A DNA stretch of 55,526 nt, filler included, from Sphacelaria rigidula (GCA_964200075.2; 2 parts of 2 records of this genome joined end to end with filler, not necessarily neighbours in it), one strand, 5' to 3'. Shown: positions 1 to 55,526, counted from the whole stretch's first letter. The notes: generated from the letters alone by a model not told the origin. Made by a program: numbers and translations.

Positions 1-34
1 GGTGTGGCGGGGCCGCGAGAGGAGGACAAGGGGC

Positions 35-55
35 GGGGGGGGGGGCGGGGGGGGT

Positions 56-101
<46 letters not shown>
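35..101. repeat. Poly-G tract
   Basis: Nearly uninterrupted G run at the window start. Confidence 0.9.
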
Positions 102-102
<1 letters not shown>

Positions 103-1849
103 TGAGGGATTGAGTGGGGGTGATGTGGGTACCACCAGATAGAAAGGAATTTCCGCAAGAATGGGCCGAGAAATCAACTTTCAAGAGATGTTCATTTTTC
201 ATAATGTCATCTGAAAGGCGACTGTCCATATCCCACGTCATACTGCCTAACGTATATCCCAGCTTGTTCATTCGTGACAGCGATGCACTACGTTGCCACT
301 GCCACTTGGTGCACTCAATCCTTTCCTCTCCACGGCTCTCCACGGACGAGTCTCTAGTCTCAAGTGATCAGCCGATCCCCCCCCCTGGTATGCACCCTAG
401 CTATCAATCTACGTGAACGAAGTGAAATGTCTCCGTCGGAGGGGTGTGTGAGTGCGTGGGGATACTGCTAATTCTGTGTGTGTATAGGGGGTGTACTCAT
501 TATCTTGGATGCCGTAGTCATACCATGAGACCATTGACCTCGCATGCCTACAAAGCCGGGACGAAGCACGCCGGGTTTTCGCCGGACCTGTGCGGGGGGA
601 TCGGGCATGGAAGATGCAGTCGAAGGGCTCACTAAAAGTCACAAATGAGCACGTTGGTTTCGCCGCACATGACTCGCACTAGCGTACCCAATCTCTCTAC
701 AGTTGGCCTCGCACTTTACGTGCAGTGCACACTTTGGCTGTACAGCATTGTGGTGCGTGTACGACTGTCATCCCGTCGTTTGTGCACATATTGGATAATG
801 ACATCGTCTGCGCCCGCCTCTTGTGTCGTGTTCGGCGGTCAGCAACACTTTAGTGCAGATACATGTTGGATAAGGGCTGAAATACAAGCCTAGTTAATTA
901 AGCGTTACCCCCACGGCATCTCTAAGGTTGCTCAACATATGTCGCGTTGTTTTTTTTTCCTCGTGGAACTACTTATGCCGTTTCCGTCGTAAACTTCTGC
1001 AACGGAGCGTCTTATGCACACAGCTTTGCTGTTTCAATAGATCACATAGTGTGAGACATTTTCGCAATCCATGTGAGCACTGCGGTTAAAAAAATGGGTG
1101 GCTTGGTGCCGTCTGTACTACAGTAGTTGCACGCAGAATGCGCTTTTTGGACCGAATGCTCCACACGTATTCCAACTTCGGCGAAGATACGTATTTATTT
1201 GTTGAGAGGAAGTGAATCCGCCGAATATTTATGAAAACAACGCTGATGATCTCGGGATTCTGCGCTGAAGTTTGCGAAATGACGAAATGGTCGGGTCAAC
1301 GTGCCGGGTCCAGCTCCCCCCAAACCCGCAATATTCGTCATCCACCATATCCCCGCAATATTCGTCATCCATCAAAATGTGGAGGCGTTTAAAAATGGGG
1401 AACGAATGGGAAAACATCGCTGGCGAAACACTGTGCATCGTGTGTTGTCGGTAAAACTGTGCCCCACGGGATGAGAAGGTCGTGGGTTAGACTCCGGCCG
1501 AACACCTAAAAATGCACTTCAGAAGCGCCGTGGGCCGCACATTTGGTGGGGAGCGGTCAACCACAGCACCGAGTACCTCAGCATTGGTTGTTTGAGCGAT
1601 TGATCGATTGGTCTGTTGACTATGCATATTTTGCGTCACTATCCGCCACACATTCGACCGTGTTTGCAAAAGAGACTCCAAGACATCGGAGTGCAGAGGC
1701 TCAACGCCATCAGCTTGCGGTCTCGAGGAGGTATTCGAAAAACAAAGCCTGTGAGTTCGCAACAAATGTTGGTCCTGATGCCGAGAACAAAAACTCGGAA
1801 TCACAGGTGCAGCATCCAACCGACAACGAAATACTTTCATGTGTTACCT

Positions 1850-2175
1850 CATTTCAGTGTGTACATATTGTTGTATTAGCGTGTGGCGAGAGGACTTTCT
1901 TTTCCTCGATCATTTTTTTTTTTTGGTACGAACTGGGCCGGCAGTAAATCCCACATTCGTTTTCCACACCACAACTTCTCAAGTTTCCCAAAGCAGCGCG
2001 ACTTGAGCATATCGCTATGAACTGCAGACCAACCTGATAACACACAGCACCGCCGCTGAATGAAGGAAAAAAAAAAATGTACTGCATACTAAAACCTTGA
2101 TGATGGACGAAAAGAAGAATCTTGTGGGGATTCGAACTCATGACCTCTATAACTGGAGTCTCTTGTATCCCTTGG
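1850..2175 (-). mobile_element. Degenerate tRNA-related SINE fragment
   Basis: The minus strand carries a Pol III B-box-like GAGTTCGAATCC (~2127-2140). There is no complete cloverleaf. Confidence 0.35.
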
Positions 2176-2483
2176 ATCAAAGGGGTGCGGCCGTGTCACA
2201 CGAAAAGTGCGACGCAAAGCCCAATTTCAGGTATTCTTGGCCGAAACGTTACCAGGATGTCGTTGACGCGAGTGCACGTATGTGTTGGAGCGTTGTCGTC
2301 ATTCTCGTCAATTTTTAAGAAAGTTAAAGCATTTTTACTGTTTTTGCTGAAACTTCAACTCGCTCTAACTTCCTGTTTTTTTCTTGTTTTCCTCTGCACC
2401 CCCAATAGAGTTGCGTGGGTTCATGATGAAAATGTCGGGTCAAAATTTCAGCGCCCAACTCTTCGAAGTACCAACGATATCCT

Positions 2484-2957
2484 CAGACCCACTTTCATGG
2501 CAACGAATCCCGATTTTTACAAATAAGAGGATTTCAGCCCGTCTACAGGCGGTTTTCTCCCGTGGGTTGATTTTTCGCACCCCAGTCCGTTGGGCAACGT
2601 TTTTCGACTAGCTGTGAGCAAACCAGATCAATTCTCCGATTTTCTGGGCGCTGACTTTCGATATATCACCGTTCTGCTGAAATCGGGACACTCCCGCATC
2701 TCCCCCGCATCTCCCCCGATTTTTCCAAAAAATCGGGGGAGATGCGAGAGTGTCCCGATTTGGGCAGAAATGTGATGAACCAAAAGCCAACGTCCATAGA
2801 ATCGGAGAAATGATCTGGTTTGCTCACAGCTAGCCGAAAAACGTTGTCCAACGGACTGGGGTCCGAAAAATCAATCCACGGGAGAAAATCGTCCGTAGAT
2901 GGGCTGAAATCCCCATATTTATGAAAATCGGAACTCGTTGCCATAAAAGTGGGTCTC
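2484..2957. mobile_element. Foldback/MITE-like palindromic element (~235-bp arms, almost no spacer)
   Basis: (C)AGACCCACTTTCATGGCAACGA at the left end mirrors TCGTTGCCATAAAAGTGGGTCT at the right end. The arms stay complementary up to the centre GATTTTTCC/AAAAAATC (~2725). Confidence 0.9.
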
Positions 2958-5900
2958 ACTCTTCGTTCAAAAATCACTGTCAGCTGGCCCAGCTCATAGC
3001 CAATGGTTAGCTCCAAGTTCCGCACCTCGCTACGCCCGCGTCAACGTGGAATACTAAGCAAGACTTCGTTAACAAATATCGTAACTGTGTCGAGATGAAC
3101 CAACTGTGAAAAAAAGAAGTGTTTTTTGTAGGGAACGTTGGCGTAGGTATAGTGGGGTACAGGACAGTGATGCACGTCACGGTTGGATACGTGGAAGACA
3201 AATTCGAGAAGATTGTGCTTGGGGGCAAGGCATAAATCAAAATCACCTGGAAGAGCTTTTTTTGTTACGTTGGAAACAACAAAGACTTGACAAAAATGAC
3301 TTGAGTAAGCATGGCGTCGACTTGTACTTGATGTATACTTCCACAGACTGTATACCTACAGCACTTCCGCGTCCTCCCTTTTCACGTTGTGGGCGGATGT
3401 TTCAGGCGACTACACGTATACCAGACGCCATATTTATTTCTGGGCCATAAACGCGTTTGCAACGGCCCCACCACGTGGTTTGAGAAACCAAATGTGGTCG
3501 TACACAAAGCATATTTTCTAGCTGGGCTGGACCAAGCTACTTCGTTGAACCTGCACCAGCTGTTCTAAACACGACCGTTTCCCTGTCCGCCCCCTCCACC
3601 TCCACCGTGTGAATTTTGATGAAATGTCATTTTGACAAACTCACGTAGTATATTCAGTCCGTCAACAAGATGGTCTTCAAACTATTTTGCCGCCATTACG
3701 CAAAGCTGAGTCGACCGTGAGCTACGCATCTCTATGCTGAAAATCTGGCGCGATTGACTCATGTCTTCCCCCCCCACCCCCCCCTAATTTGCTCAGTGCT
3801 CCGTCTCGAAAGGGATGCGTGGTCAATGGTCAAACGACTAAGGCAACAAATGAGTACGCCCCCCCCCCCTAATTTGCTGATACCTATCCGCTATGCTTTC
3901 GTGCGTTTATTGTATATGCAGTTGATTCTAATGTTCGGCTTCCGATTGGTAGCCTACGTGGCGTTGCTACATCGCAGCCGCCCCGCGGGAGACCGGGCCT
4001 ACTGACACAACGCAGCAGCACTTCGCGGGCTCCTCTCTGGTGGTGTGTGTTTTGAGGCGAGCTTGTGCTTTCATCGTAGCGGTAGCGTGTGATGTGTTTC
4101 GTGTGTTGCCGTAAGTTATTTGGTATCCTGACTATTAATAGTCGAAATCATTGGAGATGTGTTGTTTGATTGAAGATTTGTTGATTGGTTGATCGGTGGA
4201 TCGATTCATTGCTTAATGGGTTGATTGGTTGATTGATTGCCACACACTTTCCGTGTTGAGAGATTTATATTCTGCTCGGTTTATATTAAAGTCGTCTTGC
4301 TCCCTCCCCCCCACCCCTCTGTAGATAAATGGTAACGTCCAAAATGTTTTCATGGGAGTGAAGGAGGGTTGGCACGGTGAGGCGGCCTGGCCAAGAGGGC
4401 AGGCACCCTTAGAATGATCCACTCCAGAATACATTACCGATTGCTCTCTTTTTTTTTCGCGGAGGTACGACCACCCGAAGTAGAGTCCAACTCGGTCTGT
4501 TAGTCGTATGTCGGCGAAGACGTTCAGGGGGTGTTTGGATGCATCGGGCAGTACTGTGCAAATCACGTGTCCAATTTTCAGGTTCAATAATCTCACTCAA
4601 ACAATTGAGCTCCGCGTGGTGATGTCGGCGAATTCGCGAGCTCTTGGCGGATTCGTCCTGTAGAGATGAGGAGTATTTCATGTTGTGGAGGTGTGTGACA
4701 GATTGGTTGTTGCTTTGGTCTATCTTGGGGGAACATCTCATGTTCCGAAGAGGGCTTGCGTGCTTCACGTTGCAACGGCGCTGTAAAATCCCACATATTG
4801 GTACTCCCTATGAGGGCTTTGTTGCCATGCACTGTGTTGCGCAATTTTCTGTCCCCTTCATTCCGACTTGCGTCTGAGCGCGTTTTCTAAATGATCGATA
4901 TGATGCGAAAAATGTTGCTCGATATGCTGGCTCGATATAAACTGTGTCATGTGTGTATAGGTTGTCCATGGTGAGAGACTATACGGTAAATAAAAGCGCG
5001 CCCGCTATATAGCTTGGGAGAGACGCTGGGTATCCGGGTAAATAAACGGGATCAAGAGGATTGCTCTCTCCCGGCATTGCAATGTCCTTTGGAGTGGTGT
5101 GTCTTGTTTCGAATATTTTGTCTCTTTGTTCAACTCCGAAAAATACACAGTAGAGAAGCTGCCGTTGACTTTTAGAGGGTTTCTGGTTGTTGTTGGGTAC
5201 TGGCTTTTATGTGCTGTATGCTTCCGTTTGCTCACAACGTACCAGTAATACAAAATCTCTGAATTCAGGGGGTTGGACAGCTTCTCCCGTGTGTTCAAGC
5301 GCAGTACGGGATTCGTAATCGTTGTTGTCGCGTACGGTTGTCCAACAAACGTTGTGGCCGATGTTTGGAGGTGGAATGTTTTATGACGGACGTTGAACTG
5401 AACAATTGTGTTGTATTTCACGCCAGTTTTCTCTCTGTTTTGCTTTCATGCATCGTAGGCAGTAGCTCTTTGCGTAGAGGTTTATCTCGCATGAAGATGT
5501 AGAAATTCAGCGATTCAATATTATAGATGGTTTCGGGCATGTTATGGCATTTGAAGAAACGGGTCTCCATGAGTACTAGTAATTCTATCGGACGGATGTG
5601 AACTCAAGATATTCTTCGGCACTCACAGTATTATTCATGGTTGATTCCGCTTGTTTACAGTGCATGAGTTTTGCTTGAAATTTTGATAGCAAGTTTTTTT
5701 CGTTCCGCAGAGCATCAACCGATGCTCGGCAGGTTGTAAGAGGCGAATCTACCGTGCGTGGGCTCCACCGGACTTTCGAAGTGTTCCTTGTTTTGGGCAT
5801 ATTGCCAGGCATGTTATGGTCCCATTTCTGGTTCTAGGTGTTGCAGATAACAATACGTGGTGGTAGCCTCATCCCATCTAAGAAAGACTCATCTTACACT

Positions 5901-6399
5901 TCCTCACTTTGGTTTGGACCTAAGCAACAACCTTTGGACAACTTCTCTTGCTCCAAGGGGCTGGCCGACTCCCTACTGGTGAGCCTCCATATGTGGATGA
6001 AGACTTGCTCGTTTGTATTGTATCATATGCTTGGTTTCTCCCGCCGCCTGAGATCAACTTGGGCTTTGTATGCATGCACTGTCAGGCCAGTTTTGAAGAA
6101 AGACCGACACGACTCACACCGCTGCTTTCATGTGTGGCCAGGACTTTCGTTTCGAGGTACTTGTAAACCTCATTTTAATTCAACCCAGCTGAAGCCCCAA
6201 TCTTTAAAAGGTTTGGCTTGAAAGACCCCTGGGAGGAAGCTACACTAATCCCTCATCCTGGTGTTTGCAAGATCAGGGGCTCATGCCAGGCCAATTCACT
6301 GCGTATACGAAACGGTGCAAAGTTCAACCCAAACCATTTCACTGCCAGAACAAAACTATGCAGCAGTCAGTTCAAGTGTTCACAAGAAGTGGATATCCC

Positions 6400-6640
6400 A
6401 GGGCCAAAGCTCATGAGAGCATGGCGGCGCGTGCACTGCGCCAAGTTGATGGGGGGTTTTAATGAGAGCGACCTCCACACCGCCTTGAGCAAAGCTTGCC
6501 AACGCTCGAGGCGCCTATCCCACATGACTGCCGCGAGGCAGTCTGGCCGAGCCTCCGGGTAATCGGCACATGCACCCGCTTGCGGGGTAAGTGTTGGGTC
6601 AGGCTTCCTCCTTCCGTCAAGGAAGAAATAAATAAAAGAA
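6400..6640 (+). mobile_element. Dispersed repeat (non-LTR/SINE-like 3' part), copy 1
   Basis: Aligns over ~230 bp with 54960-55190 (GCGCGTGCACTGCGCCAAGTTGATGGGGG...GCCTTGAGCAAAG...GGGTAATCGGCACA). Both copies end A-rich. Confidence 0.8.
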
Positions 6641-6643
6641 GTA

Positions 6644-7085
6644 ACACGGGATCTTACAAATGGGGGATGGATCTTCTATTGGGGATGAGAAACCCGGAGA
6701 ATCAAAATCCTCGTATCCACACCAAATCTTCGAAATATGGTTCCATTTCTTCACCTACTGACAGCTATTGACAACTGCTACAAGCCATAGAAATTTGGAT
6801 CTCGAACACCGAAATTTTGGTGTCCTAGATGAAAAACCATTTTCGGAACCATTATCGCGTCCGCTCGGACACCCGGAATTCCTCAAAATTGTTTTTCTAC
6901 CTAGAACCCCAACATGTCGGTGATCGAAATCCATTTTTCTATGGCATGTAGTAGTTGTCAATAGCTATCAGTAGGTGAAGAAATGGAACCAAATTTCGAA
7001 GATTTGGTGTGGATACGGAGATTTTAATTCTCTGGGTTTCTCATCCCCAATAATAGATCCATCCCCAATTTGCAAGATCCCGTGT
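6644..7085. mobile_element. Foldback/MITE-like palindromic element (~200-bp arms)
   Basis: Ends are ACACGGGATCTT...AAGATCCCGTGT with long complementary arms. Flanked by GAAGTA (6638-6643) and GAAGTG (7086-7091), a possible TSD. Confidence 0.9.
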
Positions 7086-8269
7086 GAAGTGCACATCCAA
7101 TTATTACACAATTACTAACCAGCAATCCTAGTTCCCAACCAAGATTCACCCGCCAGGACTCGAGTGATCAGCGAAGACAAGGGTGGTCCAATTGTTGATT
7201 AGCCGAGCGTCACCCAGAGAGTGAGGGCGAGGTCAGGCCAAGAGCCCCACACCTTAACTCAAGGAACCTCAACGCATAGTCATCTAACATCGACAACCGA
7301 AACATGGGGCCAAAACGGAAGTATTGCAAAAGTAGAGACTATTGCCGTCCTGACCATGAGATCCAACCATCCGCCGAGCATCAGTTAGTTGATACCTCGG
7401 GAACCGTGTCGTCACCAACCAACCCGACACAATTATGGAAAATACTGTTTGACATGTACATAAAAATGTGGGCGGACACAATCAACCATGAACAACAATT
7501 TCAATCTGTGATGAACCTATGTGCATGCACAACGCAGAACCTAAGCCGTTAGAAAGCGAGAATAGGTCATCTGTTGAATCGGCATCAATTTCACTTGAAA
7601 AAAGTATCCATGATCCAGATAGACTAACCTCGCGGTCTAAGGGTTAACTATCCATCTCTCAGGAGCTCAAAGCTCTGTAAACGGACTAAATCGAAGACCT
7701 CAGAAACTTACCTCAATTTTCACGTGAAACTCAAGCACTGTAACCAGAATGAAGCAGCAAAAAGCCATAATATCCAAAAGCCAATTACTATCCGAGCATT
7801 TCAAGCGGTCATATCCGCCCAATGGGGCTATTCGTCGAGACTCATTCCTCCACATGCTATTAAGCTGTAACAGGCCGAAGTAGTGAGACTAGGGAAGGAA
7901 GAGTTCGTCTCTGCTTCGGTGTCCCTCCCGCCCCCTCACGGGCCAAGGTTGTGGTGTCGGTAAAGGCTGTTGCTCTCGTGCTACATCACTTCTTAAGCCA
8001 CTGGGACAACGCCCGTATCCTTGGGAAACATCAGAGTTCTATCGCAGAAGGCTTGGTGGCTTCACACAGACCTCGTCAAGCAAGCACTTGGAATGAAGTT
8101 GGATAGCATAGAACCACATTCGATCGAAAGTCGTCTTCGACTTGACGTTTTTGTCGGGGGTTCCATAGTAGGAGTCGGTGGTGTGTCATGCGCAGCTTGT
8201 CCTGGCGCAATGCTACGATAGTAGTGGTGCACTTTTTGCGCATTGTGTCTAGTTCAGAGGCTCCGAACG

Positions 8270-8445
8270 ATTCTAGATGCACAAGAATATGGCTCAGGAA
8301 ATACCCGTCCGCAGATTCATTCCGGACACCCCTAGCACATTGGAACAGTAATCCTGGCGTAGTCTTACATACCTCATAAGTCGTGTTTTGGATGAGATGG
8401 AGGGCTCCTAACATTTTTCACCTCAGAATATTTGTGCATTCCTAT
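8270..8445 (-). repeat. Dispersed repeat related to the window end (55358-55526)
   Basis: The reverse complement (TGCACAAATATTCTGAG...TTAGGAGCCCTC...TACGCCAGGATTACT..TCCAATGTGCT) matches 55358-55526. Confidence 0.75.
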
Positions 8446-9889
8446 CGTAGCATAATTCCATAGTTGCTCTGTTCCAGTATCTACATTGAGATGCCGGAGG
8501 GTAGGACTTCGAGTACTTTGCCTTCTAGCATCTGGGTTATGACGCCCAGCGATGTGATTGCTGTTCCTGGTCGTGCAGCACTTGGCCGAGAACCCTGTCC
8601 ATCCACCGCATGAATCGGGCCCGGCGTGTGAGCTTGGGGGTCATTATCATCGTTAATGATGTGGTGCTTACATCAATGAATGTAGAAATCTCTCGCGACA
8701 CGCGCTTCACTCGACATCAAAGAAATGGGCATCATCTCAATGTCCAACAAGTACGCAAACGACGTAATAACTCTCATGACCAACACAGCTAAAATTGTGC
8801 ATTGTAAGCGTTATAAATACAAGGGCTGGTCTGAGCGGAACCCGAAAATCATTTGAAAAACACAGTTAGTGATACACGCTCCCTGATCAATTGATAGCTG
8901 CCGTATCACTCCCCTCCCCCCCCCCGCACCTCCGCCCAGCGAACCCCCCCCGGAAATAGTATAAAAAGTCTTCTTGGACTTTCTGATAATCATGTTGCAC
9001 TGCTCAACACTCGTTCTTATCGAGTGGGAGCATGAACCGGCGGCGCAGTATGCCCGTCACGGCATCAGATCGCATCACCAGTGGTGCCGAGAGACTCTCA
9101 TGCATGGCAGCACAGTCGTCACCCCCCGCAGTGCGCGCGATGGTTCCGCGGGGGTGAGCGCACATTTTCGCGAGGTAGGCTGTAGTGCTGTGCCGTACGT
9201 GTGTCCGCTGCGAAAGGCGCCACGTCGGGATTTGGCAAACGTTCCACGGAAGACAACGAGCTGCGGGAATAGGGATAATCCAATTTTCAATATCCGATAA
9301 ACAAATAAGGCAGGCACCCCGGCAGAAGTTGATCGACCCTTTTTTACTACATGACACCAATGGTTCCATGGACACCACATTAGACACCTTACTGTAAACA
9401 CGAGCTGGAACATGGGAAGAACTTCTCCCGAGTTCAGATCAAAACAGACGTGTGCGCAGAGGGCTGAGCATCCGCGACTCGCAAACTTCCATGAATATTT
9501 GCCCTACTGTACGCTACATTTCACTGCCCAACTTGAAGCCTTTTCACCACCAATGTATAGATATATTACCATACCACACGCATTGCAGTGCAGTTACGAA
9601 GGATGCATCCATCGCCGACTCGCGCATCTGAATGCAAACGTTTAACGGCATGAAAGCACCGTACATTTGTGGGTATCTCATGCACATCTACAGGACTATC
9701 CCCACAAGGCTACCGTAGCACCGCGACGCAATCCAACAACCACGTAAATCTCCCTCACAAGCGAGTCACGAGAGTTGCGCCGATCTGTGATACATGTTTT
9801 CGACGTTAGTCAGCCCACGAAAAGTTGTTACAGTCAGACAGTCTACAAAAAGTGTACTTTACATACGCACACTGAACAAAAACTAAATC

Positions 9890-10480
9890 TTCCGCACGTC
9901 GGACGAGCACGAGTATGAGTCGTGGCAATCGCGCTCGTTGCGCTGCTCGTTGGCCGTAAAAATTGATAGGGCGAGCACTCGCGTCATTCTCGTTGTGGAA
10001 AAAATAATAGGGCGAGCGCTCGAGTCATTGCTCGTCGTGGAAAAAATTAATAAGGTGAGTACTCGAGTCATTGCTCGTTGTGGAAAAAATTAATAGAGCG
10101 AGCACTCGAGTCATTGCTCGTTGTGGACAGGTAAATGATTCGAGCACATGAGTCATTGCTCGTGATGAACGACTTGAGTGAAGGAGTCAGCGATGCGACA
10201 AGCAAACAACATTATAATCATGAGCTCTTCGACGATCTTGAACCTAAAATCTTGAAGTTCATACGCATATCTGCACATGTACAAGCGTCAAGCTCCAAAG
10301 CTCCTCTTGATTTTATCCAAGCACCCCCCCCCCCCCCCACACACACATAGAGAGAGAGAGAAGGTCAGACTTCTACTAAAGCGGCAGAGAGTATCTCTCG
10401 AGTAGTACATCTGTAGGGCGAGCACTCGAGTCATTGCTCCTTGTGATAAAATAAATGACTCGAGCACACGAGTCATAGAT
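9890..10480. repeat. Array of ~42-bp units with a GAGCACTCGAGTCATTGCTC core (putative left subterminal repeats of a DNA transposon)
   Basis: Units start at ~9969, 10010, 10053, 10096 and 10140, with two more at ~10417-10480. Confidence 0.8.
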
Positions 10481-10834
10481 CGTTGAAGAAGAGGTTACCC
10501 TTTGGGTGTGGAGCCGGTACTACCTGCTCACTGCACAGCCGCAGGGTTCAGGGTGACAAAACACACCGCATAACGTCGCATCCTTAGTCTGTCCCTGTCC
10601 TGCATTGATTTCGCGTTGTCCTGTACAGTTCGTCACATCATGAGTGCAGCCGTTGTATCGCAGCCAAGGTGTACGCAGGATATAAACCTCCTCGCCACGC
10701 GCTATATTGCTACGTCACATTTTGTAAAGCTGTCCGTGTTGCAGCTACAGCGTGCGTTTGCCCCAGGTGGCGCACGCAGGAGTGCAAGGCCGCCTCCGCC
10801 GCTGTATGGCTGCCTGTATCTTGGGCGAAGCTGA

Positions 10835-10925
10835 TGGTAACACAGCCGCAGCTGGTGCGCCCATATATACCGAAAGGTGGAGACTGGTATTCAGAATTTA
10901 TGGGACGACAACACACACAGCACAC
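10835..10925 (+). mobile_element. 3' fragment of the tRNA-SINE family seen at 33064-33392
   Basis: GCTGGTGCGCCCATATATACCGA...ATGGGACGACAACACACACA is the reverse complement of 33066-33140. Confidence 0.75.
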
Positions 10926-12719
10926 TCGACGTTGCTCAGTACACTGTCCACATCGTGTTTGTAGCGTCTGTAGTTTTTTTTTTGTCCGCGGTTGGGTACA
11001 TTTTCCATATATAATGCAGGGGCAACATTTGGGCGAATTGCAGGTGAGGCAATCGCCGAAATATTCGCCTGCAAGCTCTGCTCCAATACACTGTAAGTTG
11101 ATATCGCTAGAAGGACAATACCATAGCCACCTTGTCGGCTGCCAGACTGTCACAGACTGTCAGGACGTAGGATCTGCTTGCATTGCTACTGTCTGTCCGG
11201 GGGTGTTGCCCCCTTGTCAGGTACGTTTTGGAGCATGATATTCGATGTAGGTCATCCTTGTACATGGGCACTAGACGCTGGGAGTTCTTACTCAAGACTT
11301 CGATTTGGATGATGATACTAGGTGGGCAACGGCAACTGCTGTTTGTCCAGGTCCCCCTTGGAGCAGGATGCGCTTGGTGTCCGTTTGACGAAGTTATCCC
11401 TCAAAAAACGAAATCGATGGGGGTTTTGGAGTGTAAAAATCTAGCAAGAAAACTATCGCAAGAATCTGATCGCAAGAATCCTGACGCGAAAACGGAGTCG
11501 CAAGAAACCAGTTAGTCGATTTTTTACCCGCAGCAGAAACCAACTTCACTTCGTGAAATTGGAATACTCTCTTCCAGCAGCGCGAGTCCCTTAACCCACA
11601 CACTACATCCCCAATGGTGTTCGGACACATTCAACTAGTAACAACGTCTTCGTGAGATTGAGAGTAGAGCGCTGATTGAGAGTGGATCTGGTCATTCGCT
11701 TTCACTTGGCCATTTTTTCATTCCGTGTGTGTTGTTCTTTGCCTCTATCACTAGCATGTGCTTACAGCTACACGTCGATATCCTACTCAGGGATATCAAG
11801 GGCCTCAGTGGCAAGCTACTACAGAAGGCATATCGGGCCTCGTGGAGGGACATTTCGGAACTGAAACGATTCAGTCACGAATTGACCGTTTTTCACTCTC
11901 AATCGTATCCTCTACTCTCAATCTCACGAAAACATTGTTTCGTATGTGTTGAATCAGGCGACCTACCGCGTCAATTCACGACAAGATCATTGCTACACAA
12001 GTGTTTCCGCCACCTCTCCGGTCCTCTGGAAGAGCCAATGACGTCACACCGTAGGCAGAAAAGCTATGGATATGCTCCCCCTCCATACCGCCGCATCACT
12101 CGGTAGCAACAAAAATCCACTGGAGCTTCCGGGGACAAAATATGGAGCCACCAGTTATTCCGAAGCGAACACAAGCAGCTCCTCCGCACGGCAGGATCGG
12201 CGCAAGAAGTAGACAGTTCTAACGGCTAAGTTCTGCTTCTGCAGAGCCACCACAAATTATGCTACGCATTTTTTACATCGCCATACCGCGTGAAGTACAT
12301 ATCTATATAGTCTTACTCGCCACACATATGGCGATTCCCGTCAACACGAGTGCCACGCCCAGCAACGTTTGAAGGGGTCGCTCCGTTTTCTCCCCCAGCC
12401 ACATCGCCGTCGCAGCGGTAAAGACAAATGTCAACGAATTGCACACCGGAACAGCCATAGATATATCTGGAGAGGAACGCAGTAGGTGGGAAACAAAGGC
12501 AGAGGGGCAACGGTGGGGGAAGATGTTTCTTGGATTGCGTTCGGCCGTTTTCCCCCGGCTCATCTACTGATTGATTGATTGTTGCACCTGCACTGATCTT
12601 TGAGGGATCCGGCCATGGTCACATGATGGACGTACCCGGAAAAAAAAACCCAAAGCACCCCCTGAAGAAAAACTGAAGAAAACAGAAAAGGTAGCACAGG
12701 CAGAGTGGATCAAGAAGAG

Positions 12720-12720
12720 A

Positions 12721-12748
<28 letters not shown>
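12720..12748. repeat. (AT)n microsatellite
   Basis: Perfect AT run. Confidence 0.95.
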
Positions 12749-12751
<3 letters not shown>

Positions 12752-14504
12752 GGACGTTGCAACAAGAGGCGGTTTTGGCGTAGCGTATTTTGGGTGCGTT
12801 ATCCGGCGCTCCGACGAACGATGACGAAGGGCGAGACGAGGCTGTGGTCTAATCTCCCTACCTTTTTCTGTTGGCATGGTTACAGCTGCGATATCTCCCC
12901 CCAATGGTTCGGACACCATCACATGAAGAGTTAATTGCAAGGATGACACAAAGTCGAGCGCGATCGAGCGCTCAACAGCAATGAACAGCTGAGAACCTAG
13001 GAGACCAACCAGTACACTATCAACGCCATGAAGCCATCGGTACAATTACAAACCGAAATCGTCCTCTTTGTTGAGAGTTTTGGCGCTAAGCGCAACACTA
13101 ATGGCGGCGCCACCTGCCAGACAAGAATTATGTGTGTGTGAGAGAAAGAGACCAAGTAGGGCCCATAACCCAGAACCCCCCGAGCGCAGCATGCCCTGGC
13201 GAGCGGTTGGTGTCCACTTTGCCTTGTACCACTCCAAGATACACGCTACTCGGGTACACCGTTTTCATCATCTGGCGTGGGGGCAAAAACCCCCTTTCGT
13301 CATACCTCCCGAATGAGTACCTGTGGAGCATTGAGACGCTAAAATGCGAGCATATCCGCAAAGCTATCTGCCTGATGATGATGTTCCAGATGACACGGAT
13401 GCCAGTGTACCGGAGGTCCGGTGAGGATCCATGTACATGAAATGTACGGGACGTCAGAGATACAGGCTGCGAAAAAATGTTGGGCGTTCTCTCTCGATTC
13501 CTTCCCTTCATTTCGCTTATTTTTAAGCGATATAATGCGCAAGTTATGGGCTTCCTTCACGCGCATATGCGTTTCCCAGAGGTTCATGCATTCTGCGTAT
13601 GGGCTTCTCTCGAGGGTATTTACGGCAGTTCTGAGTATCGATGCGCATGTTCTGCGCAAATTTCTAGGAGCAGGAGCATGAGAGAATGAACTTTTCCCGC
13701 ATATCCGTCTCATTGGCCATGCTCCAAGTTGAAAAGTGCAACGTGTCGGCATTATACACACCGCAAACATACCTCGCTTAAAAGTGCTCCAGTTTCCACT
13801 GGGTTGCGGGGGTACGGAATATATACAGCAGCCCACTACCCTGTGTGTTGACTTGAGGAATTTGGTGTATAACCGCGTATATGCTGTCCTCAAGTCTCAT
13901 ACACCGCAAAATGTTTTCGCCATTTTCGCATATGCGTCGGACAAATCATACTTATACGCTGTAAGATGTATTGCGCAATATAGAGGATAACTTAAAAAAT
14001 GCAGCCAAGAAAAGGGAAAATGATCGCCGAAGGGGAGATGCCGGCAAACGTAAACCCCTAAGGTGGGGGGATAACGAACAGCAGAATTGGCCTATGTACC
14101 TCGATGGAACAAAGAACGACGAAACCTTGGCGAACAACTACACCACAGTAGAAAATTCCCGCTCCCCGTGGGTGAGAAAACGCGAGCGCTGATGCACATC
14201 GACCTCACGACTACTGCCGCAAAACGAACGCATCTTCTAGCGGTCCCGTAGCTCGAAATGTTCACGTTGGCGTGTGCCTGTGCTGTTACGGGGCTCACGC
14301 ATGCTAGCTCGGCCTTACGAAGGTCCGCTGTCATCTCTGGGAGATTGCAGCGAATGCCCGCTACGCACGGCATGGTGGTACGCTGCTGCTGCTGCTGCTA
14401 CTGCTTCTGCTGTGTGTTGGCGGATGAGCTTGTCTGGAATACTTTCGGCGGGAGGTTGGGTGGGAGGACTCGTTTGACTTTTGAGCTAGACGGGTTTTTA
14501 TTGT

Positions 14505-16760
14505 TCGGAATGACTCGCGAGACTCAGACGCTCACTCTTTGGAATGACTCGTACGACTCGAGTACTTGCTCGTCCCCACTTGTCAGGATGATGCGCATGA
14601 CTCGAGCCCTCATTTTTTTCCGGAATAATTGATATGATTCAGGTCATGACTTGTCCTAACGTTTCGGGATGATTTGCATGACGCAAGTCAGACACATCCT
14701 CATTTTTCGGGATGACTAGCGTGACTCGAGTCAGAGCCATAATTTTTTCGGAACGGCTCGTATGACTCGAGTCATGCCCTATCACCACTTTTTGGGATGA
14801 TTTATATGCTCCTTTGTATCATATATTTTTCGAATTAAAAAAAGTTTTTTTTTAATTAGTAAATGCACTTTTTAAGCCTACAAGTGTGCGAAGGTTCGTT
14901 AATTTTGAGCATATGGATATACTTATATTTTATAACAATATTACTCGTGGAATTTATTATTATTATTCTAATGCAAATAATCTGAAAAACATTTGACGTT
15001 TATTATATGGTCTTGAAGCATCTTGTGCTTTGACTTTAGCTTTTGAATTTAAAGTTTATTATCGTTCAAAAGTGTATAAGCAATTAGGTTATACTCTTAA
15101 TAGTATTTACATACATGATTCGAGTCAGACTCGTTCTCATTTTTTGGGATGACTCGTGTGAGTCGCATTAGAGTCGTCCCCATTTGGGGGGGCAACTCCT
15201 GTAACCCGGGTCAGACTCGTCGGACTTCGGGAACTGCGCGTGGAATCAAGTGGAGGTCCCGTTTATAGGTATGTCTCCCAGTCGGGGGTCTGTGATCCAC
15301 GCGCGAGCGTCTAGTCCAACGAGTATCAATGGCTTCACCCTTCAGTCGTACTTACTCGATTCATATGAGCAGGTAGGTCACAAGGTGATGATGAGCAACA
15401 GTAGGCGACGACAGCATTCGCGCAGATTCACCATCAATGTCTGAATTTCGGCATTGGCGTTGTTAGCATGTTTAGATTCGGTGAGAGTCAAAACTGGTTG
15501 TTACATATTTCCTCTGTCTAATAAGTTAGGGAAGATGAGTTTGCACAGACCCTTAAACTGTGTCCGATTCCCTTTCCGTTTCTTTATTGCGTTTTTTTAT
15601 GTGTGTGTTTGTAAAACCAACTTTTCTTTTCCCACAGATTTACCATACCCCACGCGGCCTAACTTCCGAAGAAAACCGGTCGGCCCGAAAATCGCCGCAT
15701 TCCGTCCCCCTTTTCGGGAGCAAAAACACGTCGAAAAAAACATGCAGTCGGTCTCGCCATCATTGGACTTTGATTATAGAAAGTCTCAAGCCTTTTGGAA
15801 GGCCTACTCATCGTATGTTACCCGCCTTTTCAACGTTCCTGCTCTCTGCCGCACCCTCACCCTCACCCCAATATATTCCACACTAAAGTCGTTGTCGCCT
15901 ACATTTCGGCATGTTCGGTAAACCTAACTGTCAAAACTTCCCAAACCTGGATATTTTCTACTCATTTCATGTATCGAAATATAGCTGTACTTGGTTTTTC
16001 GCCACCAGCCTCGTATGCGCTTCATCCTGCCAACACATCCAAGTGCAGCATCGTCACTGACACCGTTATACCCAAACGACCTAGTTCTCATAACTACCCT
16101 GACTTATGGGACACAGGAAGCATGTGTTCTAGAAGTACAAGACTGGGTACGACTTTGAAATATTGACTGTAAAATTCTTGCTCACTTTCAACTTCCAAGT
16201 TTACCGTCACCTCTAGTTTCTGCTATTATTCATCTTGGTCTCCGTGTCGCCGTAAGAATCGGAATGTGCGCGCTGGCGGGAGTTTAGCATCACAAACCTC
16301 AAGAGATGTGAAATATAGTAATACCCCCAAAGACACTACGAGACAATCTCAAACATCGGACGGATAAAAAGTTCCGTTTGATTCATCCTCTTTCGTAGGT
16401 AACTTCTCGTCTGACGTTGCGTTTTACCTTTTTCTCGCGAGTGCTATACCTCACAGTCGATGGAAATCTATACCTTTTACGCGTCGCCACCCAGTCATAT
16501 CGTCTTCATTTTTCTCAATGATTCGTATGACTCGAGTCATGTGGAGCTCATCATTTCCCGAATAACTCGTGTGACCCGAGCTCTTTGCGCCATTACACCT
16601 GGGAATGACTCGTATCCGCTCTGAGTAAGACTCGTCCTCATCTCTTGGAATGACTCCTATGAACTCCGGGTCAGTTTCGCTCTGTTATTTTGTTTTATGA
16701 CCCATGTGGCTCGAGTCATGATTCGTCCTCATAATGCTGAATAATGGAACGCGAGTCACC
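14505..16760. repeat. Interrupted array of ~41-44-bp ATGACTCGAGTCA-core units (clusters at 14505-14800, 15112-15235 and 16500-16760)
   Basis: Recurring TTTTCGGGATGA..ATGACTCGAGTCA, oriented opposite to the 9.9-10.5 kb array. Confidence 0.75.
14802..15110 (+). pseudogene. Organelle-type group II intron-encoded RT/maturase, domain X fragment (NUMT-like insert)
   Basis: AT-rich island. A single frame from 14802 reads LYAPLYHIFFELKKVFF*LVNALFKPTSVRRFVNFEHMDILIFYNNITRGIYYYYSNANNLKNI*RLLYGLEASCALTLAFEFKVYYRSKVYKQLG. This fits the mitochondrial-class domain X pattern (L.AP...L...GF; I...YN...RG...YYS.A.N; SCALTLA.K.K....KV.K..G). Confidence 0.85.
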
Positions 16761-16779
16761 ACAAGCCATCAGTCGTTGG

Positions 16780-17640
16780 GCATGTGAATACTTGTTCCAA
16801 GGTCATGGAAGAACGCCATACCAGTCATCCCGCCTCCACCCAGGCCGCCATATTGCGAGGCCTCTACTGTAGCGCCAACAAAATCAGCACGCACCTTGAG
16901 AACTAAGGAGAACGTAGAAGAGCAGGGATCCGGACTGGTTCAACAAAAATGGGACAGCAGCCTGCGCAGAGCACACAATTTATACGGGAAGACAGGCGAT
17001 ACCGTGCCATCTTCAGGCGGATCTACCAAGCTGCGCTGGCGTCATACTGCCTCCATACTGTGGACGTGAATACTGCTACAGTAAACGCTCTTGCAGTCAC
17101 ACCCGCGATAAAAATTACACTGCCCCCGTACCGCGCGCAGCTTGCAAAGTAGTGGGAGTCCTGAACTATCTAGCACCTGACGGCGTTGTGAATCTTGCAC
17201 ACAAGGCAACACACCATCGAAACGACATGAGGCCCAACAGCGCAAGATGCACGGCATTTTCACAACGACTTCCGGCGGTTGGCGAATCGATTACCTTAAA
17301 TCCAAAGTCTACGTGCCAGCGTACTTACAAGGCACAGGATGCAGAGAGGGAAAATCTCTACGGCGAGATTTTCGAATTAAACACTGAACATTCCCACATC
17401 TAACGGAACGGGGAACGCACACGACACTTCGTGCACTGCAGCTCGTGCGCCGACGCTATTTCGTGTCCCAGTAGATGTGGCAGCAACCCAACTTGCAGCG
17501 CGACCGAACAGACAGGAATTTTTCTTTCAACGACGGTGTGCTGCACAAGCTCGTGTCGCAAAATTCCCGCTCTTGAATGAGAGGCTTGGCTTACACAATC
17601 AGGGTACAAAGAGTCGCCTCAGCATAAATCAATAGGCCTT
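16780..17640 (+). mobile_element. Possible degenerate piggyBac-like transposase C-terminal remnant
   Basis: 'DRRYRAIFRRIYQAALASYCL' resembles the piggyBac R-W...F......A..N.Y.L region and is followed by a Cys-rich tail. Weak. Confidence 0.25.
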
Positions 17641-18565
17641 ACCCCTATTCCATCGTCAAGAGTCTACTTCCGGGACGTTTTTGGTTAAGGTGACAACACT
17701 GGTGTGCGATCTTGATCAGACTGATAGACCGCCGTGCTCGCTAGCGTGCTCGACACGAACGTTTTTCAAATCAACCCTGGAGATGTCAACTTGAGCTTTG
17801 CCAATGCAATCTCCTCCTTCGGCATCCTCTGATCCCCCCCTTGGGTTGGGGTCAATGGTCTGATGACTATGGCATGCATGATCACGAGTACACCCTTAGG
17901 GTGGGGTTTCGGGAAAAGTCCCGGGTAAGGGGTGAAAAAAACAAGTGTCGAGCATGGCTGTGGCGACAAATTGGGGCAGGTTCGCCTCGCACAAATGGAT
18001 ACACTGACCAAAGCAAATCGGGCGACCTTGGAGTGATGAACGCTGACGTTCAAGGGGCTCACCTTGATCCTTGCAAGGCTTCGAAGGGGGCTCAGGACGT
18101 TCTGGAGTCGACTCTGCTTGTGTTCGGCGTCTTCATTACTTTCGCTGCTATTGCCTGACGTTCCTGCGGAAACGACGACGACAGATTGAAAATATTTCAA
18201 GTGGAGTTGTGTTTCCTGAATAGACATCGGTTCCTGAATACCGTATACGTGCAAATATCGAATAGCTCCTCTATCTACCCCAGGGATGATGGCGTTCAGG
18301 CCGTGGCAAAGTGCTGTACAGCACGGCACCGATGCGGTGCGTTGTTGCCGTACAGCCGGAACGGGAATATTTTGTACGAATCTGAGGTTTTGGGTCGGCG
18401 GACGACGAGTTGTCAAGACGGGAAGGGTTCCACTACGAGGGTGACCCGCAGCTGACCGCGCCCCACACTCACTAGTTCCGTTCAAAACCAGGCAAAACAC
18501 TGAGTCCCTGCCAGTCAGCAAAAAACACACATCAGTGGGAGGCAGCCAGTGTAGCGTACGTACGA

Positions 18566-18572
18566 AAACAAA

Positions 18573-18669
<97 letters not shown>

Positions 18670-18681
18670 CAAACAACAACA

Positions 18682-18735
<54 letters not shown>

Positions 18736-18737
18736 GC

Positions 18738-18796
<59 letters not shown>

Positions 18797-18820
18797 CGAC
18801 GACGACGACGACAACAGCAA
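18566..18820. repeat. Compound (CAA/CAG/CGA)n microsatellite, ~250 bp
   Basis: Read directly. It causes the poly-T/V/L/C pseudo-ORFs in the track. Confidence 0.97.
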
Positions 18821-20411
18821 CTCCACGTGGGGTTGCCATCGACGCGTCTGCAATCGGTCATGGTATCGACTGCTATGCCTGTAGGGTGCACCCGATACAC
18901 CATGTCACTGACCCAGCTCTCAGCGGGGACACAGCCACTCCCCAGGCGGCCCACCATCATCCTCGACTACCACACACACCAACCTCGTCGCCGCGACAAA
19001 ATCGATTCAAAAATACAGCAACAGGGAGGAGACGGGAGGGGAGCAAAAACCGGAGATGGAGGAGGGGGAAGTAGACGGGGTGATGGTGGTGGTACCAACG
19101 CACGCGGCTGTTGCGGGATCCGGTCGCAAGGTGGGGCCGACCAGGGAGGGAGGCGATGCTTCGCCAGTCACATCTACGTTTAGCGACCCGCACAGGTCGG
19201 TGGGCATCGTCGGGACACCTCAACCCGAGTCGGTAGCCCCACGCTTCTTCCAGGAGGAGGGCAGAAGTACCGACGTGAAAAGTCAAGAAAGGGTGGGAGT
19301 ATATAACAGTATTCCACACCCACCCCCGGATGTCTCAGGTCAAGTGTGACCTTTCTAGACACTTGCCTATAGCAACAGAAGCACGAGTTCGTCCCCGTCC
19401 CCCCACGCGCGGGTATCATCACCACGTTCAGTTGCCATGATTAGAGCAGTGATACCGATGTCAGCAGATAGGGTAGAGCGCGCAGCATCCATGATGAACA
19501 CGTTGTACCCTAAAAAACACTGGTACCTTTACCAGACCCCGGTAGAAGTAGCAATAACCCAATGGCCATGTTGCCAATCCCTCCTGCAGGCAGCCGTGAC
19601 TTCGGCGACGGCAGGAGGCAACCCGCAGTATCGAGCTTTTGGGTGGCACTGCTGTAAAAGCACATGTAAACACCTACAGTATCGACCCGCAGCTCATCGA
19701 TGTCGAGAAGGTGATACCGACTCAAAACAACTAAGCGAGTATAGGGAACTTTGCAGGAAATGCCCATAATCCGTGACACAAGGGCCGAAAATGGCATGGC
19801 GGTCGTGAAAAACAACCGACCCAACTCCAGTTCACACTGCGCTCGCTAGTCAATCATCTTCACAAACACGTCACAGTGCATCCGGTGATCACCCCCAAAT
19901 ACTCTGCCATGCTCTCGCTTGTCAACCGCGAGCACTTCGCAATGCACTCGCTCGTAAAACCCAAGAACAGAACTCCGGGGAGACCGAAGGGCTGAAGACA
20001 AAATGTAGTAACACACAGACTCCCACTCGGGCCGAGAAATCGAGGATAAAGTGTTGTACCGCACAGGTCCACAGCGTTATCAAATCAAGGAAGGCAAAAT
20101 CGCCTCCTGTATAGACTTTCCGAGTGACCGCAAAACCAACGACAAAAACTCGTACCGCATAGACCGCAAGTTAGGTCGACAAATCGACTCGAGTAAATTT
20201 CTCGACTCAAAGTGCCCCCAGCAGAAAACGCCCGGAGATCCCACCTGATTCGCAAGACACCGACCTCATAACCAACAGCAGCAGCACCAGATCGGGGCGC
20301 GGTGAACGGAACTGCGGTTCGATGACTGGATCATGTTTTGTTGGGACCTCAAACACACATGCCGACACGCCTGGCTCAATAACACATATAACGGTCCGCT
20401 GGGAAAGTAAA

Positions 20412-20433
20412 CGTCGTCGTCGTCGTCGTCGTC

Positions 20434-20464
<31 letters not shown>

Positions 20465-20640
20465 TCCTCACATTAAAAACCGTTCCGATATCTGCGCAGT
20501 ACTCCGTACTGGGCATCTGATGCGGACGTATTCCGTGGTCAAAGGCTAACTACTTCAATATAGTGTAAAAGAAAGTTTTAAAATAAAATCGGACCCGGAA
20601 AAAAAATCACACAAGCGCGATGCGAGAAGAAAAACAAAAT
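20412..20640 (-). mobile_element. Truncated non-LTR retroelement 3' end with a (CAA)n(CGA)n tail, inserted in the DIRS/Ngaro element
   Basis: 20463-20640 is the reverse complement of 31400-31580 (GATATCTGCGCAGTACTC...CTGGGCATCT.ATGCGGACG). The tail is (GTC)n(GTT)n at 20412-20462. Confidence 0.8.
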
Positions 20641-23600
20641 GACATGACGAGTCCTCAAGGACGCGAAAATGATACGCGAAAATGATATGACAAGCCCTCG
20701 CGGACATGGCCACGACTGGCACCGAACTCATCTTCATCTACTATGAGGCAACCTTGGAGACATCTTCAAGGTCACGGCGGCAGTCTGGACTCTGGTGTCA
20801 CCGTCGAAGAATATCATCGATGACTGCCACCGCTTTGGAGAAGCCAAACGTTTGGAAAATTCACGAACACTGTAGAGTTAACAGTAACAGTACATGCCTC
20901 AGCCCCGATACCCAACTTAGCGAGAGCAAAAGCATACGGCAACTACGGTCGCGTTCGCGACCACCTCCCACAAGTCTGGGACAACCTGAGTGAGGATGTG
21001 AGGAGAAGCGCATGTCTAGTATTGCACCGGTCGGCCGTGAATGAAACCGACGGGCTACGATTCACAGTACTAAGTGCTGCAGTGACCAGCAAAGTACGTA
21101 TCATCCACGATTTCTCATTGGTCCTGAATCTCCGCCAGGAAAAGAAGGAGGGGCAAAATGGTTGAATCAACAGCCAAGAAGGGCGAGGATCCCTCTGCGG
21201 AGAAGCACTCCTAAAAATGCTGTACGAAACTCACATTGAGAAAGCAAAATCCGGACAAGAGTACCCTGCTGCCCAAAACGGAGGCAATGAACGCGTATAG
21301 GAACGCACGGATAGTCGTAAACCAAGCTTGAAAGCGTTGCTACGCAGTTGACGACACCCTAGTAGAAGATTTCCGCCTCAAGTTTGGGTGTTCTCCGGGT
21401 TTGGGGGTCTTGCTTGTAAGGTGTTCCAACATTCTCATTGTCAAACTACCCCCCGAGACGTGGAGCTCCTCGACGAGGATAAAACAGTGGTGCAACACTT
21501 GCAAGTCGTCCAAACCTGGAAGGAAGATCACCAACCCCACTATCCCGCAACGTTGTCATCACTCCCTGGAAAAGGAGAGACCCAGACGATGCATTGTTTG
21601 CGGTAATCTTTGTCGATGACTACACCTTGGTCAAAGTAAAGTCGGACAGCAATAAACAACCCGCACTAGTCGCCTCCGTGGCACTAGCGCCTGACCACAT
21701 GCGCAAATGTGGATCAGGGAAAATTGGCAGAATCCCTATTTTGGCTACCAACAAGCCTACAGGCTGGAACATTACTGTTGACGCGTTAGGATTCACGATG
21801 AATACACTTTCTATGCAAAGTTCGATTTCCGCCGATAAGATAGAGACGATCCGCGCCCTTTTCGAAACTGGCCGGTCGTATTCTGAGACTTGCGTGGAAA
21901 CTATGAAATCTAACGCCCGCCGTCGGAGCGGGAAAATCCTTTGCGGGTTAATTCCAAAGAGTGACCGACCTACACCAAGCGGTCCTGGGAAACAAAAACA
22001 TCGGCGACAAGTGAGAGACTAGGATGAGCGTTCCACGAGAACGCCGCGTTTTGGGAGTGGGCCATCGACAACCAACTTCTCGGGCTGGGGTGATCCCTCA
22101 CCGCAACGGTTCTCGCCCGCGTAAAACGCCACGCCACTCGCCACCATCTGTACGACGCCAGTCTAGAGGCCACGGGGTAGCTACTGCCCGGTGCTGAAGG
22201 CCTTCTGGCGTCGTGCTCTGGCATCACATCTCACGGTCGAACTCAGCAACGAGAAACAGAGAAACCTGCGCAAAAAATCTCCTAGAGTTGTGCGAAATGA
22301 TCATGACAGCATGCCTCGTCTACGTGTTTGTAGGAGAAGATCTCCGTGAACGAGATGTGTGGGTGTTAATACCGGGAAATAACATGTTGTCTATGTCATG
22401 GATAAATTTACGCCGTGGCTCGCAGGAAAGGCGAGCCGGCCTAATAGTGAACAAAATATGGGGTGAATGGGAACTGCGACCGACTGGCGCCCGAACGCTA
22501 AACACATGCGCGGAGTGGACAATACGCTTGCCGATGGAATCTCGAGGTGGTCCAAGCAAACGCAGAGTGGCTAACAGCAGGTCTCAATTGGGTGTAACAT
22601 GCAATAGGCCATTGAGAAAAACTTGCGTTTACATCGACAATACAAGACCTACTATCGACGAAGGTGTTGGGTGAAGAGCTTCGGTCGATAATGACGAGGC
22701 ATGAGGACCAAACATGGGAAGGCCTGATACCCCCTTTCGCCCCTTTCGTACTTGTCAGGAAGACAGGGCCGATATGCACAAGAAGAGGAACCGATGCAGT
22801 TGCTTGCGCCCGCCTCGATGTGCGGCAGTACGAAATAAAGGTAAACAACACAGTTTGGGGTACGACCAGGGTGGAGGGAGATCGCGGGGATTACGTATTT
22901 TTGTGGGGAGACGGAGAGACGGCAGGGGTGACCGCCGGGGTTGCATTTATGGCGAGCCTGACTTTTGTGATGAGAATCAAAGTTCCACAGTACGCTCGTT
23001 CATATCAGAAATATAATATTTTCATGAGACGTGGGCGGGTTGGGAACTACCCACGGTGCATGGCAAGCTGGCCGCCGTTGGAGGTTAAGCCCCGATTGAG
23101 GAAACCCCGAATGATGGGCCTGCTGAACGGCGATTGGATGGGCGCAAGAAGTTGGTAGACAGCCGACTACAGTGAATTAGTATACTCGTAGCCCTCTCCT
23201 GGTTCCTGCCGTGCAGAGCTTCAGAAATTTGATCGTATGGTAATGGACTAGTGCACTCCGACTTTGTCCACCGAGGGGTGGCCCGATTTTTTTCGAAGGC
23301 TCGATCCCGCTGTTATAGAACGACGGGAAACAGGTACTGTAGAAGTCACACTCAAGGCGTCGAGGACTGAGTAAAATATTCAGGGGCGGTGGTCTCCGGG
23401 AAAAGTAGCTGACGAAGCTGAAGAGTTTAGCGACCAGAAAAATCAGGGTGCGCTATAACTCCCGTTAAAATTACCACACCTGCACGCAGGCCTCGGTGTC
23501 CTAGCGCCGTTGACGCAGACACGGCGCGGGGCGGGGTGGAAAGCTATCTTGGTACTCAAGACAGCTAGCTGGTTGGGCCGGTAGAGAGCTAACACAGTAC

Positions 23601-24785
23601 GCGCTAGAGTCGGGGAGGATAGGAGGAGCCACTCACCTAGCAGCACGAGGGGAGACCTCGCTGTAAATGCAGAGGATGGTATAGTGGAAATCTCAAGCGT
23701 TCATGCAGCAGATTTCGTTCATCAAGCATAAGCTCGTTAGTGACTGCGATAATTTTGTGAAAATTCAACAGAGAAGGAGGAGCACATCGAAGTGCCTGCG
23801 TGGACAAGCATTGACCTACAAGCATTGACCAGCCCCGCACGTGGGGGACAATGGAAATCATGGGTTAGCTCGACAGTTTGTGTTCCCATGTGCGATGGTG
23901 GGACCGACAGGTTAGGGTCAGGTTGATTTCTCGTTTTTTCCTCGGCTGTCTGTGATTCTCTGCCCTCCCTAGTGATCCATAGCCTTTGAGCCAAGAAAAA
24001 AAGAAGAAAGATTTTGGAAAAACGGCCTAAAGTCTGTTTGGTTTCTTGTTCCTCAGCTCTCTATGAATCTCTGCCCTCCCTCGTAATCTATAGCCTTTGG
24101 GCTGAAACAACGTGGAAATATTTTTGTACAGTAACAATCTGAGGTTTGTATCGTCAAGTGAAGAATTATTGAGGTGAATTCTCGTAGGGTCCGGGTACAG
24201 GGGCGGTCCGCAGCTCACCCCGCCCCACCCCCACTAGCTCAGCTGCTGTCACAAATAGGCACAACACTATGCGCCATCAAGTACGGAAAAAGCACCAACC
24301 AGTCGGAGATACCCAGTGAGATGTGTAGCATCATTGCGGGCTTTTAACCTGAGCGGGTTACCCCGCCCGCCGCTTGGTGGAACCGGGGACTGGCCGAAGC
24401 CGCAGTCATGATAGATGATAGTGGTACGATTCTTGCGTTGTAACCAGAAGCGATGTCTGAGCAGCAGACAATCGTTTTGCTCTGTGTACAGTGACATACC
24501 TAATTCAGAACAGGGAATTCCCGTGCGATGTTTGAATCATGTGCAGTTCCTTTCACGGTTCGGACAAATCATAATTCATACGGATTGACTCCCCATGAAT
24601 GTTGAACGCGAATCCTGTACGATGTACCAAAGAGTCATCCGGCATGAATCACGGGTGGTAAAGTTGTATGTTCAAGGGCATACCGCACGAATCACGGACC
24701 AGGAATGTGTACACTCCAAGTAGTATCAGACGAATCAAGAGTGCAGAATATGTACAAACCACACTTCCTGAATAAACCTTGGGTG

Positions 24786-26060
24786 GGAAACATGTACACT
24801 TGATTCATCTCGTATGAATCGAAGGGAGGGAACATGTGCGTACTATTTATGCTGCATGAACGAAGATTGGGGAACATGTACGCTTGATTCACGCTTGATT
24901 CACCTCGTACGTATGAAAGGTGGAGAACATGTACGTGTGATTCATGCTGCATGAACGGAAATTGGGGAACATGTATGTGTGATTCACCTCGTACGAATGG
25001 AAGGTGCAGATCGCGTGGCTATGATTCATCCTGCACGGATGAAAGGGGAGACACGTGTAGGCTTGATTCACCTCGTATGAATGGAAGGTAGAATACATGT
25101 ATATATATGATTTACGCAGTGTGAATCATAGGAAAATAAACAACTAGAAGAATCACCCCAGGCGCGCAGATGCGTGCTGTGCTATGCTGTACCGTACTGC
25201 CCGCGGACTGCAGAGTACGCTGCCGGAGATTCCCCGGAACCTCCCGCGAGAATGCGAGGACAACTCGTGCTGGTGCCGTGTTCTTCGCAAGTGTTCGTGG
25301 TATTGTATGCAGTATGTTCAGGTCAAGTGTCCCACAGAACACAACGTGCAACCACAAAAGGCTGTCAATAGCATAGCTCGGGGGGGCGGAAACTGGCTGG
25401 AAACAACGCTCTGGGCACGCAGACACGTGTGTCGTACTGTAGTTGTTTTACGTGTGAGAAAAAAATTGAAATTCGGTCCTTTGAAGATTTGGCTTTTGAG
25501 GGGTTCGCGACCTGTACGCTCTTATTTGCCTCCCCCACCTGCAACAGGGCCGCGCCACCGAAGAGTCGCGCCCCATGAAATGACAGGTGGGAAAGAATAT
25601 GTTCACATGATTTATATCCAATAAACAAGAGGTGGAGAACATGTACGCATGATTCACGCTGCATAAATGAAAAGTGGGAAACAGGTACTCTTGACCCATC
25701 TTGAATGCACGGAAGGTAGGCAACATATACTGTACGTATGATTCATGCCGCATGAATGGAAATTGGGAAACATGTACGCTTGATTCGCCTCGGATGAGTG
25801 GAAGGTTGGGAACATGTACGCATGATTCATGCTGCATCAACGTAAATTGAGAATTATGTACGCTTGATTCACCTCGTATGAATAGAATGTGGAGAACGCG
25901 TGCCCATGATACTTGCTGAATGAATGGAAACTGGGAAACATGTACCAACGACTCACGCCATACGAATGGAGGATAGGAAACGTGTACCTTCGACGGTGTA
26001 CCGCACGAATCACGAACCCAAAACATGTACCGTACTTCAGAGTACAAATCACACCTTTTG
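24786..26060. repeat. 42-bp tandem array (GGAACATGTACGCTTGATTCA...) with alternating A/B units, split by an insertion at 25144-25590
   Basis: Recurring GGAACATGTA...TGATTCA at 42-bp spacing in two blocks (24786-25130 and 25590-26060). Confidence 0.85.
25144..25580 (-). mobile_element. Non-autonomous Helitron-like element
   Basis: The minus strand ends in a GC hairpin (GCACGCA-TC-TGCGCGC), then ...CTTCTAG followed by T. Its other end (25470-25560) is shared with 49949-50040 and 52425-52497. Confidence 0.55.
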
Positions 26061-26449
26061 TACGAACCGTATGATTGATTTGCACAAACATTGAATATGA
26101 GTCGAATCACGATTTCATTCGTCCGAACCGTAAGCCATCGTTTGTTGATAAGCCCATGCAATTTACACAACACAACCTGGTGCAAGGAACAAACAAACCG
26201 GCACTCACTCCCTCATCACCATGTTTTGAGATGTTGAACTTCAAATTTCAAATTTCAAATTTCAAATTTCAAATTTTGAACCAGAAATTCTTGGCCATCT
26301 TCCACCACCGACCTGTAACTTTACGCACATCGCACAGCCTCGTATCGCAGGTCACAATCAAAAGGCAAGGGGCTGTTTCTTTCGTGACAAGATACTTCAG
26401 CAAACTTACGCTCGAAAATTCCCAACCAAGTGACACAGGAGAAGGATGA

Positions 26450-27716
26450 AGAACGAAGAATGCAGTGATGCACTGCATGCAGCACCGCGTGATGTACTGT
26501 ACACTTGTTAACTGTCATTGCACTTCCTCTGCGTACGAGTACAACCTGTTGAAGTGCGATTTCAGTCGCGACAACTGTCATGCATAGATGTAGTAGAGCC
26601 TTCCGACAACAGAGAGGCGGGAAGGCAAAACGTATTGGGTACTACTCACCATTCTTGATGAAAGGTGTAGTGCAACCCCAGCATGCTCCCACAACGAGAA
26701 AACTCAGCGCAGTCGTTACCGACATGACCAAAACCAACAACAGATCTCCAATACTGATGTCTCTCCGGGAAGGGATCCCTGTTAATAACACGTACTGGCG
26801 TCATGACCCAACATCCATGTTTTAACTTACTTCGCTGGGTGTATTTCGTTACCGATATTGTTTGAGCCACCAAGTCGACATCATTTGTGATATCTTGAAG
26901 AGTCACTGGAAGTCAGTAACCCTTTTTCGAATACATGCAATGGTAAGGTAGAATGCAACGCGTAAGAGCCCTCCAATCACGGGTCTGAGCAGTCACCCTA
27001 AAACTGCTTAGAAGACGCGAGCATGGATCCGCAGACACCATCAACGACTGCAGCTTGACTACAGCGTCAGTAAACGTTGCGGCTTCAATTGTTGCAACTT
27101 CGATCGTTGCGACTGGGGTGAAAGAGGAAAAAAAAGCACAATGCGTCTTCTAAGATTGAAAATGGCAAGTTCCTTGGGCGCTCGGATAGGACTGTGCATC
27201 AGACACGCGCCGAGTAGGCCGATGCTACTGCCACCGTGTTTCACAGCCGTTGCTAAGGTAGCGACATCATGTGCTACTGAGGTAACACCCGCTACTAGCC
27301 CATCCTTGACTGGCCTAGCAGGTTTGTAATCGTGTATTTAGAGCCGTGAGTGTGCCTTGGAGTTTTGAGAAAAGAACATGGATTTGCATTGGTAGGTTTG
27401 CATTTGGTTGTACATGGATTTGCGGTCGTGCTGGCCGTATACCCTTGGGAGCGGAAGATACCACCCCCTGTTCAAAGTGTAACATGCAAGAAGTATGTAC
27501 AGTAGTCAGCATCAGAAGTTTTCAGAATTCGTTGTTGTCCTTTTTTCTGAGTTTTTCTGGAGTGCCGTTCTGCACTATTACTTGAAAGTACTAGCGCCAG
27601 TAGATTTAGGGAGAAAGCGTAGGCTGCGCTCAAACTGCAGTGCTCAAGTTGGTGTTTTTGGGGCGATACGGACTTGATACCCCGTTTATCAGGAGGGTGG
27701 TATTGACCGTTGGTGG
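26450..27716 (-). mobile_element. Possible degenerate DNA-transposon (hAT-like N-terminal) remnant
   Basis: Broken minus-strand coding-like sequence with BED-like 'IYWR*YFQVIV...VHTSCMLH'. Weak. Confidence 0.2.
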
Positions 27717-27816
27717 NNNNNNNNNNNNNNNNNNNNNNNNNNNNNNNNNNNNNNNNNNNNTTAATTAATTAANNNNNNNNNNNNNNNNNNNNNNNNNNNN
27801 NNNNNNNNNNNNNNNN
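27717..27816. other. Assembly linker: 44 N + TTAATTAATTAA + 44 N
   Basis: Exactly 100 bp with a central six-frame-stop palindrome. This is an artificial contig join. Confidence 0.95.
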
Positions 27817-29048
27817 AATACAAGGAGGATACCACCCATACCCATAACCCAAACAGCCCGCAGAAGAAGGCAAGAAACAAAACATCCACACGGAAAAAGG
27901 GCACCTACACTTCGAAAGATTCGTATGAGACCGATTGAACTACAGGAGGCCTACTTGTACTGGGATCTAAGAAGTCCCCGCGTGTGACCTCTCCGACTAC
28001 TTTGCCACGTACTGGTGTATACACAGAGTAGTAACAACGAGTAAGCCGATAGTCGAAACTGTCGCATAGAACAGAGACCAATCCCAAAATAAATCTACTC
28101 TCTGGAGTGCTGTTCAAAGAGATGCTCTACAGATCCTGCGCACCGGAGACTGAACAACGCTAGATAGAAAGATCCAAAAAAGACAAGAAGAACAACAAAG
28201 GGCAGCCTGATGGCAACGAGGAAGGAAAGCGAGGAACTATGACCTCCCTCGGGTTCCGGTCAAGTAGCATCGTCATGTAAACACAACAGACAGGGCGTAT
28301 CTAGCCTACACACGGCGTAGCGCTATCAGCAAAAAACATGATCTGTTCAGAGTGTCCTATAATCAACCATGAAAACATGGGATGCCATCTGTACGTAGTT
28401 ATTACTGCTCCGATACGTTGATCTCGCTAGTTTGGGGTATGTTCATCTCGCCGATTTCCAGAATACATAACAATGCTTTCGTAAGATTGGGAGTCTAAGA
28501 TACGATTGAGAGTGAACAGCGGTTAATTCATGAATTGAATAATTTTAGAATAATGTTAGTTCCGAAAGGCCCCTCCGGGCCTAAACATGAGGCCCTACAC
28601 GCCTTCTGTAGTAGCTTACCGCTGAACCCTTTGATATCCCTAAGTAGGATTTCGACGTGTAGCAGTATTCACACGACAGTAACAGGTGTAACAAAGCGCA
28701 CACAGAGTGAAGTATTGGTCAAGTTGGAGCGAATGATGGAACTCACTCCCCATCAACGCTTGACTCTCAATGTCATGAAAACATTTTTATGTGCCGTCCA
28801 TGAAGTCCAAGAGGATATCGCAGACGGGTCACTTGTGCCACGCGTGAGACACTCATACTTTGACACAATACTGAAAGCTTTTGCTGTCCAATATTTTCAT
28901 CAGTGCACGCTGCGTTTAGCATCGCGCTTGCACAACCCGCAGGTGTCTCGGTGACAAGCCCTGTCCCTCGTTCTCCCACTCTTGACTGTAGCACAATAAA
29001 GACCTCGACACTCTTTTTTTTTTACTCTCTTCCCCACTAAAAACGTAG

Positions 29049-29261
29049 GTGGACACAGAAAAGTACGACGCTATGTACGAGTTGGAAGAGGTAGAGCGCG
29101 ACTTGGACTCGTTGGAGAGAGCGATCGAGACAAAGAAGCCGTGGAGCGTGAGGGATAGAGAGCACCTTCGACAGCTGCTCGCCGCAGCGCGAGAAACAGC
29201 GAAGGTGTTTCACGCGGAAATCGATGACGGCTCCTTCAGGACCGCAAGATTCAAAGGGGAG
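29049..29261 (+). CDS. LMBRD2: LMBR1-domain membrane protein (LMBRD2-like), internal exon 1 of 7 visible
   Basis: cgtag acceptor and gttagt donor. 71 codons, VDTEKYDAMYELEEVERDLDSLE...FKGE (helical loop), phase 0. Confidence 0.8.
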
Positions 29262-30148
29262 GTTAGTCGAGCTCGTTCGTATGAGAGATCAGCGTTTCGT
29301 TCTGGCGAGTCACAATGCAACGGCAAGTGAGCACGGAAGTGAGGTTGCTTCGCGATACTGTCCAGTGAAATTAGGCAATGTGTGGGAAGTTCCAAGCGTT
29401 TTTTCGCGTGGTATACGTAGGGTTTATGTTTTCGTGGCACGATTGGAACCCTGGGGCACGGGTGTTTCCATGCAGATATCTTACGTGGTGTGTCAGCGCT
29501 TGGGGATGAATGGTCGCCTGGAGGTTAGTCTTCCCTGACATGGACGAACGCTAAATTTGACGGCGCCAAATTAGAGGAAGCTCTTCACCAATCATACTCA
29601 TTGGGATGAGCTTGCTGTGTTATCGACATACAAGTCTTATATGCATTCGTCTATCATCCAAATATCTTGTCCCAGGGTTGGCTCTGTGAGAAACGCGCCA
29701 ACGTATTCACTTACTACTTAGTCGTTGATCTTCGTGCCGTGGCTGCTGCATTCCGATACTTGGGCGATTTCCATTCTGTTTATTTGTTCTTGTCTGGGGC
29801 ATTGTTGTCCTCACGCTGGGGTTGACCATTATCCATCCATCCCTCACCCCCGCGTCCCCCGTCATACTGATGGTACTGTTGCTCCAGTGTTCCCCACCTG
29901 ACTCGAAATTATTGATGATTTTTAGGATCTTTTTATTTCTGCAGTTGGGAGCACCTCCCGTAGTTTGCTCTCGGAGGATGTGCGTCTCACCAACACAAAG
30001 TGATATTCGTAGGGTATGTTCCTACTTCGGGTTCTTCAATCTTTTGAATGCGGGTCTGAATACCGAATACAAGGATGAAATGCGATCAGAAAAGACAAAT
30101 GTACCGCCATCGCCATCGCCACCGCCACCGCCGTGTTTTCGCCATCAG

Positions 30149-30325
30149 CACGGCAGCCAGCGATGGGATGATGGACAAACGCCAGCAGAGGCGTTCAAAG
30201 AGCTGGGGGTGGCTTCTCTCTCCACGAAAGACGCAGCAAGGCTGCACTCCAACCTACGCGCCGCTCAGATGAAGGTCGTAGCCACGAGAATGCGATGGGC
30301 GTCGCTGTTGAGGGAAACAGACACG
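30149..30325 (+). CDS. LMBRD2: LMBRD2-like exon 2
   Basis: catcag acceptor and gtgagg donor. 59 codons, HGSQRWDD...AARLHSNLRAAQMKVVATRMRWASLLRETDT (LH..L...W pattern of the family). Confidence 0.82.
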
Positions 30326-31129
30326 GTGAGGTAACCACGGATGCGACTGGGTGGCTAGATGGCCCAAGTGATACAACCATTGGCTTGGAGTGCAGACGTG
30401 ACGAAGTGTCGGTTGTTGAGTTTTGGTCATGTTCCCAGTCGATGTGCGACAGTGATCCCCACCAGGCTACCCTGTGGTCGATCGGGCGCACGCGTTTGCC
30501 CCACTCAGTGATCGCTTTGGCGGTATTGATTTTTTCTGATTTGCTATCTTCCATTTCGCCTCGGCAAAATGCACGCCCGAACTCACACAACCGTCTGAGG
30601 AACTCGCGATGTGTTCGAAAAATGAGATTCCCTCTTGTCAGTTGTGAATTGTTGTGTCTGTCTTGCTGTGGAGGAACTTTCAACCGAAGCTGAATAAAAC
30701 TGTTGAGGCTGTCGCGGCAGAAGCTTTCTTGTGGAAGCTTGGACGAAGATGGAGTAATATGCCAAAAAATTGCATTCGGTTGTTTATCCAGTGACGATTT
30801 GCTGTACACACGAGATTCCTAGCTGAACCAAGTCCAAAAGCTGAGGGATTGGTGAAAATAAAGGCGAGGTGCACCAACTTAACGATCCACAAACAAAACA
30901 CACAGGAGACTTTCTCCGCACCCCTACTGTCGGCATCGTACGCTCTACTTTCACAGTTACTTAGTGCACCCTGCCCACAGAGGTCCTCAGTCTAAACAAC
31001 AGACAGCTGGCGACGGGCTAAACCCTCGGTCCTTGGACCTATCTCCAAAATCAAATTGTCTGTGTCGACACTTGTGGAACTGTCATACTACCAACTAGTG
31101 CACTTTTGTCATTTTCGAGAACATTCGAA

Positions 31130-31590
31130 TACCACTCCCTTTTGCACACAATCTTCGTAAAAACCCCCTGTTGTTTTGGCTAGTCCCGAGACTGGAACTG
31201 AGCTCACAAAAGCCGAGTTCATGTTTATTGTTTCATGCTCCCTCTCGACTTTGGCTCCCTTCCCGTTTGGCCTCGCGGGAGTAGGCCAATGGGCCCTGCC
31301 TCCAGTAGCCCGAATGGTCGCATGTGATATCAAAACCTGAAGGGCCAGCAGTAGTCCTTTGCTTTCCTCTTTTGTTATTTTTTTCAGTATTTCTATTATA
31401 TTTGTTTTTTTATTTCTCTTGTATTGCATCTGTGTCAATTGTTTCTGGGTCTGATTTATTTCAGGATTTTTATTCCACCCTAGCCCGGGGTAGCTGGCCT
31501 GTGACCACGTAAGGCGTCCGCATGAGATGCCCAGTTTAGAGTACTGCGCAGATATCGAAACGGTTTCTAATGTGAAGACAACAACACAGG
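31130..31590 (+). mobile_element. Non-LTR (LINE/SINE) 3' region with a short CAA tail
   Basis: Shares ~180 bp with the inverted copy at 20463-20640 and ends GACAACAACAC. Confidence 0.7.
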
Positions 31591-32680
31591 TGGTATCTAC
31601 CGTTTTGGCATGTTACACACGAATGGCGATGCACCTGATCTCCCGAGCGCATCCGATATGATGTTCATTCAATTCAATCAATAAGGTATTTACCTATGAC
31701 CCCCCGTTTCTCTCCATCCAGGGTTAATATGGCCCCATCCCGTACCCAAACAGCATGGGGGTGTTATTTACCATTTTTGCCAGTCACATAGGCATTTATG
31801 GACATATGACGATGTCTCTGAACACGAGGGAGACATCGCTAAAGCGAATTCACCCTGCCCTTCTGCTCCATGGCCTTTCCTTCCCCTCATCTTATTTCTC
31901 GACGACAACATCTTCTCTGCGAACAATTTCGGCGGAACGGGTCTTATCCAACGTGTTGGTCATTTGCGGCCTGCCAACAATGAATCAGAATACGTGGTCG
32001 ATACCAATAGAAAGCCCAAAACCTAGGTCAACTACCGATTTTCTTTTGTTTGTTTTATTCCACGAAAGTGCACACCCTGGAAAAGATATTGTTTCATCCT
32101 CTCCCTAAGCACGTGCAGATGTTATCGTCTACCGTCAGGGTCTATATAAATACGAATGGGGATGTCCCTAAGCATGCGGGATATATCGCTAAAACTCATT
32201 CACAGTATCCTACTGCTTCATGACTCCTTCTCTCCCCCATCCCCCTTTCCCAGGATAATATCAACGCATCCTCTCCCCGAAAACTCTCAGAGGAAAGCGG
32301 GTGTCATCCAACGTGTTGACCGTTTGCGACCGGACAGCAAATAATCTGAACGCGTGATCGGTACCGATATAATACCTACAACCTACCCTTACTACTAACG
32401 CATCTTGTTTTCTTTAACGGGGCAAAATATACCCCGGAGAAGGATTTTTTCATCTCTCTCAGTACGCGCTGGCGTTCTAGTCTACTGTCAGCTTGTCACA
32501 ATTACGAATGGCGATGGCGCTGAACACGTGGGAGTGAGTATACGTCCTACTTCGTGATTTGAGATCACCTTTCCCCCCCTCCCCGAAGATCAGACGAGCA
32601 TGTCCCCTCCCCAAACACCCTCGCCCTGAGGGGTTCATTTGACGTATTAGCCGTTTGCGGCAGACTACACGATATTTATA
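31590..32680 (+). repeat. Diverged tandem repeat with a ~350-351-bp period (about three copies plus a partial)
   Basis: Anchors ATGACGATGTCTCTGAACACG (31806), ATGGGGATGTCCCTAAGCATG (32156) and ATGGCGATGGCGCTGAACACG (32507). TCCAACGTGTTG recurs at ~31948 and ~32307. Confidence 0.75.
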
Positions 32681-33063
32681 AAACCATGATGAGGGGTATC
32701 ATCAATACACAAACACCCTCACTATGTACCAGGATAGTCACCGACACCACCGCTCGTTTGCGAGAGGCCAAAATTGTAGATGCCACCCCCAGGGACGCTA
32801 TCCCTGAAGAAGCCATGGGCCCAACCTCCCCATGAGACTTCACCGATGCTGTGAAGATGTTTTCGATATAGCCATGTGTGCCATGCATTGGATTTTGGAC
32901 GCTTGATGAGGTTTTGAATATATTGAAACAGCCGAAACAAAAGCGGCGTACCATTACCCCGCAAGTTGGTCTAATCTCTAATTTCACGTGGATCGGTCAG
33001 GATCCGTCGGTCAAAGTACTGAAACTTCATTCGGTATTTGTGAAACCGAACTTCACCCGACTG

Positions 33064-33392
33064 GTGTGTGTGTGTTGTCGTCCCATCTATTCCGGACGCT
33101 GCTCTACACCTCTCGGTATATGTGGGCGCACCAGCCGGGGTCACACAGAAGGAAGGTCAACACAGGAGGTTCTTCTTTTTCTTCGTTTTTGGTACTCCAC
33201 CTTCCTTCTGCGGTGCTTGCCTTTATTTTTTATCGCGAGAGGGGTTCAGCGGTCCCTTTCCATCGTCGACCGTAAGTTGATCCACTGTTGGGTATGGTGT
33301 AAGAAGAAATCCCAGATTGCTCCGAGATTTGAACCCACGACCCAACCGTCACAAGGTTGCGAAGTTACCAACTGAGCCATCGGGGCGATCGG
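33064..33392 (-). mobile_element. tRNA-derived SINE
   Basis: Minus-strand head GCCCCGATGGCTCAGTTGGTAAC (A box, 33368-33379) and GGTTCAAATCT (B box, 33325-33335), then a non-tRNA body and a (CA)n tail. A second 3' fragment lies at 10835-10925. Confidence 0.85.
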
Positions 33393-35162
33393 CTTCGACT
33401 TGGCCAAAAGTTTTCTATCTGCACTAATTCGATAGCGTGAATGCGATTTCCGGGTTGCCTTTATCGATAATCTGGCTTGAATTCCCCGAATCGCTGATAT
33501 CGGATGTAAAATGGCCATTTTCCAGTGTAAGGGTGGTTGGTATCGCAGTTAACATCTCTGGTTTGACGCCGTGGCCCCGCGAGACTCGAGCCTTGATGAT
33601 CGCGGAAGTGCCCTGTGGTGATGAGAAATGGGACACAATGTCAAGCTGTTTTCTGGATATATGAATATTCTCCGACTAAGTGTGGGCGAAATCTTTGTTG
33701 CTTTCACGGTGTGACATGACCAGACACATCTTGTGCTGTGCACACACTTTTTGATCTGAGTCATTTTTTCATCACACGCAGAGCAAAAGCACGCTGTTGA
33801 CCGTTGGCAGTCAACCCTTGCAGTATCACGACACCAGATTCACAAACAAATGCTACACAGCACGATGGCTGTACTGCCCCGTTCGGTGTCATGTAGGTGT
33901 ACTCAAGCTAAAGTTCGAAGAGTCATTCAGCATGCCTCGGCGCAACATGACAACTTGGACTTCGTAACTTTACTGTGCTGTCTGTACTGCACTGCAGGCA
34001 CTCAGGCTCGGTTGCCCTGAACAAGCCATGATTCCAACACTTGACTTATGAACACTGTTTTGTGCGCGCTGCTGCGGGAGCGTTAGAGGCCGCCCAGGGC
34101 CCCACCCCTGGGCCCTACCGCGGGCTCAGGCTCGTCAACGACAGGATGAGATAAATCGGGCTCGAATCACTTGGGTCGGTGGTCACTGTGCCGTGTTGGC
34201 GGAGATGTATCTGGTGACGGCAAATATTTCGTGTTGAGTTATTGTGCAGCGGGGAATACGGGAAATACAAAGACTGGACAAAATTAATTCGTAATCATAG
34301 AGGAGCCATATGGGCCTTGGGGTTAGGGTCAGGGGAGAGGACGAGAAATAACCAAACATAACGTCGTTTATTTAGTACACGGGATTTGGGATGGGCGATT
34401 AGTCGCACAACACAGGCCGAAATACTGAAATATAGAAGGTGACGCCGCGAGGTTTGTATTGGCCACAGAATGCTGTCACAATCCTCGTTGCTCGCATACA
34501 CAAGCTATAGGTATGTTCAGTGAAGGGGCGCGGAATGATGTTGTTCATCACGCAGAGGCTCATCCTGTCCAACAACGAGGCAGACGGGAGTAGATTTGTG
34601 GATGTGGTAGGGCCGCTGAAGATGAAGCACACCCTTGGCTTTGGGCGCCCAGTTTTCGACCTAAGTCGCCATTGTTTGACTTTGTCCACCCGCCGAAACT
34701 TGACCTTATCGGCGTCTGAAACCGGTGGGACAAGTCAGCACGCTCGCTTTTTTGACATGGGATTTCCACCAGTTCCCTGGCCATGCATGTCAGATCACCA
34801 CCGCTTCATCTACAGCATAAAGTCTGAAGGTGTGTGATAAGGTCATCGGTGCCTTTTGATACCCTTTGGAACTTCACAACTTCCCCAGGATGAAGAAAAC
34901 GCTGAATATTTCGGCTACTTCGCCACCAGAGAAATATGTATCACTATCGATGGGCGTGACCGTAATACACCTGTACTTTTTTCGTCCATGCTTGTCGTGG
35001 AGAACAGTGACCACTTAGAGACTGAGATGAGACGTGATGAGGGTGGTGAACTGAACGCGTGTACAAAAACCTCTCGAGTACACGATAAGAACACCACCGT
35101 CTTTTATTCCTTGTCTGTGAAATGCGTGATTTCGGAATGCTCCGTAACCGATTGTCCATCAG

Positions 35163-35372
35163 CTGGTGTGTCTAGTGGGTGACAACATCCCGTGGGGACC
35201 AGGGCTATGTGACGAGACCCCCGGGGCCACCACGTGGGAGCGTGTAGAGGAGGTGGCGAAGAGGCTTCGCACCCGGCTGGGATGGATTTGGAGAGCTTAT
35301 CTGCGATCCCTATGCTGCAAGGCGGGGGCGATGTTGTGCGCCTTGCTCAGTGGATTGGTTGTGTGGAGTGAG
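35163..35372 (+). CDS. LMBRD2: LMBRD2-like exon 3
   Basis: catcag acceptor and gtgtgt donor. 70 codons ending ...WIWRAYLRSLCCKAGAMLCALLSGLVVWSE (family S..V.WSE transmembrane motif). Confidence 0.9.
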
Positions 35373-35789
35373 GTGTGTGAACTGTACTGTACACTGCGTT
35401 GTACTACACTGTACGCTGCATGTACACGGCACCATACTGTAATGCACGAGTTAATCGTACCCTGGTCTGCACTGGACCTGGACAAGCTCAGATGTGTAGT
35501 CCTTGGTGTCATGTGCTCCGTACATGTTGAGAGTGCAAAAACCTCCGTTCGTTTCGCTTGTTGGTGGTGACGCCGACGTGATCACTCACGTATTGCTGGA
35601 TTGATGCACACTCCTTCAGCAATAAATGGTGTGGTGAATAAATTTATTGCATAAGCAATGCGGCCTCTGCTAGCGAATATCGTGGAGTAAGGCTTGACGA
35701 TACCTGCCGTGTCGATTGGTCCGATTGCACCACGCGATTAATAGTCATACCGTGTACAAAGCTGTCATTCAAATCTCGTTACAGTAGTC

Positions 35790-36250
35790 CCCCCCCTTTC
35801 CGTTTTTTTCGCGGCCTTGATACCTGATGCCATCCTGCTGGGGCCGGCCATTCCTTGTTTCTTGCTGTTTTTTTTTGTCATAGTTTTTATTATCTTCATC
35901 GAGACCGGTCATTCGTGTTACTTCTTTTTCGTTTGGTTCGGTTCGGTTCGGTTCGGTTTGGTTTGGTTTGGTTCGATTTCCTATCCTTTCCCTGTCTTAC
36001 CTTTTTTTAATATTCCTTTTTTGAAAAATATTTTTCTGTTTTGTTCGTCTTTCGTTCTTGTTGAGTTGAGTCCATTTGCTGTATGCTCCCCTTTCTAAAT
36101 TTTCCTTCAGCGAGTGTCCATTTGGTTTACCGTGGGTGCGTCTGTCTTGTTTCCGCGACCGGATTATGATTAATACATTTCAAGGGATCAAGTGATATGC
36201 GACAATCAGTGGATCAATCAATCGATCAATCACTTCATTAATCAACCAGT
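35790..36250 (+). mobile_element. LINE-type 3' end with a pyrimidine-rich tract and (ATCA)n tail
   Basis: Ends GGGATCAAGTGATATGCGACAATCA...ATCAATCAATC, like the copy ending at 47930. Confidence 0.6.
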
Positions 36251-36433
36251 CGATTACTCTTCAGCTGCTGTGGCCCGATAATGCTGATGCTACGTTTAGC
36301 GTGATACGTAAACGTTGAACGACTGACAGATACTACATTCGGAGCTTTCAATTCACAATTCTGCTCGAGTCGAGTTCTGGCCTTTGGGGTCGTCTTGTTT
36401 TGATGTCGGTGTGTCAACCTTGTCCTACGTCAG

Positions 36434-36532
36434 GTGGTGGCGGATATTCCATGGAACTTGAGCCCTTTCGGAATCCTGCTGCGAGCCATGTACGAGAAGC
36501 AGCCTAGTGTCGCGCACGCATTGTCCATGCAG
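36434..36532 (+). CDS. LMBRD2: LMBRD2-like exon 4
   Basis: cgtcag acceptor and gtgagt donor. VVADIPWNLSPFGILLRAMYEKQPSVAHALSMQ (LSPFG motif). Confidence 0.9.
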
Positions 36533-36899
36533 GTGAGTTGAACAAGACCGTTGTTGGTCGGGTCGTTCAGTCGTCGATGACTCCTCGCCGGTACGGTAAA
36601 ATGTGAGTGCTAGTGGTGTGCTTCAAACACCGAAAATATTTTTTGAGCATGCGGCAAACATTCAACACCTTGACTCGCGCAGGATTACAGCTGGGCCGGC
36701 CAAGGAAACCACACTATGTCCGATAGTTACATGTTTTCAACGGCAGTAAGTCAGGGTAAGCTGATTATTTCGTTTTAGTCGGCTGGTCAAGGAGGTCACA
36801 CGGGGCCTTCAAGCATGGGAAGACGCCTAGTTTGTGTCGTGAAGCTCTGATCTCCGTATTTGCGCTTTTTATGTCAGCTTTTGTGTTGGCTTTACTAAA

Positions 36900-37790
36900 A
36901 ATTGCTCATGTAAACAAATTATGCGGTTTTTCCTCATTTGCGAAAGCTTGTTAGTCTCGCGGCGAGCAGAGAAGCAGCGAATGTCTCATCTTGTGATTCA
37001 TCGTTGTTCGAAAGTTCTAGCCGACACCCTGAAACCCTATACGAAACGTTGTACTTGTGTTTTGATGTAGAGTGAACTTGATGCAAAGATCGCAAGTATC
37101 GCCACGCACGACTCAATTTTCGAGTTTCGACCTGAAATGCTCACACGCGATTCTCGAAGAACTCGCCCACGCATTCCATGTCCGATTGTATATATAATAT
37201 ATAGATATTCATTTCTCGCTAAGATATCACCAACCCAATTTTTTCATGAATGTAACACCGAGGAACGTAAGTGAACAGAAAATGAGACATAAAACGTTCA
37301 GTGTGGAACGTGTGGACGAGTTCCTTGCGAATCCCTTGTCAGAAGTTGAGCACCCAGCTCCAACTATTGAGCGGTGTCGGGCGACAGTGAAAAAATTCCC
37401 ATTTCTTGGTTGGCCCAGCTTGTGAAAGCGATGATCGACTTTGATTGTTTCGGCTGGTGCATGTCACGACACCTCCCCAACACTTGTGAAGCTAAATTCC
37501 ATGACAGTTTAGTCAGAGCGCGTCGCAATGATATGTCTTTCATTGTCGTTATGAGTGAAAAGTCCTGGTCCAGTCTGAAGCAGTGTTGAGCGACGCTGTA
37601 GCAGCGATACCCGCACAAGTGACTGGTATTGCAGGTTTTGAAGTGGTTGATGCATGCATAGGCAAACTTCGCATCCGCTTGCCGTACTAGTGGAACGTAA
37701 CGGGCGGTCAACTCCGTTGCCACAGTGATCGCATCGTCGCCGACAAGATATCGCATGACGTCCAAATAATGCGCCGACATTCGTGGTGTT
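36900..37790 (-). mobile_element. Possible Sola-like DNA transposase remnant
   Basis: Minus-strand broken ORF that includes 'CEHFRSKLEN*VVRGDTCDLCIKF' (D-x-C-x-x-C motif). Motif resemblance only. Confidence 0.3.
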
Positions 37791-37891
37791 CATGCTAATA
37801 TACTGTACCCTTTCCCAAAGTGCTGCTGATGGTGCTTTTGTATTACACTATGACCACGCTCCTCTTGCCTCATGTTCGCCCCCTCCTCCAG

Positions 37892-37981
37892 GCGGCCGTG
37901 CTGGTGCCATTTTTATACATGAGCTTGTGCTGCTACCGGAGCCTTTTCACGCTCAAAATATTTGGGTCATACTCCCTGCAG
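37892..37981 (+). CDS. LMBRD2: LMBRD2-like exon 5
   Basis: ctccag acceptor and gtgatc donor. AAVLVPFLYMSLCCYRSLFTLKIFGSYSLQ (YM..C.Y.SLF..K motif). Confidence 0.93.
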
Positions 37982-38798
37982 GTGATCACAAGGCTCCACG
38001 CTCTTCCAGGGGGCACGCGTGGGGACCAAGTTTAAGACGTTTTTTGACAAGGCTTGTTTGTTGTGGTGTATGTTAGGACCGTGTTCCCTAGTCCTGCAGA
38101 TGGTACAACCCCTTGCGAGCATATACCGGAGGCGCATTTACCCGTCACGCCAGTGCTCCCTCTTTTGTGTTGTGTCATTGAAATGGAAACGATTTGTACC
38201 AAGCGCTGTAGTCCGGAACGTGCCTTGGCAGAGCTATCGGTGCTTTTGTTCGTAACCTTTATTAGCCTTTAGTAGCCTTCATTATGATGGCGGTTGTAAG
38301 GTGGCAGGATATTGAATACCTGAACTTCAACCCTCAACAACCGCAGTACAGTGCGTGGACATACGTGAGGTATCTCTGTCACGTAATGGATATGTACGAA
38401 GCACGTCTCCTGCAGGTATACTGCTTGCGAAACATTTGTTGGATCGTAGGGGAAGTTTCTGAATGAAGCGTAATAGCCTACATTGAATCCGTTTAATTTT
38501 GGACACGCCCATACTTGATATTGGACCACCCATGCTATTGAAGTACGCATGAAATCCGTCTCACAGCAAACGCTCGAATTTGTGGTGACTTTAGTTTCGG
38601 TGCGTGGGATGAAAAACGAGGGATCCTTTACCAGTGCAAACCTACTTTGTCTCCTGTACAGATAGTTCATATTTCGGGAAGCCTTTCCCCCCCCCCCGTC
38701 GTACAGTATGTGTGTCGTTTTCATCTCGTGCTGCTATCACGTAAGCAATTGATTTCGCATTCTCGCAACTCTTTTCGTGCTCGTTTCGGACCGCATAG

Positions 38799-39029
38799 GG
38801 GCGGCACAATTCTCTTCCTGGTCCGTTACTGTTCAATGCGCAATACTTGATTCGCCTGCAGTTTCCGCTCGGGTATAATTTCATGCGCATACTGCGTATG
38901 CCCGGAGTGCAGCTGCCGGCGTTTCAGAAACTGATGGATGACATGATCCCCGTACCCGTGCTGGGCACCAGTTTCAATGTCTACGCTCCCCTGGTGCTTG
39001 TGGTATTGTGCCTATTCACCTTCTGCAAG
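38799..39029 (+). CDS. LMBRD2: LMBRD2-like exon 6
   Basis: gcatag acceptor and gtaagc donor. GRHNSLPGPLLFNAQYLIRLQFPLGYNFM...AFQKLMDDMIPVPVLGTSFNVYAPLVLVVLCLFTFCK, the hallmark LMBRD2 C-terminal TM region. Confidence 0.95.
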
Positions 39030-42000
39030 GTAAGCACCGTACGTGCCGTTCCCAGAGCGTTACGTACGAGGGGGGCTGATTCTGAGGGTGATCGCTGTCC
39101 CAAAGCCCATGTTTCAAGATTGCTATGATGTGAAATGTCAGTGTATGCTCACGAGTGTTGCATTTCCTTTGCCCTTGCTTCGTTCGACTTGGGGTGGAAC
39201 TTGGTATCCCAATTCACACGTTGGGTGAGGAAAAGCGTGCGAGTACGGCCTGTTACTGGTCGAATGTGTCCGGTAGATGCAGGGACAGGGTTTGGGGATA
39301 TAGGTGGTGCGTATACACCTGCACTTATACAGTTCGAGATGCTGTTAGTTTTCGAATGGAGTTGTTGTAGGCGAGCCTAGAGTCCGTATCAACGGGCGGC
39401 ATTCCAGCGCGTTCGCCTACACCGCCTGGATCGATAAAACTCTCAGAGAGTGCAACTTGTATTGATACTAGTACTAATATCGTCTCACATTCTGCCCCTC
39501 CCCTTCTTCGGGATGATACAGGGACGTCAAGGAATCGACCCATCTCTTCCCTAGTACACTCAGGGTTAGGGTTGTTACACTGAGTATCGCGAGGTTAGAT
39601 CAGCACCCCGGCAGCTTGTCGACTGTCATCAAATTAGCTTCCTTTGCTACTCACGTCCTCACGTTCTTAAGCACAGAAGTCAGATAGTTGTCAGACAAAA
39701 ACGCAAACACGTCTGCCGGAATCCGAAGCGACAACCTTTCGACTCAACTGGTTTCAGCCGCACAATACCGCTTGGAACACTCGGGTGCGATGGCTTCACA
39801 ATGTCGACTGATAGTACCAGAAGCAAGTCTGGCAGACGCCGTTAACTTTTGTCCAGCTCAAGTAATATGTAGCCGGCTTTTATGTTTAGGGCAAGCTCTC
39901 GCGTGACTATCTCTGAACCGATCTCGAAATATGGACACGTGACGAAGGTACGTGTGACGCCAGCTTGGGAGAAAACCTCGGAGTATATGGCTGGCGGCCG
40001 CTATACACTCGACTTTGGTCTCTGATTGAATTGTCGCACACTAACTGATGATGATACCTGAGGGACCCAGCCGTGGTCGCAAGATACGTATCGCAGGTAT
40101 ACAAAACGGAAACGCTCGCTTTAGAAAAAAAACAGGTTCATATGAGATAGATGTAAACCGTGCCGTGTCAACACCACTCGCGAGGCTACAGCCCAGTACA
40201 CGGTTTGACACAGTTTACGTACAGTTAGTGCCGTACCGTGCATCAGTGATGTACATGCGGTTCATGCTTATCTCAACAATGCTGTACTTGCATCCGTCTA
40301 CGATTTTCTCCACAGCGCTGTAATGTACCTAATATAGTAAACTACAGCTCAGCACTGAATTCTGCAGTGACGGTACATGGAGAGCACGTTCTGTCACTCA
40401 AGACCAGTCAGCCACACGGACCCTTCCCATGATGGCCATGTAGACGGCAGCAGCTGTAACTAATTCACATATTGACCCTAGCTGTATCACACCGGAGAGC
40501 GGCATCCTAGCTCCTTTCACACGGAGTGAGCGAGAAGCTCCAGATAATCGATATGAAACACTCACGGAGTCCACTCGATCATACTCGCAGACCCGCGATC
40601 CATCGATCAGCCGAAATTATGCTTACTACACATTGTCCCGAATGCATTCGTGTACCTAACTTGGGTAACAATGGTCGCCAGAGTCTACAGGTCCCCTAAG
40701 CTATTCCGACGAAGAGGTTTCCCCCATTCATCAGGCAGCTTGATTGCTGACCCAGTCCCGAGGAAAGATCACTCTCGATCGTAAGTAACCTGTGCATGCT
40801 CCAGGCCTCGCTCACGGACCTGGATACTACATCTAGAGCATGTCTCTATGATAGCACAGTGTTCTCATCTGGCGTCGACGTGGAGGCCATACTAGACCTG
40901 TTAACAACAAGAACGATAAATAACTTGGATCTGTACTCGGCATGATGAATTTCGTCAGGAAACCCATCCCGGAGGTATCGACAGTACGCGAAGTACTCGG
41001 GGTACTCACAAGAAATAAAACGGCTGAACAAACCTTGCAAACGGGGGCCAGCGCAAGACAAGGCGTTCGCAGAAGCCTTTTCGTATCTGCTCCAGTGCTG
41101 TGGTTCCCGGAAGCTTGAAAAAAACCTGTGGTTCACGTGGACGCCAGGAACAAAAAGGTTGTTGCAGATTTCTGGACCAGAGATTGGAAGATGATGCAGG
41201 AATCGTGTCATGTTTCATCAAAATGGTTCTCGGCCAGTCAGAGACACTATTCCACCTCGCTGAAGGGATGCTATGTGGTGGTACAAGTCATCAACTACTT
41301 CAGGTCCTACCTGCAGGGCAGACACGCCAACTGCGTAGCAGATCACACCTCACTACGGTATTTCTATGCTATGCAGAGCACGAGCAACATGTTGACGCGA
41401 TGGGCGATAGCATTGCAAGCATGCAATTTCACAATACTCGTAAAGCGTGGAAAACGTAGTGCAATAACTGACACGCTGTCCTGACTATTCCGATCCGAAG
41501 AAAGAGGCGGTAATAGCCCCGGCACGAGCACCCATCGATCGAAATGTGCCCAGGAACCCTCAAGCATACGTAGCACAGCCACATCGACCGTGCAACCTGT
41601 ACTGGCAGAGAAGATGGATAGCATTGAATTAATGAGGATTGACCGGGAGTTGTTCAGCATTTGTCCGATCTTTGTACGTTCAAGTCCATTGTTCTCGACA
41701 GTAGACCCGGATAAACTACGGCAAATGCTCACGAGTTTGAATCTGAACTTTTAGTACTTGAAGGACCCAAATAATCCAGTACCGGAGAATGAGACAACGC
41801 CATCAATGTGATCAAAACGGGCTGCTGTTCAGATCGTAGTTACCCGAGTACTTATGAAAGCGCAGAACTTTTTGTGACCAACTGGTAGTGCTACAAGCGT
41901 TGATAGGAGTATTGCTGCACGCTTTCCATGGTCGTGCTGTGTCAACGGTGCACTTGGGATGGAAGCTTATCTTGACAGCAAGCGTGAACGATTTGGTGGC

Positions 42001-42039
42001 CGAATTCCTATCTCGATGGGGAAGACTGGTGTCAAGACT

Positions 42040-43245
42040 ACACACGTCCGACAGCTCATGAGTTAGCTCATATACCAGCTGTCGCTCACTTGTCCTCAAA
42101 CATATGCGGATGAGCTGCGTCCAATAGCTCACCCAGGGCGAACATGCGCGGATGAGCTACGCCCGGTAGCTCACCCAGGGCAAACCTTTGTAGCTCGTGT
42201 AGCTTTCATCGCTCATATAAGATGACCATACCCAGGGCAAGCTTGCATAGCCCATGCAACTCTCATGACTCACCCAGGGTAGACATGCGCGGATGAGCTA
42301 CATCCGGTAGCTCACCCAGGGCAAACGTGCGTAATTCATGTAGCTTTCATAGCTGAGTAGGGAGCTACGCTTAAAAAGGGCTAACTCAAGCTACAGGGAG
42401 CTAATCCAGTCTGTGTGTGCGATGGTGTTGCCCGTTTGAGCGCCGGGTCTCGTTTCAGTACAATATTTTGACTAGCAATCTGCGGATATGTGCAGCCATG
42501 TGGAGTACTAAAAAGATATGACCAACGTGCAGCAGAGACAGTACAGTACTTTCTGTGCTACCTGCCTGCAGTAGGCTGTAGATATCAGTTTACACGAAAA
42601 ATGTTTCGAACAACCTGCAGTACACACCGTTCAAAACTCTCTGCACTGTCTTCATACAGTTGTACAACGGCCTGCGGAGAAGAGATCCTAGCACCGCGCT
42701 GCATGCGCCGGTGTGAAGGAGGTGATGAGTTTTGGTGACCCCACAACCGCTGGCCAGCGGGCGGTGTTCCCTGTTTCACTCGGGTCACGGATGTTGCAAG
42801 AATATCCACCGACGTAAAACACAGAACACACTTGTGTAACCCTAACCCTAACCCTAACCCATGGGCATCGGAACCAAAACAATACCTCTCGCGTGGGGCT
42901 TATCTTTCGCGAATCATGCGTGGCTCTCACACGTGTGTAGCCCACCCCGCGAAGACACGTGCGGATGAGCTACGTCCGGTAGCTCACTCCGGGCAAACAC
43001 GCGTTACTCATATAGCTCTCATACCCCACCCGGGGCACACATGCGCGGATGAGCTACACCTGATAACTCAGCCAGCAAAAGTATGCACGGATTAGCGACG
43101 TCCAGTAGCTCACCTAGGGCACACATGCGTAGTTCATGTAGCTCTCATAGTTCACCCTGACAAAACATGCGTAGCTCATGTAACCCTCGGAGCTCAGTAG
43201 GGAGCCACGCTCAAACTGAGCTAGCGAGCCACAGGGAGTTGATCT
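42040..43245. mobile_element. Insertion with two blocks of 42-bp GAGCTAC..GTAGCTC repeats (42101-42410 and 42930-43225)
   Basis: Unit CATGCGCGGATGAGCTACGCCCGGTAGCTCACCCAGGGCAAA. It separates the HH and CC halves of the Gypsy integrase zinc finger. Confidence 0.75.
42837..42860. repeat. Interstitial telomere-type (TAACCC)4
   Basis: TAACCCTAACCCTAACCCTAACCC read directly. Confidence 0.85.
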
Positions 43246-44339
43246 ATAAGACGTGTGCAAGATTGCGAAGCGTGTCAGAGAAAGAAAACAGCTCACAATC
43301 GAGCCAAATTGCCGGTCGGACACGTGCTGTCACGCGGCCATTGGTGCGAGTAGCAGTCGATCTAGTAAAGAGCACGTCTCGTTCCCTCTTGCAATCTGAG
43401 ACCTGATGTAAATTTGTTGTCTATGTAATGGACCACATCACTCGATGTGTGCTGCTGACTCATGTACCGGGTAAAATAGTAGGGACCACAGCGGCATCAG
43501 TGAACGAGACAGATATTGATGTTTTTCGGTCCCACAGCGATGTTGCATTCGGATAATGGAAGAGACATCGAAAACGGTTTTGTCATCAGCTGCGAAAGAT
43601 GCTAGTATTTATGATGACTGAGACTACACCTTATCGTCGACAGGGAAATTCAGCCCCAGCGAATTCACTCAACAACATATGCTATCTTGGCGACAAGTAG
43701 CAACGTTGCGCATGACAGCTGAGCTCTCTTCTATCGGTTTTCTAGCTGGCGCACAATGCGGCGTCAAGTGCCACAGTACACGTAACATCGTTTTCACCAA
43801 CGTTTAGTCGACGAGTGAGGTTGCTATCAGATGTAATGCTCGGCAATCTCCTCATGGGATAAAGCTCCGACATGAACGAATTCTCACAACAAACTCGAGA
43901 AAATCTACAGCTGGCTTCGGAGTCAGCCCCCCGTAACCTTGAAGATCGAGCGGGTAAGCGGGGTATACATGGCTCAGATTTTTTTTATTTACACAGTTCC
44001 CAAGCAAGGAATTCAAGGGCTGGTACACAGGCTTTACCAAGACTCTCGTGGATTGAATCCATGGCGTGGACTAAATATCATTTGTTCCCAGCAATTCCTT
44101 GGAGTAGATTGCGTGTGACTAAATGCCTGTGCAAACAATAAGAAATTTTTTATAAGTTGCTTATCTGAAACTGAATCACCGTCGAACGCGGCCAATAGCA
44201 CCAACTTTGCACAAGCTACGTGATATATTCTTGGGTAACCCGTAACCTCATGGGCACTGGATTGCCCGAAGCTGACCCTACCGAAAATCGAGTCATACAA
44301 CGTCTACAGTATAGTGGACATCAAGGAGGATAAGGCCGC

Positions 44340-45800
44340 AGTGGCCCTTTCAATTATTGGTCCTGTGTGAGATAAGCGGGTTGCGGTCCAGCAGACGATC
44401 TTTGATATCGCGCGCACGAAGTCCCACGATGTCACGAAATGATTGCTGCTTACCCACCGGAAAACGGACTCGATGTAATCGCGTGCTCTCCCAACTCGGA
44501 ATTCCAGTCGAAATCGAAACGGAACTTGAAATTGACAACCAAATCGAGAAAGAAGAGAAAGCAACTCCGCAGGCTGGTCCGCGAGAAAACCCAGACTTCC
44601 ACTGGATACCCACTTTTCACGCACTTTTTCAGCGCTCGGGCACGAAGTTTCGCGCACGTGTTTTTGAAGGCAAGCCCGAGGTCGCCGGTGGTGGTGCCTA
44701 CTAGGTTTCGCTTGTTATCGTCGGTTAGTTGGGATCCCCTGGCGTTTTTCGCGATAGGGGGTCCCTTGAAAGCGGCGAACCAAGCGAAAATCAACAGGCA
44801 TCCACATCGTCGACCTCGGGCTTGCCTACAGAAACATGCGTGAAAATCGGACAAACGTGAAGCTGTTCGGAGAATGCGGTGTTCCCTTGCACTCCCGGCG
44901 GCCTATTACCCACGGCAAACCGGTGTATCCGGCTGATCATTCGAACGTCCAAACACTGACGACCTCGAGCTTCCGTGCAGGAATATGTCCGTGAAGCTGT
45001 TTGAAAAATCTCTCGGAAATGGCGTCAAGATTGGAGCAAGGCGTGTTTTTTCCGAGAATGTGGGGCATACAGTAGTTGGGCTCCCAGGAAACTGGTGAAA
45101 CCTAGCGAAACTAGAGTGGCTTGATCACTGGCGACTTCGACCTTCGTTTCGTATCCTCTTGAATATTTTTCAATCCCTGCCCCATACAAATGGCCTGGGA
45201 ATTGCAACGGGCTGGAGGATTTTGCGAAATTTTAGGGCATATGATGGGATTGCTGCGAGAAAAGCACACTCTTTGGCTGTACTGTACGTGGCTCAGCTCC
45301 TTTTATCCTATCTAAAGATGTCGTTTGTGTGGGCTGCAAACCTCGCCCCGCCCTTCCTGTGGTTTTTCGCCGGGTGCGAATGACTGCGGTGCACATCAAG
45401 TCCACAAGCATGCGTCGCATGTCGAGAACACGGCCCCAAATGGGCGACGGCATTTCCCCCCCGCAGATTTCATTCACACTGAGTCCTTTAGACTTGATAC
45501 CCTCTGTTTCGCACGCCCCTAGCGCCCCATTAAGACCCGGCAATAAGGAAAAAATCACGTCACTGTGTATCCTACTTCATCAGGAACATACTTTGTTTCT
45601 CCGGACCTGCTTCGGGTGCGTGGAGAAAACGTTGGCCCACAACATAACGGGAATGTCCCTCGGACCAGCCTGTAGGTCTGGAATTATTTCATTCGGGAGA
45701 CGAGCAGGAAGCATCCATAATAGATGCCCTGCTAATGCTGCAGTGTTGGAATGGCCATAGCTACACTGCACAATTGGTGTCACCTTTTCGGTCAAATGTC
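44340..45800 (-). mobile_element. Possible Mutator/MULE-like transposase N-terminal remnant
   Basis: Broken minus-strand coding with FAR1/WRKY-like 'CFCRQARGRRCGCLLIFAWF' and 'FKFRFDFDWNSELGEHAI'. Weak. Confidence 0.25.
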
Positions 45801-46879
45801 TTCCTTGAAGGCAGGTTTGCTCTAAGAGTCTGAGAAGCCAACATCTCGTCTTTGGTTTTGGGGTACATGTTCTCGCTGATACCTCTTGGCTTGTACTTCA
45901 CTGGACACTAAGGTGCGTTTTGTTTCTGCTTGGGTTTGGAGTACAATTGTTTCCCGCGCGCCTGTTCTGCGTGGGGTTTCGGCGTTATGGCGTTGCGACA
46001 CGTTCCGTTCAATCCTGTGTTCACGTCTCAGCGTACCCTCCGACCGTCAGGGGTACCATCATACATCTCGACCGCTCTTCATTTTGTGGAATCGGCATTT
46101 TTTTTTCGTGAAAACCGAATCGGCATCATGTTCACTTGAAAATCAGAAGACTAGTGATGGAATCCTGCCACCGCTCTCCGTAAAACAGGATCTTCCTCTC
46201 GGGGCTGGGCTTGCATACCTCGAGCGTGTTTTGATCTTGCACGCATGTCCCATTATCTCAACTGTACTCTCTCTTTTCATGTCTCTACGCTGCCGCTGCA
46301 GCTGCTGCTACTACTTTCACCGGGTATGCGAGTTTCGTTCATCTTGAGTGGCCGGATGCAACGGTTTCCACTTCTTTTTCGAATTTGAATCGGCATCATC
46401 TCAAGGGGGTGCTGGTCCTTTGTGTGCGTGTGCTAGCGCGGGTCCTACACAAACCATTGTTTCCCATTTCAGCTGAACAGGATTGTGTGAAGTCACGCAG
46501 CACGTGCTCAGCTGATGAGCAGCTACTGCTTTTTCTTCAAACTGTGCGATGTGCCGTTACGCAACGCACACGGCCATCGCCGGTGCTCGTGTATTTTCCT
46601 TGTCTGTCGATCCCCTGAGCGTGGCGGCGAAAGCCGCCGAAAGCTTTTCATGTACATATATGTAATGCGCTCGACCTGCACCGTTGTCATCAGTAACACG
46701 CAGGATTAGAGTAGAGTGATCGCTGCGCAACAAACGTGTGCTCACAAAGGTGAGCCAGGCGTGAAGTGGGACTGATGAGATTGTGAACATGAGAAGAGTA
46801 CTACTACATTTGAATCCCACGAGCAGAAGTGAAAAAACACGACTCATTCAGTGGGTGTTGTAGCACACACAAATGTCAT

Positions 46880-47930
46880 GCAAAGGCGAAGTTGTTCAAG
46901 TAGTCTCGCGATGTATGCAGGGTATGAGCGAAGACGTACGGCACGGCAATAGACCGGTGATTCAGTGGAGTGCCCATCTAGAGAAGGGTCCAGGGGAGCA
47001 TTGAAGCACCCTAAGATATGATGTAAGAACAAGATCGTTCAAGTAGTCTCGCGACATGTAGAACATGAACGAAGACATACGGCATGAACGTTGGCTGTTG
47101 ACTCAGTGGAGTGCTCATCCAGAGAACGTTCAAGCGGTTGCCATAAACCTCCTCCGTTTCGTCCGAGAGCTCAGTCTTTTACATCGTCTTGGTTTGCTCA
47201 GACCCAAACAATCATGAAGGGGGGAGTTCATGTGGAGAGCAAGTTCCTGACGTTCCTGACGTTTCGCAACTTCGGTCCCCTAAGCTACTGGCAGCACAGC
47301 GTAGTATAGTACAGTGCAAAACAGTGTGGAGAGTAGAGATGGGAATCTGGAATGCCGCACGAACATCTCGAAACTAGCGACGGTTTGCTTTCTTCTGGGA
47401 TGCTTGGACGTCGGGCATCTGTCCTCAACACTCCCCTGTGTTGAGATATCTCGGCGCGCAGAGTGTCCCCCATCTTTCTCTCTAAACATGTGTTCTTTCC
47501 TGTTGGCGTATGGTGTAAGCCAGAGCAGTGTGGTACCTCGCTTCATTGTGTTTCTCCATGGATGAGAGGGTCCATACCCTTAATAGAGCGGTCGTAGTAG
47601 ATGAGCTGCAACCTTTTCCTTTCCACGGCCTTTGTTTTCCACGACTGGCTGCGAGAGTGGTTCCACGCAAGACCTTCCCCGCCGAAACCAATATGGCAGA
47701 GACCGGCCATTTCTTCTCCATTTTCTTTTTTCTCTACTTTTTCTCTACTTTTTCTTTACTTCTTTTATTTCTTCACGTCTCGGTCTACTATGTTCTGTTT
47801 TACCTTTTCTGTCTCTTCTTTTTCCTTCAGTGAGTCTCTCAGTTTTGTTTCGTCTCGGGTATGTCCATCATGTGACCACGACTGGATCCCTGGGGGATCA
47901 GTTAAAGTGCGACAATCAATCAATCAATCA
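46880..47930 (+). mobile_element. Truncated LINE (RTE-like) 3' end with an (ATCA)n tail and an internal ~145-bp duplication
   Basis: Pyrimidine-rich 3' UTR ending GCGACAATCAATCAATCAATCA. GTTCAAGTAGTCTCGCGA...TCAGTGGAGTGC occurs at ~46894 and ~47037. Confidence 0.6.
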
Positions 47931-48166
47931 GAGCAAACACCGCGAGCGCATAGGGTATATGAGAAACCTAGTTGCATGTGTCACACATCACCGACGATTC
48001 GACATCGTTGCTAGTCCCGTGTGTCATTCTCCTGCACGAACTTGATGGCCCGACAAACTCGTGAAATGATATATATCATCGGACTATGTTGTTATATAAT
48101 GGAAGGTGTGTTGAGGAATATCATTGTCAGCCTGCTTCCATTGTGTGACGCTCTTGTGTGGTACAG

Positions 48167-48316
48167 GGATACGCGCGGGTTCTGCGACTAGTAGGCCTTG
48201 AGCACGAAGACCTGGTGTCCATGGATGACCCCGACGGGAAAGAACGGCTGGACGAAGGAAAAAACCTGATAGAACGTGGGAAAAGGCATGATCATGTCGT
48301 GATGCTCAGGAAACAG
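48167..48316 (+). CDS. LMBRD2: LMBRD2-like exon 7 (ends at a GC donor at 48317 or reads on to TGA at 48376)
   Basis: gtacag acceptor. GYARVLRLVGLEHEDLVSMDDPDGKERLDEGKNLIERGKR (EG..LI motif typical of LMBRD2 tails). Confidence 0.85.
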
Positions 48317-48479
48317 GCAAGTTTGCGGAGCGTGTTTGAGTGTTATCGCATATGTTACATTTACCTATGCATTTGAGGCGCTGCTGACGTACCTGCGAGG
48401 GTACGGAAATAGCAACTGAGCATATACACCGATTAATTCTTCTCTAACTCTCCCTCCCTCCTTCGTGCCCCTGAAAACC

Positions 48480-49700
48480 CTTGTCATACCCCGACAGGGA
48501 GAGGCAATCGAGTACCCGAATTCGGTCGCAAACGGGCGAAGAGGTGCTGGTTACGTTGCACCATCTCTAGCCTACACCCAAATCGGAGGTGGGGACTCTG
48601 CCGACGATTCAAAGATCTGAACCACAAAAGCATTCCCCAGCGCTTTTCAGAAGCTTTGTGGAGATGGGCGTTTTCGTTTGACGGAACACTCGATTCAAAT
48701 GACATCATGCATGGTTTCGTCGTCATAGCGAGCACGTAAAACCCATGGGTTTTGGTCAGCGCTGCAGTTTCGCGGTGTACGAAAATTATTCATATATTTT
48801 GTGCCGCTTGACGGATCTCGGGCGAATATAGTCGACCTGAAGATCGTTCAATCCCCATTGTTTTTGTGGAAGGAATGTCTTCGTGTAGCGCAAAAGTTCG
48901 ATCAAGGGGACAGATTTTGCAACCACCAGGTGTACGCAATATTCTTGACTAGGACGCTGTATATGCCGGGTGTCACGGACAGAGTCGCCTCCGAGTTTCC
49001 TAAGCGCGAATGCCCGCAAATCGATCGGCGCATGTATCAATCCAGTTTAGTGTGGGCACAAATAGGTACAGTTTGTAGGTTTAATGGTGTTAGTGGTGCT
49101 GGTCCGGATAGTGCTACTTTGTAATGTTGTGGTTTTTGGCGTTATGAAGTGTGATGTTTAATCTTCAAAATTGAATGACCGGAGAACATCTCCAACTCTT
49201 CTCTTCCTTCTGTCTACGGCCTAGACTCGAGAGCCCACGTTTTTTTCCATGGTTCGGACGAATCATCGCCGGTTCGAATCACCATAATTCAAGATTTGTC
49301 AGACCCGACTGCTCAACGAAGAGAAAAAAGTTGACCGCTGGTCGAAAAGATGTCCACGCACAAAACGAAGTAGTTCCACGGAGAATGGATAGCTGTTCCC
49401 CGTGGCCCGTGAACGAAGAATTATGATGCAAGGGATGAGTGTCTCAAAAATGTTTTTGCGCTCAAACTCCCTTGTCTACACGTATGGGGTACGAATATCC
49501 AAGAACGGTATTCCAGCTTCCTCCACAGCGTGTCGGACTCAAGGTCGACTGGAGGCGTGGGCGCTCAACGAGTTAACCCGTGGACGAAAAGCTCATTATA
49601 GACGGTATTGAGAGGGTCTGCCTCACTCTGCCAAGAAACTGAACCCCTATCTCCCAATTCCTGCAGCGATAATCCTGCGAGGAAGTTGACGCCAACACCT
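48480..49700 (-). mobile_element. Degenerate piggyBac-like transposase remnant
   Basis: Minus strand 'VAKSVPLIELLRYTKTFLPQKQWGLNDLQVDY...KRHKI...PKPMGF' parallels the piggyBac K.RPL...L...F......L.VDE...K.R....KP..WG region. Confidence 0.5.
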
Positions 49701-49944
49701 GCGGCGACTACCCTGTCGAGGAACTGACGCTTCACACCTCGCCACGTGCGCGGTATTTGACGGTTATGGGTGTGAATGCGGCCCGAATTTGGGTACTCTA
49801 TATTGAGAAAATAAACATCGACCAACTACAGTCAGCTATATGCAGCAGAAGAAATGGAGCCTACAAGAGTCAACCAGTATCAATCACAAGTACATGCGTC
49901 ACCTCGAAATGACGAGGAACACGCTCATACAAAATATACTGATG

Positions 49945-50742
49945 TTATGGCGCGGCCTATTTGCAGGTGGGGTATGCAAATAAGAGTGCGCAGGTCGCGA
50001 ACGCTTCCACAACGAAATCCACGACAACTTGAATTTCAAATAGAACTGCAGCACACACCAAGCAACGGTCAGTCGCACTTTACAGCACTCCACAGCAGAC
50101 CAGGCACGAGAGGTTCTTGTCGTAGGGCAGGATACCACATACGTCGGCGGCGATGAGCTCTCTACTCGATATCGACCGACAAAAGTCATATTGGGTTCTC
50201 GGTCCACCAATCGCCGCGCATGCTCGATTGATCGGGTACCCTGAACACACCTACTGTATAAGCATCAGCTGCTCGCTATCGAGAAAACCGCCTGTTGCAC
50301 TGCTATCAACAGTTGAACAAGACACGACGCTATCTCTACACTGTTTACTGTCCAGGCTTTCGAGGCGGCGGCACCAGTTGTAGGAGTGTTCCTGTATCCT
50401 ACTATTTGTTAACTGTACAGAGCACAAGAACCCCTGTACGGTTCCAATTTTCAAATAGGTTGTTGTCTCAGGCTATTGGATTTCAGATTCGGCATTGGAT
50501 TTCTGTGACAGAAAATCAAGCAGAACGTTTCGAGATCTATTAAAAAAACAAGGAGAACTTTTCAAAAACTGCTCGAAACGTGACCCCATTATCTGGAGTA
50601 CCGGATACTACACTGAACACGACATAATTCTGCAGTGGTATATGCAGTACAGAGTACTACACTGAACACTAGACAACACAGCAGTTCTGCAGTGTTTCTT
50701 GAAACCTGAACACGTTCTCTTGTAGCAAAATTCATAGTGTCC

Positions 50743-50775
<33 letters not shown>

Positions 50776-52500
50776 ACTACTACGGAAGAACACGCTCTCG
50801 AGGTGCGATATGCCGCAGCGTGCACACCCACAACACAGCTCACATGCACGCAAAAATTGACGAACCAGCACTAGCTAGCCGCAAAAGCAGCAGCAGCAGC
50901 AGTACTGTAGTACGGAGACCGCCGTTGAACTTATCGCACACGCTTCACACCCGCGCACAACAGAGCTGGCACACTATTGTTGAACCTACCCACCCAAAAC
51001 AGAGCAGGCCGCATGCCGCAGCGCGCACCCTCACAACACACCTGGCACGCACACATACACTGACGAACCACCACTAGCTAGCCGCAAAAGCAACAGCAGC
51101 AACAGTACTGTAGTACGGAGACCGCCGTTGAACTTACCGCACACGCTTCACGCGCCGAGAAGGCAACTGAATCGTCACGTACTCTTGTGTGTTTGGATCA
51201 ACTGCATTGTGTTCGGATAAAATGTTTGTAGTGAAGATATATTTTTTATTCGGGGTGTGTTCGCCGTTGTCTCTCTGTCCGCCGCGTTCATTGTGTTGGT
51301 GTGTTGGTGGTCGGGGACAATAAGAGCAGTCTTGGAAACCCTTTCGATGGCGACATGAGCAAACCATGTGCTGTCGTCCTGATGGTAGAAGTTACTTGCG
51401 CTCGCGGCACGGCTTTCAGCGCAGTAAATGCCACCGTCCCGTACAGTATTGTCCGTATAGCGCACGGTACTGTCTACTACTACTTAGTGTCTGCGGTTAG
51501 GGGCAATGCTACGCGGCACTCTCTGTTTTCAATACTTGTACTAAATACAGTTGATCCAAGCACACAACAATTGATCTTGACACACAAGAGTGCGTACTTC
51601 AGTTGCCTGTATTGTCTCTAGAATATACCTTCACTAAAAACATTTGATCCGAACACACAACATTTGATCCAAATACACAAGAGTACGTGATGGTTCAGTC
51701 GCCTGTTAGGCGCGTGAAGCGTGTGCGATAAGTTCAACGGCAGTTTCCGTACTTCAGTACTGCTGCTGCTGCTGATGTTGCTTTTGCGGCTAGCTAGTGG
51801 TGGTTCGTCAGTGCATGTGTGCGTATGGGCGGTGTTGTGGGTGTACGTTCTGTGGCATGCCCTACGTGCCTGCTCTGTTTCGGGTGGGTAGGTTCAAAAA
51901 TGGTGTGCCGGCTCTGTTGTGCACGGGCGGATTCGAAAATGGTGTTGGTAGGTTCTGGTTTCTGGCCAGCGCTGGCGTCAAAACGGCGGGTGCTCTTTTC
52001 AGGGCAAAAACGACGGAGGAGGGTCGAAAAAGCAGTTTTCTACAAATTGTATTTTTTGATACTTGACCGTTTGTTATTGAAAAATGATTTTTTGGCCAAG
52101 AACGAAACTGTGACCTACGGAAAACGCAAAGGTGCTCTGGAACGGTCTCCGCGAGTAGAGCAAGTCTGATGACCTGTTGTCCATGATGCCGCAGCATCAA
52201 CATTCTTTTTGTTCTTCGAAAAATTGCCTCGAAGAAGTGCTTCAAGAAGAAGCGATCCACTTCATTGCTCCCGATAATGTCGAGCAGAGAACTCATCAAC
52301 GACTACGTTTGCGGTATCCTGTCCTACTACAAGAAGAATCTGTTCGGTGTCACAGCTCTGCTGTGAGCTGCTGTGGAGTACGATTGTTGTCTAGTCTGTT
52401 CAGCATCTGAAACTGGTGTTCTTGCGGATTTGGCTCTGGAGGCGTTCGCAACCTGCTTGCTCCCATGTGCATATCCCACCTGCAAGTAGGTCGCGCCTAC
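49945..52500. repeat. Nested long inverted-repeat structure
   Basis: Outer diverged arms at ~49949-50590 and 52015-52497, inner arms at ~50950-51245 and 51620-51928, plus a ~196-bp tandem duplication at 50840-51150. Confidence 0.8.
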
Positions 52501-52899
52501 AGTATTATTATAGTACATTCTACAACAAATCTGTGACTGACGTTGCTGTACACCAGCACACAGGGGTACGACAACAGGATGATTACTGCTGCTCGTGTTA
52601 TTGTGCCCCTCTTGTTGCAGTATGTTAATGTGTCGGTCTGTCAACGCGGTTTTCTGAGCAACCCAGCTGAGGATTGGACTGCGGGTCGATGCGTATGCTT
52701 CCCACACACCACGACTAGTCACTTTCGCTACGGATTTCCGTAATTTGTGCCGCAGAGGCCACATCACTCTGCAAGCTGCCAAAATGTACGTAAAAACGCG
52801 CCTCCTTCAACGTTTTGGGGCTTTCGGGTCCACTGTGGCGGATTGAACAAATCCGCCCAACGATGACCAGGTCTAGTGTGTGTGCGAGGGGCTGTGAAG

Positions 52900-53650
52900 T
52901 GCCACAGGCCGGTTTGCTTCCTGTCTCGAGAACAACGCGTTGAAAAAATTACAGCTGTCGCATACCGAACCTGGGTCAGTAAGGATCGTTATTATCGACA
53001 CATGTTAGTTGGAGATCGCCAAGATGTTAGGCGTTTCCGTACCTGGCGCTTGGCGTTCTCCGAAAGTGAAGCGGCTAGATGTTTTCGCCAAGCCTTCACG
53101 TTCGGCGAACGCCAAATATTTCGAACCGCAGCGCAATACTTCACAGAGCTGCCCTTGGCGCACGCCGTGGAGCTCGAAAGCATGCGAGAATAATCAGGAA
53201 CCTTGCTAGTGAAACCCTGGGCTATGCCGTATAGTAAAAAACACCGCGGGTTCGCGGTATCTATATTCTGAGACGGTGTGTGCCCTGGCAGCGGTGTTGG
53301 AGCTGCTGGGGGCAAGCATGGTGGTCGTCGTTTGCAGACATACGCACTTTCGAAGTGAAGAGCAGAAACAATCCAGTGGCTACCTACTTGCCTGCAATGC
53401 TGCTACGAGTGTACGCTACCGCACCGTCTGAAAAGTGTATAGCTGGTGGTTTAATTGGGTGTATCTGCGCATACCACTTACAGAAAGCAAGCATGCTGCA
53501 ATCTATGCACTGGGCTTTCTTCAGTCGGTATTTTTACTCATGTATGCTGCTGCAGCATCCCGAGAGAGCCGGTCGACAATGCCCTAGCCTGTTCGACTGC
53601 CCCCCCGTGTCACAGAGAGGTCGCGAGAAAGATGTTTACCACAGTTATAA
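52900..53650 (+). mobile_element. Possible hAT transposase C-terminal remnant
   Basis: 'AWWSSFA...YLPAMLLRVYATAP...PERAG' resembles the hAT dimerisation domain. Degenerate. Confidence 0.3.
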
Positions 53651-54959
53651 ACGCCATACATGGGCAGGTAGCATAAGCTTGTCCTTTTATTTTGCCGACG
53701 AAGGGAAGCAAACGACGAGGTCAGCACCATCTGTCATGAGATATCTCACAGCAATAGCAGAACAAGATAATAACGAGCCCTAGGCGATTGCCGAAAATTT
53801 CAAATTTCACACCTTCTCCCATTTTTTCATGTGCCGATCATAAAGGCCCTTAGAATGGAGCGTGTGTTCTGTTCGGCAGAGGTTCGGCAGAGGTTCGACC
53901 ATTCTATGACGTCTTCATTATCTCTTAGCGTGTCTGTTTTGTTTTGCCCACGTATGCTTGGTCGATAGGGCCCCCATTCACATCCACAGCATTGATGGTT
54001 ATTTAATTTCCATGAGCATGTTATTATGAACTTAGGCCGAGTCACCTTGGAGAAGGCAGCCTCAGTACACCTTTGTCCTGTTATTTTCTCACGAGCAGAG
54101 GCTCAAGCCGTGTGTGCCAGGTTGCAATGCGTACGCTGGAATGCAGCATATCAATACAGACCCAAAGCACGCAATCCGAATTCAGATGTTCGCAGAAATT
54201 AGATTATCTCCCTTGCAGCTTACAATTCGAACCAGAGCCAATAGTTTCGCCACGACTATCAAGCTCACTGGTGAGGACTCACTTGCAACTCAGAGCAACG
54301 GCGGCAAGGCTGGTGATGTCCTGGGCCCAAAGTAGAGTGAGCTCGGATGGGAGCTCGGGGCGGCCAAGTCACTACCTTACGCAGGAATTACATCCGTAAC
54401 TAAACACGATACAAAACCAAAGATCAGAAATCCTCCATCCAACGAACATTCCGGGAACACTATCCGTTGTGCACATAACCATTCGATGTGCAAACGTCAA
54501 CCATACTGTATCTCTCATCGACCTTTCAGAACATCAAATCGGATAGTCCAACAACGTGGCATCTTTCGACGGCTAATCAAGATTAATATCCAAACGTTCA
54601 TTTACTCCGAGATCTGTATGACCAGAACGCTGCTGTACCTTATCGACGCTAGTCCGTTCAAATACCATAACAATGTCTCGTCCATGGATCCGCCATGTAA
54701 TAAGTTTTCCGGGTCTGCGCTTGGAAACGGGCCGGAAAAACATAACCTGTGCAGTAGGCTGAGGCTGGAACAGCTACAGAGTACTGGTGTTTAGCGAAGA
54801 TCAGACCTCACCCTGTATTTTCTCTCGCTTTTTCATCCCCTTCTAATTGAGTTGGAGTTTGCAACACCAAACTAAGCTATGGATATATCCCCTGTCTGTG
54901 TGCGCAGTGTGCACAACAATACAGTTCCTTGCTCTTGGTTTCCACCGCGAACGCACCCT

Positions 54960-55190
54960 AGGGCCGAAGCTCTTAGGAGTATGACTGCGCGTGCACTGCG
55001 CCAACTTGATGGGGGTTTTCGTGGGAGCATTCCCCACATTGCCTTGAGCAAAGTTCGCCAACGTTCGAGGCGCCTTCCTCATATGACTGCCGCCAGGCAG
55101 CCTAGCCGAGCTGTTGGGTAATCGGCACACGAACTTGCTTGCGAGGCAAGTGTAGGATTGCGTTTCCTCTTCAGTTCGAGGGAAAAAAAA
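54960..55190 (+). mobile_element. Dispersed repeat (non-LTR/SINE-like 3' part), copy 2
   Basis: Matches 6400-6640 and ends in an A-run. Confidence 0.8.
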
Positions 55191-55357
55191 ACCCCCGCCA
55201 ACCAACTACTTTTTTTTTCTTCTTTGCTTACCGCCAGTTTTTGGTTGTATATCCCAGGGTTTTCCTCTCCCGCTTGTTATCCGATAATGCTCCCTATAGT
55301 TATCCCGCAGCGGCCCCTGTTATCCGAGAACGGCCTTACATAGTGATGCTACGGTAA

Positions 55358-55526
55358 GGGTGCACAAATATTTTCTGAGATTGGAATTATTAGGAGCCCT
55401 CTATCTAATGCAAAACACGATCTATGAAAAAATATGAAAGTACGCCAGGATTACTACTCCAATGTGCTGGGGATATCCCGAATGAATTTGCAAACGGGGT
55501 TGCCCTGACCCATATTTTTGTGCATG
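55358..55526 (+). repeat. Dispersed repeat, inverted copy of 8270-8445, truncated by the window end
   Basis: Direct sequence match on the opposite strand. Confidence 0.75.

What the first reader, a model, noticed from the sequence alone, without database searches (positions are those of the whole stretch)
14802..15110. Fossil of an organellar group II intron maturase (domain X) in nuclear DNA
Seen: a sharply AT-rich ~310-bp island, missed by the ORF track, translates in one frame (two stops, no frameshift) to a convincing group II intron RT-maturase domain X (YNN.TRG...YYS.ANN...SCALTLA.E.K....KV.K.LG). It sits inside one unit of the ATGACTCGAGTCA repeat (left ...GGGATGATTTA, right TACATGATTCGAGTCA) with no flanking intron RNA or TSD, which looks like double-strand-break capture of organellar DNA. 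Known: group II introns are patchily distributed in brown algal mitochondria (present in Pylaiella littoralis, absent from many sequenced relatives). Inference: this may record an intron the host mitochondrion has since lost, or foreign organellar DNA.
Basis: partly seen in the sequence, partly recalled or inferred. Interest (0 to 1): 0.75.

Follow-up and report, generated by a model that had tools for sequence, protein, structure and literature searches.

The report
Dead organelle maturase fragment in nuclear DNA
A 300-base piece of an organelle gene for a group II intron splicing helper has been pasted into the alga's nuclear DNA and has decayed there, while the organelle still carries a working-looking copy, so this is an ordinary organelle-to-nucleus DNA transfer.

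Summary
Window 14805-15105 is an AT-rich island: GC 0.25 against 0.49 for the window. Its frame from 14781 reads as group II intron maturase domain X (Pfam PF01348, 68.1 bits, E 1e-18). It has two stops and no frameshift, and it sits inside one unit of a ~43-bp repeat.

The interesting inference does not hold. I laid contigs of 4 public runs on 14000-16000.
- Contigs at nuclear depth, with 0 differences, bridge the left junction in 2 of 4 runs and the right junction in 3 of 4. The runs come from two studies, so this is not an assembly chimera.
- All 4 runs also hold very deep contigs, 23 to about 565 times nuclear depth, that match 14837-15105 at about 90-91% identity.
- Those deep contigs keep the frame open. 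AGA (Arg) stands where the nucleus has TGA.

So the host's own organelle still carries the gene. The island is an ordinary, not recent, dead NUMT/NUPT. It covers only residues ~234-333 of a ~400-500 aa maturase with a degenerate RT.

Whether the source is the mitochondrion or the plastid is unresolved, and so is the host species. The source gene belongs to a small unnamed clade, seen as 3 clusters among 1.84 billion representatives.

The parts
14805..15105 (+). Organelle-derived insert (NUMT/NUPT): an internal fragment of a group II intron maturase ORF (domain X), GC 0.25. The left edge is ambiguous by 4-5 nt and may start at 14801/14802.
   Evidence: Pfam PF01348 68.1 bits, E 1e-18. tblastn of P0153/P0004/P0005 hits only 14799-15101, residues 234-333 of the 403-aa P0153. 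High-depth contigs match 14837-15105 at about 90-91% identity.
14853..14855 (+). In-frame TAA stop. All four relatives have Lys in this column.
   Evidence: alignment A1. That it arose from AAA is inferred; the organelle base here was not listed.
14994..14996 (+). In-frame TGA stop, a nuclear nonsense change. It is not a Trp codon of a variant code.
   Evidence: High-depth contigs in 4 of 4 runs read A at 14994, giving AGA = Arg. Relatives have R, R, K, R.
14500..14804 (+). Left part of the ~43-bp repeat array (units with an ATGACTCGAGTCA-like core). The last unit is cut after GGGATGATTTA.
   Evidence: the repeat finder families D1-D3; core scan; motif enrichment.
15106..15230 (+). Right part of the interrupted unit (TTTACATAC then ATGATTCGAGTCA) and the rest of the array. 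Positions 15106-15113 are duplicated target or filler.
   Evidence: The organelle contigs depart from the window after 15105 (loose ends in 4 of 4 runs).
14800..14804 (.). ATTTA, the left copy of a 5-bp direct repeat flanking the insert (right copy at 15105-15109). It could be microhomology, a short target duplication, or chance.
   Evidence: Read directly. Not significant on its own in AT-rich sequence.

Best explanation
A ~300-bp internal piece of the host alga's own organellar group II intron maturase gene (domain X region) was captured into a chromosomal break. The break lay inside one unit of a ~43-bp nuclear repeat, and the capture was most likely by end-joining repair, which is the usual origin of NUMTs and NUPTs.

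The piece has no promoter, start, RT domain or intron RNA. It has since drifted as neutral DNA, acquiring two stop codons, loss of one codon, and Lys-to-Glu changes at columns invariant in relatives. It does nothing today.

The organelle still holds an open-frame copy about 9-10% different in DNA. The transfer is therefore old rather than recent, but it is not a relic of a lost intron.

Shown: the domain X homology, the nuclear context, the bridged junctions, the high-copy open-frame counterpart in the same runs, and the direction of several changes. Inferred: that the high-copy genome is an organelle of the same organism, which organelle it is, and the end-joining mechanism.
For: (1) Domain X: PF01348, 68.1 bits against a 20.8 cut-off. 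Best relatives are 73%, 67% and 57% identical.

(2) Only residues 234-333 of the 403-aa P0153 are present anywhere in the window. No group II intron RNA was found.

(3) Real junctions, from contigs with 0 differences at nuclear depth.
- X1 record 2: 14416-14918 at 59x. X1 record 3: 14892-16000 at 69x.
- X3 (a different study) record 10: 14416-14911. X3 record 13: 15016-16000.
- X4 record 20: 14892-15297.
- The left junction is bridged in 2 of 4 runs and the right junction in 3 of 4.
- No joint skipping the island was seen in any of the 4 runs.

(4) Host counterpart.
- X5 record 27 covers 14837-15105 with 23 other letters plus a 3-nt insertion.
- X4 record 21 covers 14892-15105 with 15 other letters plus 3 nt.
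- Depths against the nuclear flanks: X1 15,846 vs 69; X3 about 17,500 vs 31; X4 307 vs about 13.5; X5 159 vs about 3.
- The ratio therefore ranges from about 23 to about 565 between runs. An organelle genome behaves this way; a fixed-copy nuclear repeat does not.

(5) Applying the 15 listed substitutions and the 3-nt insertion to 14868-15105 removes the TGA and gives an open frame. That frame is slightly closer to the relatives: 62 of 78 identical to P0003, against 59 of 77 for the nuclear copy.

(6) Of the 15 substitutions, 9 are nonsynonymous and 6 synonymous. At residues 30, 55, 72, 79 and 89 of P0002 the organelle state equals that of all four relatives, or three of four at residue 30. So those changes, including the stop and two K-to-E, are nuclear-derived.

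(7) The 30-letter loose ends of the deep contigs read on in the same frame on both sides without stops and resemble P0003/P0153. This is my reading by eye and counts as inference.

(8) The window fragment forms a clade with P0003, P0153, P0004 and P0005, with SH-aLRT 100.
Against: - The deep contigs were seen only as alignments and 30-letter ends. I could not fetch them, so no organellar neighbour gene or intron RNA was seen. 'Organelle of the same organism' rests on depth, composition and co-occurrence in 4 of 4 runs.
- One of those runs is labelled a metagenome, and field algae carry other organisms.
- About 9-10% divergence is high for a NUMT/NUPT from the current host lineage unless this intron ORF evolves fast. 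About 77% identity at the left end (14810-14839) is my count by eye.
- At residue 48, and possibly 98, the nuclear copy keeps the state of the relatives while the organelle copy is derived. Part of the divergence is therefore on the organelle side.
- No empty-site allele was found, so the insertion mechanism and exact edges remain inferred.
- The 5-bp flanking repeat could hint at a staggered-cut mechanism rather than plain end joining.
Confidence: 0.85

Rival explanations
1. One reading: the fragment records a group II intron that the host organelle has since lost, or DNA captured from a foreign organelle (another species, a symbiont or prey).
For: - The nuclear copy is only about 90-91% identical to the deep copy, which is not near-identical.
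- At residue 48 the nuclear copy keeps the relatives' state and the deep copy does not.
- No named close relative exists in the protein collections, so the donor cannot be named.
Against: - A deep, open-frame counterpart is present in 4 of 4 runs from 2 studies that hold the nuclear locus.
- That counterpart is much closer to the nuclear copy (about 87% at protein level over 79 residues) than any other sequence among 1.84 billion representatives; the best of those is 73%.
- The stops and K-to-E changes are explained by decay after transfer from that very gene.
Confidence: 0.06
2. The deep contigs come from an organelle of a different organism that always accompanies the alga (an epiphyte, an endophyte, or a related alga in the sample). 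In that case the host's own organelle status would be unknown.
For: - One run is labelled 'algae metagenome'.
- The ratio of deep to nuclear depth varies 25-fold between runs. A variable contaminant would also show this.
Against: - The counterpart is 23 to about 565 times deeper than the host's nuclear DNA in every one of the 4 runs. A contaminant organelle would have to out-number the host nucleus in all of them.
- It is also the nearest known relative of the nuclear fragment.
Confidence: 0.06
3. Assembly artefact: an organellar read or contig was wrongly joined into a nuclear scaffold.
For: The scaffold has a gap with an artificial linker elsewhere (27718-27816). This shows that it was scaffolded.
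Against: - Independent contigs at nuclear depth with 0 differences cross the left junction in X1 and X3, and the right junction in X1, X3 and X4. X3 is from another study.
- The nuclear version differs from the deep version at 23 or more positions and carries stops. It is therefore a distinct molecule, not a mis-joined organelle read.
Confidence: 0.01
4. A functional nuclear maturase gene or exon (like plant nMAT genes), or a group II intron that retrohomed into nuclear DNA.
For: There is precedent: land plants have nuclear genes derived from mitochondrial maturases. This is established knowledge, recalled.
Against: - Two in-frame stops, and one lost codon relative to relatives.
- Only about 100 of 400-500 residues are present.
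- No RT domain and no intron RNA.
- The edges fall inside the ORF, not at intron ends.
Confidence: 0.01

Closest known systems
NUMTs / NUPTs (nuclear copies of mitochondrial or plastid DNA, 'norgDNA') inserted at double-strand breaks by end joining
   Same: - A short, non-coding-in-context organelle fragment inside nuclear DNA.
- Organelle-like base composition.
- Decay by point changes.
- Edges unrelated to gene or intron borders.
- Little or no target duplication.
- The source gene is still present in the organelle.
   Different: Nothing essential. The source organelle is unresolved. Divergence of about 9-10% makes it older than the near-identical NUMTs usually noticed. A 5-bp ATTTA repeat at the edges is ambiguous.
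Degenerate organellar maturases such as plant MatR and MatK (domain X kept, RT motifs eroded); recalled knowledge
   Same: - The source gene's clade (P0153, P0004, P0005) has a strong domain X, PF01348 at E 1e-20 to 1e-25.
- Its RT is eroded: no RVT_1 match reaches the Pfam cut-off (16.3 vs 29.6 bits in one of four sequences), and TIGR04416 scores 26-83 bits against a 300-bit cut-off.
- The YADD position reads differently in P0153 and P0004.
   Different: - No MatK_N domain.
- Not close to any named protein.
- It forms its own clade on a long stem.
- The host gene and intron are unknown.
Mitochondrial group II intron RT-maturases of algae (named neighbours: Fragilaria crotonensis mitochondrion, Rhodomonas salina orf762, Chromochloris zofingiensis, Jenufa minuta)
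   Same: - Same Pfam family.
- 41-51% identity over domain X.
   Different: - Those are 588-762 aa, with full RT.
- The branching order among them is unresolved on 102 columns.
Florideophyte red-algal plastid trnMe intron RT/mat (PMC3607583; abstract and matching passages read)
   Same: The paper describes it as a fast-evolving intron ORF with putative RT domains and a clear domain X, stably kept in an AT-rich plastid, and it was missing from the annotation of an earlier published plastid genome. That would fit an unnamed clade.
   Different: - This is a lead only. No sequence of it was available to compare.
- The paper places it in the cyanobacterial/plastid radiation, whereas the named neighbours found here are largely from mitochondrial records (organelle named by the source only for Fragilaria; recalled for Rhodomonas and Chromochloris; not known for Jenufa).

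Membership tests
Group II intron maturase domain X (Pfam PF01348 Intron_maturas2) | Profile match above the curated gathering score | tested here: met
   68.1 bits against a 20.8 cut-off, E 1e-18, profile positions 6-105 of 140.
Group II intron maturase domain X (Pfam PF01348 Intron_maturas2) | Uninterrupted reading frame as part of a full intron-encoded protein (RT domain upstream) | tested here: not met
   TAA at 14853 and TGA at 14994. Only residues 234-333 of the 403-aa P0153 are present in the window.
Group II intron (mobile element) | Intron RNA domains (for example V/VI) flanking the ORF | tested here: not met
   Rfam gave 0 matches at gathering score over the window. The permissive search of 14400-15500 found no group II intron match. 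The flanks are a 43-bp nuclear repeat.
NUMT/NUPT (nuclear organellar DNA) | Homologous sequence present in the host's own organelle genome | tested here: met
   Contigs 23 to about 565 times deeper than the nuclear flanks match 14837-15105 at about 90-91% identity in 4 of 4 runs. That these contigs are the host's organelle is inferred from depth, AT content and the open frame. No organelle genome was available.
NUMT/NUPT (nuclear organellar DNA) | Physically joined to nuclear DNA (junctions bridged by independent data) | tested here: met
   Nuclear-depth contigs with 0 differences bridge the left junction in 2 of 4 runs and the right junction in 3 of 4, across two studies.
NUMT/NUPT (nuclear organellar DNA) | Non-functional, neutrally decaying copy | tested here: met
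   Two stops and one codon missing relative to relatives. K-to-E changes at two columns invariant in relatives, where the organelle copy keeps K.
NUMT/NUPT (nuclear organellar DNA) | End-joining type junctions (microhomology or filler, no long TSD) | tested here: inconclusive
   A 5-bp ATTTA repeat at both edges and about 4 extra bases at the right edge. No empty-site allele was seen in the 4 runs, so the pre-insertion sequence is unknown.
Specifically mitochondrial origin (NUMT rather than NUPT) | Match to the mitochondrial rather than the plastid genome of the host | not testable with these tools
   No genome is held and the deep contigs cannot be fetched. Indirect only: of the four named neighbours, the record itself says mitochondrion only for Fragilaria; mitochondrial origin of the Rhodomonas and Chromochloris records is recalled, and that of Jenufa is unknown. 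Relatives are open under the standard code.
Nuclear-encoded functional maturase (nMAT-like) | Complete open gene | tested here: not met
   A fragment with stops.

The most novel reading that the evidence does not exclude
The source gene belongs to a so far unnamed clade of algal organellar maturases with an eroded RT domain. Only 3 clusters lie above 50% identity among 1.84 billion representatives, and none carries a name. This may be a matK/MatR-like 'domesticated' splicing factor tied to one stable intron in a seaweed lineage.

The nuclear fossil would then be a dated snapshot of an earlier state of a fast-evolving organelle gene. It keeps the ancestral state at one site or more where today's organelle copy has changed.
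Probability: 0.3. Interest if true: 0.3.

Novelty: new member of a known kind. Interest (0 to 1): 0.15.

Why it matters
It matters little beyond annotation. The locus should be masked or labelled as organelle-derived pseudogene DNA, not as a gene and not as evidence of intron loss or foreign DNA.

There are two minor uses:
- It is a clean example of organelle DNA capture inside a tandem repeat in an alga.
- Compared with the living organelle copy, it gives a handful of polarised changes. These could help to calibrate how fast this intron-encoded maturase evolves.

The unnamed maturase clade may deserve a look by people who annotate algal organelle genomes.

Tried and rejected
- **TGA as Trp (code 4).** Tried and rejected. 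The deep copy reads AGA and relatives have R/K.
- **Own genome search.** No genome is held for this window.
- **Naming the source gene.**
  - The search for homologous proteins with the fragment ('longer') scored none of 55 candidates.
  - With P0004 it returned only itself and two relatives at 24-25% identity.
  - With P0153 residues 228-340 it scored none of 96 candidates.
  - Cluster look-ups of 28 hits gave no name for the three closest. Only four organism names appeared among the more distant hits.
- **Context from related loci.**
  - Metagenome contigs gave 3 loci at 18-25% identity (L001-L003), which I did not examine further.
  - Genome contigs gave 0 of 214 candidates.
  - Viral contigs gave 0 of 321 candidates.
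- **ESM Atlas with P0004.** Only generic maturase clusters.
- **Host identification from coding sequence.** Pfam found nothing in 5 of the longest ORFs. The 15 ORFs of >=150 aa look non-coding or low-complexity.
- **Expression.** No RNA holder was listed.
- **Empty-site allele.** No joint across the island in any of the 4 runs. Contigs can hide rare variants.
- **Literature.**
  - Search 36 (group II intron / maturase / Phaeophyceae / mitochondrial genome) was seen as a listing only and had nothing specific.
  - Search 45 (NUMTs/NUPTs in seaweeds) was poorly targeted and gave nothing usable.
  - Search 37 led to PMC3607583 (passages read), which I kept as an untested lead.
- **Supplements** were not consulted.

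Full report
**What is there**

The window has an overall GC of 0.489. Between about 14805 and 15105 it falls to 0.249. This is the only genuine AT-rich island in the 55.5 kb. The other low-GC stretch (27631-27911) is an assembly gap of N with an artificial linker.

On the + strand, the frame starting at 14781 has two stops and no frameshift: TAA at 14853-14855 and TGA at 14994-14996. Read through, it matches Pfam PF01348 (Intron_maturas2, domain X) at 68.1 bits against a curated cut-off of 20.8, E 1e-18, over profile positions 6-105 of 140.

An exhaustive phmmer search of 1.84 billion representative proteins gave 322 hits at E<=1e-3.
- P0003: 172 aa, 73% identity, E 1.2e-37.
- P0004: 508 aa, 67% identity.
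- P0005: 466 aa, 57% identity.
- After these there is a gap down to 41-51% identity.

**The setting**

The island splits one unit of a ~43-bp repeat array running from about 14500 to 15230. The units have an ATGACTCGAGTCA-like core.
- The motif with <=1 mismatch occurs 8 times in the window against 0.08 expected, and 0 of 100 shuffles reached 8.
- Repeat families D1-D3 were found, and the unit anatomy is.
- The cut unit reads GGGATGATTTA on the left. On the right it resumes with ...TTTACATAC ATGATTCGAGTCA.

No group II intron RNA lies beside the island. Rfam gave 0 matches at gathering score and only one chance-level unrelated match in a permissive search of 14400-15500.

tblastn of the three full-length relatives against the whole window hits only 14799-15101, which corresponds to residues 234-333 of the 403-aa P0153. 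Only an internal ~100-codon piece of a 400-500-codon gene is therefore present. blastn of the island against the window found no second copy.

**Is it real, and is it nuclear?**

I laid Logan contigs of four public runs that hold this stretch on 14000-16000, at >=80% likeness. The runs were X1, X4 and X5, labelled with one coded organism from one study, and X3, labelled 'algae metagenome' from another study.

Contigs with 0 differences at the depth of the flanks cross the junctions.
- X1 record 2: 14416-14918 at 59x. X1 record 3: 14892-16000 at 69x.
- X3 record 10: 14416-14911. X3 record 13: 15016-16000.
- X4 record 20: 14892-15297.

X5 record 26 reaches only 13 nt into the island. No joint skipping the island was reported in any run.

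One of these runs may be the source of the assembly, but X3 is from a different study. An assembly chimera is therefore excluded for practical purposes.

**The decisive result**

All 4 runs also contain contigs of far greater depth that match only the island.
- X5 record 27 covers 14837-15105 with 23 other letters and a 3-nt insertion, about 90% identity.
- X4 records 19 and 21 cover 14837-14921 (8 other letters) and 14892-15105 (15 other letters plus 3 nt).
- X1 and X3 show the same substitutions on shorter contigs (table 3).

Depths of these contigs against the nuclear flanks:

| Run | Deep contigs | Nuclear flanks |
|---|---|---|
| X1 | 15,846 | 69 |
| X3 | about 17,500 | 31 |
| X4 | 307 | about 13.5 |
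| X5 | 159 | about 3 |

The ratio runs from about 23 to about 565 and changes from run to run. That is the behaviour of an organelle genome, not of a nuclear repeat with a fixed copy number.

Beyond 14837 and 15105 the deep contigs run on into sequence unlike the window, with loose ends in all 4 runs. Read by eye in the island's frame, the 30 letters shown on each side have no stop and resemble the corresponding parts of P0003/P0153. This is inference.

**Direction of change**

I applied the 15 listed substitutions and the insertion to 14868-15105 by script. The result is an open frame of about 80 codons. It is slightly closer to the relatives than the nuclear copy: 62 of 78 identical to P0003, against 59 of 77.

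Of the 15 substitutions, 9 are nonsynonymous and 6 synonymous, and 10 of 15 are transitions.

The nuclear TGA corresponds to AGA (Arg) in the deep copy, and relatives have R, R, K, R. It is a nonsense change in the nucleus, not a Trp codon of a variant code.

Two GAA (Glu) codons in the nucleus correspond to AAA (Lys) in the deep copy, at columns invariant in the four relatives. Changes at residues 30 and 55 are likewise nuclear-derived.

At residue 48 the nuclear copy keeps the relatives' Leu and the deep copy has Phe. So the organelle gene has also moved since the transfer. Three further sites are ambiguous.

The nuclear copy also lacks one codon that all relatives have (KKV-FF against KKRGFF). 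Its TAA sits where relatives have Lys.

**Explanation**

This is a NUMT or NUPT. A ~300-bp internal fragment of the host's own organellar group II intron maturase gene was captured at a chromosome break inside a tandem repeat and has decayed as neutral DNA.

The mechanism, end-joining capture, is inferred from several points:
- the edges fall inside the ORF;
- there is no intron RNA;
- there is no long target duplication.

A 5-bp ATTTA stands at both edges (14800-14804 and 15105-15109), and about 4 extra bases stand at the right edge. With no empty-site allele available, this could be microhomology, a short duplication, filler or chance.

At about 9-10% DNA divergence the insertion is not recent, although part of the divergence is on the organelle side.

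**What it is not**

- It is not evidence for an intron that the organelle has lost.
- It does not need a foreign donor. The deep copy in the same runs is much closer to it (about 87% protein identity over 79 residues) than anything else in 1.84 billion representatives (73% at best).
- It is not a functional nuclear maturase and not a retrohomed intron.

**The source gene**

The window fragment, P0003, its cluster mate P0153 (403 aa), P0004 and P0005 form a clade with SH-aLRT 100 on a long stem of 0.76. The tree has 73 rows and 102 columns, so deeper branching is unresolved.

These proteins have a strong domain X (E 1e-20 to 1e-25) and an eroded RT.
- No RVT_1 match reaches the Pfam cut-off; the only one is 16.3 bits against 29.6, in P0153.
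- TIGR04416 scores 26-83 bits against a cut-off of 300.

None carries a name, and all come from ENA or Logan assemblies.

Named, more distant neighbours at 41-51% identity are:
- Fragilaria crotonensis, labelled mitochondrion;
- Rhodomonas salina orf762;
- Chromochloris zofingiensis;
- Jenufa minuta.

That the Rhodomonas and Chromochloris records are mitochondrial is recalled, not shown by a call.

**Which organelle?**

This is unresolved; I put it at roughly 55:45 for mitochondrion over plastid. One untested lead is the fast-evolving RT/mat ORF in the plastid trnMe intron of florideophyte red algae, which was missing from the annotation of an earlier published plastid genome (PMC3607583, abstract and passages read).

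The host species could not be determined. No genome is held, run labels are coded, and no conserved protein was found in the ORFs tested. The brown-alga premise therefore remains untested.

**Limits**

- The deep contigs could not be fetched, so no organellar neighbour gene was seen.
- Logan contigs drop rare variants, so the absence of an empty-site allele is weak evidence.
- One search lists only part of its rows (139 pieces and 90 loose ends were not shown).

**Verdict**

The finding is ordinary: a dead, moderately old fragment of the host's own organelle DNA in the nucleus. Interest 0.15.

Noticed in passing
window 16500-16760: A second block of the same ~43-bp repeat (ATGACTCGAGTCA-like cores at 16527 and 16707), about 1.3 kb downstream of the first array and in the same orientation. 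It may be a dispersed satellite or the subterminal repeats of a transposon.
   Followed up: partly
window 27718-27816: An assembly gap: two runs of N (88 N in all) around the artificial linker TTAATTAATTAA. The window is therefore a scaffold, not one contig.
   Followed up: yes
window 15608-15940: Summed contig depth rises to 176-1,779 in X1 against 69 in the flanks, with many variant contigs and a 6-bp length variant at 15852 in a CACCCT repeat. This looks like a dispersed nuclear repeat family.
   Followed up: no
window 14855-14918 (X3 record 11): A 761-nt contig at nuclear-like depth (31.9) matches this part of the island with 9 differences in 64 nt. It could be a second, older nuclear fragment of the same organelle gene, or a low-abundance relative in that metagenome.
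   Followed up: no
window 18535-18839: A long GTn/GCn-type triplet microsatellite gives poly-Val / poly-Thr / poly-Ala pseudo-ORFs on both strands. The 357-aa ORF is probably not a gene.
   Followed up: no
window 14382-14412: A (GCT)10 microsatellite. Logan contigs of all runs break here.
   Followed up: no
L001, L002 (JGI metagenome contigs of 55 kb and 53 kb): These carry RT-maturase ORFs only 24-25% identical to the clade. They may be organelle-sized contigs. They were not examined.
   Followed up: no
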